Positions 1-64,000 are shown, numbered from the stretch's first letter. The stretch is 64,000 bases of DNA from Methanobacteriota archaeon (GCA_020697715.1 JAEHCO010000005.1:55304-119303); one strand, 5' to 3'. Numbers and translations are program-made. The notes: a model not told the origin generated them from the sequence alone.

Positions 1-2
1 CC

Positions 3-797
3 ATCAGCGGAGGTAGATACCCCGGAGCTATCACCGGAAAGCCTGTTGGAATGGGCGGCTCACTTGGCCGAACTGAGGCAACAGGTTATGGTGTAGTATT
101 TGTGCTGAGAGAAGCCCTTAAGGAATTAGAGATGGACATATCCAAGACCACAGCTTCTGTCCAGGGATTCGGCAATGTTGCCCAATATGCTATTGAACTC
201 TTTATCAAATATGGTGGAAAAGTCGTTTCAGTCTCTTGCTGGGATCAGAATGACCAAACAACATATGCATTTTTTAAACAAGATGGCATAGATCTGAAAG
301 AATTGAGGAAGATAACCAATCGTTATGGAACAGTGGAAAAATCCAGGGCGGAGGAATTGGGCTACAAGGTATTGCCTGGTGATGACTGGCTGAAGCAGGA
401 TGTAGATATTCTCATACCAGCCGCACTAGAGAACTCGATCCATAAGGACAATGTCAAGGACATAAGCAATAAGGTCAAGATCATTGCAGAAGGTGCTAAT
501 GGACCAACAACACCAGAAGCTGATGAGCATCTCTATAGCAATGATGTTCTGGTGATACCGTGCTTCCTGGCCAATGCAGGCGGAGTGGTATGTAGCTACT
601 TCGAACAGGTCCAATCCAATACCAATTATTTCTGGCCAAAGGACGAGGTCCTGGGAAAGCTGGACGATAAGATGACAGATGCCTACTATGCAGTCATCGA
701 ACTGAAAAAGAGAAGAAATATTCCTATGCGAGATGCGGCCTATATGATCGCCATATCGCGCGTAGCAGAGGCCTGCCATTTACGTGGCTGGGCATGA
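3..797 (+). CDS. gdhA: Glutamate dehydrogenase (Glu/Leu/Phe/Val dehydrogenase family), 5'-truncated by window edge
   Basis: Frame is open from position 3 (ISGGRYPGAITGKPVGMGGSLGRTEATGYG). Contains VQGFGNV dinucleotide-binding motif, DILIPAALEN, IAEGANGP and LANAGGVVCSYFE. Confidence 0.93.
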   Translation: MSGGRYPGAITGKPVGMGGSLGRTEATGYGVVFVLREALKELEMDISKTTASVQGFGNVAQYAIELFIKYGGKVVSVSCWDQNDQTTYAFFKQDGIDLKELRKITNRYGTVEKSRAEELGYKVLPGDDWLKQDVDILIPAALENSIHKDNVKDISNKVKIIAEGANGPTTPEADEHLYSNDVLVIPCFLANAGGVVCSYFEQVQSNTNYFWPKDEVLGKLDDKMTDAYYAVIELKKRRNIPMRDAAYMIAISRVAEACHLRGWA

Positions 798-813
798 TAA
801 TGGAAAGGGAACG

Positions 814-3800
814 ATGATCAAAAAATTCGATGAGATCGAAAAGATCATAGCTGAAGCAGCTAATAACAAAAAGGCAGGGGAGGTTAGTTCAACCTCGAGA
901 GCAGGTAGCACTGCCTCTCCACGCCTCATCAGGAATATTCTCCTACTTTGTACTGAATATGATTATTTCATTCTGGAGGAGGAGGGTAGATTGACATCAC
1001 TCTTTCGTAAGATGTACGACCACATTGGGGGTAACCCCCCAAAGATAATCAAGGCAGAAAATGAGAAAGCCTTGTTGTCCATCCTGAAAACAAAGGACAT
1101 TGATGTTCTGATCATGTTCAAACCTCCAATTGAAATGGATGCATTTGCCCTGGCCAGGAAGGTTAAAGATCAAAAACCAGATCTGCCAATAGTTCTGGTT
1201 GATAATAATACAGAAGACCTTGATGAGCTGGTTGAAGCAAATACTGGTGAAACCATTGATTGGATATTCACATGGTTCGGTGATGGTAAGATATTCCTTA
1301 ACATAACACAGTTCATAGAGGATCAGCAAAATTTTGGATCAGATACACCAATTCTCCCTCAAAGAGTGCTGATCATTGCCGAGTCTCCAAGATATTATTC
1401 TAATCTATTGTCAGAGGCCTATGAAGCAATATGGGGTCAACTTAACAGTATTTTGCCAGAGGATATGCCATCTCCTTTGGAAAGCAGGCTCAGAAGGAGA
1501 TATCCCCAGGTCCTTATTGCAGATTCCACCAAAGTAGCCAAAACGATATTTGCTGAAAACCTAGACGATATTCTCTGTGTTATAATCGACATTGACCAAT
1601 CTAATATTGAGAAAAATGAATCATTACTATATCAATTCATAGAAAGAGTTGTAGAGACCAAACCTTCAGCTCCTACGTTGTTGTTATCCTCAGATTCTAA
1701 TTGGCAATCAATGTCAGAATCAAGTGAAATAGATTTCTTACAAAAGGGCTCTCCTAATTATATTGGCAAGATACGGAACTTCATTCAGGATTCTTTGGGT
1801 TCCAAGGACTTATCCATTTCGGATAAGGATGGAGCAGAATTGATAAGAATTGAAGATATCAAGACCTTTGAAAAAGCCATTTGGACAATGCCTGCCCCCA
1901 TCCTTCTAGATCACTCTCACAACAATAGTTTGATAAGATGGCTTATTTCGAGATTGGAGTTCGAGCTAGCACATGAATTTAAAACCATTATTTCAATAGA
2001 AGATGAGCCTGAAATACTCCGAAAGAACATGACCGATGCCATGGAACAACACAGGCGAGATCTCAATAAGGGGGTGGTATCAAAATACTCTCGAAGAACC
2101 TATGGAGAGCATTCAAGATTCTGTCGGATCGGCAAAGGTGCCATGGGGGGAAAGGCTAGAGGGCTTGCTTTCATGGACAAGATAATATCAAATTATCTGG
2201 AGAATGGCTTGTTCAGGAATTTGAATATCTCAATGCCCAGGACCATTGTCATCTGTTCGGATATCTTCGATTCATTCCTTGAGGATAATGACCTGGTTAA
2301 CGAAGAGCTCTACTTCATGTCTGATGAAAGAATAGCAATGAAATTCATGGAAGCTGACCTACCACCAATATTACTTGGTGATCTTAGAGCCTTCGTCAGA
2401 GAGACAAAGGTTCCCATTGTCGTACGTTCGTCAAGCCTACTGGAGGATGCTTTGAACCATCCATTTGCAGGGGTTTATTCATCCCTTCTTCTACCAAATG
2501 AATCATGGGAAACAGATCTAAGATTCCAGGAGCTTTGCAATGCTGTAAAATATGTGTTTGCCTCAGTCTTCTTCCAAAAGGCCAGAACTTACATGGAAAC
2601 AACCCCCAACACGATAGAGGATGAGAAGATGGCTGTCATTATCCAGGAACTCATTGGCCAGAAATATGGTGATGTTTTCTACCCCACGATTTCCGGTGTA
2701 ACGAAATCATACGAATATTATCCATCTGGCTCATGTAAGAACACAGATGGTGTGGTCAACTTGGCTTTGGGGCTAGGGAAGGCCGTGGTAGATGGAAGTA
2801 GCACATTCAGGTTCTGCCCGATGCATCCCAAGGTCCACAAATACGGAACTGTGAAAGAACTTCTGGGTCAATCCCAAAAGAAGTTCTATGCTGTGGATCT
2901 GACCTCTTATGTTAATATTGTTCAGCGGGATGAGGATAGTGCCTTGGTCAAATTAGACTTGACAACAGCTGAGGAGCATGGCATACTGGATCATACGGCC
3001 TCTACATATTCGAATGAAAGATTATATCCCGGAATTGGGAGAGATGGTTCCAGAGTCATTGATTTCGCACCCATTCGTGAGCTGGGTATCATACCCCTTC
3101 CTAAGGCGATCCACATGCTCCTTCAAGTCGGTGAAATAGCCATAGGAACACCAGTGGAGATAGAATTTGCAGTCAATATCCATCCAGAACCCAAGCGACC
3201 AGTCGATCTATATCTGTTACAAATTAGAAGTATGTTCTCCAATGTGGCTACCCAGGAAGTGGAGATCGGCCAGCATGATGAGAAGAATATCATCTGCTAT
3301 ACCGAGAATGTGCTTGGTAATGGTATAATTGATAATATCAAGGATATTGTTTTTGTCAAGCCTGAAGGATTTGAATTATCCAAAAACCAATCCATTGTTC
3401 CACAGATAAGGAAATTGAATAAAAAATTGATGGAAAGTAAAACCCCATACATTCTGATAGGCCCAGGCCGATGGGGATCCACAGACCAATGGCTAGGAAT
3501 ACCAGTAACCTGGAGTGACATAGCAGGAGCGAAGATCATAGTAGAAACCCCTGTGAAAGAGAGAATAATCGATCCATCCCAGGGTTCGCATTTCTTCCAT
3601 AATATGACATCCGCTCACATCGGATATTTCACAATAACTCCATTTGGAAAAGGAACCATTGATTGGGATTGGCTGGGAGAACTTCCCACTGCTGAAGAGA
3701 CCGAGAATCTGAAGCATATTCGCTTTGACACTCCCTTGGAAGTACGAATAGATGGCAATCATGGTCTCGGTGTGATACTGAAAAAGCTTTCGAAAGAAGT

Positions 3801-3825
3801 AATGGAGGTTGCTGAAGATGAATGA
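814..3825 (+). CDS. PEP/pyruvate-binding (PPDK_N, ATP-grasp) dikinase-like protein with N-terminal receiver-like domains; no C-terminal PEP-binding barrel
   Basis: GGKARGLAF, VRSSSLLED..FAGVY, EKMAVIIQE and VEIEFAV..LYLLQIR motifs; C-terminal IGPGRWGS and SQGSHFF. ATG 814 after the gdh stop is preferred over the track's GTG 784. Confidence 0.85.
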   Translation: MIKKFDEIEKIIAEAANNKKAGEVSSTSRAGSTASPRLIRNILLLCTEYDYFILEEEGRLTSLFRKMYDHIGGNPPKIIKAENEKALLSILKTKDIDVLIMFKPPIEMDAFALARKVKDQKPDLPIVLVDNNTEDLDELVEANTGETIDWIFTWFGDGKIFLNITQFIEDQQNFGSDTPILPQRVLIIAESPRYYSNLLSEAYEAIWGQLNSILPEDMPSPLESRLRRRYPQVLIADSTKVAKTIFAENLDDILCVIIDIDQSNIEKNESLLYQFIERVVETKPSAPTLLLSSDSNWQSMSESSEIDFLQKGSPNYIGKIRNFIQDSLGSKDLSISDKDGAELIRIEDIKTFEKAIWTMPAPILLDHSHNNSLIRWLISRLEFELAHEFKTIISIEDEPEILRKNMTDAMEQHRRDLNKGVVSKYSRRTYGEHSRFCRIGKGAMGGKARGLAFMDKIISNYLENGLFRNLNISMPRTIVICSDIFDSFLEDNDLVNEELYFMSDERIAMKFMEADLPPILLGDLRAFVRETKVPIVVRSSSLLEDALNHPFAGVYSSLLLPNESWETDLRFQELCNAVKYVFASVFFQKARTYMETTPNTIEDEKMAVIIQELIGQKYGDVFYPTISGVTKSYEYYPSGSCKNTDGVVNLALGLGKAVVDGSSTFRFCPMHPKVHKYGTVKELLGQSQKKFYAVDLTSYVNIVQRDEDSALVKLDLTTAEEHGILDHTASTYSNERLYPGIGRDGSRVIDFAPIRELGIIPLPKAIHMLLQVGEIAIGTPVEIEFAVNIHPEPKRPVDLYLLQIRSMFSNVATQEVEIGQHDEKNIICYTENVLGNGIIDNIKDIVFVKPEGFELSKNQSIVPQIRKLNKKLMESKTPYILIGPGRWGSTDQWLGIPVTWSDIAGAKIIVETPVKERIIDPSQGSHFFHNMTSAHIGYFTITPFGKGTIDWDWLGELPTAEETENLKHIRFDTPLEVRIDGNHGLGVILKKLSKEVMEVAEDE

Positions 3826-6800
3826 TGGCCAGATATCAGGAAATGGTGCAGAACAGAGGCTTGAAGAGAGAATAAAGGAGCTCAATTGCATATATGGTAT
3901 ATCCGCAATCACTCAAGATGAAAGCATCACCCTAAATGAAGCACTACAGGATATTCTCCAGCTGATCTCCCAAGCTTGGCAGTATCCCAATTCCACATAT
4001 GCTCGAATTATCATAGATGATGAAGTTCATTCAACACCAAATTATAAAGAAACGCCCTGGCTACAATCAACCCAAATAAAGCATGGAGGAAAAATCAAGG
4101 GCATTATAGAGGTCGGCTATCTTGAAGAGATGCCAGCCATGGATGAAGGACCATTCTTAGCAGAGGAAAGAAAGTTACTCAAAGCCATTTCAGAGTTGAT
4201 TGGAAACTTCATTGCACAAAGACAGATCCGTGATAGACTAAATAATAACAATAATAACATCAACAAGGCAGCTGATAAAGATGACTGGGAAATAATCTTG
4301 GGCATATTGATGAAGACAGACCCAAGAAGTTCTCTTCGAATTACAAGGCGCATGATATATCATCTTTACAGAATCCAGAACGAAGAAATTGCAGCTATTG
4401 TGAACAGTATATGCCAGCTGGACGAGGCAGATTCTGAGTGGTGTGGGATCAATATACCCAATCCCAGAAAGGATATTGTAGCCTTGAAAAAAATACAAGC
4501 AGAGGTTTTTAAAATTGCGAAGGACGCTTTACCACCTGAGGAGATATCAAATCTATTCAATATGTGGCTGAAGGCTGATAAAGCTCGCCCTCTTCTTCTG
4601 GCTTCTCAAAAGCAAAGTATTCCTTTGACAGAGATCACAAGTGAACTCAATAGGTTCTGGGATATGCCGGAGGATGCCAGAACACTACTTCCTGAGGATG
4701 ATATATCCATATCCACAGCCCTCATACGTCGATTTTTCACCAGTAGGCTTGATTTCATCAACAATGCAAAAAAATACATTGGTGTTGGAGATTTTGTCAG
4801 TCTTTTAAAGACAGTTGTTGGTCCCCCTGAAGGAGAAGGAAAGCTGGGTGGAAAGATATCTGGTGTATATCTTGCTGAAAAAATAATCGAGATGGAAAAA
4901 ATAACCCATGAGCACCTGCGGGATGTGAAATTCGCTGATAGCTGGTATATCACTTCAGACACACTGATAGATGTGATCCATTACAATGATCTGGATGATA
5001 TGGTACACATAAAATATCTTGATCCAAGCGAGATACGCCAGGAGCACCCATTTCTGGAACAACTCTTCAAAAATTCAATATTCCCTCCTGAGATCGAGAA
5101 AGGCCTTAACAGGATATTGAGAAATATTGGAGACAATCCAATAATCGTAAGGTCATCCAGCCTTCTTGAGGACAGCTTTGGAGCTGCATTCTCTGGAAAA
5201 TACAAAAGCTTGTTTTTGGTCAATAAGGGTACATTGGAGGAAAAGAGAAACGCACTCATGGATGCAATATTAGAGGTTTATGCATCTACATTTGCCCCGG
5301 ATCCCATTGAATACAGGAGAGAGCGTGGACTCCTTGACTTCTCGGAAGAGATGGGGATATTGATCCAGAAGGTCGTTGGAACGAAAATAGGCCCTTATTA
5401 CATCCCGGCATTTGCAGGTGTGGCCTTCAGCAACAATGAGTTCCGATGGTCTCCGAGAATAAGAAGAGAGGATGGAATAATCAGAATGGTCGCTGGCCTT
5501 GGAACAAGAGCTGTGGATAGGGTCGGAGATGATTATCCTGTATTGGTATCTCCCAATAAGCCAGATATTCAGGTGAATGCCCTTGTTGATGAATCTATTC
5601 AATATTCACAGCATTTCATGGATGTCATTAATATTGAAAAGGGAACCTTTGAAACAGTAAGCTCCCTGGATCTCATTAGAGAATATTGGGATGTTTATCC
5701 AATAATAACCAAAATAGTTTCCATACATCGTGATGGAATACTCAGACCAGTCACAGGTGTATTGATGGATATCGAAGATGCGGATCTTGTCATAACCTTC
5801 TCTGGGTTGATAGAAAAAACTTCTTTCATCAAACAGATCAAAAGTGTTTTAAATATTTTGCAGGAAAAGATGGGAACCCCAGTAGACGTGGAGTTCGCAC
5901 ACGATGGTGAAAAACTTCACATATTACAGTGTCGTCCTCAAAGCTTTGGCAAGGAGACAGTACGAGTCCCAATACCAAAGAACATACCCAATAACAGGAA
6001 GATATTCTCAGCAAGTAAATACGTAACTAACAGCCACATAAAAAATATCGAATATATGGTCTATGTGAGGCCTAGTGCATATGATGCTTTGAGCGAGAGA
6101 AACGATATGCTGAATGTGGCCAAAGCCGTGGGTGGTCTAAATAAGGCTCTTCCAAAAGGTAGGTTCATCCTAATGGGGCCTGGCCGATGGGGAAGCCGAG
6201 GAGACATCAAGTTGGGTGTGCCTATTTCATATAGTGACATTAACAACACTTCACTTCTGATAGAGATAGCTATCAAAAAAGGAGGTTATCTACCTGACCT
6301 CTCCTTTGGCACGCACTTCTTCCAGGATCTCGTCGAGGCAGATATCCATTATCTACCACTTTATCCTGACGATCCAGATTCTATATTCAATGAAAATCTG
6401 ATGAACATGGCCCCCAATAGGCTTGGTGAATTACTACCAAAATACAAGGATATGGAACATGTGATCCAGGTAATTCAGATCGCAGATATCTCTGATGGTG
6501 GGACCATGAATGTCGTAATGGACGGGGAAGCGAATGATGCACTTGCCTATGTCATGCCACCTGATCACTGGACCTGGAGGATGAAGAAGGTCGAGGAATT
6601 AGGCAATATGCTGGATGCCGAATTGTATGGGGTTGAAGCATTTTATGTCTTCGGGAGCACCAAAGAAGCAACTGCTGGCCCGGCAAGTGACATTGATCTT
6701 CTGATACATTTCAACGGAAATGAGGAACAGAGAGAGAGTCTTCTATCCTGGCTCCATGAACGTGGTGTCAAGTTGGGAAAGGAGAATAAAGAAAGGACAG

Positions 6801-6934
6801 GGGGCCAGACAGATGACATACTGGATGTTCACATAATCACAGATGAAGATATTAAGAACAAGAGTTCATGGGCAGTGCATATTAACTCTCCTCATAGTGC
6901 TGCAAAGAAGATACCATTAAGAAATGATAACTAA
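3818..6934 (+). CDS. Second PPDK_N dikinase-like protein, with N-terminal sensor-like region and C-terminal pol-beta-type nucleotidyltransferase domain
   Basis: GKLGGK, VRSSSLLEDSFGAAFSGKY, EEMGILIQ, VDVEFAH..LQCRP, MGPGRWGS and SFGTHFFQD motifs. C-terminal FYVFGS...ASDIDLLIH...LDVHII is the NTase hG[GS]-DxD-D signature. Start 3818 (ATG) or 3809 (TTG); overlaps the upstream stop. Confidence 0.82.
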   Translation: MNDGQISGNGAEQRLEERIKELNCIYGISAITQDESITLNEALQDILQLISQAWQYPNSTYARIIIDDEVHSTPNYKETPWLQSTQIKHGGKIKGIIEVGYLEEMPAMDEGPFLAEERKLLKAISELIGNFIAQRQIRDRLNNNNNNINKAADKDDWEIILGILMKTDPRSSLRITRRMIYHLYRIQNEEIAAIVNSICQLDEADSEWCGINIPNPRKDIVALKKIQAEVFKIAKDALPPEEISNLFNMWLKADKARPLLLASQKQSIPLTEITSELNRFWDMPEDARTLLPEDDISISTALIRRFFTSRLDFINNAKKYIGVGDFVSLLKTVVGPPEGEGKLGGKISGVYLAEKIIEMEKITHEHLRDVKFADSWYITSDTLIDVIHYNDLDDMVHIKYLDPSEIRQEHPFLEQLFKNSIFPPEIEKGLNRILRNIGDNPIIVRSSSLLEDSFGAAFSGKYKSLFLVNKGTLEEKRNALMDAILEVYASTFAPDPIEYRRERGLLDFSEEMGILIQKVVGTKIGPYYIPAFAGVAFSNNEFRWSPRIRREDGIIRMVAGLGTRAVDRVGDDYPVLVSPNKPDIQVNALVDESIQYSQHFMDVINIEKGTFETVSSLDLIREYWDVYPIITKIVSIHRDGILRPVTGVLMDIEDADLVITFSGLIEKTSFIKQIKSVLNILQEKMGTPVDVEFAHDGEKLHILQCRPQSFGKETVRVPIPKNIPNNRKIFSASKYVTNSHIKNIEYMVYVRPSAYDALSERNDMLNVAKAVGGLNKALPKGRFILMGPGRWGSRGDIKLGVPISYSDINNTSLLIEIAIKKGGYLPDLSFGTHFFQDLVEADIHYLPLYPDDPDSIFNENLMNMAPNRLGELLPKYKDMEHVIQVIQIADISDGGTMNVVMDGEANDALAYVMPPDHWTWRMKKVEELGNMLDAELYGVEAFYVFGSTKEATAGPASDIDLLIHFNGNEEQRESLLSWLHERGVKLGKENKERTGGQTDDILDVHIITDEDIKNKSSWAVHINSPHSAAKKIPLRNDN

Positions 6935-7785
6935 TCTATTGAGATAAGTTCTCTTGTTGCATTGGCCAGGTCATCTGTATCGAACCTTATCAAAGCGATC
7001 TCTGAACCATCATGGGCAGCATTGAAGGAGTGCGTTTTCCCTTTCATTTCACGCCATTGGCCAGTCAATCTGGCAGATTCATGAATATGCCCATGCAGTG
7101 TGAGCAATGGCTGTTTTTCATCTATGAAACGCTGAACCGCGATACTTCCCACATGAATGTCCATGGGGGCATGATCAACTTTCATGCCATCCAATGCCGC
7201 CCTATCTAAATTGGAATCATAAGGTGGAGCGTGGAATAGGTAAATCGTCCTATCTGGGGGAGAGGCCAGGGCTAGCTTTTTTAGATCATTGGCAATGGTG
7301 GCTGTTCTGATTTCTTTTTCAGGTACTTGCACTGTACGGACACCTTCCTCTGGTGAAACACAGCCCACATCCACATGTCTTGAAACATCATAACGCTCCC
7401 AATCCTTGAATTGGAATGGAGTGGGGTTAACATAAGAATAGCCAGTGATGTACAAATTATCAAAAGAAATTGTACGATCGTGCAGATATTCTATCAATCC
7501 GGATTTATCTGCCTCTAGGAACAATGCTTCATACTGGCGTGGGTCATCATTCCCCATTATGACGAAGAAACGAGTTTTGGATCCATTGGCTTCTGAATAA
7601 ACCTTGATAAGTGAAAATAATTCATTCTCTAAGAAGAGCTCTGGGTCTTCCTCCATCCCCAAGCCACTTGGGAAGATATCCCCTCCAAACAAAACTGCAT
7701 CTGGCTCTTCGATGGAAATTATCTTAAATAATTTCCTGTATTTGTCAACATTCCCATGTAGGTCCGAGACGAAAAAGCATTTCAA
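6931..7785 (-). CDS. Calcineurin-like (Icc-related) metallophosphoesterase
   Basis: SDLHG, GGD, GNDD, FHAPP and HGHIHE motifs. Stop codon overlaps that of the upstream dikinase-NTase gene. Confidence 0.9.
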   Translation of the reverse strand: MKCFFVSDLHGNVDKYRKLFKIISIEEPDAVLFGGDIFPSGLGMEEDPELFLENELFSLIKVYSEANGSKTRFFVIMGNDDPRQYEALFLEADKSGLIEYLHDRTISFDNLYITGYSYVNPTPFQFKDWERYDVSRHVDVGCVSPEEGVRTVQVPEKEIRTATIANDLKKLALASPPDRTIYLFHAPPYDSNLDRAALDGMKVDHAPMDIHVGSIAVQRFIDEKQPLLTLHGHIHESARLTGQWREMKGKTHSFNAAHDGSEIALIRFDTDDLANATRELISID

Positions 7786-7958
7786 TTTTATTTCCTCCAG
7801 TTCCTGAACATAATCAATAATGAGGGCTTATAAATATTTATTATGTTCTTATATTCGTTAGTATGTTCATGATCTGATTGAGATAGAGGTGAAAAAGAGT
7901 GGTGAATAGGCCATACAATATTCATTCATTTTGATTTTTCATGGAATAACCTCAAGTA

Positions 7959-8867
7959 GTGAATGATACATTTAAAGGCATGGTGCATACTGTGTTAAAC
8001 TCAAATGGATCAATGATCGATACTATCAAGAAAAGAACATCTGTTAGAACATATGATGAGCAGAAAATAACAGAAGAGATCTTTGACCAAATAACGATCA
8101 TACTAAAGAAATTCGAGGCTGAGCCAGGTCCCTTTGGAAATTATTCAAGATTTCAGATCCTGAAGCTCGATAATGAAGAGTCTCACCAAGGAGTGAAACT
8201 GGGCACTTATGGTTTTATTAAAGGTCACATGGCCTATCTTGTGGCGATTTGCTCAAAAGAGAACGAGGCCATAATCGATATGGGATATTCTTTTGAGAAG
8301 GTGATCCTGAACATGACACAGATGGGGCTGGGCACATGCTGGATCGGGGGCACATTCAGCCGAGAATCTTTCATGAAATTCATCGATCTAAAGGACAATG
8401 AATTCATTGGCGCTATCTCACCAATTGGTTATGGTTCAGATAATAATAGGATCAAGGAAAAAATTATCAGAAGAACCGCAGGTGCGGACAATAGAAAATC
8501 CTGGGATCAGATGTTTTTCAAAAATGACTTTTCAACAGAGCTGAAAAAAGAACATGCTGGGGAATTGGAGATCGCATTCGAAATGGTGAGATGGGGGCCA
8601 TCAGCATCCAATAAACAACCCTGGCGACTTATGTTGGTTGAAGAACAGGACATACGAACAATTCATTTTTATCTGGATTTTGACCCAAAATACACTGGCA
8701 ATACTAAGCTGGGATATCCCATACAGAAACTTGACATCGGGATCGCCATGAGTCATTTCGAGGTCTCGGCAATAGAACTCGAAAAAGCAGGAAAATGGGT
8801 ATTTGAGGAGCCAGATATGAAGAAGATAAATGATCAATATGAATATGTCGGTAGCTATTCGATATAA
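7959..8867 (+). CDS. Nitroreductase family protein
   Basis: IKKRTSVRTY, GLGTCWIGG and GPSASNKQPW motifs. True start may be downstream (e.g. ATG 7980). Confidence 0.88.
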   Translation: MNDTFKGMVHTVLNSNGSMIDTIKKRTSVRTYDEQKITEEIFDQITIILKKFEAEPGPFGNYSRFQILKLDNEESHQGVKLGTYGFIKGHMAYLVAICSKENEAIIDMGYSFEKVILNMTQMGLGTCWIGGTFSRESFMKFIDLKDNEFIGAISPIGYGSDNNRIKEKIIRRTAGADNRKSWDQMFFKNDFSTELKKEHAGELEIAFEMVRWGPSASNKQPWRLMLVEEQDIRTIHFYLDFDPKYTGNTKLGYPIQKLDIGIAMSHFEVSAIELEKAGKWVFEEPDMKKINDQYEYVGSYSI

Positions 8868-9035
8868 TTGCAATCTGGAACTCGAACTCTCTAAGCAATG
8901 GAATATGCATAGTGCATGTTATATCTTCATCTCAGAATACCCCGCGGAATACCCATGAAAGAGTTTTATACTTGAGGACAAATATGATGAGTGAATCTGG
9001 CGAATTGCTGGATCTAACATAAAGGAAGGAACATC

Positions 9036-10682
9036 ATGAGTTTGATCATCCCCATATTAGCCGCGATCGCCGCGGTTGCAGGCATATTGACCAATGCGTT
9101 CATTATCGAGTCTGACAGGTCAGACTGGAATGAGGTCTTGAAAAAGGTTATGATCATCGGTCTGGTGATCGGCATAGCATTTGGAGTTTTGAACTACTTC
9201 ATAATGATCAAGACCTATGCGATCAACCTGGTCTTTGTTTTCACTTTCTTATTCATAATCGGGTTCTGGATATCATATGGATTATTTAGTTCAAAAAAGG
9301 TATTTCCAGGAATTGCCGCGATCATCGTGCTGGTCATACTTTTACTATCACCTTATGCAATGACCAAGCAATTGTATGAACTGGCAGATGTGGAGGTTGC
9401 CACTGAAAAACCCATGGTAATTGACACCTCCCATCTTAGACAGGTCAACTACGAATATGCAAAATGGAAGGCGGATAAAGTAGTGGGTGAGATGGGAAAT
9501 AGAGTGATGATCGGAGAATTGGAGATCATTCTTTTCCAGGGGAGATTGACATGGGTCTGTCCCCTCATACACAGAGGCATTTTCAAGCAATGGGAATATG
9601 ATATCACACCCGGATATATCCTGGTGGATGGAGAGGATCCCACCAAAGAAGCTATACTTGTGGATGATTATGATATCGATTATTCCTACGAAAATGAATT
9701 CTTCAGCGAGTACATGCACAGGATAGTTTACAATGAATATCCAGACCATAATCAATATTGGTCCTTCGAGATCGATGAAACGGGAGCGCCATGGGTCATC
9801 GTCACACTCAGCCAGCCCACAGTCTCATACCGTGGAGATGTGGCAGATACTGTAGTGGTCGTGTCTCCCCTGAACAAGACCATGACAAGCTATCCATTTG
9901 GATCGCAACCTGATTGGATAGACAATGCATTCCCGGAGGAGCTGGCGGAGAAATATTGTGAGTGGTGGGGAAGCTACAAGCATGGCTTCTGGAACACCCT
10001 TGTTACTGAGAAGGATGTTAAGAGACCGACTGCGAAGAACAATGCCTATTCCCAGGATGGTGCAGGTTATTTCGGCACCGATGTTTACATGATAGTCGGA
10101 AAAGACAATCAATCTTACTGGTTCACGGATTTCACATCACCAGCCAGCTCGGATCAGAGCATGGTGGGTTACGCTTTGATAAATACACAGACCGGTAAAA
10201 TGAACTTCTATGAAGTTACTGGACTTCTCAATGGGGATGCCGCAATGGAAGCCGCGACCGCGAAAGTGACCAATTTTGTAGGTTGGTATGCGACACAACC
10301 CATATTCCTGATAATTGATGGAAATGAGACCTGGTTCACCCCGATCCATTCTGGAACGAACATATTGCAGAAGGTGGCACTGGTCCAAGCTCTTGATGGG
10401 AAGGTCATAATGGGTGACACCCTGGAAGAAGTTCTGGCACAGTTCGATTTTGATAACATTGTTCCAGCAGACGTCAATTCAACAATAATCACCTTGAATG
10501 GTACTGTGAATGACATTCACTCATATGTTGTGGATGGAGAAACTGAATGGTATCTGGATATCAATGGAACCGTGGTATACGCTTACTCCAACACCCAGCC
10601 TTTCCTGATCAATGTGGGGAACCATGTGACCGTCGAATACCAGGTGACTGACAACAGGAATATCATGGTAAGTTGGGATTGA
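9036..10682 (+). CDS. Membrane-anchored hypothetical protein (4 N-terminal TM segments, large extracytoplasmic domain)
   Basis: 548-aa ORF with RBS AAGGAAGG, hydrophobic N-terminal ~110 aa and a beta-rich C-terminus. No family recognised with confidence. Confidence 0.75.
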   Translation: MSLIIPILAAIAAVAGILTNAFIIESDRSDWNEVLKKVMIIGLVIGIAFGVLNYFIMIKTYAINLVFVFTFLFIIGFWISYGLFSSKKVFPGIAAIIVLVILLLSPYAMTKQLYELADVEVATEKPMVIDTSHLRQVNYEYAKWKADKVVGEMGNRVMIGELEIILFQGRLTWVCPLIHRGIFKQWEYDITPGYILVDGEDPTKEAILVDDYDIDYSYENEFFSEYMHRIVYNEYPDHNQYWSFEIDETGAPWVIVTLSQPTVSYRGDVADTVVVVSPLNKTMTSYPFGSQPDWIDNAFPEELAEKYCEWWGSYKHGFWNTLVTEKDVKRPTAKNNAYSQDGAGYFGTDVYMIVGKDNQSYWFTDFTSPASSDQSMVGYALINTQTGKMNFYEVTGLLNGDAAMEAATAKVTNFVGWYATQPIFLIIDGNETWFTPIHSGTNILQKVALVQALDGKVIMGDTLEEVLAQFDFDNIVPADVNSTIITLNGTVNDIHSYVVDGETEWYLDINGTVVYAYSNTQPFLINVGNHVTVEYQVTDNRNIMVSWD

Positions 10683-10761
10683 TCGAATTACCAGTTAGTT
10701 CGATAATTCGAAGGCGAACAGAGCTGTCTATTCAGTTACCAGCTCATTCAGATATGGTAGA

Positions 10762-13700
10762 TCAATTCAGCCCTATCAATTCATTCCTGGCCTTCTCTTC
10801 CCATGCCGTCATATCCATGGTTCTGAACATGTCACAGGCCTGATCCAGATATTCCCTGGCCTTTCCTGGATCGCCCATGTCCTTCAGAAGAAGAGCGTGC
10901 TCGTATAGGAGGAATGCGATCTCGATCTTTTCACCCACATCCTGAAGGATCGTCCTGGCCTTTTCAAATTCCACACTGGCCTTGTCCATATCTCCCTTTT
11001 TTCTGTGGATCATACCAAGGGTGCGGAGGCACATTCCTTCTTCCCTCTTCAAGCAAGTTTGAATAGAGGTCTCCAGAGCCTCTGCACCATGACTGGAAGC
11101 CTCATCCATTCTTCCGAGCATCATACTGGCCTCGGCCAATCCACATCGGATCTGGATGATGTGGCGTTTGTCTCCCAGCCCCTTATAGATCTCAAGGCAT
11201 TTATCAAAATATTCCTCGGCATGGTCTGGAGAATTACTGGCCATGTGAAGGAGTGCGATATTATACAGTGATTCTGCAATTCCATGTTTGTCCTTAATAT
11301 TCTCACGGATCTCCAATCCCCTGGTCTGATACTCCAAGGCGATGTCCATATCCCCTCTGTTCATATGCACCAATCCGATATTGCTAAGAGATAGGCCAGT
11401 ACCTTGTTGGTCCCCCATAGCTTCCATGATCTCCAGGCTGCTTTCATAATTCTGCAATGCCTTGCCCATATCGCCCCTGTCCCAGTTAAGATTTCCTAGA
11501 TTTATGAGTGAGAAGGCTATACCGCGCTTGTCCATTACCTTCTCCCTTATCTCCAGACTTCGAGTTTGGCATTCCAGAACAAGGTCCAGGTCTCCTCTTC
11601 TACGATGGATTATACCTATATTGTTAAGCGCGGAGGCTATTCCTGGCAGATTTCCTATCTCCTCCATCAATGCCAGGCTTTTCTCCGAGTATTCAAAAGC
11701 CAGGTCATTCTCACCCTGGCTTATGTAGATATTTCCAACCATTCTGAGAGCATTGGCACTGTCCTTCTTGGCTCCCTCCACATTTTCAAAGGTATCGTAT
11801 GCTCTTTTGAAACGATCCATGGCATCATCATAGGCACCTTTCCTCCAGAAGGCCGAGCCTTCACCAACCAGTATCCTTCCCAATTCCATGGGATTCGTAT
11901 CACTGGCCAGCTCTCTTGCTTGACCAAATAATTCCAGAGATCTGTCGAAATCACCCTTCTTCTCATAGGTCTCACCCGTGCGCCTGAGTATCCGGGTTTG
12001 AATGTCAATGGACTCACCGCCTTCTATGATCCCAGATAGCAGGGTGAGGTTGAGAAGTGCTTCATCATAATCCCCGATCTGTATCTGGATGTCAGCCAAA
12101 CTCTCCAGAATAGAGGGCTTTTCACTATCCTCTATAAATTCCAGAGCATTATTGAATGAGCGTATGGCCTCTTCATTGGCATATCTATCCCGGTACCTAT
12201 TCGCAGCCAGGATGAGATAATGGCCAGCTCTTTTATCTCCAGCCTTTGAGAAATGATAGGCCAGAGGATCGAGAATATCGCCCAATTCATCCTCTCCCAG
12301 ATCCATCATCGCCTCCCCCACCATCAAATGATATTCACTTCTCAGCTCAGTACCGATGCCAGTGTATAGCACATCCCTGATCTTAGCATGATCAAAGATA
12401 TATTTGTCATCAAGATAATTGATAAGGCGATGATTATTCTCTATCTCCCTGAGCGACTTCAGAAGCTTGATACGGTTCAGTTCAAGGGTCCTTCCAACCA
12501 CTACCGATCTGAACTCATTACCGATGACACTAGCACATTCCAGAACATCCATCTGATCCGCCCCCAGCCTATCCAGACGTCGTTTTATAACATCATAGAC
12601 CTTGGATGGAATATCAAGATCCTCCAATGATCTGGTTATCTCCCATTTCCCTTCCTCATTCTGGGCAATGGTACCATCTCCCACCAGAAGCCGGGTTACC
12701 TCAAGAACAAAAAATGGGGTTCCTTCAGTCTCTTTGAATATTCGAGCCAGCAATTCTTTTTCCAGGTGCACCTTACCCAAGGCGGATATTATCATTTCCT
12801 CGGTCTCATTAGATCCCAGTCTTTTCAGCTCGATCCTATTGAATAATGATTCACGGCTCATATTCTGCATCGTGGTTTCCAGATGATGTGGCCTTCCATC
12901 ATCTGTTGCGATGATATCTTCCGGGCGGTAAGTGCCGACCATGAGGACCTTCGATTGCCGGGTGTTTCGAGCCAGATAATGAATCAGGTTGAGAGTCGTA
13001 GGATCCGCCCACTGGAGATCGTCAAAGAATATCAGCAATGGAATATCCATTGCTGTTCTTTGAATTCCCAAGAGTACATTATCAAAGAGATTCTCTTGTT
13101 TTATCTTGGCATCATCAACAAGGAATCTACCATCATATTTTCCAGACCCAGTCAGATCTGCTAACCGGGGAATGAGTGCATCTGCTTCACTCATATTGCC
13201 ACCCCAATTCATCAGAGCCTTTGAAGAATCTTCCAATACACTTCTCATATCGTCTATAAGGAACTCGCTCTCATTCCCCTCGATAACAGCAGCCAGTGAT
13301 ATCTCTCCCAATGATTGGACGAGTATCTTGTATCTGTCATAACCCAATGAACTAAGACCAGCGCCTTTGCCCTTGCCCATCATGGAAAGGGAATCCTGCA
13401 CGAAATCACCGACCGCCTTCAGCATTGATGCAAATATGTCCGGGTCCAGCTCTGTTTCCTCACGTTCGACCTTGGCGACCAGCATACCGGCCTTATTGAT
13501 AAGATATAATGATACCAAAAATGGTGGAGGTGCATCGGACATGACATGGAGTATGTCCAATTCCTTCAATACGGATTTCACAGGCATCAATGGTTCCTGG
13601 CTTTCAGCCAGACACCAGCCTTGGGCGATCTGGATTTCATTTTTTCCAGCCTCTTTAAAAAGCTCATTGACCAGCCTTGTCTTTCCAATACCAGCCTCTC

Positions 13701-13842
13701 CGGATATCAGAACAGTGGATCCATCACCTTCAAGCGACTTCATGAGAGCCTGTGTGAGCTGTGCCAGTTCATTGTGACGGCCTATAAGCTCAGGCTGATT
13801 CAAGGTTGGTCCTTCCATGTAATCATAGAATACCTCGGTCAT
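10762..13842 (-). CDS. STAND-class (AAA_16-like) ATPase with C-terminal TPR array and an inserted longin/roadblock-like domain
   Basis: LIGRHNEL, Walker A GEAGIGKT, Walker B LIFFDDLQWAD, GTPFFVLE and FDHAKIRDVLY motifs, followed by many ~40-aa TPR repeats (ASALNNIGIIH, AFSLINLGNLN). Confidence 0.88.
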   Translation of the reverse strand: MTEVFYDYMEGPTLNQPELIGRHNELAQLTQALMKSLEGDGSTVLISGEAGIGKTRLVNELFKEAGKNEIQIAQGWCLAESQEPLMPVKSVLKELDILHVMSDAPPPFLVSLYLINKAGMLVAKVEREETELDPDIFASMLKAVGDFVQDSLSMMGKGKGAGLSSLGYDRYKILVQSLGEISLAAVIEGNESEFLIDDMRSVLEDSSKALMNWGGNMSEADALIPRLADLTGSGKYDGRFLVDDAKIKQENLFDNVLLGIQRTAMDIPLLIFFDDLQWADPTTLNLIHYLARNTRQSKVLMVGTYRPEDIIATDDGRPHHLETTMQNMSRESLFNRIELKRLGSNETEEMIISALGKVHLEKELLARIFKETEGTPFFVLEVTRLLVGDGTIAQNEEGKWEITRSLEDLDIPSKVYDVIKRRLDRLGADQMDVLECASVIGNEFRSVVVGRTLELNRIKLLKSLREIENNHRLINYLDDKYIFDHAKIRDVLYTGIGTELRSEYHLMVGEAMMDLGEDELGDILDPLAYHFSKAGDKRAGHYLILAANRYRDRYANEEAIRSFNNALEFIEDSEKPSILESLADIQIQIGDYDEALLNLTLLSGIIEGGESIDIQTRILRRTGETYEKKGDFDRSLELFGQARELASDTNPMELGRILVGEGSAFWRKGAYDDAMDRFKRAYDTFENVEGAKKDSANALRMVGNIYISQGENDLAFEYSEKSLALMEEIGNLPGIASALNNIGIIHRRRGDLDLVLECQTRSLEIREKVMDKRGIAFSLINLGNLNWDRGDMGKALQNYESSLEIMEAMGDQQGTGLSLSNIGLVHMNRGDMDIALEYQTRGLEIRENIKDKHGIAESLYNIALLHMASNSPDHAEEYFDKCLEIYKGLGDKRHIIQIRCGLAEASMMLGRMDEASSHGAEALETSIQTCLKREEGMCLRTLGMIHRKKGDMDKASVEFEKARTILQDVGEKIEIAFLLYEHALLLKDMGDPGKAREYLDQACDMFRTMDMTAWEEKARNELIGLN

Positions 13843-13958
13843 AAATATAATTTGTTAAGTTCATCAATAAGAATTATCCAGACCTATAACTATATATATT
13901 ACCCATTATTTTATCAGCCTTTACATATAATATTTAACGAACACATCCAGAGGAGTTA

Positions 13959-14109
13959 GTATGCGAGAACATAGTGATTGCATACAGAGCTTCAAAAAAT
14001 TGAAGCTTTGAATGCATGAATGAATTCGCGCATACTAAACCTCTACATTGAATGTGTGAACTTGTTTCGCACATTCAAAAACTCGAACGAAGTGAGAGAT
14101 TCAATATGG
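13959..14109. repeat. Cluster of REP-like short palindromes in the glnA leader
   Basis: Hairpins GTATGCGA-gaacatagtga-TTGCATAC, AGCTTCAA-aaaa-TTGAAGCT, TTGAATGTGTGAA-cttgt-TTCGCACATTCAA and CTC-gaacgaagtga-GAG. Related sequence at 26326-26396 and 55044-55076. Confidence 0.6.
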
Positions 14110-14120
14110 AGAGGTTAAAA

Positions 14121-15548
14121 ATGACGACCAAAGAGCAGGCAAATGAGATATTGAAAAAAGAGAATGTCAAATGGGTGGAGGTCCAGTTCAGCGATGTCTT
14201 CGGCAGGAACAGATGTGTCTTCCTTCCTGTACGCAAGTTCGTGGATGGCCACGCATGGGAGCGCGGCGTGAATTTCGATGGGTCTTCCATCGGGTTCCTG
14301 GCCACGGATGACAGTGACATGAATGCCTATCCAGATCCAAATACCTTGATGATCCTACCTTTTGAAGATTCTCCAGGTGAAAAGACCGCCATCGTCATAT
14401 GCGACATAAGGGATGTGAATACGAAACAAAACTTTCCTGGCGATCCGAGAAGCATTGCGAAGAACTCAGAAAGAGTTCTTGGCGAGCGTGGTTTTGATGG
14501 CGTAAATATTCTATCCGAGATGGAATTCTTCGTTTTCAAATCCATGGAGGCCGCCCAGATAGAGAATGATGTCTGGGGTATGGATTCCAATATAGGTGGA
14601 GGAAGCCTCAAGGTCATTCCAACCCACATCAAGCCATTGGTGGATCATGATTATATCATCAAGCCCAAGCAGGGTTATTTCCTCGCCCCTCCAGAAGATA
14701 GAGTGGCGGGATATCGTCACCAGCTTTCAAACCTCATGGAGGAATTTGGATTCCCTGTCAAGTACCATCATCATGAAAATGGTAATGGCCAGCATGAGAT
14801 AGAATTTGAATTCATAGAAGGAGTCACAAAGCCCGCGGATGCCTGCGTGATCTTCAAGCAGATGTCCAGATTATTGTCACAGGACAGAGGATTCGTTCCA
14901 ACTTTCATGCCAAAGCCGCTTTTCGCGGACCTGGGCAGTGGCCAGCATGCGCATCAATACCTTACAAAAGATGGAAAGAATGCATTTTTCGATGCGGATG
15001 ATCCCGATCATTTATCCCAGATAGGCAGGTACTATATCGGTGGAATATTGGAATATGCCAGTGATATGGCCGCGATCACCAATCCGATCACGAATTCCTA
15101 CAAGAGATTGATACCAGAATTTGAAGCTCCAGTCTTCAAATCATGGTCCTTCAGGAACCGCACTGCCCTGATAAGAGTGGCAGCACCCACTCACAAGGCC
15201 CATATCGATGTGGAGCCAAGACAGGCAGACCCCACATGCAATCCGTATCTCGCATATTCCCTATTCATCCATGCTGGACTTGAGGGGATCAAGAAGAAGA
15301 TCGATCCTGGCGAGCCAGTTATCGGCGATGTGACCAAGCTTTCAAAGAGGGAGATGAAGGAGAAGGGAATAGAGATCCTGCCAACAACCCTCGAGAACGC
15401 ACTGGAATTCATGGAGACATCGGATTTCGTGAAGGGCATTTTGGGCCAGAACTTATTCGACCACTACCTTGAAAAGAAACATGAGGAACTATTCGCCAAG
15501 AGGATCTATGTGTCTCCTTGGGAACATTACATGTACTTCAATAGTTGA
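14121..15548 (+). CDS. glnA: Glutamine synthetase type I
   Basis: FDGSSIGF, HHENGNGQHEI, TFMPKP..GSGQH, NSYKRL..FEAP, NRTALIRV and DPTCNPYLA motifs. ATG 14121 follows RBS GAGGT (track start 14052; in-frame ATG also at 14106). Confidence 0.88.
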   Translation: MTTKEQANEILKKENVKWVEVQFSDVFGRNRCVFLPVRKFVDGHAWERGVNFDGSSIGFLATDDSDMNAYPDPNTLMILPFEDSPGEKTAIVICDIRDVNTKQNFPGDPRSIAKNSERVLGERGFDGVNILSEMEFFVFKSMEAAQIENDVWGMDSNIGGGSLKVIPTHIKPLVDHDYIIKPKQGYFLAPPEDRVAGYRHQLSNLMEEFGFPVKYHHHENGNGQHEIEFEFIEGVTKPADACVIFKQMSRLLSQDRGFVPTFMPKPLFADLGSGQHAHQYLTKDGKNAFFDADDPDHLSQIGRYYIGGILEYASDMAAITNPITNSYKRLIPEFEAPVFKSWSFRNRTALIRVAAPTHKAHIDVEPRQADPTCNPYLAYSLFIHAGLEGIKKKIDPGEPVIGDVTKLSKREMKEKGIEILPTTLENALEFMETSDFVKGILGQNLFDHYLEKKHEELFAKRIYVSPWEHYMYFNS

Positions 15549-15578
15549 TGATCATGTATCACATGTACTTCAATAGTT
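15529..15578 (+). repeat. 18-bp direct repeat duplicating the 3' end of glnA
   Basis: ACATGTACTTCAATAGTT at 15529-15546 and 15561-15578. Confidence 0.9.
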
Positions 15579-15603
15579 AGGCAATTATAAAGTATTATTT
15601 TTG

Positions 15604-15631
15604 TTGCTGGCATTGAGCCCAATGCCAGCAA
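15604..15631. terminator. Hairpin downstream of glnA
   Basis: Perfect 12-bp stem TTGCTGGCATTG-agcc-CAATGCCAGCAA. Confidence 0.6.
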
Positions 15632-15759
15632 TATAGCATTTATCATAATACAATAATTCCCATGATCAGTGCACCTTTTCATTCGATATATTTACTTTGG
15701 GAATTCCCATGGATATCCCAAGATATCCTTAATATCTCAACCGTCAATATTAATATTAC

Positions 15760-16683
15760 ATGAAAAAAAATTCAAGTAGTCAAAACAGGGAAATGCTAAG
15801 GGAGCTGAAGATAAAGATAATCGGTGTCATACTCGCCATAATACTGGTGGTCATCATCGTAATACCATTATCCATGCTCGTGAACGTACCCGCGGGCTAC
15901 AAAGCCGTGGTGGTAAAAGGATTCGGGGTCGGCCATGTCTTCGACGAAGGCTGGAATATGAAGAATCCACTGTCGTCTGTGGACTTTGTCAGATACAATA
16001 CACAGAGGGTGGAGTTCATCGGGGCATCATACGGAGAGGACAATGTAGGGAACATCGTTGTCAACAGCAAGGACAATGTCGCGATCTTCATGGACTTCCA
16101 GGTGGTCTTCCATCTTGAAGAAGCCTATGTGAGCGAGATAAGAGTTCAAAATGGTGACTTCGAGGAGACCATCATCGTGCCAATATGCAGATCGGTCCCC
16201 CGAGATGTGTGTGCGAAGTTCGAGGCCCTGGAGATCAGGGGTGACAGTCGTGACCTTGTGGCAGCAGCCATAGAGCGGAACATAACAGCGAAATTCGCTA
16301 CCAAGCACATAATCATGGAGGAGTTCGCCCTACAGGAGATCTCATTGCCAGTCGAATATGAATCTGCCATAAACGAGAAGAAAGTGGCGGAGCAGAAGGT
16401 CATAACCGAGCAATACAATCTGGACGCGCAAGAATACATCGCTGAGAGAGACATAATAGATGCTCTGGCTCAAGCCAATGTGACCATCATAGACGCGGAT
16501 GCGAAGGCAACTGCCGTGGGAATAATCATGGACCAGTTCAATGTGACCAATGAGGCAGAGGCCGCGAGCATCTACCTTCAGTGGTTGTACATAAGGGCCC
16601 TCACAGATGAGGACACGAATATCGAGTACATAATGGGAGACAATCCCTTCATACTGGACCTTGGCGATGGATCATCCCCATAA
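15760..16683 (+). CDS. SPFH/Band 7/prohibitin family membrane protein
   Basis: N-terminal TM, VPAGYKAVV, EGWNMKNP, SKDNV, and coiled-coil YESAINEKKVAEQ. Confidence 0.9.
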   Translation: MKKNSSSQNREMLRELKIKIIGVILAIILVVIIVIPLSMLVNVPAGYKAVVVKGFGVGHVFDEGWNMKNPLSSVDFVRYNTQRVEFIGASYGEDNVGNIVVNSKDNVAIFMDFQVVFHLEEAYVSEIRVQNGDFEETIIVPICRSVPRDVCAKFEALEIRGDSRDLVAAAIERNITAKFATKHIIMEEFALQEISLPVEYESAINEKKVAEQKVITEQYNLDAQEYIAERDIIDALAQANVTIIDADAKATAVGIIMDQFNVTNEAEAASIYLQWLYIRALTDEDTNIEYIMGDNPFILDLGDGSSP

Positions 16684-16703
16684 TGAAAGGGAGAAAACAT
16701 CAA

Positions 16704-16726
16704 TGCCCAGCACAAAAAGCTGGGCA
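16704..16726. terminator. Hairpin plus T-tract after the SPFH gene, between convergent genes
   Basis: TGCCCAGC-acaaaaa-GCTGGGCA followed by aactttaatttttt. Confidence 0.6.
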
Positions 16727-16798
16727 AACTTTAATTTTTTAATTAAAAGATCATAATATATTGATCATAAACTTACATTTGATAATCATCAAAAATGA

Positions 16799-17158
16799 TC
16801 AGCCAATGCCCTCGATACCCCTTTCGAGAACATCTTCTCTCATTATGAGCTTCATCTCCCACCTGGCATACCTCATTGCTTTCACCTGCATGATATCCCA
16901 TAGTGAAGAAGATTCATCAAAATTCATATCATGATCCTCTTCAAGCACTTTTGGTAGTGGTGGGACTGGAGGTATCTCACCACCAGAATCGAGGAATTCC
17001 TTTTCCCGCCTGGCAAGGTCCGATTCCCACTGGACAAGCTCTTCTTCCTTGAGCTTGAACTTCGCGGTCTCGTCCTCCATTATCCCCCAGACTGGGCGGA
17101 GACTGTTGGAGTCCTCATTTTCAATGTCTTGATTTGTCTGATCTTCATCGGGTGTCAT
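16799..17158 (-). CDS. Hypothetical acidic protein with an apparent internal duplication
   Basis: 119-aa ORF with RBS GAGG. Two similar helical segments (VWGIMED..EEELVQWESDL and LWDIMQV..EMKLIMREDVL). Confidence 0.6.
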   Translation of the reverse strand: MTPDEDQTNQDIENEDSNSLRPVWGIMEDETAKFKLKEEELVQWESDLARREKEFLDSGGEIPPVPPLPKVLEEDHDMNFDESSSLWDIMQVKAMRYARWEMKLIMREDVLERGIEGIG

Positions 17159-17217
17159 GGGTTTGCCTCACAACCAGGATATATTACTGGCACATAATAT
17201 TTTTGAAAGATGAACTT

Positions 17218-17613
17218 CTACTTCTTTGTTAAGTAATTGGTCAATGCCTTCTTCAGAGTGTCCGCCGAGAGTTTGGCACAATGATGATGATCCTCCGGGA
17301 GGTCACCCAGCTCTTTGATCACATCCTGGTCGGATATCTCAATAGCCTGGCCAATATCCTTTCCCTTGGCCATCTGGGTCGTGATGCTTCCGCAGGCGAT
17401 CGTGGTACCACATCCATCCGTGTAGAACTGAACATCCTCGATGATATTGCCCTTGGCCTTGACATAGAATTCCATGGTGTCTCCGCATGAGCCAGTTATT
17501 TCTCCGAAGCCATCCGGATCACTCATCCTTCCGACATTCTGCGGGTCGTAGGATTCCTTTATGAACTTCTCGGTGTTCTTTCTCTTCAGCTCCGCATCAT
17601 TGTCCAATATCAT
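17218..17613 (-). CDS. iscU: IscU/NifU-like Fe-S cluster scaffold protein
   Basis: GSCGDTM, FYTDGCGTTIACGS and LPEDHHHCAKL carry the three conserved Cys. Start taken at ATG 17613 rather than the track's 17706. Confidence 0.88.
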   Translation of the reverse strand: MILDNDAELKRKNTEKFIKESYDPQNVGRMSDPDGFGEITGSCGDTMEFYVKAKGNIIEDVQFYTDGCGTTIACGSITTQMAKGKDIGQAIEISDQDVIKELGDLPEDHHHCAKLSADTLKKALTNYLTKK

Positions 17614-17747
17614 CGAACCTGAAATAGTAACTGGCCTTATTAAATTTACTCTATATTTGGTGAGATAATATATGTAAAAATCAAAGCCCAGCATATGTCC
17701 ATTCATATCTCTTAAATACCCTCAAGCACTACTGGTCGAAGGAGATC

Positions 17748-19223
17748 ATGGGCATGTGGAAGAAAAACATAGACGGAGAAGAATATTTTTTGACCAAGAG
17801 CAAGTACATGAATGGCATCCAGTGCCCGAGATTATTGTACAAAGCGGTGAACATGCCGGATGATATCCCACCGCCTGATGAGGCCACCCAGTTCATTTTC
17901 AAACAAGGTAATGAGGTAGGAGAGATCGCCAGACAGAAATTCCCTGGTGGCATCCGTATCCAGATGTTCCCATGGCACACTATCACCAAGAGGACGAAAA
18001 CAGCCATCAACAGCCTGGCCGAGCATGTTTACGAGGCAGGGTTCCTTCATGATGAAGTGGTCGTGCTTGTGGATGTCCTGAGAAAGCTGGACGGCAAGAC
18101 CGTGGACATCATCGAAGTTAAGCAATCCACAAGGCAAAAGGATGAACATATTCCGGATCTGGCAATACAGAAATACGTTGTCGAGGGAAATGGGTTCAAG
18201 GTCAATAAGACATTTTTAATGCATCTGAACCGCGACTATGTACATCCTGGCGATGGAGATGCGGAGCTTCTGGTCATGGAAGATTGCACAGATGAGGTGA
18301 ACGAGCACCTGGCCACTGTGCCGGAAAGACTGGCCGAGATGAGAGAGACTTGCGAATTGAACTCTCCACCCAGATCGGAGATCGGCCCGCATTGCACCAG
18401 TCCGAGAGAATGCGCGCTCATGCCCGAATGCTGGGCACGAGTTCCAAAGCCATCGATCTTCAATATAACTGGCTACAGGAAAAAATGGGAGCTGTACGAG
18501 CAGGGCGTGGTCCTATTGAGCGATGTACCGGATGGCACAAAATTAAGTGTGAGCCAGCAGGCTTTCCTCGACTCGTACAGAATAGGCCAGCCGATAATAG
18601 ACACCCAGGCGATACAGAACGAATTGGGTAAGATGGAGAAGCCAATTCATTTCCTTGATTTTGAGACGATAAACTGGGCGGTCCCCAAGCATGAGGGAAT
18701 GCGATCCTACATGCAGGTGCCCTTCCAGTGGTCACTGCACACACTGGAAGATGGAAAATTAGAGCATAAGGAATTCCTGTGGGATAACCAAGAAGATCCG
18801 CGATTACAATTAACAGAAAAGCTGCTGGATGCCCTCGGAGACAAGGGCTCGATAGTCGTTTACTCGTCCTTCGAAAAGAGCAGGCTGAACGAGCTGGCTG
18901 ATGCGTTCCCCGAGCACCGCGATAGAATTAACGCGGTCATCGACCGATTATGGGATCAGCTGGAGATATTCAGGAACTTCTACACGGATGCGGCGTTCGG
19001 CGGCAGTAATTCGATAAAGAACGTGTTGCCAGTGCTTGTGCCGGAATTGAGCTACAAGGATCTCGAAATTCAGCAAGGTGGCCTGGCGATGGCCACCTTT
19101 GCCAAGTTCATAGAAATGAAAACAGGATCTGAAAAAGAAAAGATCAGAGATGCCCTGCTGAAATATTGCGAAAGGGATACGCTGGCAATGGTTGAGATTC
19201 ATAGAAGGCTGGCGGAGCTTTGA
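17748..19223 (+). CDS. DUF2779-type protein: N-terminal Cas4/AddB-like PD-(D/E)XK nuclease plus C-terminal RNase H-like (DnaQ/YprB) domain
   Basis: LTKSKY...QCPRLLY, VDVL..IIEVKQST, DLAIQKYV, C-x5-C-x5-C (GPHCTSPRECALMPECW), HFLDFET, VPFQWSLH, SNSIKNVLP and YCERDT. Confidence 0.8.
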   Translation: MGMWKKNIDGEEYFLTKSKYMNGIQCPRLLYKAVNMPDDIPPPDEATQFIFKQGNEVGEIARQKFPGGIRIQMFPWHTITKRTKTAINSLAEHVYEAGFLHDEVVVLVDVLRKLDGKTVDIIEVKQSTRQKDEHIPDLAIQKYVVEGNGFKVNKTFLMHLNRDYVHPGDGDAELLVMEDCTDEVNEHLATVPERLAEMRETCELNSPPRSEIGPHCTSPRECALMPECWARVPKPSIFNITGYRKKWELYEQGVVLLSDVPDGTKLSVSQQAFLDSYRIGQPIIDTQAIQNELGKMEKPIHFLDFETINWAVPKHEGMRSYMQVPFQWSLHTLEDGKLEHKEFLWDNQEDPRLQLTEKLLDALGDKGSIVVYSSFEKSRLNELADAFPEHRDRINAVIDRLWDQLEIFRNFYTDAAFGGSNSIKNVLPVLVPELSYKDLEIQQGGLAMATFAKFIEMKTGSEKEKIRDALLKYCERDTLAMVEIHRRLAEL

Positions 19224-19226
19224 GGC

Positions 19227-21299
19227 TCAATTTTCATAAAAGTACTTCAATTCCTCTTCGATATTCCTCATGTTCCTCATTTTCAGATCTTCAGGAAAAT
19301 AATTACTGTACTTCGGATATCCAAATCTCTTGTCCAGCAGGATGATCGCCGCCCGATCTGTTTCGGATCTGATACACCTGCCCATTGACTGGAGAACGCG
19401 GTTGATGGCGGGCGATGTGTAGCCATAAGCTCGCCCGTTCCCCCTGCCGAACTTCCTATCATAATAATCGATAAGCTGGCTCTGCTCCAGAGATGGAGGG
19501 GCAAAGGGGACTCCAACGATCATGACCGAATTTAGAAGGTTATCCTTGTAATCTATTCCTTCGGATAGAGAGCCACCCATAACTCCGAGTAGAAGACCGC
19601 CCCATGTGGACTTCAGATCCACCAGAGTATCCAGCATTCTTCTTTTCTGCGCCTTGTTCGAGGCCTGGGATTCCGCTAATATCTCCTTATCGGTCTCGAT
19701 GCGGAAGCGAATTTCCTTCAGCAGGCCGTAAGATGGGAAGAAGACCGCGACATTGCCAGGTATGATCTTGCAAGCCCTGCCAATGTGCTTCGCGATGCGC
19801 TCGTACATCGCATCCGACCTCTCATTGTAAAGGGTGGTGACATCATCCGCCACATACACTGGCCGATTGGCTGGCGGGAAGGGTGATGGATAGGTTCGAA
19901 GTATCTGGGAACCATTCTCAATTCCCAGGATATCCGCGAACATCTTTGTTGGAAATAAGGTTCCGCTCATTATGATACTTGAATGGAATTCTTTGAATAT
20001 CGGAGCTGAGATAACAGACGGGTCCAGTAGTCGGAAGTAGAGCTTTGACCCATCCTTCTGGCTTGATATCCTGATAAGCCCCTCAAGATCCTGCTTGTAG
20101 CCCTCGAGGAACTCGCTGACTACCGCGGCGGAACTGCTCTGGCCTTTGACCATCCGGATCTCTCCGACCTTCTTCAGCTCCTTTATGAGCGAGTCAAGGT
20201 CCATGGCCTCGAAAAGTGACTGGCCCATGATCCCTTCTATCCTTGACAGGAAGACATCCTTATCGACAACTTCCTCCTTGCCAGGGGGAACCGCATCCAG
20301 GATCTTGCGCAATTCCTTCTTCATCATATTGAGTATGTGCGCCAGTTGTTTATTGGACATCTCGGATATTGCCTCGGAAAGCATGTTCGTTGTCAGGCTT
20401 TGGGTGTAATAATTCCTTATTCGATCTGGCAGATTATGTGCCTCGTCCACTATCACGATGCACTCGTCCAGTGACTTGTCAAATGATTCAAGGATCGTTT
20501 CCCTGATATCCTGGTCGAAGATGTAATTGTAATCACATATGATGACATTGGCACTGGCCGCAGCCTTCAATGCCACTTTATGGGGACAGGAGCGATGACC
20601 AACAGCCACATCCTTCAATTCCTCCACATGAAGGATATTGGAATGTATCTGCCCTATCAGATCCTCATCTTCCGGAGCTTTGAAATAACTGCAAGTGCCG
20701 GTCTTCTGGCTGGTCCTGCAAAGGAGCGTGAAGGCCGCGTGAAATTCCTCAGATATATCCCTGGGGCACATGGCCTGCTTCGAGATTATATCCACAACTT
20801 TTATCTTGGCATTGAAGATGGAATTGATGATCTTCAAGGTGTCCACGGCGATATAATGCTGAGATTGCTTCGATGTGAGAAAGAAGACCACCTTGCCAGT
20901 CTTGAGAGATTCCGTGATAGCCGGCACCAGAGCGGCAGCGGTCTTGCCAATACCAGTGGGTGCATAGGCTAAAAGATGTTTATTCAATTTTATGGCCGTG
21001 CTGGCATCCTTGATGAACTGTGCCTGTCCATCTCTGGCTGTAGGGTGTGGAAAATATGGAATGGTGGGATGTCTGGCATGAGCCTCTGTCATCTTGGGGG
21101 ATGCGGCAAAGGCCGGATTTTTCTTCTTTAACTGATCGAAAGACATTCTCTCCGCAGGTGGTGATGAGCTTTTTGACCTGATCCGGCTATTACCCGAGCT
21201 GTGGCTTTGCTTGCTGCACTTGGGACAAAAGGTCTCCTTTGTCCCTCCCCTTTTTCGTATCTTCATTAAGGTTCCACAACCATCACAGAACATGGACAT
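19227..21299 (-). CDS. xpd: XPD/Rad3/DinG family Fe-S DNA helicase with N-terminal zinc ribbon
   Basis: Q motif ARDGQ, APTGIGKT, four Fe-S Cys, CDYNY, VDEAHNL, MSGTL, FFPSY, SEGIDY and QSMGRCIRS. Confidence 0.9.
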   Translation of the reverse strand: MSMFCDGCGTLMKIRKRGGTKETFCPKCSKQSHSSGNSRIRSKSSSPPAERMSFDQLKKKNPAFAASPKMTEAHARHPTIPYFPHPTARDGQAQFIKDASTAIKLNKHLLAYAPTGIGKTAAALVPAITESLKTGKVVFFLTSKQSQHYIAVDTLKIINSIFNAKIKVVDIISKQAMCPRDISEEFHAAFTLLCRTSQKTGTCSYFKAPEDEDLIGQIHSNILHVEELKDVAVGHRSCPHKVALKAAASANVIICDYNYIFDQDIRETILESFDKSLDECIVIVDEAHNLPDRIRNYYTQSLTTNMLSEAISEMSNKQLAHILNMMKKELRKILDAVPPGKEEVVDKDVFLSRIEGIMGQSLFEAMDLDSLIKELKKVGEIRMVKGQSSSAAVVSEFLEGYKQDLEGLIRISSQKDGSKLYFRLLDPSVISAPIFKEFHSSIIMSGTLFPTKMFADILGIENGSQILRTYPSPFPPANRPVYVADDVTTLYNERSDAMYERIAKHIGRACKIIPGNVAVFFPSYGLLKEIRFRIETDKEILAESQASNKAQKRRMLDTLVDLKSTWGGLLLGVMGGSLSEGIDYKDNLLNSVMIVGVPFAPPSLEQSQLIDYYDRKFGRGNGRAYGYTSPAINRVLQSMGRCIRSETDRAAIILLDKRFGYPKYSNYFPEDLKMRNMRNIEEELKYFYEN

Positions 21300-21466
21300 T
21301 ATGACGGCTGATGAGCTTAGAGTATTAGAGGGCTTTCATGGGGTTAGTGAAAGTATTGATTCAGTATATCCCGATTGGTAATAATAAGTATAGGCAAATA
21401 ATATATATGTAAGATTTATTGCATTGGTTATCCATATATATTCCCAAATTTATTTGAGGAAGAGCC

Positions 21467-24400
21467 ATGAAGCACAATTCACCCATAAAATCGAACGATA
21501 TAGGATCTGCCATAATTCCACAGTCCAAGGGCTTTACCAATGGTAATTCCAGCCATAACCATACGGGATTCACCAATGGAAGCACAAAAGCGCAGAAGGA
21601 CATGACCGTGATCGGTGGGATGACCAATGGCATTAGGAACTCTGGCATGGTGAATGGCAGTGGAATGGTAAATGGTAGTGGACTCGTTAATGGTAACGGT
21701 CTTGTCAATGGAAATGGCATGGTCAACGGCAATGGTTTGGTTAATGGAAGCGGACTCGTTAATGGCAACGGCCTTGTCAACGGCAATGGGCTTGTCAATG
21801 GAAATGGCATGGTGAATGGCAGTGGAATGGTAAATGGAACTGGCATGACCAATGGCCTGGTCGGCACACCAAGGCTCAGTATTAACAATAAGGCCATGGC
21901 TCCGAAAAAGACCTCGTATGTTCTGATAGTGGTCTTCATATTGATGATAACTTCGTCCTTTGCAGTATTGACTGGAACAGACGATGAAGCTATTATCGAG
22001 GGCATCTCGGTCGATGGAATATTCGAGGATTGGACAGAAGAACCACTGACAACGGATACTGGTTCCGTGACCACGCAGTCACTGGACATAGATTCATACG
22101 GTGTATCCACAAATGATGATGGACATTCCTTCATATATGCGAAGGCAAAAGGGAATTGGATGTCATCAGCAGAAGCCCAGAGTCTTCTGGTCTTCATTGA
22201 TTCTGATAATTCCGCGAGTACTGGCTATTCCATAGAAGGAATTGGCGCGGACAATGTATTGGATATCTATGGATGGGATGGAAAGATATCTGGCAAGCAA
22301 TTTGGTGAGTTCATAGGCGCGGACAATAATGATTATTCATGGAGATTCTCAAGTATTCAGGCGAGCGCGGTCAATAATGAACTGGAGGCCAGCATACCGA
22401 AAGTACTGGATGCAAATGCTAAGTTATTGTTCATGACCCGTAGCGGCAACTCTGTAACCGAGATATGCAATGCTCACATCTCCGAGGGAAAGGGATCACT
22501 GATTGTTGAGCAGATACCGAAGGATGTGAATGGCATAGTATCAGCAAATTCAGTATTGGATCTCAAGCTCACAGCATATGGAGAGGATATCACTGTCAAC
22601 AGTATCACATTCAGCAATATTGGTATCACAGCATCTGTAGCCGGATTGCCAGTTACGATCACAGCTGGCCAGACATCGACACTCAGCGCGAGCGGAAGTA
22701 TCACATCCCTCGGTGATGGAACCTTCATAAGCACCAAGGTATCCAGCATTACATCGAATGGAGTTAATTCCATAATCGGAGACGGGGTCAAGGCCTATGT
22801 GAACTCCGGTCCAGATGATATCAACATCGATGGGGCTTTCGCCGACTGGACAGGAATCAGCAGATCATCCGACACACAAGGAGATGTTGATAATCCAGAC
22901 ATCGATACTTTGGAATATGCTGCCACCAACTCCACCAATGATGCTTTCTTCTACCTGAAGATCGATCCAAATGGTATGATGATGGGGGGTAGTCAAGTAC
23001 CTCATGGCAGACATAAGGCCACTTCCACAGGAGGAGGCGAAACCACACCTCCAGGCGAGCCAGGAACTCCATCAACACCAGCACCATTGATAAGGACTGG
23101 TGGAGAAGATATGTCCAGAATATATGTGGATACAAAAGCAGGCGGACAGAAAGTGGGCGGCATCGAAGCCGACTTTTTGATAGAGATCAAGGGGATCGAT
23201 GGAGATATCACCTCGAGTAAATTATATGGCCTACCAGCAAAGAATTTCATTCGTGATGTTCCAGCAGGAAATGGAATAACAGAATTGGAAACTGGCGTAC
23301 CAATTGACGATATAGATTATATTGGCATCATGCAGGTTTATTTCCAATCAACCGACTGGAAGAGCAATATGGACGACACAGACCCTTATACTCTGATTCC
23401 AGCATTGCAGAATATCACGCTGAACAATACAGGTAATGGAACAAGGAGCGGGGGTGAATACGAGACTGACGATTACGGAACAGCCTCGGTCTTTGAATCT
23501 GCATCCACATTATACACCTCCATAGTTTATGACACATCAACTGGCAATATCGTGGTCGCATACCAGGGAGCGAGCAATGATGGAACTGCAGTTGTAGGAA
23601 CCGTGTCTGGAGACGCCATCACATTCGGAACTCCAGCAACCTTCACAACTGGCCTTATATCAGCAACTTGGGTATCCGCAGCATTCGACTCGAACAATAA
23701 CAAGGTGGTGATATCATATCGTGGAGAATTTGGATATGGACATGCGATAGTTCCTTCAATAACTGGCACGACCATATCATTCCCAACAGCGGCAACGGTA
23801 TTCGCTGTGGGAAGCACGATCTATACTGCTACCACCTTCGACCCATCAACCAACAGGATAGTGATATCTTATCAGAATCAAACTGCTGGAGGACAAGGAA
23901 GGGCAAGGGTTGGGGTAGTAAGTGGCACAACCATATCTTTCCCATCACCGGAAGTGGCCTTTGAAACCACAGGAACCACATATATTTCATCCACATTCGA
24001 TTCTACCAATAACAAAGTAGTAACTGTTTATCAGACCGCGGCTGGTGCCAAGGCAAGGGTCGGAACTGTATCGGGCACGACAATCAACTATGGTACTGCA
24101 GTGACTTACACCACAAGCAATACCAACTACATCTCCACAACTTTCGATACCACGAATGGCAAAGTGATCATAGCCTACACGGATGTGACCAATTCCTTCA
24201 ATGGAACAGCAATAGTCGGAACTGTATCGGGTACAGACATCAGTTTCGGAACAGCTGCCGTATATGAAGCTGGCGCAACTCACAGCAATGCCATTACCTA
24301 TAATTCTGTGACTGGACAATTGATGATCGCCTACAGAGAGACCATTTCAAATTACGGAAAAGGTGTATTGGGATCAGTATCCGGCACAGACATCAGTTTC

Positions 24401-24625
24401 GGCTCACCAGTAACATTCAATACCGATACTCCAGCATATATCTCAATTGCATATGATCCTACAAATGAGCGAGGGATCATCACATACCAGGATGGAGGCA
24501 ATTCAAATTACGGAACAGCTGTCACAATGGATGTTCCCGAGTTCCCAACGCCATTACTTCCAATACTAATCATGCTTGGAATGGCATTCATTATTCAGAG
24601 AAAGCGCAGGGAGGTGGTCTTGTGA
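21467..24625 (+). CDS. Large cell-surface protein with N-terminal GxVNGx repeats, internal TM helix, repeat beta-rich domain and C-terminal PEF-CTERM sorting signal
   Basis: Hexapeptide repeats, TM YVLIVVFILMITSSFAVL, IDGxFxDW motifs, many N-x-S/T sequons, and C-terminal VPEF + hydrophobic helix + RKRR. Confidence 0.85.
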   Translation: MKHNSPIKSNDIGSAIIPQSKGFTNGNSSHNHTGFTNGSTKAQKDMTVIGGMTNGIRNSGMVNGSGMVNGSGLVNGNGLVNGNGMVNGNGLVNGSGLVNGNGLVNGNGLVNGNGMVNGSGMVNGTGMTNGLVGTPRLSINNKAMAPKKTSYVLIVVFILMITSSFAVLTGTDDEAIIEGISVDGIFEDWTEEPLTTDTGSVTTQSLDIDSYGVSTNDDGHSFIYAKAKGNWMSSAEAQSLLVFIDSDNSASTGYSIEGIGADNVLDIYGWDGKISGKQFGEFIGADNNDYSWRFSSIQASAVNNELEASIPKVLDANAKLLFMTRSGNSVTEICNAHISEGKGSLIVEQIPKDVNGIVSANSVLDLKLTAYGEDITVNSITFSNIGITASVAGLPVTITAGQTSTLSASGSITSLGDGTFISTKVSSITSNGVNSIIGDGVKAYVNSGPDDINIDGAFADWTGISRSSDTQGDVDNPDIDTLEYAATNSTNDAFFYLKIDPNGMMMGGSQVPHGRHKATSTGGGETTPPGEPGTPSTPAPLIRTGGEDMSRIYVDTKAGGQKVGGIEADFLIEIKGIDGDITSSKLYGLPAKNFIRDVPAGNGITELETGVPIDDIDYIGIMQVYFQSTDWKSNMDDTDPYTLIPALQNITLNNTGNGTRSGGEYETDDYGTASVFESASTLYTSIVYDTSTGNIVVAYQGASNDGTAVVGTVSGDAITFGTPATFTTGLISATWVSAAFDSNNNKVVISYRGEFGYGHAIVPSITGTTISFPTAATVFAVGSTIYTATTFDPSTNRIVISYQNQTAGGQGRARVGVVSGTTISFPSPEVAFETTGTTYISSTFDSTNNKVVTVYQTAAGAKARVGTVSGTTINYGTAVTYTTSNTNYISTTFDTTNGKVIIAYTDVTNSFNGTAIVGTVSGTDISFGTAAVYEAGATHSNAITYNSVTGQLMIAYRETISNYGKGVLGSVSGTDISFGSPVTFNTDTPAYISIAYDPTNERGIITYQDGGNSNYGTAVTMDVPEFPTPLLPILIMLGMAFIIQRKRREVVL
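21644..21856 (+). repeat. Coding 18-bp tandem repeat: 11 x G(M/L)VNG(S/N/T) plus GMTNG
   Basis: Read directly from the sequence. Codons vary synonymously between units. Confidence 0.95.
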
Positions 24626-25743
24626 GCAAGAAGAAAGTGGAAGAAATTGAAGACCTAGCAGAGTGCCCCACCTGTGGAGAACTTATTCCCGAAGATGCTG
24701 GCAAGTGCCCTGAATGTGGCGAAGAGTTCGATGAGGGCTTTGAGGATGAAGAGGTAGAGGCTGTGGAAATAAAAGAAGAGCCAAAAGCAAAACCCAAGAT
24801 GGAAAAGAAGTTCAAAAATGATAAGAATAAAGATAAAGAGGATAAGAAGAAGTTAAAGGAAAATATCCAGAAGGAAAAGGAACTGGATAAGATGCCTGAA
24901 ACTTCTGGTGTCAAGTACACGCTTCTCATCATAGGCATCATGCTTTGCCTTGCCGGAATGTTCGGAGTCGTAGGGCTGAGAACTGGTATCGTGCAATCAC
25001 TGCTTGGAGATGCAAATGCATACCCTGGCATTGGATCTGTAGAGCCAAGTGGGCATATTGTTTCCATAATACCTTTCGTGGGAGGACTTGTCACCATATT
25101 CTTCTGGGGTATCAAGAACGAGCCTCTTTACGTCGAAAAGGGAGAACTGGTGGAAGAGGAGAAGGAAGATAAATTCTCCTTTGAGGATGAAGAGGATGAT
25201 AAAGAAGAGGAAGAAGTTACCGTCCCAGAGCCAGTTAAACCTGTTAAAGAATTGAAAATTGAAAGGCCCAAGCCAGTTGTGCGTAAAAAGCCAGTTCCTG
25301 TAAAAGAAAAGGCAGAGATAGAAGAGATCATGGACGATATTGACGACATCGATGCAGAAATTGAAGATACCGTGGATGATGTCGAAGAGCTCGATGGACT
25401 GGCAGAAAGCCTTGCTGAAGATGAGAGAAGAGAAGCTTGCAGATCGATACTCATGAACGCCATCCTGCTTGATGAGGACAGAAAAGTATTGGCAAAGCAG
25501 ATCTTACTTGGAGTAAAAGAAGATAATTTCAAGATAATGGTCAAAAAAGCCGAGCAAAAGAAAATAAAGAAAGAGGCCGAGCTCAAGAAGCAATATGAGA
25601 AAATGGATGCAGAGGAGATCGGCACTAGCCTTGAGGATGAGCTGGCTGCGGAATTAGCACTGCTGGAAGAAGAGCTCGAGGATGATGAAGAGGACCTTGA
25701 AGAGAAGATCTTGAAGGAAATAGAGGACCTCGAGGATCTGTAG
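24622..25743 (+). CDS. Zinc-ribbon membrane protein with long acidic/coiled-coil C-terminus
   Basis: CPTCG..CPECG zinc ribbon, two TM segments and a D/E-rich tail. GTG start overlaps the upstream stop. Confidence 0.75.
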   Translation: MSKKKVEEIEDLAECPTCGELIPEDAGKCPECGEEFDEGFEDEEVEAVEIKEEPKAKPKMEKKFKNDKNKDKEDKKKLKENIQKEKELDKMPETSGVKYTLLIIGIMLCLAGMFGVVGLRTGIVQSLLGDANAYPGIGSVEPSGHIVSIIPFVGGLVTIFFWGIKNEPLYVEKGELVEEEKEDKFSFEDEEDDKEEEEVTVPEPVKPVKELKIERPKPVVRKKPVPVKEKAEIEEIMDDIDDIDAEIEDTVDDVEELDGLAESLAEDERREACRSILMNAILLDEDRKVLAKQILLGVKEDNFKIMVKKAEQKKIKKEAELKKQYEKMDAEEIGTSLEDELAAELALLEEELEDDEEDLEEKILKEIEDLEDL

Positions 25744-25751
25744 GTGGAACA

Positions 25752-26246
25752 TTGGCTCAGTTGAAATTGAGAAGAAGGCACAGGCTCAGACGCAAGGAGA
25801 TAGTCAAGCTCAGCGGAGAATTGAAGGATATTCTGGAATGTGATACCTTCAATGAAGAGGATAATGTAGAAACTGCCAATGCTGGAGATAATGATCTCAT
25901 CCTGTACAAGGGAGTTCCTTTTGGTATATACATTGATGAAAAGCCCTTTCTTTTGATAAGAGGCATACTGAAATTCATGCCAGATAAAAAATGGATCACT
26001 GTCGATATGGGGGCTGTGAAATTCCTGGCCAATGGGGCGGATGTGATGTCCCCGGGCATTGTGGATGCTGATATGGGAATTGTTCCTGGAGAAGGTGTCT
26101 GGATAAGGGATGAAAGGAACAAGAAGCCACTGGCTGTCGGGATCGCCCAGATGCCAGCGAATGAAATGGTCAATACAAAAAGCGGTAAAGCGGTCAAGAC
26201 CATCCATTATATCGGAGACAAGATCTGGAAACTGAGCGAGGAATAG
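25752..26246 (+). CDS. PUA-domain RNA-binding protein (MCT-1/Tma20-like)
   Basis: VDMGAVKFLANGADVMSPGI and GKAVKTIHYIGDKIW. TTG start with RBS AGGTGG. Confidence 0.9.
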   Translation: MAQLKLRRRHRLRRKEIVKLSGELKDILECDTFNEEDNVETANAGDNDLILYKGVPFGIYIDEKPFLLIRGILKFMPDKKWITVDMGAVKFLANGADVMSPGIVDADMGIVPGEGVWIRDERNKKPLAVGIAQMPANEMVNTKSGKAVKTIHYIGDKIWKLSEE

Positions 26247-26325
26247 GCTCGCTCATGCTCATTTATACTTAATCTATATATATTAAAAGGCTATGTAGCG
26301 GTCTACTCTGTCACAGGTAATGTGG

Positions 26326-26396
26326 ATTGAATGAGCGAACTGGGTTCGCGCATGCAGAACTTCGAAAGAGGTTCGAAATGGAGAGATTCAATATGG
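26326..26396. repeat. REP-like element related to the glnA leader, overlapping the rps6e start
   Basis: ATTGAATGAGCGAACTGGGTTCGCGCAT...GAGAGATTCAATATGG aligns with 14047-14109; the terminal 16-mer is identical. Confidence 0.65.
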
Positions 26397-26788
26397 TTGA
26401 ATTCAAAGCAAATATATCTGACCAGAAATCAGGAAAGTCCTATCAAAGGGAAATAAGCGGCCATCAGGCCAGTGCACTTCTAGGTAAGAAGATAGGAGAT
26501 ACAGTAGATGGTATCTTCATGGAAATGCCTGGATACAAGCTGGAGATAACTGGTGGTAGCGATAAAGATGGTTTTAGCATGAGGAAGGACCTTCCAGGGC
26601 CACGCAGAAAGAAACTTCTTGTATCAAAGGGTATTGGCTTCAACCCCAATAAGGACGGCGAGAGGAGAAGGAAGAACTACAGAGGAGATACAATATCTCC
26701 AGACATAGTTCAGCTTAATCTGAAGATCGCCAGAATGGGGCCAAAGAAAGTGGAAGATCTTCTTGGCTCCCCAGAGGAGACAAAATGA
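26393..26788 (+). CDS. rps6e: 30S ribosomal protein S6e
   Basis: [23 protein letters not shown] and IVQLNLKI. Conserved position before eIF2gamma. Confidence 0.95.
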
Positions 26789-28014
26789 AGGGTAAAAAAC
26801 AGCCCGAAGTGAATATAGGCATGATCGGCCATGTGGATCATGGTAAGACAACCCTAACAAAAGCTCTGACTGGCGATTGGACAGACAGACATTCTGAAGA
26901 GATCAAGCGTGGAATTTCTATTAAGCTGGGATATGCAGATGCCACTATCTACAAATGTCCAGATTGCTCAGAAGGCGAGAATTATTCAGTAAAGAAGAAA
27001 TGCTCCTGTGGTAAAGCTGCAGAGGAGCAAAGATCCATATCTTTTGTAGATGCACCAGGGCACGAGACCCTGATGGCCACCATGCTCTCAGGAGCGGCCA
27101 TCATGAATGGTGCTCTTTTACTCATTGCGGCCAATGAAACATGCCCACAGCCACAGACCAAGGAACACCTGATGGCATTGACCATATCAGGTGTTGAGAA
27201 TATCATCATAGTTCAGAACAAGATAGACCTGGTAAGCGAAGAAGAGGCGATGAAGAACTTTGAAGAGATCAAGGCATTTGTTAAAGGTTCCATTGCAGAA
27301 AATGCACCAGTCATACCGATATGCGCCCACAATGAGGTGAATGTCGGATATCTGATAGATGCTATCCAGGATCATATCCCATCTCCCGAATTGCAGGAAG
27401 ACTTGCCAGCCAGGATGTTCGTGGCAAGATCATTTGACGTTAATAATCCCGGAGGCGGGCCAGATGACCTCATTGGTGGTGTCATTGGCGGTACTCTTAT
27501 CCAGGGTGTCTTCAAGAAGGGACAGGATATAGAGATCTCACCGGGTGTGAAGATAGAGATAAAGGGACAAACAGAATGGACCAAGATACATACCAAGATA
27601 ACTTCCCTATATGCGGGCAATAAGCTCCATAAAGAAGTGAAGCAGGGTGGCCTCATCGCGGTCGGGACATTGCTCGACCCTAATATCACAAAATCAGATA
27701 CATTGATCGGCAGGGTGGTAGGAACCCCTGGCACATTACCAGATGTTCTTCATTCATTTTCAATGAACATCAACCTTCTGGAAAGAGTCGTAGGATCCGA
27801 GAAAGAGCTGGAGGTGGACAGCCTGAAGACCAATGAGCCACTTATGCTCAATGTCGGCACCAGCACCACAGTGGGGATGGTATCCAGCGCCAGAAAGGAC
27901 GTTGCAGATGTCAAGCTAAAGATCCCTGTCTGTGCGGAGAAAGGCCAGAGAGTGGCCATCAGCAGGCGTATTTCCGGCAAGTGGCGGTTGATCGGGTACG
28001 GTATCATAAGATGA
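26785..28014 (+). CDS. eif2g: Translation initiation factor 2 subunit gamma (aIF2g)
   Basis: [18 protein letters not shown], zinc knuckle, DAPGHE, QNKID and WRLIGYG. Confidence 0.97.
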
Positions 28015-28382
28015 AGATAGTTATCGCGGACTCAAACGCCCTTCTCATGCCTTTTAAGAATTCTATCAATATCGATTCCGAGCTGGCAGGCATTTTAGGT
28101 AGCTACAAGATCATGGTCCCCGCTCCGATAATCGGGGAGCTTAAGAAATTGAGTGATAAGATCCCAGAGGCAAAGATCGCATTGAAGCTGGCCATGACGA
28201 AGGAGCTGGTGGAGACTGAAACAATGGGCGATGCTTCGGTGATAGAGGCCGCTGTCAAGATGGATGGGATAGTCCTGACGAATGATAGAGAGCTCATTGG
28301 CATTGCCTTGAAGCAGAGAATTCCGGTCATCAGGATGATGGGAAAGAAGAGACTGGTTCTCACAGATCACAAGAATCGATAG
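28011..28382 (+). CDS. PIN-domain ribonuclease (Fcf1/Utp24-like)
   Basis: [19 protein letters not shown] and [11 protein letters not shown] 28011 overlaps the eif2g stop; conserved archaeal context. Confidence 0.88.
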
Positions 28383-28489
28383 TGCGTGATCGCATATCAT
28401 CCGTACACCATGAATTGACAATATTGCAGTGCACACACTTTGATATTTTGAAGCAAAGTGTTTTTATGAGATATGTATAACCATCTCGC

Positions 28490-29140
28490 ATGAACTGGGA
28501 AATCGAGATATTGAAGATACTGGGCCTCAGGGGCGCCCTAAATGGCTTCATAACCGTCACATCCAGTGAGCTGGCTGAAGACCTTGGTACCAGCCAGCAG
28601 ACCGCCTCCAATCGTATTCTATCACTTCTCAAGAATGGAAGTATAGAAAGAAAAATGGGCACGAGGCATCAGAGGATCAAGATCACTGCCAGAGGTAAAG
28701 ACATGCTCTGCAAGGAATATGCAGATTACATGGCCATGTTCAAACCAGTGGAGAAGATCATCATGAAAGGAACTGTATCTGCGGGATTGGGAGAAGGACA
28801 ATATTATGTCGCCCAGTATGCGGATCAGTTCAAGACCAGTCTGGGGTTCAAACCATTTGAGGGAACTCTGAACCTTACAGTGGATGAGGAAAATGCGCAG
28901 AAACTGAGCCATGTTCCCAGATCCGCAATTATCGAGATCAAGAGCTTCAAGGCAGATGGCCGGAGCTTTGGGAAAGTATCCTGCATACCTGCGAGGATCA
29001 GGGATGTGCAATGCGCCATCGTGATACCAAAACGATCACATCATATCAATGTGATCGAGGTACTGGCCCAGTACCATCTTAGAAAGAATCTGAAGATCGA
29101 AGAGGGAGAAGACCTTGAGATCATCATAGATATTGAGTAA
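28490..29140 (+). CDS. ribK: HTH-fused CTP-dependent riboflavin kinase (RbkR type)
   Basis: N-terminal wHTH (ELAEDLGTSQQTASNRI), GLGEGQYY, FEGTLNL and GRSFG. Confidence 0.92.
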   Translation: MNWEIEILKILGLRGALNGFITVTSSELAEDLGTSQQTASNRILSLLKNGSIERKMGTRHQRIKITARGKDMLCKEYADYMAMFKPVEKIIMKGTVSAGLGEGQYYVAQYADQFKTSLGFKPFEGTLNLTVDEENAQKLSHVPRSAIIEIKSFKADGRSFGKVSCIPARIRDVQCAIVIPKRSHHINVIEVLAQYHLRKNLKIEEGEDLEIIIDIE

Positions 29141-29193
29141 GATGGCAATATATTAAGTATGGATATCAAATTAATGCTATACAGAGTGGTTCG

Positions 29194-30093
29194 ATGATAG
29201 ATATATTACTGGTATGGGGGATCATAATAGCTTCCCTATTGTACGTGGCCTGGAAAAAGGCTTACATGAGCCAGATATTAATTATTGCCAATTTCATCAT
29301 ATTCATCTACTACATCATACTGGATCAGACCGATATCGTAAGAGCTTACTACATGGTGGATGATCTCACTTTCGTGCCTGCCAGATTGGGAGATCTAGAA
29401 CACGCGCACACGCTCATAACATCGATGTTCATGCACGCCAATGGCTTCCATATTCTGGGAAATTGTCTTTTCCTCTACCTGCTGGGTATGCCACTGGAGG
29501 AAAGGATCGGAACAAAGAGATGGACGATCCTGTATTTCTCGACCGGGATAGTCGCCACTTTCAGCTTCTACATGCTCAATATGGATTCGACTGGCCATCT
29601 TCTGGGGGCATCTGGAGCCATCTTCGGCATTGCTGGCTCCCTGCTCATACTCTATCCCAAAGACAAGGTGCTGCTTCCCATACCACTCTTCTTCATCATG
29701 CTTTTCAGAAGAGTGAGGGTTTGGATAGCTGTTGGTCTTTTGTTCGTTATAGAGACCATAATGGTCGTGATATCCAGCCAGGACGGAGTGGCGCATATCG
29801 CTCATGTTGGTGGTCTGATAGCTGGTATATTCCTGGCCCCGATGATATTCGAAAGAACAAGAACAGAATCAGAAAAAGATATCGACCTATCCAGCCTCAA
29901 GGAAATTGCCACCACACAGAAGGAATTGGAAATACTGGATAAGATCGAGACCGAGGATGTTGAGGATATCAGAAAGGTGTGGGTGGACGAGTTCTTCAAG
30001 GTAGCCACTTGCCCGGATTGCTCCCGACCACTTGAGAAAGTTTCTGGGAAGATCAAGTGCGAGTGCGGACGGGAATTCAAGGTGCTGAAATAG
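29194..30093 (+). CDS. Rhomboid intramembrane serine protease with C-terminal zinc ribbon
   Basis: TSMFMH..HILGN, GASGAIFG and AHIAHVGG; C-terminal CPDC...CECG. Confidence 0.92.
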   Translation: MIDILLVWGIIIASLLYVAWKKAYMSQILIIANFIIFIYYIILDQTDIVRAYYMVDDLTFVPARLGDLEHAHTLITSMFMHANGFHILGNCLFLYLLGMPLEERIGTKRWTILYFSTGIVATFSFYMLNMDSTGHLLGASGAIFGIAGSLLILYPKDKVLLPIPLFFIMLFRRVRVWIAVGLLFVIETIMVVISSQDGVAHIAHVGGLIAGIFLAPMIFERTRTESEKDIDLSSLKEIATTQKELEILDKIETEDVEDIRKVWVDEFFKVATCPDCSRPLEKVSGKIKCECGREFKVLK

Positions 30094-30105
30094 ATTATTT
30101 CAGGT

Positions 30106-30762
30106 TTATTTCTCACCCTTCGCCTTCTCAATAATATCCTCAAATTTCTTAACACTGGCCTCAATATCATCAGTGGCAACTGTCGCACTGATGGCGCAGA
30201 CAGAATCCGCACCCGCTTTCACAACACTTTCCAGATTATCCAGGTTAATACCCCCGATCGCTATAACTGGTAGATCGGTGGCCTTTCTGAACTCCGTGAT
30301 GCCGGCCAACCCAAGAGGCTGGCCAATATCCGCCTTTGTTTTTGTGAAGAAGACCGGGCTCACCGCGATATAGTCCGCGCCCTTTTCTTCAGCTTCTGAG
30401 ACATCGGCCAGTGTGCTGCAGGATATGCCAATTATGCCATTCGGGAAAATGCGCCTCGCTTCCTCCAGGGGCATGTCCGATTGCCCAAGATGAACACCAT
30501 CGGCATCCACATCCAGGGCGATCTCCACGCTATTGTTTATCAGAAGATGAACACCAGCTTTTTTACACATGTTGATAAGTATCCTTGCCTCGGCCATCAT
30601 TTCTGTTTTGGATCGGTTCTTTTCCCGATACTGGATGACCCTGGCTCCGCCCATTATCGCATCATGCACGTCCTTCATGCAATCCTGCTTTGTGAGATTG
30701 GAATCTGTGATGAAATAGAAGTTCCAGTTTATTTCATTATCACTTTTACTCGACATCCGCAT
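30106..30762 (-). CDS. thiE: Thiamine-phosphate synthase
   Basis: IQYREK, DGVHLGQSD, SPVFFTKTK and AIGGI. Start may be the second Met (30756). Confidence 0.95.
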   Translation of the reverse strand: MRMSSKSDNEINWNFYFITDSNLTKQDCMKDVHDAIMGGARVIQYREKNRSKTEMMAEARILINMCKKAGVHLLINNSVEIALDVDADGVHLGQSDMPLEEARRIFPNGIIGISCSTLADVSEAEEKGADYIAVSPVFFTKTKADIGQPLGLAGITEFRKATDLPVIAIGGINLDNLESVVKAGADSVCAISATVATDDIEASVKKFEDIIEKAKGEK

Positions 30763-31555
30763 TCGCTCCTTTGCGGATGTCCTCTGGACCGATATTCATA
30801 ATGCTGTCGAACATGTGCATCTTCATAGTGCCTGGCCCACTTGCCTTTTCAGCTGCCATCTCGCCCGCGATGCCGTATACGACCATCGCGTTTGCGGCTG
30901 ATTGAGTAGGGTTATCACTGATAGCGACGAAAGCTCCGATCACTGAAGCGGCCATGCAGCCAGTCCCAACAACCTCGCCCATCCTGGCATGTCCATTCCT
31001 GATCTTGAACACCCTTCTGCCATCGGTGATGATATCTTCTACACCTGTAACGACCACGGTGCAACCAGCATTGTCGGCCAGTGACTTCGCATGAGATACC
31101 ACGTCCCCATCATGGGAGATCGACTCAACTCCACGAACCTCGGCCTGAGCTCCGGCCAATGTAGCTATCTCGCCCGCATTGCCCTTTATCACGGTAATCT
31201 GGACTTGATCCAGTATCTTCCGCGTGCTCTCGGTTCGAAGTGTTGTGGCTCCGGCTCCGACAGCATCCAATATGACTGGCTTGTGAAGGCTATTGGCCTT
31301 TTTACCAGCCTGGATCATGGCGTGTATCAGCTCGGGAGTGAGTGTTCCGATGTTCAGAACGAGGGAATTGGCTATACCTACCATTTCCTCCACTTCATCT
31401 TCCGCATGTGCCATGACGGGGTAAGCGCCCAGACTTCGGGTCATGCTCGCGCACTCGGATATCGTCACCCAGTTGGTTATGTGATGTACCAACGGAGGTA
31501 CCTCTCTCAGAAATTCCAGATCACTTACTGCGGATTCTACTTTGAAATTTGTCAT
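30746..31555 (-). CDS. thiM: Hydroxyethylthiazole kinase
   Basis: PLVHHITNWV, NIGTL, ILDAVGAGAT, IKGNAGEI and GTGCM. Confidence 0.95.
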   Translation of the reverse strand: MTNFKVESAVSDLEFLREVPPLVHHITNWVTISECASMTRSLGAYPVMAHAEDEVEEMVGIANSLVLNIGTLTPELIHAMIQAGKKANSLHKPVILDAVGAGATTLRTESTRKILDQVQITVIKGNAGEIATLAGAQAEVRGVESISHDGDVVSHAKSLADNAGCTVVVTGVEDIITDGRRVFKIRNGHARMGEVVGTGCMAASVIGAFVAISDNPTQSAANAMVVYGIAGEMAAEKASGPGTMKMHMFDSIMNIGPEDIRKGANADVE

Positions 31556-31569
31556 TCATATCACCTATT

Positions 31570-31597
31570 GGGTTCACCTATCAGAATTGGTGAACCC
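31570..31597 (-). promoter_or_regulatory. Inverted repeat next to the thiM ribosome-binding site
   Basis: GGGTTCACC-N10-GGTGAACCC, lying 4 nt upstream of the GGTGA RBS (31565-31561). Confidence 0.45.
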
Positions 31598-31679
31598 TGT
31601 ATGTGGCGGTGAATCTGACCATGGCTAATAAATGTTGTCAGTTAACAATGAATAAGACCATTTGGAATACATGGATGGA

Positions 31680-34646
31680 TCAGTCGACCTTGACCAGCCA
31701 GACCTTGAGCATGCGCTTGTCGATCGTCCATTCCTTGAAGGCCCCATCTGGTAGCTCGCCAATGACCATCTCATCGGCCAATATCTCGCGGCCGATGTAG
31801 TCCTTGTTCTGTTCGATGGCATTCACCATCTCGTCATCGCCATCGAAGCCGATCTTTATACGCTGGTCGTACTGGAGGTCCTCGTCCTTCCTGAGGCTCT
31901 GTATTCTGCGGACGACATCTCTAGCAATTCCCTCGCTTGCCAGTTCCGGTGTGAGCTCCATATCGATGAAGACCTTGAAGCCCTGGCCCTCTGCGATCGC
32001 CGCATTTGCCATATCTGGATCTGTGGCGGAGAATTCCATGGATTTGACATTTAATTCCTCTTGTACCAGGGGAATTAACTCATCATACAATTGCTCGCCT
32101 TCCATGACGACGACAGCCTTCGAAAGTGGTTGTCGTAGCTTGGATCCAGATGTCTGTCTCGCATTTCTGCCGGTCTCGGACATCTTCCTGGAAAGGGTCA
32201 TCATCCTTTCCAGTTCCATGTCGATAAGACTTTTATCGGATTCGGGATATGATGTCAGATGTACACTGGTTGGGGCATCCTTATCAATGCCAACTACCAA
32301 ATTCTGATACATAGCTTCAGCCAGATAAGGGGTGAAGGGAGCCATCATCCTGGCCGTGTCCACCAGCACCCTGTAAAGTGAAGAATATGCGGAATTCTTA
32401 TCCTCATCCACATTCTCTGTCCAGAATCGGCGACGGGAACGGCGTACATACCAGTTGCTCAGATCATCAATGAAATCGAATATCGCTCTAACTGATTTAT
32501 GAAGCTCCATTTTTTGAATTCCGCTTTGTACTGCGGAATTCGCACTCTGCAACCTGGACAATATCCACTTGTCCAGCAGATGCACTGGCTCGCTCTCGTT
32601 CCTTGGATCGAAACCATCCAGATTCGCATTGGAAACATAGAATGAATACACGTTCCATAGTGTATTCATCACCTTGCTATGTGCTTCCTTGAGCGATGCA
32701 TCACTGAACTTCTGGTTGGTCCAGCATGGCGCGGATAGAAGTGCTATTCGTGTAGCATCCGCCCCAGACTTGTCAAATGTCTCATGAGCATCGACCGACG
32801 TGCCCTTGGACTTGGACATCTTCTGCCCGTCATTATTGAGCAGGAGACCCTGTGTCAGGCACTTCTTGTAAGGTGAAGTTCCAAAGGTCGCTGTATTGAC
32901 CGCCAGCAAGGTGTAGAACCATCCACGCGTTTGGTCGATGGCCTCGGTTATGAAGTCCGCTGGATAGGAGGTGTCGAATAGCTCCTTGTTCTCAAATGGA
33001 TAGTGGAATTGTGCGAAAGGAGCGGAGCCTGAATCATACCAGGTGTCTATGACGTATTCCTCTCTCGTCATCCTTTTTCCGCAATCTGGACATGGTATGT
33101 TCAGATCGTCCACCCATGGTCTGTGGGGCTCGAAATCATCGGGAAGATCTCCCGCCATCTTCTTCAATTCCTCAAAGCTCCCGATGCATATCTCCTTGGA
33201 GCAATCGCATCTCCAGACCGGAAGTGGTGTTCCCCAGAACCTGTTCCTGCTCAGAGCCCAATCCTTCAGTTCATCAAGGAAATTACCAAAGCGTCCGTCC
33301 TTGAGATGCTCTGGCTTCCATTCGATCGTCTGATTGTTCGCAACCATCTCATCCCTTAATTGAGACATGCGGATGAACCACGAATCCAATCCGTAATATA
33401 GAAGTGGTGAATCACATCTCCAACAATACGGATAGCTATGAACGTAATTCTCATCCTTATACAATCTATTATTATCATCAAGGTGGACCAATATCTCCAC
33501 ATCCAGGCCCTTCTTTTTAACAAAGCTACCCTGCCATTGTGTGACCAATTCGTTAAACTTTCCTTCCATGTCCACGGTATGCTTGGCCGGCAACCCGATC
33601 TTCATTCCCAGATTGTAATCGTCCTCACCGTACATGACGGCTGTATGAACCACGCCAGTACCTTCTTCGGTGGTTACGAAGTCGGCAGCGACGACTTCGT
33701 AAGCCTTCTTGCCTTCCTCACGGAGGTCCATGAAGTCGAAAAGTGGATGATATTTCCATCCAATCATTTCCTCGCCTTTGATTACACCCAGTAGTTCGTG
33801 ATCACCCTCTATCACCTTCTCGACGAGGTCCATGGCGAGAAGTAGTTTCTCTCCCTTCTGCTCCACTATTGCATAATCGATGTCCTTGCCAACTGCCAGT
33901 GCGACATTGCCCGGTAATGTCCAGGGTGTGGTCGTCCATGCCAGGATGGATGCCTCTGGCCCAAGTTTATCTTGATCATACTCGGATAATTTGAATTTGA
34001 GTGTGGCTGAAAGCTCCTTCACGTCCTTGTAGCCCTGCGCGACTTCATGACTTGACAGTGGCGTCCCGCATCTGGGGCAGTAAGGAACTATGTAATGCCC
34101 TTTCTCCAACAATCCCTTATCATAGATCGTCTTGAGGGACCACCAGACACTCTCGATGTAATTATCATCCATGGTGATATAGGGGTCTTCCATGTCGATC
34201 CAGAAGCCCAATCGTTCTGACATGGCCTTCCATTTCCCCTCATATTTCATGACGGATTTTCTGCAAAGGCGGTTGAACTCCGCTACTCCGAATTCCACTA
34301 CCTGGGTCTTTGATCTCAGACCCAGTTCCTTTTCCACGCCTATCTCGACAGGCAAGCCATGGCAATCCCAACCGCCTTTCCATGGGAACACGTGATATCC
34401 TTTCATCGCGTGGTATCTTAGAAAAACATCTTTGATCGCACGGCCAGCAGAATGCCCAATGTGGGGAATACCATTGGCAGTTGGCGGGCCTTCCAGGAAT
34501 ATGAACTTCTCATTACCCTGGTTCTTGGCGCGCAGCTTACCGAATATGTCATTCGCCTTCCATTGGCTAAGTGTCTCCTCCTCCTGCTTCGGAAAGGAGA
34601 CAAAGGTCGGTACATCAGCAAAGATTTTATCTATTTCAGAACCCAT
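31680..34646 (-). CDS. ileS: Isoleucine--tRNA ligase (archaeal/eukaryote-like type)
   Basis: EGPPTANGIPHIGH, GWDCHGLP, WTTTPWTLP, DWALSRNRFWG, DQTRGWF and KMSKS. Confidence 0.97.
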   Translation of the reverse strand: MGSEIDKIFADVPTFVSFPKQEEETLSQWKANDIFGKLRAKNQGNEKFIFLEGPPTANGIPHIGHSAGRAIKDVFLRYHAMKGYHVFPWKGGWDCHGLPVEIGVEKELGLRSKTQVVEFGVAEFNRLCRKSVMKYEGKWKAMSERLGFWIDMEDPYITMDDNYIESVWWSLKTIYDKGLLEKGHYIVPYCPRCGTPLSSHEVAQGYKDVKELSATLKFKLSEYDQDKLGPEASILAWTTTPWTLPGNVALAVGKDIDYAIVEQKGEKLLLAMDLVEKVIEGDHELLGVIKGEEMIGWKYHPLFDFMDLREEGKKAYEVVAADFVTTEEGTGVVHTAVMYGEDDYNLGMKIGLPAKHTVDMEGKFNELVTQWQGSFVKKKGLDVEILVHLDDNNRLYKDENYVHSYPYCWRCDSPLLYYGLDSWFIRMSQLRDEMVANNQTIEWKPEHLKDGRFGNFLDELKDWALSRNRFWGTPLPVWRCDCSKEICIGSFEELKKMAGDLPDDFEPHRPWVDDLNIPCPDCGKRMTREEYVIDTWYDSGSAPFAQFHYPFENKELFDTSYPADFITEAIDQTRGWFYTLLAVNTATFGTSPYKKCLTQGLLLNNDGQKMSKSKGTSVDAHETFDKSGADATRIALLSAPCWTNQKFSDASLKEAHSKVMNTLWNVYSFYVSNANLDGFDPRNESEPVHLLDKWILSRLQSANSAVQSGIQKMELHKSVRAIFDFIDDLSNWYVRRSRRRFWTENVDEDKNSAYSSLYRVLVDTARMMAPFTPYLAEAMYQNLVVGIDKDAPTSVHLTSYPESDKSLIDMELERMMTLSRKMSETGRNARQTSGSKLRQPLSKAVVVMEGEQLYDELIPLVQEELNVKSMEFSATDPDMANAAIAEGQGFKVFIDMELTPELASEGIARDVVRRIQSLRKDEDLQYDQRIKIGFDGDDEMVNAIEQNKDYIGREILADEMVIGELPDGAFKEWTIDKRMLKVWLVKVD

Positions 34647-34854
34647 GAAAAAAACCTCCAGAAAAGATATCTGGCATGAGCTGGGCGAACGGTCACTTTA
34701 TCTAATTATGATCGTGGCTGAGCTCATTAGTCGTGGTAAGAAGGTACAATATATAGGTTTTTCGTAGAGGCGGAAGTTCAATAATTTCAATAGAGGTTAA
34801 CCTAGACGTTCTGTTGAAGTTCATGTACGATCAATCTACTGGACACCTCGAAGA

Positions 34855-35082
34855 CTAATCCTCGGCTTCTTCAGAAACTAATGGCCTCAGCATTCTGCCA
34901 CTCGATATTCTAGGAGTGGCACTTCCTACTGGCCAGAACATCTCGTCAAAGGCTATACGGTACTCGTCATACAGAATGTCCATTTCATCAAATAATGCAT
35001 ATGGCTTTCCTTCGAACTCCTTTTTCCCCCTCTTTCTAGAAGGGGCATATATTAGATCTCCTGATTCGTCATATATGTCTAT
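34855..35082 (-). pseudogene. 75-codon ORF with ATA start resembling only the N-terminal arm of a small heat-shock protein (not in ORF track)
   Basis: (I)DIYDESGDLIYAPSRKRGKKEFEGKPYALFDEMDILYDEYRIAFDEMFWPVGSATPRISSGRMLRPLVSEEAED*, preceded by RBS-like AAGGGGGTTGA and BRE/TATA GAAAAAGTATTATA (35169-35156). Confidence 0.45.
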
Positions 35083-35262
35083 ATTTCAACCCCCTTTTCC
35101 ACAATTTACAATTCGAATATAAATTGTGTGTAATTAACAATTCTTAGGATATCTATATAATACTTTTTCATGCGATTGAGAAAAGGTTAATTTTTCTTTG
35201 GGTATCTGGGATATCCCATATCGCTTTTATATTCTCTGAAGCGATATCTGGGTTGATAATAG

Positions 35263-36228
35263 ATGATAGGCGAATTATTACTAATGATACTGGGCTTCTT
35301 TTTATTGTGGAAAGGAAGCGATCTGACGGTTGACGCGTCCAAGAATCTGGCAACCAAGTTCGGGATATCCCATGCGGTGATAGGCCTGACCCTGGTGTCT
35401 GTTGGCACCTCCCTTCCCGAGATATTCACCAATGTGTATACCGGCCTCCGGGTCAATGCAGGGGCCGAGGTCAGCGGGATCGCGGTCGGTATGATCCTGG
35501 GCAGCCAGATATCGCAGATCACTTTCATTCTCGGAGCCGCAGCTCTGGTGGGCATCATGTATGCCAGTGAGTTCACTTTCAAGCGCGATGTGCCAATGAT
35601 GTTCGTGGCCATCGCCATGTTCTTCATGGTGGGATTGGATGGCCAAGTAACTCGTGTGGAGGGAGTGATGCTGATCACCATCTACCTTGTTTATTTGTTC
35701 CTGATAAACAAGCAAGACCATGTTGCTGGCAATATCAAAAATGAGATGAAGAACGGAAATCACAAAGAGATCAGCACTAGCAAGCAGGCGGGCATGGCCA
35801 TTGTAGGACTGGTCATTCTCATAATCGGGGGAATATTCGTTGTGGACAATGCGGAGATCCTCGCCGGGGAATTCGGAGTTTCAAACACACTTATCGGTAT
35901 ACTGGTCATCGGGCCAGGAGCTGCATTGCCAGAGCTATCCGTGGCTGTATCCGGCATGAAAAAGGAGGCAGAGGGCATCTCATTGGGCGCGCTTATCGGT
36001 TCCAATATCACAGACCCGCTCCTGTCATTCGGAGCAGGAGTGGTGGTGGCTGGCTATGCCTTTGACCAGAATCTTTTGTGGTTCGACATACCTTACTGGA
36101 CCATGGCAACGGCGATCGCCGTCACCCTAATGTGGCCAGGCAAGAGGATCGGCAGGCTGAAGATCACTGGTGTTATCCTCATTTCACTCTTCCTGGTGTA
36201 CGCGGCTTTGAAGCTGATGATGTTGTGA
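35263..36228 (+). CDS. Calcium/sodium antiporter (YrbG-like, CaCA family)
   Basis: Alpha-repeats GLTLVSVGTSLPE and GPGAALPEL...IGSNI; about 10 TM segments. Confidence 0.92.
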   Translation: MIGELLLMILGFFLLWKGSDLTVDASKNLATKFGISHAVIGLTLVSVGTSLPEIFTNVYTGLRVNAGAEVSGIAVGMILGSQISQITFILGAAALVGIMYASEFTFKRDVPMMFVAIAMFFMVGLDGQVTRVEGVMLITIYLVYLFLINKQDHVAGNIKNEMKNGNHKEISTSKQAGMAIVGLVILIIGGIFVVDNAEILAGEFGVSNTLIGILVIGPGAALPELSVAVSGMKKEAEGISLGALIGSNITDPLLSFGAGVVVAGYAFDQNLLWFDIPYWTMATAIAVTLMWPGKRIGRLKITGVILISLFLVYAALKLMML

Positions 36229-36278
36229 TTTTTGGCTTAAAGCTTTTATAGACAAATCACATTTTGAGGATTGAGATA

Positions 36279-36599
36279 ATGGGATCCGACGAGGCAAAGA
36301 TAGAGAAAAAGAGACTCAAGGCGGAGCAGAAGGCCAAGAAGAAGGCGGCCAAAGCAGAGGAAAAAGAAGATAGCCAGCCTGTAGAATCTGAGAAACAGCA
36401 GGCTGTTGAAAAGCCTGCTGTCATAGAATCTTCTTCAGTTCCTGTACCACAAATACAGCTAGAACCTATACCACAGCCAAAGATAGTAGTCGAGATGCCC
36501 CACGTGCCCTGGTACAAGGATCCTAGATGGATCAGTGCCATCATCGGAGCAGTTAGCTTATCGCTGGCATTGATAAGTATTTTCACGGATTGGCTGTAG
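36279..36599 (+). CDS. Hypothetical tail-anchored protein (charged N-terminus, C-terminal TM)
   Basis: K/E/A-rich start, Pro-rich linker and PWYKDPRW followed by a TM helix. TATA TTTTATA at ~36244. Confidence 0.65.
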   Translation: MGSDEAKIEKKRLKAEQKAKKKAAKAEEKEDSQPVESEKQQAVEKPAVIESSSVPVPQIQLEPIPQPKIVVEMPHVPWYKDPRWISAIIGAVSLSLALISIFTDWL

Positions 36600-36817
36600 T
36601 TTAATAAGGCCAGAAAGAAAAGGATTGAAGTATCTTATAACAGATGTAGCAAAAGGCTATTACCAATATATAGGGCAGAATTCCAGTACTGGAAATACCT
36701 CTTATTTTTTTCCTAGGAACAGTATATTGTGGGGATTGAATATGAACTCCTTTACTAGACATCATATTGAATAATGGTTAATGATTATTTAAAGCATACT
36801 TGGGCTTTCCCTGAAAT

Positions 36818-37969
36818 TTATTCCCGCAATACCTGCCCAGCGATGACCATCTTCTGGACCTCGCTGGTCCCCTCGTATATCTCGGTTATTTTAGCCTCAC
36901 GGTACATCCTTTCTACTGCGTAATCCTTGATGTATCCGTAACCACCGTGTATCTGGACAGCGTCACTGGTGACTTCTCTGGCGATCTTGGAAGCGTACAG
37001 CTTGGCCATCGCGCTTTCTTTGCTGAACCTCGCTCCCTGGTCTTTCAGGTGTGCAGCCCTATAAACGAGATACCTGGCGGCCTCGATCTTTGTCGACATG
37101 TCAGCCAGCATCCACTGGATAGCCTGGAATTTACCAATTGGCCTTCCGAACTGCTCGCGCTCCTTCGCATACTTGATGGACTCTTCCATCGCCCCTTCAG
37201 CAATGCCAAGTGCCTGGGCCGCAATACCTATCCTGCCACCGTCCAGCGTGGTCATTCCGACCTTGAAGCCATCTCCTTCCTTGCCGAGTAGATTTTCCTT
37301 TGGAACTCGGCAATTCTCGAATACAAGCTCGGAAGTCGCGGAAGCCCTGACACCCATCTTGTCCTCCACAGTTCCGTAAGTGTAGCCAGGAGTTCCCTTT
37401 TCAACAATTATCGTGCTCAATCCCTTGGTTCCCTTCGAAGGGTCTGTGGAAACTATAATGATGGCGACATCGGCCTCGCAGCCACTGGTGATGAATATTT
37501 TGTCGCCATTTATGACATAATCATCCCCATCAAGAACGGCCTTTGTTCTAACCGCGCCAGCATCGGAACCCGCGCTTGGTTCTGTAAGCGCGAAGGCACC
37601 CAGTTTCTCACCACGTGCCAGTGGTTTGAGGAATTTCTCTTTCTGCTCGGGTGTCCCGAACTTATAAATTGGATAGCAGCAGACCGAATTATGCACCGCC
37701 ATGATCACACTGGTACTGGCACAAACTTTGGCGATCTCCTCGATAACAATAGCGTAAGAAATGGAATCCACACCAGCTCCACCATATTCCTTCGGAACTG
37801 CCAATCCGAGCATATTGAGCTTGCCCATTTTCTTCAGCACGTCCCATGGAAACTCTCCGCTCATGTCTATATCATGAGCGATTGGCTTGACCTCTTCCTC
37901 GGCAAAGCGCCTGGCCATCGTGCGAACCATTTCCTGTTCCTTAGTAAGATTGAAATCCATTTTATCCAC
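36818..37969 (-). CDS. Acyl-CoA dehydrogenase (butyryl-CoA dehydrogenase-like)
   Basis: [41 protein letters not shown] and IYEGTSEVQ. Confidence 0.95.
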
Positions 37970-38032
37970 TTCCGCATGCTGTTATTGGACTTGGGAACTT
38001 ATGATTAGATAAATATCTTTTGAGAATCTTAT

Positions 38033-39142
38033 CTACTTTCGAACAACGATCGAAAGCACATCCTCATCTTTCAAAACATGACCGATGGACACTCTCTGGC
38101 CAGGGAACTTCGCGCTTGGTCCCCAGACTCTGGCATACCTGAATTTTTCACGGAAGTCGCGATGTAGGTAGTCGCAAACAATACCAACTGTCGAATCCTC
38201 TTTGATAACCAGTGGTTCTATCAGATCCGCATCCTGGCCTTGCGGTTTGAGGAATATCCTGACGAACTGGCATATATCGAATATTTCTTGTTTGAATTGC
38301 TCGATCATAAGATCCTTTTCCGCGGACATCCTGAAGACATTCCAGCCGTCCAGTGCCTCGATCACCTTGTCCACCTCTTCCTTTGGAAGCAGATCAATTT
38401 TATTCAGAACGACTATGGCATCGACATATACTTTATTCCCGGATAGATAATCGATAAGCTGGTCCTCATCGATATCCTCCCTCAGGACGATATCGGCATT
38501 GATTATTCCATAAGAGGACATGATGTTCTTGACCATTTCCTCATCCATCTTGGTCATTTCCACGGTGTGATTGACATTCAGGCCACCCCTAAAGCTCTTG
38601 TAGATCTTGATATCCACTGGCTTGGAATTGATACGCATGCCAGCCTTGTAAAGTTCACGGACAATGATATCGATGTCATAACGGAAGACATCGACCATCA
38701 GAATGAGGAGATCCGCGCTTCTAGCGGCCGCGATTACCTCTCTGCCACGCCCTTTTCCCTTGGACGCGTCCTTGATTATACCCGGAAGATCCAGTATCTG
38801 GACCTTCGCGCCCTGGTAATCCATTATTCCAGGCACGACATCCAGGGTGGTGAATTCATAACGACCGACTTCACTGGTGGCATCGGTTATCTTATTGAGA
38901 AGGGTTGATTTTCCCACGGATGGAAATCCCACGAGAGCGACTGTGGCATTGCCAGATTTCTTCACGGCATATGATTTACCGCCACCCGAGCTGGCTGCCC
39001 TTCTTTTTTCCTGATCGTCCTTTAGCCTCGCCATCTTGGCCTTCAGTTTGCCAATATGATGCTGGGTGTTCTTGTTATACTTCGTCTTCGCAAGCTCTGC
39101 CTCGATATCCGCTATCTGTTCATCAATATTGCCCATGTTCAA
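38033..39142 (-). CDS. DRG-subfamily OBG GTPase with TGS domain
   Basis: VGFPSVGKST, YEFTT, DLPGII, GKGRGREV, NKID and VWGPSAKFPGQRV. Confidence 0.95.
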   Translation of the reverse strand: MNMGNIDEQIADIEAELAKTKYNKNTQHHIGKLKAKMARLKDDQEKRRAASSGGGKSYAVKKSGNATVALVGFPSVGKSTLLNKITDATSEVGRYEFTTLDVVPGIMDYQGAKVQILDLPGIIKDASKGKGRGREVIAAARSADLLILMVDVFRYDIDIIVRELYKAGMRINSKPVDIKIYKSFRGGLNVNHTVEMTKMDEEMVKNIMSSYGIINADIVLREDIDEDQLIDYLSGNKVYVDAIVVLNKIDLLPKEEVDKVIEALDGWNVFRMSAEKDLMIEQFKQEIFDICQFVRIFLKPQGQDADLIEPLVIKEDSTVGIVCDYLHRDFREKFRYARVWGPSAKFPGQRVSIGHVLKDEDVLSIVVRK

Positions 39143-39273
39143 TCCGAGGATATGGGGATTGGTTATAAAATTTGTTCATGAATATGTACTATTTTTTTAT
39201 CAAATACCATAATTCGAAGATATCATGGTTCCGGGATTAATTTATTATCCCCGGGTAATTATGGTTGGACATC

Positions 39274-40578
39274 ATGGCAGAGCAGATCGATCTATTGAAA
39301 AGGTATTCCGGTTTCAGGAAGAGTGCCCGCAATCTTGTATTTGTGGGTCTCATAAACATGACTGGTAGTGCTCTCCAGGGTTTTATCCTTGTGCTATATC
39401 TTAATGTTCTGGGTCATAATAATTCGATCTTCGGATCGCTTGGTCTTGTGATGGAAGTTAGTACAGTTGTAATTTTGATAGTCAGTGGCCTGCTGGCCGA
39501 CAAATATGGAAAGAAAGGGACATTGATGTTGGGTATCACCCTCAGTGCGCTGGGCATGCTATTATTTTCCATGACCGAATCCCTGCCCATCTTCTTCATA
39601 GCCGCAGCCTTGATCGGTCTGGGTGGAGGATTTGATGGCCCCTCCTTTAATGGACTATTGGCAGAGTTATCAAACTCCAAACGTAGAAAATATTTGTTCA
39701 GTTTCAATTCATTCCTCAATCTGATGGGATCTGGAACCATAACCATCATTGGTGGTTTTGTTCCATTGTTCCTAATATCCTCGCTGAACTTCGGCAGTAT
39801 CGAGGCCTACAGGATGATCTTCATATTGGCTTTCCTTCTCAAGGCAATCAGTCTGGTACTTCTTTCCCGGATCAAGAAACCAGAGGCGGATGAAGAGGAC
39901 ATGAATGATTCATGCCCCATAGATGACAAGAAACCATGGGGTCTGATATTCAAATTCGCGCTTCCAAATGTATTCACTGGCCTGGGAGCGGGAATGATAG
40001 TCCCATACTTCCAGATATTCTTTAAAGAGGAGTTCACATTGGAACTGGGAAGCATTGGGATCATCTTCGCCTTGCTATCCTTCGTCATGGCCGCCATCAC
40101 CTTCATTCTTCCACGAATAGCGGAGAAGGGAGGCTCAGTGATGACCATCGGCGTATTCCATGGAGCCTCCATATTTGCGATGATCGCCATACCCTTCACA
40201 CCCTGGCTGTCCGTGGTCATATTCCTATTCATATTCCGGGCTGCTATGATGAATGTTCCACATCCAATAATGACGGCTTTCATGCAATCCAAGATGCCAG
40301 ATAACTGTCGCTCCACTGCCCAAAGCGCTCTGGCCTTCGCCTGGATGGTCACTCATGCTGTAGGAATATACATCGGGGGCTTCATCTGGGATGCGGTCTA
40401 TGTCTATGAGACCCTACCTATGAGATATCCTTTCTACATAGCCACGATCCTGTACACCATTTCCACGGTCCTCTTCCTGATATTCTTCCTGAAAATGGAT
40501 GATAAAGAGCATAAGCCACTACCTCATTTGCACAAAAGACCAAGCCTGTCCAATATACTTCACCGTAATCCAAGATGA
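39274..40578 (+). CDS. MFS transporter
   Basis: About 12 TM segments and MFS motif A GLLADKYGKK. Start 39274 (ATG) or 39265 (TTG). Confidence 0.88.
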   Translation: MAEQIDLLKRYSGFRKSARNLVFVGLINMTGSALQGFILVLYLNVLGHNNSIFGSLGLVMEVSTVVILIVSGLLADKYGKKGTLMLGITLSALGMLLFSMTESLPIFFIAAALIGLGGGFDGPSFNGLLAELSNSKRRKYLFSFNSFLNLMGSGTITIIGGFVPLFLISSLNFGSIEAYRMIFILAFLLKAISLVLLSRIKKPEADEEDMNDSCPIDDKKPWGLIFKFALPNVFTGLGAGMIVPYFQIFFKEEFTLELGSIGIIFALLSFVMAAITFILPRIAEKGGSVMTIGVFHGASIFAMIAIPFTPWLSVVIFLFIFRAAMMNVPHPIMTAFMQSKMPDNCRSTAQSALAFAWMVTHAVGIYIGGFIWDAVYVYETLPMRYPFYIATILYTISTVLFLIFFLKMDDKEHKPLPHLHKRPSLSNILHRNPR

Positions 40579-40675
40579 TCAGAGAACTGGTGAATTCAAA
40601 ATTGGGTTGTATAATAATGCAAAACCTTTATAATAGATAGTTATGTACGGTGAACTTCACAGGCGGGTACACACT

Positions 40676-40855
40676 ATGGAATACACAAGATATGAACTTG
40701 CTAGGATAATCGGTGCAAGAGGCTTGCAGATCAGCATGGGCGCTCCAGTCCTTATAGACGTGCCAGATGAATTGATCAATCCGATTGACATAGCAATGCA
40801 GGAATATGATCTGGGGCTACTCCCGATCACGGTCAAGAGGAGCAAGAACGTATGA
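40676..40855 (+). CDS. rpoK: DNA-directed RNA polymerase subunit K (Rpo6)
   Basis: [22 protein letters not shown]...LPITVKR. BRE/TATA AAAACCTTTATAA at 40621-40633. Confidence 0.95.
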
Positions 40856-42057
40856 GCCTCATTGATGACATCATTATAAGAAAGATCCTAGACAGCAGAG
40901 GTAACCCCACGGTGGAGGTGGAGATCATCACCGAGAACGGTTACGGAATGGCTGCGGCACCCAGCGGTGCCAGTACCGGGGAGCATGAAGTTAAAGCATT
41001 TCCAGAGGGTGGAGTGGACAAGGCCATCAGCATATTCCACGAAGATATCGAATCGGAAATGATAGGTATCGACACCTTTGAGCAGGAATACATTGATTCC
41101 CTGCTACATCAGATAGATGGAACACCTGATTTCGCAAAGATCGGGGGCAATGTTTCAGTTGCAATTTCACTAGCAGTTGCGAAAGCATCTGCGTCCATAC
41201 TGGGCATACCATTGTACCAGTACATTGGAGGGGCTTTCACAAAGTCCATACCCAATCCCCAGGGAAACCTTATCGGAGGGGGCAGGCACGCCATAGGCGG
41301 AACGGATATTCAGGAGTTCCTGGTCGTATCCATATCAGATTCAATTTCCAAGAGTGTATTCGCGAATGCCTATGCACACAAGACAGTGGGTAAGAAACTC
41401 AAGGCAAAGCTCCCTGATACTGCAATAGGAAAGGGAGATGAGGGCGCGTGGGTGGCCAAGTTGACAAATGAGGAAGCCCTGGAAGTTCTCAGATCCACAT
41501 GCGATGATGTGAAGAGCGAGCTGGGTATCGAGATCCATCCTTCACTGGATGTCGCAGCCTCCGAGCTGTACGAAAATGGAAATTACAAGTACAAGGACAA
41601 AGTTCTTTCAACAGATCAGCAGGTGGATTATATCATCAAGCTCATCGAGGACTTCGACCTTCACATGGTGGAAGACCCACTGGACGAGAACGATTTCGAA
41701 GCATATGCTAAGCTCACGGAGGCCGTGGGAAGCAAATGCATCATAGTCGGTGATGACCTTTATGTGACCAATAAGACAAGGTTGCAGAAGGGCATTGATA
41801 TGGGTAGCAGTAATGCGATACTTATCAAACCGAATCAGGTCGGGACCCTGACAGACACGGTCCAGACAGTGAATTTGGCCAAAGAGAATGGCCTAAGAAC
41901 AATAATTTCCCACAGGAGCGGTGAGACCATAGATGAGACCATCGCACACCTGGGAGTTGCCTTTGGCTCCTATGCTATCAAAACAGGAGCAGTAGGCGGC
42001 GAGAGGATAGCGAAACTCAATGAATTGATCAGAATAGCCGAAGATTTGGAGGGCTAA
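40852..42057 (+). CDS. eno: Enolase
   Basis: [48 protein letters not shown] and SHRSGET. Confidence 0.97.
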
Positions 42058-42059
42058 AA

Positions 42060-42695
42060 ATGGCAGAAGCAACAGAAGAGCCAATACAAGAAGAAGCAAA
42101 GAAGACATTGCTGATACCGGAAGAAGGATACCTTACTTCCGGAGTTCACATCGGAACACAGCAAAAGAGCGCGGACATGAAGCAGTTCCTATTCAAGGTA
42201 AGGAGCGATGGCCTGTATGTCCTTGATGTGAAAAAGACCGATGAGAGGATCAGGTTGGCAGCCAGTATGCTGGGTAACTATGAGCCAAAGGATGTCATGG
42301 TCGTTTCAGCAAGGCAGTACGGGAAGAAGCCAGCAAGGCTCTTTTCAAAGACCACTGGTGTTAGAGCCATTCCAGGTCGTTTCATACCTGGTTCACTAAC
42401 AAACTATAATCTTCCAGATTATAGGGAACCAAAGGTTCTCTTCGTCACAGATCCAGCAGCGGACCAGCAGGCTATCAGGGAAGCTATGAGGATCGGAATT
42501 CCGATCATCGGCCTCTGTGATGCTAATAATGAGACCAGGAACATGGATCTCGTAATACCATCCAACAATAAGGGTAGAAGATCCCTGGCATTGATCTACT
42601 GGCTCATAACAAGGGAATTCCTCAAGGCAAAGGGAAAGATCATCGCAGATGACGATTACCTTCTGACCGTGGATGACTTTGAAGCTACATTGTAG
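42060..42695 (+). CDS. rps2: 30S ribosomal protein S2
   Basis: GVHIGTQQK, GRFIPGSLTN and IPSNNKGRRSLALIYW. Confidence 0.97.
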   Translation: MAEATEEPIQEEAKKTLLIPEEGYLTSGVHIGTQQKSADMKQFLFKVRSDGLYVLDVKKTDERIRLAASMLGNYEPKDVMVVSARQYGKKPARLFSKTTGVRAIPGRFIPGSLTNYNLPDYREPKVLFVTDPAADQQAIREAMRIGIPIIGLCDANNETRNMDLVIPSNNKGRRSLALIYWLITREFLKAKGKIIADDDYLLTVDDFEATL

Positions 42696-42718
42696 TGAGA
42701 AGTCAAAAAAAGCAAATA

Positions 42719-42744
42719 CGGCCGATGTGGCATCATATCGGCCG
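42719..42744. terminator. Hairpin after rps2
   Basis: CGGCCGATGTG-gcat-CATATCGGCCG, followed by a T-tract at ~42756-42762. Confidence 0.55.
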
Positions 42745-42992
42745 GACATCTTATATTTTTTAATATCCCCGCCCTTTTCATCAATGATATAAGCATCAGG
42801 CAGGGTTTTCTAAATCCCAATTTGTATTTGTCAACCACTGGGTCATCGAATATAAAACCACGCCCAATTCATATTGGGCTAGTTCGCAACTGACGTTGCT
42901 CACCCCGCCCTCCAACTGAAAATATACTATGATTCAGACGAGGCATGCTACTGGCAGAATATAGGATCATTGCTGGGTTTTGTCTTGCTTAA

Positions 42993-43409
42993 TCATCTGA
43001 TTATCATGACCGGACGGTCCGAATGCCTGGTAACCCTTTCTGCCACACTACCCAGGGTGAACCGGCCTATCTTGCTCATACTATTCCCTTTACCCATGGA
43101 ACCTATGATGATAAGACCGACTTTCATGTCCGATGCGAAATCGATTATCACATCTGCCACATTCCCTTCCTTCACCAGCCCGATGGCCTTGATATTCCTG
43201 GCAATGGCCTTGTCTATGGCCTTATTTACCATTTCATGGGCTTTAGCTCTGGAGACTTCAGGATCCATAATGGCGAATTCCTCTATCAGGGCCGCGGGAA
43301 TGACAAAAAGGATTATCACCTCATCGCCCTCCTCCGACATGTCCAGTGCCTTATCAAAAGCTTTGATGGAATGATCCGAGCCATCATAGGGTACGAGTAT
43401 CTGTGACAT
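42993..43409 (-). CDS. Universal stress protein (UspA family)
   Basis: ILVPYDGS, IIIGSMG and LGSVAERVTRHSDRPVMIIR. Start at ATG 43409. Confidence 0.92.
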   Translation of the reverse strand: MSQILVPYDGSDHSIKAFDKALDMSEEGDEVIILFVIPAALIEEFAIMDPEVSRAKAHEMVNKAIDKAIARNIKAIGLVKEGNVADVIIDFASDMKVGLIIIGSMGKGNSMSKIGRFTLGSVAERVTRHSDRPVMIIR

Positions 43410-43550
43410 TGATAGAGTATCTTTGTTTGTGTTCTTATACATTTGTTCTTATGTATTAATATAAGCTTTTATGACTGTACAATTGTATAACTGTGCAAAA
43501 CCTTATTATAGAGATGGTGTTTGGGGGATATTCTCCCAGGAGGAGTATTA

Positions 43551-43913
43551 ATGAGAAAGAACGAAAAGACCAACCCGAACATAACCAATCTCATATTTGA
43601 ACTCAAGAAGGCATCGCGTGAGAATGACGCAGCCATCTGGAGGGATATTGCAAAGAGATTGGAAAAACCGAGTTCCCGGTGGAGCGAGGTCAACCTGAGC
43701 GAGATCGAACGCTATGCAAAGGATAAGGACACCATTGCGATACCCGGCAAACTATTGGGAGCTGGAAGTATCACGAAAGCCGTGAATGTCGCGGCCTTCA
43801 GCGCATCCAACAGTGCCAAGACCAAGCTGGAGGAAGCAGGTGGAACATTCATGCAATTGGAGGAGCTGGCAGCTACAAACCCGAAGGGCAGCGGCGTCAG
43901 GATCATGGGGTGA
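43551..43913 (+). CDS. rpl18e: 50S ribosomal protein L18e
   Basis: KTNPNI, AAIWRDIAKRL, VNLSEI, IPGKLLGAG and NPKGSGVRIMG. ATG 43551 follows GGAGG. Confidence 0.95.
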   Translation: MRKNEKTNPNITNLIFELKKASRENDAAIWRDIAKRLEKPSSRWSEVNLSEIERYAKDKDTIAIPGKLLGAGSITKAVNVAAFSASNSAKTKLEEAGGTFMQLEELAATNPKGSGVRIMG

Positions 43914-43917
43914 TACT

Positions 43918-44340
43918 TTGCAGGTTATCGATGGAACAGGACATATCTTAGGACGATTGGCGACATACGTTGCTAAGCAGGCATTGGAAGGCGAGGAGAT
44001 CGTCATAGTCAATGCAGAAAAGATACTCGTGACTGGAAGTAGAGATAATATCCTCGCTGACTACAAACAGAGGCGAAACAGAGGAGTGACAGGTAGGAAC
44101 AGGAAAGGTCCCTACTATCCTCGAATGCCAGATAGATTGGTCAGAAGGAGCATCAGAGGAATGATCCCATACCAGCAGCCCAGAGGAAAGGCCGCCTATG
44201 AGAAAGTGATGACATACATAGGGGTTCCAAAGGAATACGAGAGTGTGGAACATATCACAATTGAGAATGCAAAATACAAAGGAAGCACCAAGAAGATGTC
44301 AATGGAGGATCTCTCCAGATATCTTGGCGCGGAGTTCTGA
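43918..44340 (+). CDS. rpl13: 50S ribosomal protein L13
   Basis: VIDGTGHILGRLATYVAK and GPYYPRMPDRLVRRSIRGMIP. TTG start 43918 follows the GGGGTGA RBS. Confidence 0.95.
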   Translation: MQVIDGTGHILGRLATYVAKQALEGEEIVIVNAEKILVTGSRDNILADYKQRRNRGVTGRNRKGPYYPRMPDRLVRRSIRGMIPYQQPRGKAAYEKVMTYIGVPKEYESVEHITIENAKYKGSTKKMSMEDLSRYLGAEF

Positions 44341-44349
44341 GGTGTTTAG

Positions 44350-44766
44350 ATGGCAAAAGCAAAGAAAACTAAAGTTGTGAACACAAGCGGAAAGAGAAAG
44401 ACGGCCATCGCAAGGGCCACTGTCAAGGCAGGAAAAGGCAGGGTGCGAATTAATTCAATTCCACTCGAGATCCTTACACCGGAGCTTGCAAGATTGAAGA
44501 TCCAGGAACCACTGGTCATGGCCGATAAGAAGTCCGAAGTTGTGGATATTGACATCAGTGTAGCTGGTGGCGGATTCATGGGGCAGGCAGAGGCCTGCAG
44601 GACCGCGGTTGCAAAGGGCCTTGTGGCTTTCCACGAGGATGAAGACCTGGAATCCATATTCAGAACATATGACAGAAGCCTTATGGTGAATGATGCCAGG
44701 AGAAAGCTTCCGAAGAAGCCTCTCGGACGTGGTGCAAGAAAGAAGCGCCAGAAGTCATACAGGTGA
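44350..44766 (+). CDS. rps9: 30S ribosomal protein S9
   Basis: [21 protein letters not shown] and [11 protein letters not shown]. Confidence 0.97.
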
Positions 44767-44773
44767 TCTAAGC

Positions 44774-44965
44774 ATGATAATTCCTGTAAGATGTTTCACA
44801 TGTGGCAAAGTGGTAGGATCTGCCTACGAGCCTTTCATAGAGAGGACTGGTAAGGGAGAAGAGCCAGATATGGTCCTGAACGATCTTGGACTTGATCGCT
44901 ACTGCTGCCGTCGTATGATAGTATCCCATGTGGACCTTGTGGACGAACTGATGCCCTTCGACTAG
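44774..44965 (+). CDS. rpoN: DNA-directed RNA polymerase subunit N (Rpo10)
   Basis: [14 protein letters not shown]...RYCCRRM. ATG 44774 follows AGGTGA. Confidence 0.96.
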
Positions 44966-44986
44966 AACGGCCATCAGAACATAAAA

Positions 44987-45256
44987 TAGCCAAGATCTAA
45001 TGCAAATTGGTCTTGGCTACCTCTTATTTATTCAGATGAGGGCTCCCCAACCCTAAAGGGGAAGAACCGAATGGGTTCTTCTTGAACAGTAATCAACCAT
45101 ACATGGATGATTACTGTCGTGGGGTATCCCTTCTGTTAATTCATTGAAAATTAGCAGGGATATGAGCCCTTATTGAATACATCCCAAGCCATTATATTAC
45201 GCCATACATCCGCAAACCTAAAGGTTGCGGTATTATGGCTTGGGGATATTCAATAA
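44987..45256. other. Densely structured non-coding segment (nested and multibranch inverted repeats)
   Basis: Stem 44987-44997/45009-45019. Outer stem 45033-45049/45120-45135 encloses three hairpins. Long stem 45170-45192/45235-45256 encloses CCGCAAACC-taaa-GGTTGCGG. Confidence 0.6.
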
Positions 45257-45294
45257 ATATTTAATACCAGCATGAGTATCGGAATTTACCCAAA

Positions 45295-45367
45295 GGGCCC
45301 GTGGGGTAGTTTGGTATCCTTGTACTCTGGGGGGGTATAAACTCCGGTTCAAATCCGGGCGGGCCCA
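45295..45367 (+). tRNA. tRNA-Pro(GGG), intron-less, CCA not encoded
   Basis: Acceptor stem GGGCCCG/CGGGCCC+A; D-arm GGGTAGTTTGGTATCCT; anticodon arm GTACT-CTGGGGG-GGTAT; T-arm TCCGG-TTCAAAT-CCGGG. TATA-like TTTAATA upstream and T-tract downstream. Confidence 0.93.
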
Positions 45368-45546
45368 TCTTTGTTTTTATATTTTGTATATCATTGTTCA
45401 AAGATGGGTAGCCCATTCCACAGGTAGCCAATTGTATAGCTAACACAGTGGGCGTACCCTTCAAGCTTCCGTAGGAAGATCGAATTCTCAGTAAAGGTAA
45501 ACTATGATATGGGCACTCCAGCACTAATTCATATTGGTAATCATAT

Positions 45547-45969
45547 CTACTTTCTCACAATATGATACAGAGTGAGGTGAAAGCCATTCAGGTCGACCAA
45601 TGAAAAGAGCCGACCACCCCAGGGCTGGTCACGCGGTGGGCCGTCGTTCTCAACACCGCTCGATCGCACACGCTGGTAGGCGACATCCACGTCATCGACC
45701 TTGATGAAAGCGGTAAAATCAGAGTGCTCTCGGTTATAATTTATTTGATCGCCATTGTAACGAACCAGATTAAATCCTCTCATTGGCGGATCATTGCCTT
45801 CAGGGTCCGATAACATCTCACCATAGATCACGCTACCAAAACCACACCTCCCCTCTGCATCAAGCATGTCGCAGTGCCCTTCCCATCCCAGCACACGCTC
45901 GTACCAGGCAATGGTTTCTTCGATGGATGGAACGGTCAGGTTGATCTCTATCTTGTTCACAGAATACAC
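45547..45969 (-). CDS. VOC/glyoxalase/bleomycin-resistance family protein
   Basis: WYERVLGWE, FIKVDDVD and PRDQPWGGRLFSLVDLNG. Confidence 0.9.
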   Translation of the reverse strand: MYSVNKIEINLTVPSIEETIAWYERVLGWEGHCDMLDAEGRCGFGSVIYGEMLSDPEGNDPPMRGFNLVRYNGDQINYNREHSDFTAFIKVDDVDVAYQRVRSSGVENDGPPRDQPWGGRLFSLVDLNGFHLTLYHIVRK

Positions 45970-46086
45970 AATTATTCACCTTTATGATAGAGTAACAGTA
46001 TATTTTATTAAATTATTTCTTAAGAAAAGGCGGGAGTCTCTATAACATCTATCCAGCACCAATTCGTTTAGATTCATTTATTTATT

Positions 46087-47226
46087 TTAGTCCTCCACTG
46101 TATGAACAACCGAGAAGTTCTTTTGAATGAAATCCACCTTCTGGCCTGTAACATCCACAATGTTAGTGAAGTGACAAGGCAGCCCCCTGGATGTCATGAG
46201 ATCGGAACCAGCCATCAGATGGAAATGTAAATGTGGCCCTGTTGAACTTCCAGAGTTTCCAAGTCGCCCTAAAACTTGCCCTTGTTTCACAATCTGGCCT
46301 TTCTCGACAGTGACACTATCTTTCACTAAATGGCCATAAAATGAATGTTCACCATGTGGATGCTCCAATACCACATAATTTCCAGATGCTGCCACAATGA
46401 ATCCGTACTTTTCTGCTATTTCTGCGATCACTTCGTCAGGAAGCATCTCTGGAGCCGCAGGATTCTCAGGTGACTGGCCAAAACAATCGATGACCTTCCC
46501 ATCAGCGATTGCAATGACCTCTTTATTATACATCTTGAAATTTTCATTTGGTGTTGAGCTAGTTTGAGGTATCATCAGATCATCATTGAACTGCATGAGA
46601 TCCATTCCAAATTCCTGGGAGTGCATTGTTCTATGGCTTTGTGTATCATCACTATTTCCCCAAACAAACCATGCACCCTTCAGTGGAAAGATATAATCAT
46701 TCTTTGTCTTGTATGTCTTTATGGGAATTGATACTGTTTCTTTCTTTTCATCATTATCCAGCTCATATACAACTGTGCATTTCACTTCATCAATTGGGTT
46801 GATTGAAACCAATCGAAAAACCTCAAGTCGGATCCCGGTTTCTTGGCCCGGCTCTAATTTGTAGCCAGGGACGAAAATATCTGTGTTCCAGAATTTCTCT
46901 TGGCCCATGAAGAATTGCGCGTTTGCTAGACGCGCTTCTTCACTTAATGGATCTTCCTGTTCTTTGCCGATCATCTCCATTAATCTGACTACTTGCTCTG
47001 CTCGATCTGCCAGTGTTTTTCCAGAATAGCTGATCTTCTGTATACTGGCACCATTTGATATAATATCAAATCCAAGTTCCTTGATTGAGACCTCCTTTTC
47101 TAATGAGTTCTGCACTTTCAATGCTCTAATTAGAAATATCGTTTCATTGGATGTTTTAGTTTCATTTTCATTTATTGTCGATACCAAATAGCCATGGGGA
47201 AGAAATGAGATATTCATATGGATCAC
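46087..47226 (-). CDS. M23 family metallopeptidase domain protein
   Basis: YIFPLKG, H...EFGMD, VIAIADGKV, GNYVVLEH..SFYGHL and LGNSGSSTGPHLHF. No signal peptide apparent. Confidence 0.88.
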   Translation of the reverse strand: MIHMNISFLPHGYLVSTINENETKTSNETIFLIRALKVQNSLEKEVSIKELGFDIISNGASIQKISYSGKTLADRAEQVVRLMEMIGKEQEDPLSEEARLANAQFFMGQEKFWNTDIFVPGYKLEPGQETGIRLEVFRLVSINPIDEVKCTVVYELDNDEKKETVSIPIKTYKTKNDYIFPLKGAWFVWGNSDDTQSHRTMHSQEFGMDLMQFNDDLMIPQTSSTPNENFKMYNKEVIAIADGKVIDCFGQSPENPAAPEMLPDEVIAEIAEKYGFIVAASGNYVVLEHPHGEHSFYGHLVKDSVTVEKGQIVKQGQVLGRLGNSGSSTGPHLHFHLMAGSDLMTSRGLPCHFTNIVDVTGQKVDFIQKNFSVVHTVED

Positions 47227-47311
47227 AGATCCTCTTTTGTGGTATTATATTCCACAGATATCACAATTTTCCCATTGAGATAGTAAATTTCTTTGCATAC
47301 AGTTACTTTCA

Positions 47312-47782
47312 TTAGTTTCCACCCCGAGATGAATATTCCTGCTTTGGCCACTTCCATGCGTACTTGATTATCAACACGGTGAACAGAAGATATGTCACAC
47401 CCAAAAGTGCTTGCCAGGGCGCTGTTGCTTCAGATATAAACCCTACATTCAATAGGAGGAATACTGAGGCCACACCTATATTTGCCGTACGAGCCATCTT
47501 TGGTTTCCCTGTAAGGCTGATGAATATCATCAATGCTTGAGCCATTGCAGTTGGAACTGCAACAAATAACAACAAATTATTTGCAACCGGGTCATTCAAT
47601 TGCTGCAGAAGGGATGCCATATCTCCAAATGTCCAGAGCAAAAAATGCCCTGCCCACAATGCTGCAAGTATTATCTTCACATTTATCTTCACATCTTCGA
47701 AGATTGGTGCGATCTTTCTATCATTCATTAATTCAAGCTCACTATCTTTTACCATATTATTTACATTTTCTCTCTCTATCAT
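47312..47782 (-). CDS. Small integral membrane protein (DUF6326-like)
   Basis: EDVKINVKIILAALW, four TM segments and AWKWPKQE ending. Start uncertain. Confidence 0.65.
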   Translation of the reverse strand: MIERENVNNMVKDSELELMNDRKIAPIFEDVKINVKIILAALWAGHFLLWTFGDMASLLQQLNDPVANNLLLFVAVPTAMAQALMIFISLTGKPKMARTANIGVASVFLLLNVGFISEATAPWQALLGVTYLLFTVLIIKYAWKWPKQEYSSRGGN

Positions 47783-47796
47783 ATTATCACCTATTT

Positions 47797-48186
47797 TTAT
47801 TTGATCTCCTTGTTGAATTCTGAATTCATAAAAATTAAGTCACTGGACAGCAGTTTCTGAATATCATCAACATGCTTCTTCGCATCCTTCTTGGTTGTAA
47901 TTCGCTCGGCATACACCGATCCATTTCCAACGTAGCACAGGGTGTAGTCCATGTCCCTGAGCTTCCAAAGTACACTGATTGTCTTGTTAAGCTGTTCAAG
48001 ATCCACATTACCATCACTTGATAGCCCAATTTCTATAGTTGCAGCCGTGAATACAAAAGTCGTGTCTTTGTTCTCAATCCTGATCCCAATATCAATTGTG
48101 TAATCCATTTTCTCGCATACTGTGATCACTGACTCTTTAGAGCTGGCTTCTTTCGCCCTCTTAAGTAGATCGTCGATTTCTATCAT
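47797..48186 (-). CDS. Hypothetical protein
   Basis: 129-aa ORF with RBS GAGGTG; co-oriented with neighbours. Confidence 0.65.
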   Translation of the reverse strand: MIEIDDLLKRAKEASSKESVITVCEKMDYTIDIGIRIENKDTTFVFTAATIEIGLSSDGNVDLEQLNKTISVLWKLRDMDYTLCYVGNGSVYAERITTKKDAKKHVDDIQKLLSSDLIFMNSEFNKEIK

Positions 48187-48323
48187 TTTTCACACCTCAA
48201 GAGAAGTATTGCCAAAAAGGGTTATAATCTCATGTTCGAGGCTGGGATTAGAAATGATAAAAATAGGTGTAACAAAATGAGTAATGTTTCATCTTTTTGG
48301 GTTAAGAACCGTCCATAATAAAA

Positions 48324-49235
48324 TTACTGGCTCTTTTTTATCTCGCCCATCTTTCGCACATATTCATGTGCCCATGTATCAAAGTGATAGGCCTTGTATT
48401 GGACATTGGTCGTGACCTTCTTGAACTTCCCACTTTCCTTGAGATCATGCTGAAGATCGTTTATTTGCCTTAAGGTCTTTCCCCATATAGCCACGAGTAG
48501 AAAATCAGGAAGGTTGCTGAATTCATAATGTTGAATAAAATGTGGCGTGAAATCATTGGATAGGTCGGTAATGACCTCCTGCCTCGTTATCCCTGGCTTC
48601 AAGGTCAAGTACATATATGATATGATCTCAGAGCCCACGGCAGGCTGCCACTGGATCCTAGCGTACACGGATCCTTCTTCCTCCATTTTTGCTAGTCTTC
48701 TTTTTACGGTTTTGGGGGTCACGCTCAGCTCCTTGGCAACATCAGACATGGACTTTCTTGAATTATTGGCCATGGAATTGCATATTTGATAATCTAGCTT
48801 GGAAAGAGGCGGGGTCTCATCTTTCATTTCACCGTCAGTTAAAATACCGAATGTATAATCCTCAATAGCCAGCTCTCTAACGACATCTTCAGTGAAGTTA
48901 TTGAGGTCAGATATTTTCCTAAGGTGCCCATTAATCATGACCCAGTTGTCCAAACAGGATACCACTTTATTGATATTACCCTTCTTTCCTAATTTATGTA
49001 TTGCTTTCTCCAGGGAGGGAGAATTCGATTTGCCGAAGATCAAAACCCATGCTGAGGCTGGATGGAGATTAACTGGTACCAAAATGAAGCTTTCAATTAT
49101 GCCTTCTTCCACAAGATTATTGACTCTCTTGTGCACACTGTTCACGGATATATCTAAATTATCAGAAAGCTCTCTAATGGTAATTCTTGAGTTCGCCCAC
49201 AATTCCTTGATTATGATAAGGTCAATCTCGTCCAT
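48324..49235 (-). CDS. Tandem Lrp/AsnC-family transcriptional regulator (two HTH-RAM units)
   Basis: MDEIDLIII..NSRITIRELS..SVHKRV and LSKLDYQI..NSRKSMSDVAKELSVTPKTVKRRL. Confidence 0.9.
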   Translation of the reverse strand: MDEIDLIIIKELWANSRITIRELSDNLDISVNSVHKRVNNLVEEGIIESFILVPVNLHPASAWVLIFGKSNSPSLEKAIHKLGKKGNINKVVSCLDNWVMINGHLRKISDLNNFTEDVVRELAIEDYTFGILTDGEMKDETPPLSKLDYQICNSMANNSRKSMSDVAKELSVTPKTVKRRLAKMEEEGSVYARIQWQPAVGSEIISYMYLTLKPGITRQEVITDLSNDFTPHFIQHYEFSNLPDFLLVAIWGKTLRQINDLQHDLKESGKFKKVTTNVQYKAYHFDTWAHEYVRKMGEIKKSQ

Positions 49236-49322
49236 CGAGAGTGAAATTGCCTTATACTGAATAATGGTTTCTGTTGACTGGATATTTATCTAATTCCCCG
49301 CAGATGACATATAAGAAATTAT

Positions 49323-49353
49323 TGGAGGTTTGACCGGGTGAGTCAAACCTCCA
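49323..49353 (-). terminator. Hairpin ending the 51424-49364 operon
   Basis: Perfect 12-bp stem TGGAGGTTTGAC-cgggtga-GTCAAACCTCCA. Confidence 0.65.
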
Positions 49354-49363
49354 TTTCCAAGTA

Positions 49364-50002
49364 TCAGCACCCGTCCGTCGAGTACTTATCCTTGTCCATG
49401 CCTTTGATCTTGTCCTTACCACCAGACAACCACCACAGACCACCAATGACCATGGGTATTCCGGCGATGACCAGGATACACAGCAATGCCCAGAGACCGG
49501 TGTTCACCAGGTAGTCCAGGCTCCAGGTTGAGATGGCCACATTCCAGTTGCCGTCCATGTAGATCTTCAATAAGATGAACACGTGGATGGCGAAGGAAAT
49601 ACCATTTCCGGCCTTGGTGCTATGCGAATCGGAGCCGAATATCTTCGCGCGCCTGTACTCTCGTCTTTCCCCGGACGGGAGTCTTCTCCACCATAGGAAG
49701 TAGAAGGCTATGGCCGAGACCGCTACTGGAATTCCCACGAGAAGGACTTCCCAGAAGGCTAGATGCAGGATGAAATCCACGATGTGGCCCACGGATACCT
49801 GGCTCAATGTCGATGGCACCATGCCAGTTGACTGTGCGTCCTCCACGAACCACAGATACACCATGACCGCTCCGGCCATAGCCAGGATAATACCAATAAT
49901 GGCTACTGCAAGCATCTTCCAATGCCTTTTGACGAACATCTTCCCTACTGCTTCGGAGTTCAGATCAAGCACCTCCTGTAGGCGCATTGGCTGCCTGGGC
50001 AT
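49364..50002 (-). CDS. Hypothetical membrane protein (4 TM)
   Basis: Hydrophobic helices. True start is probably downstream of the GGAGGTG at ~49975 (e.g. ATG 49939). Confidence 0.7.
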   Translation of the reverse strand: MPRQPMRLQEVLDLNSEAVGKMFVKRHWKMLAVAIIGIILAMAGAVMVYLWFVEDAQSTGMVPSTLSQVSVGHIVDFILHLAFWEVLLVGIPVAVSAIAFYFLWWRRLPSGERREYRRAKIFGSDSHSTKAGNGISFAIHVFILLKIYMDGNWNVAISTWSLDYLVNTGLWALLCILVIAGIPMVIGGLWWLSGGKDKIKGMDKDKYSTDGC

Positions 50003-50390
50003 TGGATACTATATCCATGTACTGCCAGAAGCTCTGGGTGTAATCTCCGACATCGGAGTCGTACTTGCTGTAGGATATTGCCCCTCCGATCAGAGCGATA
50101 GGCCAGCAAACAACTGCTACCACCACTCCACCGACGACTCCCAGATCCGTTGCCTTGGCTCGTATCTCGAGATCGAGATACGTATTCCCTTCCTGCTCGT
50201 ACATATTGATCACGAACCTCCTCTTGAGGCCCACTTTCGAGTCATAGGTCTCTCCCTGGATCCTGTAAGGGGACATTCTGGATACGGAGAATCCCTGCTT
50301 GGCCCAGAAATCACATATTGGAAGGTAGAGCTGATTGCCTTTGTTCCCACTGAACATCCTGTATTCGTTCTTTTCTAGCAACTGTATCAC
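49965..50390 (-). CDS. Hypothetical protein with hydrophobic hairpin
   Basis: 141 aa. GTG start overlaps the upstream stop (GTGA). Confidence 0.7.
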   Translation of the reverse strand: MIQLLEKNEYRMFSGNKGNQLYLPICDFWAKQGFSVSRMSPYRIQGETYDSKVGLKRRFVINMYEQEGNTYLDLEIRAKATDLGVVGGVVVAVVCWPIALIGGAISYSKYDSDVGDYTQSFWQYMDIVSNAQAANAPTGGA

Positions 50391-51241
50391 CTCGGTGGAT
50401 ATTGATTTCCATTTCCTTTGGATCTGAACTCGTCACTGGCCAAAATCAAGATGATGAGGGCGACGATGGCCAGGACTATGCCCAAACCGAATCCTACCGA
50501 GAATATTCCAAGGATAGCACCGACGATGACGACTGGGTATTTCTCCCTCTTCAATGCGTAGGCTCCTCCCACCATCGCACCGATGGAGCAAAGGATGAAG
50601 ACCACGCCGAATGCGAGTATGAGCGGGCCCATGCCCTCTTCTGCGAACATCTTTCCTTCCTCGCCATAAACGTATGTATCACTACCCGTGGTCAGATTGA
50701 AGTTAAGCTCAGAGTCTTCGGATATCACCATCATGTCTTCAAAGACCTCATTAGTACCAGAATCGGCATTGATGATGAGCACATGGTGCTCCAGAGTATT
50801 GAAACCGCTCTTTTCAACAGTTAATAATTGATATCCAGTTGGAACACCAAGCATCTGGTAGTGGCCTGTGGAATCCGTTAACACAGTAATATGAGTTCCC
50901 GCGATGGTCAGAGTAGCATTGTCGATGGGTGTTCCATCCGCTGCCAGGACCATGCCAGTTATGTCTATCTGACCACTGCCCATGTCAAATGTACCTCCGC
51001 TTTCCACATATATCCCACCAGCGACCATGAAGGATCCCATGATGAGACCCAATATCCCAACCACCAGGAGCAGTCCTCCTGCTATCTTGGGCTTGTCACT
51101 GTGCTTCCTCCGCGGGGGCGGGGGTGGATAATATTGATGATTATATCCATACTGGCTTTGATCATATCCTTGTGGTGGCTGCGGGGGCATCTGCGCTGTA
51201 TTGGCATTCTGTGCCCCGTTGTTCGTATTATTATTTTCCAT
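50387..51241 (-). CDS. Membrane protein with carboxypeptidase-regulatory-like (transthyretin-fold) domain and Pro/Gln/Tyr-rich N-terminus
   Basis: ITGMVLAADGTPIDNATLTI..TDSTGHY..VPTGYQLLTVEKSGF, flanked by TM helices. Confidence 0.8.
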   Translation of the reverse strand: MENNNTNNGAQNANTAQMPPQPPQGYDQSQYGYNHQYYPPPPPRRKHSDKPKIAGGLLLVVGILGLIMGSFMVAGGIYVESGGTFDMGSGQIDITGMVLAADGTPIDNATLTIAGTHITVLTDSTGHYQMLGVPTGYQLLTVEKSGFNTLEHHVLIINADSGTNEVFEDMMVISEDSELNFNLTTGSDTYVYGEEGKMFAEEGMGPLILAFGVVFILCSIGAMVGGAYALKREKYPVVIVGAILGIFSVGFGLGIVLAIVALIILILASDEFRSKGNGNQYPPR

Positions 51242-51424
51242 TTATATCACCTTTATTTTGTTAATTCCTGCTGTCCCGAGCATCGAGATCTCGCAGGTGT
51301 TCGTGAAACCCAGTGTCGAGGCTAGGTATTCCGCATTGCCCCTGAACATCTCTGGGTTCGCTCTTTCGTTCATGTTGCTGGCTCCATTCCCGTTATGGGT
51401 TCTTTGATATTTGTCGAGTATCAT
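51242..51424 (-). CDS. Small hypothetical protein (60 aa) heading the operon
   Basis: RBS AGGTGAG and TATA (TTATATA ~51466-51460) upstream. Stop codon abuts the next ATG. Confidence 0.5.
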   Translation of the reverse strand: MILDKYQRTHNGNGASNMNERANPEMFRGNAEYLASTLGFTNTCEISMLGTAGINKIKVI

Positions 51425-51545
51425 TCATCTCACCTATAACGAGAAATGGGGCTAATCGATATATAAGCTAAAGAACAAGTTTGTCTAAAAAGAGCTTCAC
51501 AAGTTTCTTTCGATAATCTTTAAATATAATGAACACGGAATTTGG

Positions 51546-52760
51546 GTGTGTATGAAAGCCAAGGGTTTCCCCAAATATTTCTCATTAAGTTGCTGGGTAG
51601 AGGGACCTCTTGAAGGCATGATGGACCTGTCCACGGATGTGGAGGAATACAAGTCCAGATTGCAGAACATACTGGCTCTAGGGATTATGGTAATGGTCTC
51701 ATCCCTCATTCTTCTTGGTATTTCATTGTTTATCAATGCCTGGAACCTGGTATACCCCTTTATCAATTCCACTGTTCCGACAAATGTAACTCAGACCCTG
51801 ACAGTCGCGATACTGGCTCTACTCTTCATGGCCATATCCTTCATCACGATATTGCTCATACTCCAGATATGGAGATACATCACTGTAATGAACAAACGTT
51901 TTGAGAATGTGGAAGATCTTTTCGGAATGTCCGGTACAGGAGAGAATGTGGAAGATAGAACAGGATCTGAAAGTAAAGAGCCCGCAGAGATGAAAGGTCT
52001 CTTCAACCTTCTTGGAGCTTCCACCTCCTTCACGAAAGACATCGTCCAGAACATGCCCCAGGTCTCCAAACAGATGAAGTTCATTCGAACATTGTTTTAC
52101 CTCATGCCCCTGTATTATCTGATACTCAGGTTTGTGCTTCCATTGCTATTCACTGACGGACTGGAGCCCGTGCTTTCAGGTTCCATCGGGGCCGTATATG
52201 AGATGTCCATGATAGCCATTTCTTTATTCGCCATCTATGCCGGTCTGTGCTATGTCGAGGCTGGCAGGTTCATCGATGTCATATATGGGAGAATGAAAGT
52301 GCTGGATGGAGTGAATTCCGCCCCCCTGCCACTGATCCCGGAATCGAATTCGCCAGCAGAAAGCTTGGTTCAGTATCTCAAGGGCTCGCACAAATGCTAC
52401 GAAGTTCTTGAGGCATGTCATGCGGACGAGTACATCATCAAGCACGAATCATCAGAATGTGTCGTACTGGCCCTGATAACCTATTCTCCACCCACCGTGG
52501 AACTGGTCAAAGATTTCACGAAGAAAGTGCAGGAACTCCTGGACAACATAGGCCCCCATCTTCCACCCAAAGGCCGGTTCATTGTATTGTATTCGCCAAA
52601 GGAAAGCATTCCTGGAGAGATCGGAGACGATGTATCCGAATTCTTGATACATCATCCCCTATCACTCGGCAAGGGACCTGGCGGGGGAAGATCCGAGACC
52701 ATTGTGCAGATCATGATAGAGGAGGAAGGAGCGTACGGACTGTTCCCGTTCGTTGAGTAA
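51546..52760 (+). CDS. Hypothetical membrane protein (4 TM plus C-terminal alpha/beta domain)
   Basis: 404-aa ORF. True start likely ATG 51618/51621. Confidence 0.7.
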   Translation: MCMKAKGFPKYFSLSCWVEGPLEGMMDLSTDVEEYKSRLQNILALGIMVMVSSLILLGISLFINAWNLVYPFINSTVPTNVTQTLTVAILALLFMAISFITILLILQIWRYITVMNKRFENVEDLFGMSGTGENVEDRTGSESKEPAEMKGLFNLLGASTSFTKDIVQNMPQVSKQMKFIRTLFYLMPLYYLILRFVLPLLFTDGLEPVLSGSIGAVYEMSMIAISLFAIYAGLCYVEAGRFIDVIYGRMKVLDGVNSAPLPLIPESNSPAESLVQYLKGSHKCYEVLEACHADEYIIKHESSECVVLALITYSPPTVELVKDFTKKVQELLDNIGPHLPPKGRFIVLYSPKESIPGEIGDDVSEFLIHHPLSLGKGPGGGRSETIVQIMIEEEGAYGLFPFVE

Positions 52761-52771
52761 GGGGTGTGTGA

Positions 52772-53167
52772 ATGGACGGGGACAAAAGAAGATACAAAAG
52801 CTGGGAACTCTACTCCTGTCTTGCCCTGAACAGACTTGCTGGCGAGCTGAACATCGATATTTATCAAAATAATATATCCGAGGTACTGGACAAGATATTC
52901 GAGGAAGGGGTGCCCAGTATTCCGAAGGTGGAGATATCCTTCGAGATCAAGTCAAACCATCAAATGACGAACAAGGTCCTGAAGAAGCTGGAGGATGATG
53001 GGTTGGTGACTCTGGAAAAGGATGACAGAAGATATAATATCTCCATCACGAAGGAGGGGATAATATATCTGAGAAAGTTCAATGCTTATTTCGTCCACAC
53101 CTACAATGACATCATACAAGATCATTACAGGTATCGGCAAGTTCCACGCTGGTTCGAGATAGAATAA
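52772..53167 (+). CDS. Winged-helix DNA-binding protein
   Basis: TNKVLKKLEDDGLVTLEK..RYNISITKEGIIYL wing motif. Confidence 0.7.
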   Translation: MDGDKRRYKSWELYSCLALNRLAGELNIDIYQNNISEVLDKIFEEGVPSIPKVEISFEIKSNHQMTNKVLKKLEDDGLVTLEKDDRRYNISITKEGIIYLRKFNAYFVHTYNDIIQDHYRYRQVPRWFEIE

Positions 53168-53214
53168 TAGTAATAGTAATATCAAAAAGGTAATAAGAAC
53201 AAAACTGAAAAGTG

Positions 53215-53238
53215 ATGGCCTGGCTCACACCAGGCCAT
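53215..53238. terminator. Hairpin between convergent genes
   Basis: ATGGCCTGG-ctcaca-CCAGGCCAT with A/T tracts on both sides. Confidence 0.6.
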
Positions 53239-53271
53239 ATTAATTGTTTTTTAAGTTAAAGTAATTGAACA

Positions 53272-53409
53272 TCACTTTCTCTTGTTGAAACAGTCGCGGC
53301 AATATACTGGCCTGCCTTCTGTTGGTTTGAAAGGTACTTCTGTTTCCTGATTGCACTCTGCGCATACGGCCTTGTGCATTTCGCGTGGTCCTCTGTCGTT
53401 GTATCCCAT
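53272..53409 (-). CDS. Small CxxC-x17-CxxC zinc-finger protein (45 aa; not in ORF track)
   Basis: MGYNDRGPREMHKAVCAECNQETEVPFKPTEGRPVYCRDCFNKRK with strong RBS GGGAGGTG. Confidence 0.92.
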   Translation of the reverse strand: MGYNDRGPREMHKAVCAECNQETEVPFKPTEGRPVYCRDCFNKRK

Positions 53410-53650
53410 TGTCTTTACACCTCCCTGGATGTATAAATCACCAATCATGTGAAAACAGTTAACAAAGAAACCTTTACTAATCGCCCAATATGATGTATCT
53501 GATTGAAGGAGAGTAGTTGAGATAGTACATAATGGTTCCTACTGTTTTAACAAATTGAAAATATCGGAATATTCCACATCTAACTGGTCACAACTTTCCA
53601 GTTATATTATATACTCAAACTTACATTTTCTACAAAAAGGAGAAGAAACT

Positions 53651-55048
53651 ATGACACCACGAGAAGATCATGAGAGAGAAGCAAGTCAGATCCTGGATTC
53701 GTGCTACAGCCAGATCAAGGACATTGAAGTTGATTATATAGATATCAGATACGAGATAAAGAAGGAAACTGATATCGGTTTTGAAAGTGCTGACATTAAA
53801 GAGGTCGGCTCGAACACCACGGACGGCTATGTCGTGAGGGTATTGAACAATGGAGGCTTTGGCCTATCCATAGTGACAAAATTGGAGGATATCCCCTGGG
53901 CCATAGATAAGGCGAAGGAGGCCGCGAAGGTGATATCAGCCACTGACAGGTCCGCGCTGGCTGATGTTCCCGTGGTCAAGGACATCATCATGCTGGAACT
54001 GGAACTGGATCCCAGAGATGTCCCATTGGAAGAAAAAATGCATTTGACCAGGAAGTACAATGATATCATGCTGGCACAGCCCGAGATATCATCCACCAGT
54101 CTGGCTTACAGTGAGGTGTATCGCAAGAAATTCTATGTGAACTCCGAGGGAACCCGGGTGGCAGAGGAGCTTATGACCGTGAGCATGAGCGGCCAGGCAG
54201 TTGCCTCAAGAGATGGCGTATCCCAGAATGTCCGCGTGAGCATTGGCGGATCAACAGGCATGAAGAACCTGTATGGCAGGGAAGATGTGTTTGTTCGTAG
54301 GGCGGAGATTGCTCGGGAACTACTGGATGCCGAGCCAGTCAAGGGCGGGACATACAAGGTCTTGCTTAATTCCAGCATGACCGGGGTATTCGCCCACGAG
54401 GCCTTTGGGCATTTCAGCGAGGCTGACGGTCTGGAGAACAATAAATCCCTTAGGGAGAAAATGCAGATGGGCCTCAAGCTTGGCTCTGACAAGATAACGA
54501 TTATCGCGGACTCCACAATGGAAGGAGATCTCGGATATTATCAATACGATGATGAAGGTGTGAAGGTGAAGAAGGTCACATTGCTGGATAAAGGCGTGCT
54601 GACTGGAAGATTACATTCAAGGAAGACCGCGGCGAACTTTGGCGAGGAATACACAGGCCATAGTGTTGCCGAGGATTATCGATACTCGCCAATTATCAGG
54701 ATGGGGACCATCTTCGTGGAGCCCGGCGACAAGGAATTTGATGACCTTGTCAAGGAAGTGGGCGATGGTCTTTACATATGCGATGCGAAGGGGGGCCAGA
54801 CCGTGGGAGGGAACTTCACATTCGGAGCTCAATACGGCTACCTTATCAAGGATGGGAAGATCGGACCAATGGTCCGTGATATCAATATGATGGGTAATCT
54901 CTTCACCACCCTGGAGAACATCGAGGCAGTGGGAAATGATTTTCATCTATCCGAAAGGGGTGGATGCGGCAAGGGCCAGTGGAATATCAAGTCCGCTCAT
55001 GGTGGTCCACATATGATCATCAAAGACACTGTCGTGGGGGGGGTTTGA
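53651..55048 (+). CDS. tldD: TldD family metalloprotease
   Basis: GVFAHEAFGHFSEAD (HExxxH), YDDEGV, PIIRM and GGCGKGQ..GGPH. ATG 53651 follows AAGGAG. Confidence 0.92.
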   Translation: MTPREDHEREASQILDSCYSQIKDIEVDYIDIRYEIKKETDIGFESADIKEVGSNTTDGYVVRVLNNGGFGLSIVTKLEDIPWAIDKAKEAAKVISATDRSALADVPVVKDIIMLELELDPRDVPLEEKMHLTRKYNDIMLAQPEISSTSLAYSEVYRKKFYVNSEGTRVAEELMTVSMSGQAVASRDGVSQNVRVSIGGSTGMKNLYGREDVFVRRAEIARELLDAEPVKGGTYKVLLNSSMTGVFAHEAFGHFSEADGLENNKSLREKMQMGLKLGSDKITIIADSTMEGDLGYYQYDDEGVKVKKVTLLDKGVLTGRLHSRKTAANFGEEYTGHSVAEDYRYSPIIRMGTIFVEPGDKEFDDLVKEVGDGLYICDAKGGQTVGGNFTFGAQYGYLIKDGKIGPMVRDINMMGNLFTTLENIEAVGNDFHLSERGGCGKGQWNIKSAHGGPHMIIKDTVVGGV

Positions 55049-55076
55049 ATGCGAGAACGAAGTTATTGCATTCAAA
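55044..55076. repeat. REP-like hairpin overlapping the tldD stop codon
   Basis: TTTGAATGCGA-gaacgaagtta-TTGCATTCAAA; similar to 13959-13985. Confidence 0.6.
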
Positions 55077-55108
55077 AGCCCGGAATGACAATGAGGGGGT
55101 TCTGAAAA

Positions 55109-56416
55109 ATGAAGAAAGTACTCGAAATAGCGGATAAATTAGTGGATGAGGCCGAGATACTCTTCATGGAGGATAAGGCATCCAGTCTTACAGTTGAAGA
55201 TTCCAAGCTAAGGGATATTATGGGAACCATCCAGTCAGGTTACGCCCTGCGTGTGATCAAGGATGGAAAGATAGGAAATGCCTACACACGCAATCTTATA
55301 GATAGAGAGGAACTGGTTAAGAATGCACTGAGCTCCCTCATAGGGGAGGTCAAGGCAGATTATAGTTTTCCAGAACCTGCAAAAACAAAAGAATTCAGTC
55401 AATTCAGCAAAGAGACTGAAGAGCTTACCTATGCCGATCTGCAGGATAAGTGCGATGGGCCCACCAATTATTTTGATGGAAAAGTAGCTGGCCAGGTCAA
55501 TTGCTATTCAGGAATGGAGGTAAGGGTTAGAAAGATAATGAACACACACGGTGTCGATCATGAAGAGAAGAGTACGACCTTCTATACAGTTCCCGCTCTG
55601 GTATATCCAGGCACCCACACCTTCATATGGAACATGTTCCAGACAGTATCGCCACAGAGCCTGACGGAAGCGGAGTTGCAGGACCAGCTGGACCTCTATA
55701 CCCGATCTCTGCCAGAAGTGGAGATCGGATCTGGCAAGATGAAGGTCATGTTAATGCCCGGAGCTTTCACCTACATGGAATGGAGATTGGGCGCGGGTGC
55801 GAATGGAAAGAGCTTCTATGATAAGAGCTCGCCTCTTGTGAACAAAGTGGGAGAAAAGATAGTATCCGATAAGATCACTATAACCAATGATCCTCATGAC
55901 CTGGAATGGCTGGGGGCCTGTGCCTTTGATGATGAAGGCGTGCCAACAAGAAAATTGGATATCATCAAAGATGGTGTATTGAAAACCTGCTTCGTGGATC
56001 TGGATTATGCCAATAAGCTTAACATGGAGCCCACAGGAACTGGCTTCAGAGAGACAATGTGGGGCGATGATGGCGTATCCATACCCGTGGCTCCCAATTT
56101 GAAACACATTCGCATACAGCCCGGCAAGGAGTCCTTCAAAGAGCTCCTTGGCATGATGGATGAGGGTGTGATAGCTTTCAATATGATCGGGGCTCATTCT
56201 GGAAATCTGCTCAATGGCGACTTCTCATTGGGCCTGAACCCAGGCTTCTATGTGAAGAACGGGGAGATCGTCGGAAGGGTGAAGGATGGCATGATAGCTG
56301 GCAATATCTATGAACAGCTAAGCAATGTGCTGGGTGTGGAGGACAGAGCCCATGATAAGAACGGAATTCCTCATCCCTGCATACTCTTCGATGATGTCGC
56401 GGTCTCGGCAAAATAA
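55109..56416 (+). CDS. pmbA: TldE/PmbA family protein
   Basis: FDDEGVPT, TGTGFR and GAHSGNLLNGDFSL; lacks HExxxH; paired with tldD. Confidence 0.9.
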   Translation: MKKVLEIADKLVDEAEILFMEDKASSLTVEDSKLRDIMGTIQSGYALRVIKDGKIGNAYTRNLIDREELVKNALSSLIGEVKADYSFPEPAKTKEFSQFSKETEELTYADLQDKCDGPTNYFDGKVAGQVNCYSGMEVRVRKIMNTHGVDHEEKSTTFYTVPALVYPGTHTFIWNMFQTVSPQSLTEAELQDQLDLYTRSLPEVEIGSGKMKVMLMPGAFTYMEWRLGAGANGKSFYDKSSPLVNKVGEKIVSDKITITNDPHDLEWLGACAFDDEGVPTRKLDIIKDGVLKTCFVDLDYANKLNMEPTGTGFRETMWGDDGVSIPVAPNLKHIRIQPGKESFKELLGMMDEGVIAFNMIGAHSGNLLNGDFSLGLNPGFYVKNGEIVGRVKDGMIAGNIYEQLSNVLGVEDRAHDKNGIPHPCILFDDVAVSAK

Positions 56417-56523
56417 TATCTATATGAGTTAATGAATGGGATTATACAGATTAAGGACTGTGCCATATAGAAGCATGCTCATTTGGCGCAATCCTTAATA
56501 CCCACTCATGGTATCTTACATTG

Positions 56524-58032
56524 ATGATGAAGAAACTGGCAGTACTGATCCTTGGAATATTATTCATAATGTCCATCATTGGCGGAATTTGGTCAATGAC
56601 CGTGGATCAACCAAGGGCAGGATTTTCTGAGGGGGATTACACAAGACCTGCAGCCAGTGGAGGCTTTAATATAGAAGATATACCAAGCTACACCAATAGC
56701 GAGCATGATTCTCCAGATCTGAATATCGAGTTCCTTCTGAGTCATTTCTACAAGGAATATGGGAGTGTCATTTCCTTGAAGGTCACCAATCCTCGCGGCA
56801 ACATTCACAGAGATAATGAGGATATATTCCTGACGGACATTGCCTTTGAATGGGTCGATACAGGTGAGAGATATAGCAAACATGTGAATGTCTTGGTCGA
56901 GGATGGAGAGACCGTGGAGCTGGGTCTGCTCAATGTTGATGGCCCAGGCATATCTGGTGAGATCGAATATAGATTTCTGGTTCAAGCCTTGGAAAGACAA
57001 AGTGATAACACTTATATCAAATTAGTAGGAGGCGATGATGACTGGATGCCCTTCACACCAGGTTACATCAGCGTGCTCGATGAGATAGATGAGATGGAAT
57101 ATGATTATGAGATCAATTATTATCATTATTATGACAAGACCAATGAGCTGGTCACACCAGATTCCCCATCAATAATTTACAGAGCTAGGCTGGAAACTGA
57201 GCAATTGGGCTCTGTATACAAGATCAGCAAGGTTGCGGCAATATTCGATTATGCAAATGAGGACCTCACATACGTATTGGAGCCAGAGGGTGAGGATGAA
57301 TGGCAGAGGCCGGAAGAATTGCTGAGCACTATGGAGGGCGATTGTGAGGATTATTCCCTCCTGATAGCGGCCATGGTGAACGCCATTGGAGGGACATCAA
57401 GGATGTACCTGATAGAAGGACATGCCTTCGCGGCTATCTATGTGGGTGATACTATAAGGGATCTAGAATCCGCCGAGGACAGTATCAATGCCTACTACAA
57501 TGCGGATCTGAAAATACACTATCTGGAAGATGAGACTGGCTATTGGATAGTCGCAGATCCATTGGGTTCTTTTTACTTTGGTGGAGCACCGGTTGGGTCA
57601 GCCCCGATAAGTGGAAATGATGGCTGGGATTGGACCTTCGATGACACCGATGTAGTTCATGCCATTGATATAACAGGAGTGGTACCAGAGATAGTCGTTT
57701 GGTACAATATCATCTTCTGGATGTTCCTTATGTTCATAACTGGAATTATATTGATATTCGCAAGCACTTACAGTTCGAAAAAGGAGAGCGTGGCATCGGA
57801 TATGGTATGTTCACAATGCAATATGGAGATCAATGAGAATCCTATGACATGCCCCAATTGCAATGCCAGATTGCATATTTCATGCCTGAATGCAGGAAGA
57901 TACTGTCCGATATGCGGGACCATGATATTAGCTCCACCACCTCCGCCTATTGATCTGGATCCTACGCCAGTTCATCAGGTATCTCCACCACCAGTAAGGC
58001 AGATACCACCACCTCCTCCACCTGACGAATGA
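56524..58032 (+). CDS. Membrane-anchored transglutaminase-like protein with cytoplasmic C4HC3 RING/PHD-like finger and poly-Pro tail
   Basis: N-terminal signal/TM, catalytic GDCEDY / GHAF / ADP triad, second TM, then CSQC..CPNC..H..C..CPIC. Confidence 0.85.
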   Translation: MMKKLAVLILGILFIMSIIGGIWSMTVDQPRAGFSEGDYTRPAASGGFNIEDIPSYTNSEHDSPDLNIEFLLSHFYKEYGSVISLKVTNPRGNIHRDNEDIFLTDIAFEWVDTGERYSKHVNVLVEDGETVELGLLNVDGPGISGEIEYRFLVQALERQSDNTYIKLVGGDDDWMPFTPGYISVLDEIDEMEYDYEINYYHYYDKTNELVTPDSPSIIYRARLETEQLGSVYKISKVAAIFDYANEDLTYVLEPEGEDEWQRPEELLSTMEGDCEDYSLLIAAMVNAIGGTSRMYLIEGHAFAAIYVGDTIRDLESAEDSINAYYNADLKIHYLEDETGYWIVADPLGSFYFGGAPVGSAPISGNDGWDWTFDDTDVVHAIDITGVVPEIVVWYNIIFWMFLMFITGIILIFASTYSSKKESVASDMVCSQCNMEINENPMTCPNCNARLHISCLNAGRYCPICGTMILAPPPPPIDLDPTPVHQVSPPPVRQIPPPPPPDE

Positions 58033-58087
58033 TCGTATGAACTGGCCAAGACTAGGCTTGAAATAATGAGATATAATTAATATTTAT

Positions 58088-58387
58088 TCAAATATCTGTA
58101 TTTCTGTAACGATCGGCCAGCTCCCCGGTCTTCCCCTTATTCCAGGATCCGACCTTGGAAAAGAAACCAGTCACCCTTGTGATATTCTCGATATTCTTCC
58201 CCTGTCTGGAATGTACCAGTAGGGCATTGATATCATGAGCCGAGATAGCCGAATTTGTGAAATGCGTCTCCGCGTCGTATAATTTGTTCCTGACAAAGAT
58301 CCCATCCTTGCCATCATGGACTCCCTCGGCCCATTCATACTCTTCTCCTCGCGCACTTAAGAAATCTGTGAATTCTTCGACCTTCAT
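58088..58387 (-). CDS. Stand-alone NrdD-like glycyl-radical domain protein (99 aa)
   Basis: ITRVTGFFSKVGSWNKGKTGELADR matches the class III ribonucleotide reductase C-terminal R(V/I)xG(Y/F)..W NxGK..E..DR loop. No catalytic barrel. Confidence 0.8.
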   Translation of the reverse strand: MKVEEFTDFLSARGEEYEWAEGVHDGKDGIFVRNKLYDAETHFTNSAISAHDINALLVHSRQGKNIENITRVTGFFSKVGSWNKGKTGELADRYRNTDI

Positions 58388-58402
58388 CTTGCACCCATCC
58401 TT

Positions 58403-58521
58403 GATATTGAGATATCCCAGATATTGAGATATCCTAGATATTGAGATATCCTTGATATTGAGATATCCCAGATATTGAGATATCCTTGATATTGAGATAT
58501 CCCAGATATTGAGATATCCTA
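58403..58521. repeat. Tandem array of 7 x 17 bp: GATATTGAGATATCC + (CA/TA/TT)
   Basis: Units start at 58403, 58420, 58437, 58454, 58471, 58488 and 58505, with partial copies on both flanks. Confidence 0.97.
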
Positions 58522-58603
58522 GATACTGATATCATACGAGTATGGAAATAAGATATAAAATCGTGACGCCTATGTGTGCGCGTATATGCATAGCCAATGC
58601 CTA

Positions 58604-59368
58604 TTATTCTGTGGAAGATTTATCTGTTTCATCTTCTGTTTCATCTTCTGTTTCATCATTAATAATTTTCCTGTTCTTCAAATATCTGATAATAAGGAAA
58701 GTGATGATACCCAGCAATACGAAAGTGCCGATGAGATAGGAAACCGTGGAGCCGAATATATCCAGTATCTGCTCCCCAATATAGTAAGATGGGATCGCGA
58801 TAGCGAAGCATCCGATGGTGGAGCCTCCAAAAACAGACATCAGAACATTATCATCATCCATCCCGCCAAAGATCCCGAAGATGGTCGCCATTATTCCGCC
58901 ACTTCCTTGGAATGGAAGCGCCACATACGCGGCCAGACCATAGCGGGCCAACTTTCTCTTATCAGGTTTGTCTTCGAGCTTCTTCCTACCCAGCTCCTCA
59001 AAGGACAGGACGAACTTCCCTATCTTCGGTATCTTGGTTATAAGGTCAAAGTTCCAGATTATGAATACCGAGCACATGACATCCACGAATATCACGGATG
59101 TGGCTACCAGGATTATCGCATAAATAGCAAATGGAGGCGTGGCCAGATCAAGAAGGGCGAGCATCGCACCTGGTATCAGGACCTCCTTTCCCAAAGGTGA
59201 TATGAAATATGAAAGGATCAACACCCCGACGATCATCCATATACTATTTCTAACAAGGCTAAAAAGTACAAAGAGGTATATGGCACTTATCAGAATAGGC
59301 AAGAAAAAATTCATGAGTGCCTTCAAGATGGCATTTCTCCTTTCCACTTTCTTATTCTTCTTCTTCAT
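58604..59368 (-). CDS. Putative small multi-drug export family membrane protein
   Basis: SPLGKEVLIP, GLAAYVALPFQGSGG and multiple TM segments; acidic DETE repeats at the C-terminus. Confidence 0.8.
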   Translation of the reverse strand: MKKKNKKVERRNAILKALMNFFLPILISAIYLFVLFSLVRNSIWMIVGVLILSYFISPLGKEVLIPGAMLALLDLATPPFAIYAIILVATSVIFVDVMCSVFIIWNFDLITKIPKIGKFVLSFEELGRKKLEDKPDKRKLARYGLAAYVALPFQGSGGIMATIFGIFGGMDDDNVLMSVFGGSTIGCFAIAIPSYYIGEQILDIFGSTVSYLIGTFVLLGIITFLIIRYLKNRKIINDETEDETEDETDKSSTE

Positions 59369-59374
59369 TGAACG

Positions 59375-59938
59375 TCAATCCTTTTCCAGCTCCATCATTT
59401 CAGCCAATTTATCAAAGGCTCTGGACCTGTGCGACATCTTATTCTTCTCTTCCAGGCTCATCTCGGCAAATGTTCGATCATGGCCTTCAGGTACGAAGAT
59501 CGGATCAAAGCCAAAGCCCGTTGTGCCCTTTTCCTCCTTCGAGATATGACCATCCACACGCCCCTTGGCCACCAATACCTGCCCCTTCTCATCGATGTAC
59601 CCGGCGCAGCATTCGAAATGCGCCGGTCTTTCAGTATCCGAATGCATGAGATCCAATATTCCCTGACATCCCAGTGTGTGAAGGACATAGGCAGAATAAA
59701 CTCCTGGAAATCCCTCTTTGTTATCCAGGAATATGCCAGAATCATCTATCATCAGAGGGCGAGCGTGCTCCTTCCACAAATGAGTGAGACCAGCCTCAAC
59801 CACCTCTTCCAGGGTGTCGGCCTGGATCTCCGGGTATGGGGCTATCAATTGTTCGACCTCGACACCAAAATGTGAAAATCTCTCCTGAACCTCTATCAGC
59901 TTGCCCTTATTGCTTGTGGCGAACCATATCGTACTCAT
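59375..59938 (-). CDS. rdgB: Non-canonical purine NTP pyrophosphatase (RdgB/HAM1)
   Basis: FATSNKGKL, DDSG, GFPGVYS, GFGFDPIF and EKNKMSHRSRA. Confidence 0.95.
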   Translation of the reverse strand: MSTIWFATSNKGKLIEVQERFSHFGVEVEQLIAPYPEIQADTLEEVVEAGLTHLWKEHARPLMIDDSGIFLDNKEGFPGVYSAYVLHTLGCQGILDLMHSDTERPAHFECCAGYIDEKGQVLVAKGRVDGHISKEEKGTTGFGFDPIFVPEGHDRTFAEMSLEEKNKMSHRSRAFDKLAEMMELEKD

Positions 59939-60549
59939 GAATATCTTCCTCTTTTCTCTATATTCTTGACAATGGCCAGTATCCGATGGCCATCCTCATA
60001 AGCATCCAGATAACCTTTGGTCACACTGTCAAAGAGCTTGGGGAATTCCGAATGGGCACTGTCCATCGCTTCCTTCAAAAGATGAAGGTCCACTCCCTTT
60101 CTCTCGGGCTCATGGCTTTTCTCTCCAAGACCGAAGTCAATGAAATAAGCCACTTCATCTCTAAATATCATATTGGAAGTGGTAAGGTCTCCATGGATAA
60201 TGTCATTCTTATGCATCGCGCCCACTGACCGTCCTATCTTCTCAGCCAGTTCTAGCCTATCATCTCTATTCTGAAGAAGGGTTTTGGCCAGATCACCATC
60301 GATGTATTCCATCACCATTATGAAATTAGAGACATCGATGTCATATACAATGGGAGTGGCGATACCAAATTGCTTGGCCTCGGACAAGAGAGATGCTTCT
60401 CGTTTGGTTCGAGATGTTCTCAGTGTCATATCCAATGATCCATCCCTGTAGCTCTTGGGTGACCTTTCCTTGAATATGACATCTCGACCATGCCATTGGC
60501 CTCGTGTGATAGTGGCCTCCGCCCCGCGCTTTGTCATGGTATTATCCAT
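59935..60549 (-). CDS. bud32: KEOPS complex kinase/ATPase Bud32
   Basis: GAEA, KERSPKSYR, RTKREA, IIHGDLTTSNM, FIDFGLG and IEKRGRY. Confidence 0.93.
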   Translation of the reverse strand: MDNTMTKRGAEATITRGQWHGRDVIFKERSPKSYRDGSLDMTLRTSRTKREASLLSEAKQFGIATPIVYDIDVSNFIMVMEYIDGDLAKTLLQNRDDRLELAEKIGRSVGAMHKNDIIHGDLTTSNMIFRDEVAYFIDFGLGEKSHEPERKGVDLHLLKEAMDSAHSEFPKLFDSVTKGYLDAYEDGHRILAIVKNIEKRGRYS

Positions 60550-60683
60550 ATGATGGTGAATCCCCTAGGTGTTATAAATATTGTTTCTGCTCAGGGCTAA
60601 TTGAATACAAATATGATACAGATCATAGAGTTGGCAAAGATGGCCAGTAAGTGATGATCGGTTATCCGGTGCTTGAGATCGGC

Positions 60684-61190
60684 TCATTCAATAGGTGGTA
60701 TTGATAGGAGCTCCTGCAAATTATCCATGACGGCCAGGCCTTTGATCACATCTTTTCTTGTGATTATACCGACCAGCTTGTCATCCTTCAATACAGGGAT
60801 CCGATTGACGGATTTCTTGTTCATGATATCAATGACATGACTTACACTATCATCTTCCTGTATGGTATATGGCTCGGGGTTCATCAGATCAGATACCTGC
60901 GAATTGGCGATATCGATGAAAGCTTCTTTGGCCTCTTTGTCATCAAATTTTTCGACAAAGGAAACACTGACCATCGATAGAGACGGGTAGATCATTTCCA
61001 GTCTCTTGTACCTGACCTTCATGGCATTGAGTATGTCCTTCTCGCTCAGAATTCCCACTAATTTACCTTCACCATCAACGACAGGCGCGCCAGATATTCC
61101 TCTACTGGCGAGCTTCTCCACGGCCATGCTGATAGTATCCTCGCCATGGAGATAGATCACATCATCCGTCATTATTTTACTTGCTTTCAT
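60684..61190 (-). CDS. CBS domain-pair protein
   Basis: ISGAPVVDGEGKLVGILSEKDI and VNRIPVL..KLVGIITRKDVI. Confidence 0.92.
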   Translation of the reverse strand: MKASKIMTDDVIYLHGEDTISMAVEKLASRGISGAPVVDGEGKLVGILSEKDILNAMKVRYKRLEMIYPSLSMVSVSFVEKFDDKEAKEAFIDIANSQVSDLMNPEPYTIQEDDSVSHVIDIMNKKSVNRIPVLKDDKLVGIITRKDVIKGLAVMDNLQELLSIPPIE

Positions 61191-62486
61191 TCAAGCCTTC
61201 CTCTTATCATGAACTCTTTTTGCCTTGCCTTCGCTTCTTGGCAAGGTGCCTGGATCCATAAGCTCGATCCTCGCTCTTACTGTCAGAACAGCCTGTAGCT
61301 CGCCCTCCAGCTTCTTCGCGAAGCCAGCCGGGTCATAGTCTGGTGAATTGAATAGTTCGGGTGTTACTTCGACCTGAACATGCATGCTATCAAGAATATC
61401 CCTGTCAATGATTATCAGGTACTGGTCACCCACGCCCTTGATGTTCATGAGAACGTGTTCCACCTGGCTTGGGAATACATTCACGCCTCCGATTATCAGC
61501 ATGTCGTCGCTTCTGCCCTTGATCCTCATTATCCTTGGATGGGATCTACCGCATGCGCATTGCTCATAATTGATAACAGCCAGATCCTTCGTTCTGTATC
61601 TCAATAATGGCATCGCTTCCCGTGTGAGCATGGTGAATACAAGCTCGCCTTTTTCACCTTCTGGAAGAACTTCTCCAGTGTCGGTGTCAATGGTCTCTAC
61701 AAGGAACTCGTCGCTCCATATATGAAGACCATTCTGTTCTTTGCACTCGACAGCCACGCCAGGGCCATAAAGTTCGCTCATTCCAAAGCAATCATAGGCC
61801 TTTATTCCAAGGGAATCTTCTATTCTCTTCCTTGCCTCTTCGGACCATGGCTCGGCTCCGAACATTCCCACTTTGATATTGAAATCCTCTTTCGCATTGT
61901 AGCCTTCCTTCTCGGCCGCCTCAGCCAAATAAAGGGCATAAGAGGGTGTGCAGGCAATGACCGTGGACTGCATGTCCTTGAGCATCATCAACTGCTTCTT
62001 GGTATTGCCAGTGCTTATCGGGATCACTGTCGCGCCCAGCTTTTCAGCTCCATAATGGAACCCAAGACCGCCTGTGAACAATCCATAACCATAGCAGTTC
62101 TGGACTATATCGCCCTTGACTACACCTGCAGAGGAATAGCATCTGGCCATTAGAGTGGTCCATGTATCCATGTCCTGTTCGGTGTAAGTGACGACAGTTG
62201 GTTTTCCAGTTGTTCCTGAGGAAGCATGCATCCTGACGATCTTTTCCAGGGGAACTGCTCTGATGCCATATGGATAATGCTGTCTTAGATCGTCCTTGAC
62301 AGTGAAAGGCACTTTGTGGGCATCCTCCAGACCTTGGATATCGTCTGGTGTTATGCCAGCCTCATCGAATTTCTTCTTGTACATTGGCACATTGTCATAG
62401 GCATATTTCACCATCTTGACAAATCTCTCTGATTGCAGTTTCCTTATCTCTGGAAGTTTCATATTTTCTATATCTGGCTGATACAT
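61191..62486 (-). CDS. paaK: Phenylacetate--CoA ligase family protein
   Basis: HASSGTTGKPT, YGYGLFTGGLGFHYG, GAEPWS, FGMSEL, LRYRT, GRSDDMLIIGGVNVFPSQ and GKAKRV. Confidence 0.93.
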   Translation of the reverse strand: MYQPDIENMKLPEIRKLQSERFVKMVKYAYDNVPMYKKKFDEAGITPDDIQGLEDAHKVPFTVKDDLRQHYPYGIRAVPLEKIVRMHASSGTTGKPTVVTYTEQDMDTWTTLMARCYSSAGVVKGDIVQNCYGYGLFTGGLGFHYGAEKLGATVIPISTGNTKKQLMMLKDMQSTVIACTPSYALYLAEAAEKEGYNAKEDFNIKVGMFGAEPWSEEARKRIEDSLGIKAYDCFGMSELYGPGVAVECKEQNGLHIWSDEFLVETIDTDTGEVLPEGEKGELVFTMLTREAMPLLRYRTKDLAVINYEQCACGRSHPRIMRIKGRSDDMLIIGGVNVFPSQVEHVLMNIKGVGDQYLIIIDRDILDSMHVQVEVTPELFNSPDYDPAGFAKKLEGELQAVLTVRARIELMDPGTLPRSEGKAKRVHDKRKA

Positions 62487-62714
62487 TCGATCCCTCGTGG
62501 GATGCGAAGGCGAGAATATCTAAATAGTTTACGGTGGAAGTATATACATTTCATAATTAGGGGGTGGGTGAATTCGATAATTATTCATGGCGGGGGCGGA
62601 GCTGTGGGATAATGGCATGTAAATCACTCTCTATAACCCTACACACCACCACACCCTCAAAATACCCATACCCATAAACACCTTAATATTCCATGAAGCC
62701 TTATCCAGACTCAT

Positions 62715-63941
62715 ATGAATATCAAAATTCTCGGAGGAGCCAGCGAGGTAGGCAGTTATGCTGTCCTTATAGAGGACGATGACATCAAATTGCTTGTCGA
62801 TAATGGTCTGACACCCTCAAAACCTCCTAAATATCCTAAAAAGCCACCCCAGGTGGATCTGGCATTTCTGAGCCACGCCCATATCGATCATTCTGGAATG
62901 ATACCATGGCTGTCAATGGAATACGGCAATGATGTTATCGCGACAGAACCCACGATAACAGTTGGCTCCATGCTTCTCGAGGATACGGTCAAAGTATCGG
63001 CCTCGGAAGGATATCCAGTCCCCTACGAGAAGAAAGATGTCAAGGCCATGAGGAGGCATTTTCAGATAGCCACCTATGGTGATGTCATCGACATCGGAGG
63101 AATGGAGGTAGAGCTTCATTCAGCTGGACATATTCCTGGATCGACCATGTTCGATATTCAGGGTTCGAAGAAGGTCATGGTGACCGCTGATATCAATACA
63201 CTGGATACTCATCTTGTAAAAAAGGCCGAGCCGGAGAAATGCGATGTCCTGGTCATGGAAAGTACCTATGCGGGAAGAAATCATCCGCCCAGGGACGAGA
63301 CCGAGAAACAATTCATAGAGAAGATAGGGAATATCATTGACAGGGGCGGACTCGCGATAGTTCCATCCTTTGCTGTTGGCCGTTCACAGGAAATATTGAT
63401 GATACTCATGGATGCGGGTTACGAGGTGTGGCTGGATGGCATGGGAAGAGCAGTCGCTCGTGAATTCCTGCCATTGGAGAAATATCTGGGATCTGCACCT
63501 GACCTGAGGAGAGCGATGAGCCAGACCAATATGGTCAGGCACAGAGACCAGAGAAAGGAAGCACTCAAAGGCCAGGTCATTGTAACAACCAGCGGCATGC
63601 TGGATGGAGGGCCTGTGCATGAGTACCTGAAGCATCTGAAAGATGATAAGAATAGCGCAGTCTTACTTACAGGATTCCAAGTAGAGGAGACCAATGGCCG
63701 TTCACTTTTGGAGAATGGCACTATCAAGCTCTATGGTGTTGATACGACCATAGAATGTGAGGTGGGTTTCTTTGATTTCTCCGCACATGCGGATCATGAT
63801 GAGCTCGTCAAGTTCGCCAAGGCCTGTGATCCCGAGAAGGTGATACTCACCCACGGTGATGATAGGGAAGCTTTGAAAGAAGACCTTAAGGACTTCGAGG
63901 TAATACTTCCGATAGAGGGCGACGATATACCTTTGGATTAA
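62715..63941 (+). CDS. Beta-CASP metallo-beta-lactamase ribonuclease (aCPSF2-like, no KH domains)
   Basis: SHAHIDHSG, AGHIPGS, MESTY, FAVGRSQE, SGML and FSAHAD..THG. Confidence 0.92.
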   Translation: MNIKILGGASEVGSYAVLIEDDDIKLLVDNGLTPSKPPKYPKKPPQVDLAFLSHAHIDHSGMIPWLSMEYGNDVIATEPTITVGSMLLEDTVKVSASEGYPVPYEKKDVKAMRRHFQIATYGDVIDIGGMEVELHSAGHIPGSTMFDIQGSKKVMVTADINTLDTHLVKKAEPEKCDVLVMESTYAGRNHPPRDETEKQFIEKIGNIIDRGGLAIVPSFAVGRSQEILMILMDAGYEVWLDGMGRAVAREFLPLEKYLGSAPDLRRAMSQTNMVRHRDQRKEALKGQVIVTTSGMLDGGPVHEYLKHLKDDKNSAVLLTGFQVEETNGRSLLENGTIKLYGVDTTIECEVGFFDFSAHADHDELVKFAKACDPEKVILTHGDDREALKEDLKDFEVILPIEGDDIPLD

Positions 63942-64000
63942 TACAAAGATTTATTAGGCCTCGAGGAATCACGGATTTGGTTCATATGTCAAGTAGAAAA

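Follow-up and report, generated by a model that had tools for sequence, protein, structure and literature searches.

The gdh gene of a Thermoplasmata-like genome is followed by genes for two large dikinase-like proteins, P0002 and P0003, and by a convergent metallophosphoesterase gene; the cassette has a characteristic domain anatomy, its catalytic motifs are intact, and its linkage to gdh is conserved and subtype-specific. We tentatively propose, giving the idea somewhat less than an even chance, that P0002 and P0003 are signal-gated, barrel-less enzymes of the dikinase type that act on GDH, with a nucleotidyltransferase and the phosphoesterase serving as a reversible nucleotidylation arm. 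The module probably controls GDH, because the gene set recurs beside gdh in many bacterial phyla. The window, i.e., the whole stretch of 64,000 nucleotides that was analysed, contains the following features at its beginning:

3..797, + strand: 3' part of gdh (GDH_A type; ELFV_dehydrog E 9e-74), the C-terminal 264 codons, with TGA at 795-797
784-3825, + strand: P0002, type A receiver-dikinase-like protein, 1013 aa from GTG 784, with an ATG at 814
928..1293, + strand: P0002 module 1, putative pseudo-receiver without phospho-acceptor Asp (residues about 49-170; Response_reg E 0.014)
1360..1758, + strand: P0002 module 2, receiver-like, with a D/S/K signature (residues about 193-325; OKR_DC_1_N E 3e-4, sub-threshold)
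2140..3258, + strand: P0002 PPDK_N ATP-grasp domain (residues 453-825; PF01326 E 1.3e-37)
3289..3780, + strand: P0002 swivel-like module with GPGRWGS and GSH936FF (AF2 model pLDDT 89.6; His codon 3589-3591)
3809-6934, + strand: P0003, GAF-like/dikinase-like/nucleotidyltransferase fusion, 1041 aa from TTG 3809, with an ATG at 3818
3845..4255, + strand: P0003 N-terminal GAF-like domain (AF2 model pLDDT 80)
4283..4819, + strand: P0003 helical region between the GAF-like and ATP-grasp domains (helices at model residues 147-325)
4844..5980, + strand: P0003 PPDK_N ATP-grasp domain (residues 346-724; PF01326 E 3.1e-51)
6005..6496, + strand: P0003 swivel-like module with GPGRWGS and GTH836FF, aligning with the P0002 module (His codon 6314-6316)
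6620..6850, + strand: P0003 C-terminal minimal Pol-beta-type nucleotidyltransferase (NTP_transf_2, residues 938-1003, E 4.7e-8)
6931-7785, - strand: convergent metallophosphoesterase, 284 aa (Metallophos E 6.9e-15)

All elements that a sequence-only reading of this DNA had proposed were recovered in place, including the tight packing of the genes: the ATG of P0002 at 814 lies 16 nt past the gdh stop codon, P0003 counted from its ATG at 3818 shares 8 nt with the end of P0002 (stop 3823-3825), and the phosphoesterase stop (complement of 6931-6933) and the P0003 TAA (6932-6934) share four bases. The full gdh encodes 428 aa (P0127), and its start lies outside the window, upstream, at G000:C30:54814. 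The GdhA_Arch match (E 7e-72) stays under the equivalog cut-off, as the window contains only part of the protein. The genome encodes three barrel-less PPDK_N proteins, each of them beside a gdh (3/3), and both strong gdh genes have one; the third paralog of P0002 and P0003 adjoins the second gdh.

The two large proteins had been described as paralogs, which holds for the ATP-grasp and C-terminal part (29% identity over 533 columns, E 8e-42) and fails outside it. PPDK_N was matched in both, and the ATP-grasp domains are intact, as had been claimed: GGK, RSS, E554, E792, E794 and Q813 of P0002 are invariant in 99/99 type A/B proteins, and GGK, RSSSLLED, D693, E695, Q707 and R709 of P0003 are kept in 120/120 NT-type proteins. 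Neither protein matches the PF02896 barrel or PF00391; throughout the genome, these two families were matched only in a true PPDK on contig C28, which is a complete protein of 868 aa with its own ATP-grasp domain, PF00391 and PF02896 barrel. Moreover, against the NCBIfam PEP-synthase models P0002 and P0003 reach 50-57 bits vs cut-offs of 598-883 (best PEP-synthase/PPDK score 56.8 bits vs 883 for NF004881; 52.1 vs 739.75 for TIGR01418). Because both proteins are without the barrel, the lone barrel of the genome resides in a complete PPDK and the scores are far below the cut-offs, we agree with the sequence-only reading that P0002 and P0003 are not PEP synthases. The RIF_Ptrans_rph model scored 16.2 and 31.6 bits (cut-off 999), and neither a rifampin-binding domain nor any other extra domain was found between the ATP-grasp and swivel modules.

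The expected GPGRWGS and G(S/T)HFF motifs are present in both proteins, and the His is conserved throughout: H936, GRWG, E921, S932 and G934 are kept in 99/99 type A/B proteins, and the P0003 swivel motif is invariant in 120/120 NT-type proteins. In the AF2 model of the P0002 module, the shared C-terminal module adopts the fold of a swivelling beta/beta/alpha domain, and the invariant His lies at the start of a helix preceded by a strand. The best VIA-align match of this module was the PPDK phosphoryl-carrier domain 2fm4 (Z 6.3, rmsd 3.8, 116 aligned), besides rifampin phosphotransferase 5hv1 (Z 5.8), maize PPDK 1vbg residues 372-511 (Z 5.8), the pyruvate kinase C-terminal domain 2e28 (Z 5.8) and Enzyme I N-domains (Z 4.9-5.2), all with Z below 8, a range in which, according to the tool, perhaps just a common arrangement is shared. 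Foldseek with the module model gave no match at E 0.001 or better, hhalign profile-profile comparison with 18 real swivel domains gave a probability of 0.15, and a profile search of PDB sequences returned no PEP-utiliser, the top match being the VAMP7 longin domain (E 0.0017). We consider it moderately well supported by the model that the C-terminal module resembles phospho-His carrier domains at the level of fold only, without sequence similarity.

The receiver-like N-terminus that had been ascribed to P0002 stood in part. Its second module carries, by our own assignment of the columns, the D/S/K signature, with D269 kept in 96/99, S/T302 in 96/99 and K321 in 94/99 proteins; the acidic pair of this module is E in 93 and D in 82 of 99 family members and reads A199-E200 in P0002 itself. 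The sequence matches, however, are sub-threshold (for module 1, an NtrC receiver chain at E 0.019 and PF00072 at 16 bits vs a cut-off of 30.2; P0125 reaches 19.8 bits), and module 1 is without an acceptor Asp: at the acceptor-equivalent column (F112 in P0002), which we assigned from sequence only by our own reading of the receiver consensus, M occurs in 62, T in 11, F in 10 and N in 8 of 99 proteins. The sensor-like N-terminus claimed for P0003 is GAF-like by predicted fold; Foldseek with the AF2 model returned the GAF chains 4g3k, 3p01, 3lfv, 8jrc, 3trc and 3ci6 at a probability of 0.99-1.00, with E-values of 5e-3 or weaker and a target TM of 0.5-0.6, and a Pfam search of this N-terminus gave no GAF match. 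Sequence searches with the helical region that follows returned no family match.

P0003 ends, as had been claimed, in an intact minimal nucleotidyltransferase domain over the Pfam cut-offs (NTP_transf_2 33.7 bits vs 21; Polbeta 28.4 bits vs 26.9). Its G949, S950, D961, D963 and D1006, which form a G-S ... D-x-D ... D pattern that we take to be the catalytic signature, are kept in 120/120 NT-type proteins. The convergent gene product is likewise the calcineurin-like phosphoesterase it was thought to be (Pfam 56.4 bits vs a cut-off of 21.5), with metal-site motifs conserved in at least 14/15 orthologs (H10, G35-D36, G78-N79-D80-D81, H185, H211, G232-H233-x-H235). The usual third motif of metallophosphoesterases is GNH(D/E); here it reads GNDD. 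A family-specific insert at residues 115-148 is also conserved in 15 orthologs. Pfam and NCBIfam scans of P0002-P0004 returned no GlnE or GlnD family match. Judging from this conservation, the predicted catalytic residues of the ATP-grasp, swivel, nucleotidyltransferase and phosphoesterase domains are under selection.

Ten related genomes have the full cassette, as do bacteria from several phyla. In the 8 related Thermoplasmata loci fetched, of which two are cut by contig ends, the genes are ordered as wHTH regulator, GDH_A, type A, NT-type and convergent phosphoesterase gene; the P0002 orthologs that follow GDH_A there have 37-51% identity. Among 60 relatives, GDH_A orthologs of at least 67% identity occur in exactly the 10 genomes with a type A gene. 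Genome G011 (89% completeness) gave no dikinase-like match, and its wHTH regulator and GDH_A (62% identity) stand without an adjacent cassette. The core of GDH_A, type A, NT-type and phosphoesterase genes recurs in bacteria labelled Aminicenantes, Chrysiogenia, Phycisphaerae and Acidobacteria, as well as in those labelled Krumholzibacteriia, Eiseniibacteriota and Dehalococcoidia. In every locus with DNA beyond the NT-type gene, the phosphoesterase lies beside that gene; for the GTDB loci this means 8/8, since the contig ends too early in 3 of the 11 that have a real NT-type gene. Both linkages, the one to gdh and the one to the phosphoesterase, are kept in archaea as well as in many bacterial phyla. 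The single receiver-PPDK_N gene beside gdh that had been described for some anaerobic bacteria is both real and common.

Within 600 nt, 37 type B genes pair with GDH_B and 18 type A genes with GDH_A; the remaining 2 pairs are mixed (55/57 specific), both being gene fragments. Such subtype-specific pairing would also arise from co-transfer of whole cassettes. A gdh lies within 8 kb in 42/80 GTDB loci (26/43 with full flanks) and is absent from this distance in 38/80 (17/43 with full flanks); motif counts over these 80 loci are biased, because the loci were fetched with patterns built from the same motifs. Among the type B loci fetched from related Thermoplasmata genomes, 6/15 are without this linkage to gdh. 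Three proteins (P0129, P0130 and P0131), representing three separate 50%-identity clusters, are natural fusions in which a complete NT-type protein is joined to a short type A core. Moreover, there are short type A proteins of about 580 aa that consist of the ATP-grasp and swivel domains alone; they are without receiver modules and keep both the GDH_A linkage and the His motif.

Co-folding of GDH_A with the P0002 core, which had been suggested as a check, passed the mark with a score of 0.54, a pass of the weak class (runs 0.54, 0.36 and 0.57; best of 3 controls 0.00). Contact agreement was at least 97% and partner pLDDT at least 77. The mark is reached by 116/157 solved complexes and 2/215 mismatched pairs, and it is reached at 0.60 or under by 18/157 solved complexes and by both passing mismatches, counts which hold only roughly because we used our own alignments.

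We infer a writer/eraser system from the anatomy and the gene neighbourhood, together with this one weak co-fold pass. The ATP-grasp domains of P0002 and P0003 would load a phosphoryl group from ATP onto the swivel His (H936 and H836, respectively), a step known from PEP synthase, PPDK, rifampin phosphotransferase and the barrel-less VadK. Without a small-substrate barrel, the enzyme would then contact the neighbouring GDH and act on it directly, most probably through phosphoryl transfer; autophosphorylation, target and kind of modification are all putative. P0002 would be gated by its pseudo-receiver and receiver-like module and P0003 by its GAF-like domain, and the two may act in partnership. 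A second arm would consist of the nucleotidyltransferase end of P0003, which would attach a nucleotide to GDH or to the dikinase-like partner, and the phosphoesterase, which would take it off again. The third paralog may do a simpler, one-protein version of the task for the second GDH. The eraser is not general, because the second-GDH pair in this genome is without a phosphoesterase.

A precedent among the closest known systems is VadK (Rv1127c) from Mycobacterium tuberculosis, a barrel-less PPDK relative which, according to the available part of its description, autophosphorylates His422 with ATP and Mg, interacts with methylcitrate-cycle enzymes and is proposed to control metabolic enzymes thereby (PMC13400623). 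It shares with P0002 and P0003 an ATP-grasp and a His-bearing domain without the barrel, although in our proteins the His domain is assigned at fold level only, and the autophosphorylation demonstrated for VadK would be the corresponding step in them. As far as the descriptions can be compared, VadK is of about 50 kDa, has no sensor domains and is presented as a direct PPDK truncation (PMC13400623), whereas P0002 and P0003 have about 1000 aa, receiver or GAF-like inputs and a swivel module with no detectable PF00391 similarity, show linkage to GDH and not to the methylcitrate cycle, and are accompanied by a nucleotidyltransferase and a phosphoesterase.

With PEP synthase and PPDK (PF01326 + PF00391 + PF02896) they share PPDK_N with all conserved motifs and a C-terminal domain of the predicted phospho-His carrier fold class, but they are without the barrel and PF00391 and score an order of magnitude below the NCBIfam cut-offs. 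As in rifampin phosphotransferase (ATP-grasp, substrate domain, C-terminal swivel His domain), to which the 5hv1 match points, the putative carrier is C-terminal to the ATP-grasp domain; the rifampin-binding domain is missing. Enzyme I-Ntr (PtsP), composed of a GAF, a phospho-His domain and a PEP barrel, has a nitrogen-sensing role. It likewise places a GAF-type sensor ahead of a phospho-His carrier that passes phosphate to protein, and the PtsP GAFs 3trc and 3ci6 are among the fold matches of the P0003 N-terminus, a similarity at fold level only; the donor here, however, would be ATP via the ATP-grasp domain and not PEP via the barrel. The likeness to GlnE and GlnD (acting on glutamine synthetase and PII) is one of analogy, i.e., a nucleotidyltransferase and a removing activity directed at a central nitrogen-assimilation enzyme; unlike these, the P0003 nucleotidyltransferase is of the minimal Pol-beta type (about 100 aa), and removal would be by a metallophosphoesterase.

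It is also conceivable, although we consider it unlikely, that GDH stays unmodified and that the proteins bind it and tune it allosterically, the His phosphate remaining in the protein or its paralog, where it would report the ATP/AMP/Pi status or pass to the protein's own receiver Asp. The weak co-fold pass fits stable binding equally well, VadK is described, in the available text, as interacting with its target enzymes with no mention of substrate phosphorylation, and P0002 unites a receiver-like module (D269, S302, K321) and a putative phospho-His carrier in one chain, in a genome with few canonical two-component parts (4 HATPase_c matches, only one of them next to a receiver, and 2 canonical receivers). 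However, since the short type A proteins dispense with receivers, the receiver would be an input that can be exchanged, and it need not be the acceptor; in NT-type proteins a GAF-like domain takes the place of the receivers of type A proteins, and the strictly conserved nucleotidyltransferase and phosphoesterase point to covalent chemistry on some target. A second alternative is a small-molecule dikinase that phosphorylates or nucleotidylates a GDH-linked metabolite, or makes a signal molecule. The superfamily includes barrel-less enzymes that use small or polymeric substrates, and rifampin phosphotransferase, glucan water dikinase and PigC act on substrates other than pyruvate. Such a dikinase would leave the same linkage, which by itself cannot tell action on an enzyme from action on the substrate of that enzyme. 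The best NCBIfam matches, all far below cut-off, include PigC, RedH and rifampin phosphotransferase. We nevertheless regard such a dikinase as improbable: there is no extra substrate-binding domain, the parts outside the ATP-grasp and swivel domains being sensor-like and missing in the 580-aa form, and two GDH families with one and the same reaction each have a paralog subtype of their own, as expected for recognition of a protein and not of a shared metabolite.

Two further explanations have, in our judgement, next to no likelihood. The names 'pyruvate, water dikinase' and 'pyruvate, phosphate dikinase' that some sources give to relatives suggest that the proteins work as conventional PEP synthases or PPDKs, with another chain providing the pyruvate/PEP barrel in trans, but the only PF02896 barrel of the genome is built into the complete 868-aa PPDK, the family scores are those given above, and the swivel module does not resemble genuine swivel domains in sequence. 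A role in anti-phage defence or as a toxin-antitoxin module comes to mind, as minimal nucleotidyltransferases of the P0003 kind often belong to HEPN-MNT pairs; there are domain-level matches of the nucleotidyltransferase end to the PADLOC candidate family PDC-S09 (E 4e-7) and to NCBIfam MntA (E 1.8e-4, 21 bits, cut-off 60), and of the phosphoesterase to PDC-S10 (E 1e-8). Yet the nucleotidyltransferase is fused to a dikinase-like body of 900 aa with no HEPN partner seen, a PADLOC search with P0002 gave no match, and in distant phyla the cassette remains linked to a gene of core metabolism.

GDH stands at the junction of carbon and nitrogen metabolism and is, in many anaerobes including gut and rumen Bacteroidales, a main route of ammonia assimilation. 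In the literature searched, we found no description of the pairing of gdh with barrel-less dikinase-like genes, no experimental study of any family member and no account of a dedicated enzymatic control system for GDH in prokaryotes. If the covalent mechanism that we favor holds, it would follow VadK as the second case in which dikinases have become regulatory kinases, and would offer a testable molecular basis for post-translational control of GDH. A broader form of it, which we find rather doubtful, is an overlooked covalent-modification cascade on GDH, like that on glutamine synthetase, in which dikinase-derived phospho-His enzymes would phosphorylate GDH, the nucleotidyltransferase and metallophosphoesterase would add and remove a nucleotide, and the sensors would read the nitrogen and carbon state, the whole having spread by transfer through archaea and more than 10 bacterial phyla, including gut Bacteroidales; in the latter it would explain old reports of reversible GDH inactivation. 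Family members are labelled PEP synthase, PPDK or 'PEP/pyruvate-binding domain-containing protein' in databases, and metabolic reconstructions that count them as gluconeogenic are therefore probably wrong. The family of the C-terminal module comprises 2361 cluster representatives at E 0.001 or better, of which 1713 are matched at 1e-10 or better.

By their anatomy, read from the sequence, P0002 and P0003 are dikinases in which sensor domains have taken the place of the catalytic end, and their genes are linked to glutamate dehydrogenase (GDH). We regard the system as a probable regulatory enzyme of dikinase descent, and a bolder reading is also conceivable. Window 3-7785 holds four ORFs (host genome of 34 contigs and 2.12 Mb; window at G000:C30:55304-119303), and the named close homologs of the window proteins are labelled Thermoplasmata or Thermoplasmatota. 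The ORFs and the gene ahead of them are listed here.

Features of the locus
L008:8612-9664 (a fetched locus), just upstream of the window and ahead of GDH_A: 350-aa protein with two winged-helix DNA-binding domains
From window position 3: glutamate dehydrogenase (GDH_A), last 264 codons, ELFV_dehydrog E 9e-74
Window 784-3825, + strand: ORF of P0002, 1013 aa
Window 3809-6934, + strand: ORF of P0003, 1041 aa
Window 6931-7785, - strand: ORF of a metallophosphoesterase, 284 aa

The complete GDH_A has 428 aa. The gene junctions were as the sequence-only reading had given them: the gdh stop lies at 795-797 and a possible P0002 ATG start at 814, the P0003 ATG at 3818 gives an 8-nt overlap with the P0002 stop, and P0003 and the metallophosphoesterase are convergent with four bases in common. 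Farther along the window lie a 302-aa TM1586-type nitroreductase-like protein (7959-8867, +), a 548-aa ORF with no Pfam match (9036-10682, +) and, 3 kb past the phosphoesterase, a 1026-aa AAA_16 plus TPR protein of the STAND type (10762-13842, -). A similar 950-aa STAND-type protein (L048:4627-7479, -) directly adjoins the type B gene, a P0002-like paralog, of the related genome G035; the presence of such proteins near both dikinase-like loci may be due to chance.

Both P0002 (type A) and P0003 (NT-type) carry a PPDK_N ATP-grasp domain (Pfam). The C-terminal end of P0003 is a minimal Pol-beta-type nucleotidyltransferase (NTase), and its G-S, D-x-D and third Asp, together with all ATP-grasp motifs, are kept in 120 of the 120 NT-type family members. 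In the model of the P0003 N-terminus (pLDDT 80), the first 135 residues form a GAF-like domain, and some 190 helical residues come next; the GAF matches reach a Foldseek probability of 0.99-1.00, but at E 5e-3 or weaker, no Pfam match was obtained for this N-terminus, and the ESM Atlas returned clusters of its own kind plus a weak GAF lead (0.81). For P0002, a receiver-like N-terminus had been proposed, of which the two alpha/beta modules stand, but the receiver matches stay sub-threshold. Among 99 full-length relatives, module 1 is without an Asp at the acceptor-equivalent position, and module 2 keeps the Asp (96/99), Ser/Thr (96/99) and Lys (94/99) expected of a receiver, with columns assigned by our own reading of the sequence rather than from a structure.

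The two proteins also share a C-terminal swivel-like module, modelled with high confidence (pLDDT 89.6). G-P-G-R-W-G and an Asp, a Glu, a Ser, a Gly and a His are invariant in an alignment of 33 module copies, and short bacterial forms start the motif with G-F-G. Pfam and NCBIfam gave no family match for the module, Foldseek gave no PDB match at E 0.001 or better, and profile-profile comparison (hhalign) with 18 true swivel domains gave a probability of 0.15, that is, no sequence relation; a VAMP7 longin domain from a PDB-sequence profile search (E 0.0017, 65 residues) was taken as chance. An exhaustive VIA-align search ranks phospho-histidine carrier domains at the top, with Z values that are middling by its own calibration: the PPDK carrier domain 2fm4 (Z 6.3, rmsd 3.8, 116/128 aligned), then, at Z 5.8 each, rifampin phosphotransferase 5hv1, maize PPDK residues 372-511 and the carrier-like C-domain of a pyruvate kinase, and Enzyme I N-domains at Z 4.9-5.2; the other rows are mostly further swivelling beta/beta/alpha folds. 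In the model the invariant His (H936 in P0002, H836 in P0003) stands at a helix start after a strand, and the catalytic His of PPDK is similarly placed. Given these top fold matches and the placement of the His, the module is likely a strongly remodelled carrier domain.

With E 0.001 as the limit, a profile search with the module retrieved 2361 cluster representatives, and among the best matches are three database proteins of 1523-1654 aa (P0129-P0131), in which a short type A core is joined to a whole NT-type protein. To judge from these protein sequences, in which assembly or frame errors are possible, such a fusion is a classical sign of two proteins working together. A further database protein, P0192 (1484 aa), likewise known as protein sequence only, appears to be a tandem of two NT-type cores. 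Co-folding with GDH, proposed in the sequence-only reading, gave a pass of a weak class for GDH_A and the ATP-grasp-plus-swivel core of P0002 (score 0.54; runs 0.54, 0.36 and 0.57), with run contacts agreeing at 97% or more and partner pLDDT of at least 77; the best of three controls scored 0.00. Of 157 solved complexes 116 reach the mark, as do 2 of 215 mismatched pairs; scores of 0.60 or below account for just 18 of these complexes and for both mismatched pairs that pass. These counts hold only roughly for our inputs (our own alignments, 18 rows per protein). The predicted contact between GDH_A and the P0002 core is thereby weakly supported.

This genome encodes three PPDK_N proteins that lack the barrel, and it has two strong gdh genes. 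The third paralog, P0125 (986 aa, receiver-dikinase-like), is 35% identical to P0002 over the full length and is convergent with P0126, a 449-aa bacterial-type GDH_B, outside the window (G000:C11:421466-425921; L007:7467-11922); the pair is without an NTase-bearing partner and without a phosphoesterase. A P0002 relative was found in 32 of 61 related genomes, and in the 20 regions examined from these 32 the order winged-helix protein, GDH_A, type A, NT-type, convergent phosphoesterase is kept in 8 loci (2 ending at contig ends) and the GDH_B/type B pair in 9, with 6 type B loci lacking a nearby gdh; in three genomes the GDH_A and GDH_B sets share one cluster. GDH_A orthologs of at least 67% identity occur in exactly the 10 relatives with a type A gene. 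A GDH_A-like gene of 61-62% identity is present in two genomes that gave no match to the dikinase-like proteins; in G011, which is one of the two, the downstream gene differs and lies on the opposite strand. The winged-helix protein precedes GDH_A here, in 7 related Thermoplasmata loci and in L062, and is retained in G011, which is without the dikinase cassette; none was seen in the bacterial cassettes.

The neighbourhood survey that the earlier reading had proposed showed that the core of GDH_A, type A, NT-type and phosphoesterase genes recurs in several bacterial phyla as well as in the Thermoplasmata relatives, some bacterial cores having a 580-aa type A protein without receiver modules. 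Among species-representative genomes, the C-terminal alignment patterns have at least 649 confirmed sites; the 80 best of them (79 bacterial records and one archaeal) are labelled Bacteroidales, including Bacteroides, Parabacteroides, Prevotella and Alloprevotella, and Acidobacteriota, Ignavibacteria, Desulfobacterales, Planctomycetota, Eisenbacteria, Gemmatimonadota, Fibrobacteres, Chloroflexota, Bacillota and others. A gdh lies in the fetched flanks of 42 of these 80 loci (26 of 43 where the flanks are complete), the phosphoesterase adjoins the NT-type gene in 8/8 evaluable loci, and 55 of the 57 adjacent gdh/dikinase-like pairs agree in subtype, all counted in related genomes and motif-chosen loci that are not independent samples. 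Scanning 60 flanking ORFs of 16 loci without nearby gdh revealed no recurrent partner. In an alignment of 18 cassette loci, GDH_A from Thermoplasmata and from bacterial phyla far removed from them is 65-73% identical to this GDH_A, whereas other GDHs of related Thermoplasmata reach only 44-51%; hence, the sequences suggest that the whole cassette moved between archaea and bacteria. In eight Bacteroidales loci (L076, L082, L088, L095, L097, L134, L136 and L138), type B paralogs stand as a tandem pair whose members measure about 1150-1270 aa and about 990 aa; one or two gdh genes often flank the pair. In two others (L100:1762-5457 and L133:1361-5053), type B genes without nearby gdh are directly preceded by the gene of a 1231-aa protein in which GltD-like domains (Fer4_20, Pyr_redox_2) are fused to molybdopterin-oxidoreductase domains.

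What the analysis shows is the anatomy, the conservation and the linkage; from these we infer the chemistry of each step: ATP would load the swivel His, the protein would act on GDH by contact, probably through phosphoryl transfer, the receiver-like and GAF-like modules could serve as a gate, and the NTase and phosphoesterase may add a second arm, one of reversible nucleotidylation. Among studied proteins VadK of M. tuberculosis comes closest; it is, like P0002 and P0003, a barrel-less PPDK relative, which passages of its description report to autophosphorylate His422 with ATP and Mg, and for which the abstract and a section heading state an interaction with methylcitrate-cycle enzymes (PMC13400623).

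In place of phosphoryl transfer to GDH, non-covalent control or an internal relay has a minor chance of being correct, and a small-molecule substrate seems improbable. Ordinary PEP synthesis is scarcely credible here. As the sequence-only reading held, P0002 and P0003 have no PEP/pyruvate barrel: neither has a Pfam match to it or to the PEP-utiliser mobile domain, and their scores with the NCBIfam PEP-synthase, PigC and rifampin-phosphotransferase models are far under the cut-offs. The sole matches to PF00391 and PF02896 in the whole genome lie within one complete PPDK of 868 aa, encoded on a different contig; thus, no barrel would be available in trans except one with its own partner domains. 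A role in defence is rejected as highly implausible, since PADLOC gave the cassette proteins candidate matches at the domain level only.

Our literature search found no published description of the gdh/dikinase-like gene pairing. Reversible in vivo inactivation of GDH has reportedly been seen in Bacteroides fragilis, and the title of a 1996 paper by Baggio and Morrison may point to an early functional clue in Bacteroides thetaiotaomicron, a trans-acting downstream gene. BT_1970-1973 of the latter species were dropped as candidate genes; BT_1971 is a catalase in two papers. Main-text passages of a B. thetaiotaomicron fitness paper (PMC8121099) and of a Prevotella ruminicola nitrogen-use paper (PMC5552732) contain nothing on the dikinase-like genes.

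Searching the PDB sequences with the phosphoesterase yielded no match under E 0.5. Its residues 115-148 (GYxxVNPxPFxFKDWExYDVSR...G...PE.G) are near-invariant in 15 cassette-linked orthologs and lie outside the usual metal-binding motifs; possibly, this conserved stretch is a target-recognition element.
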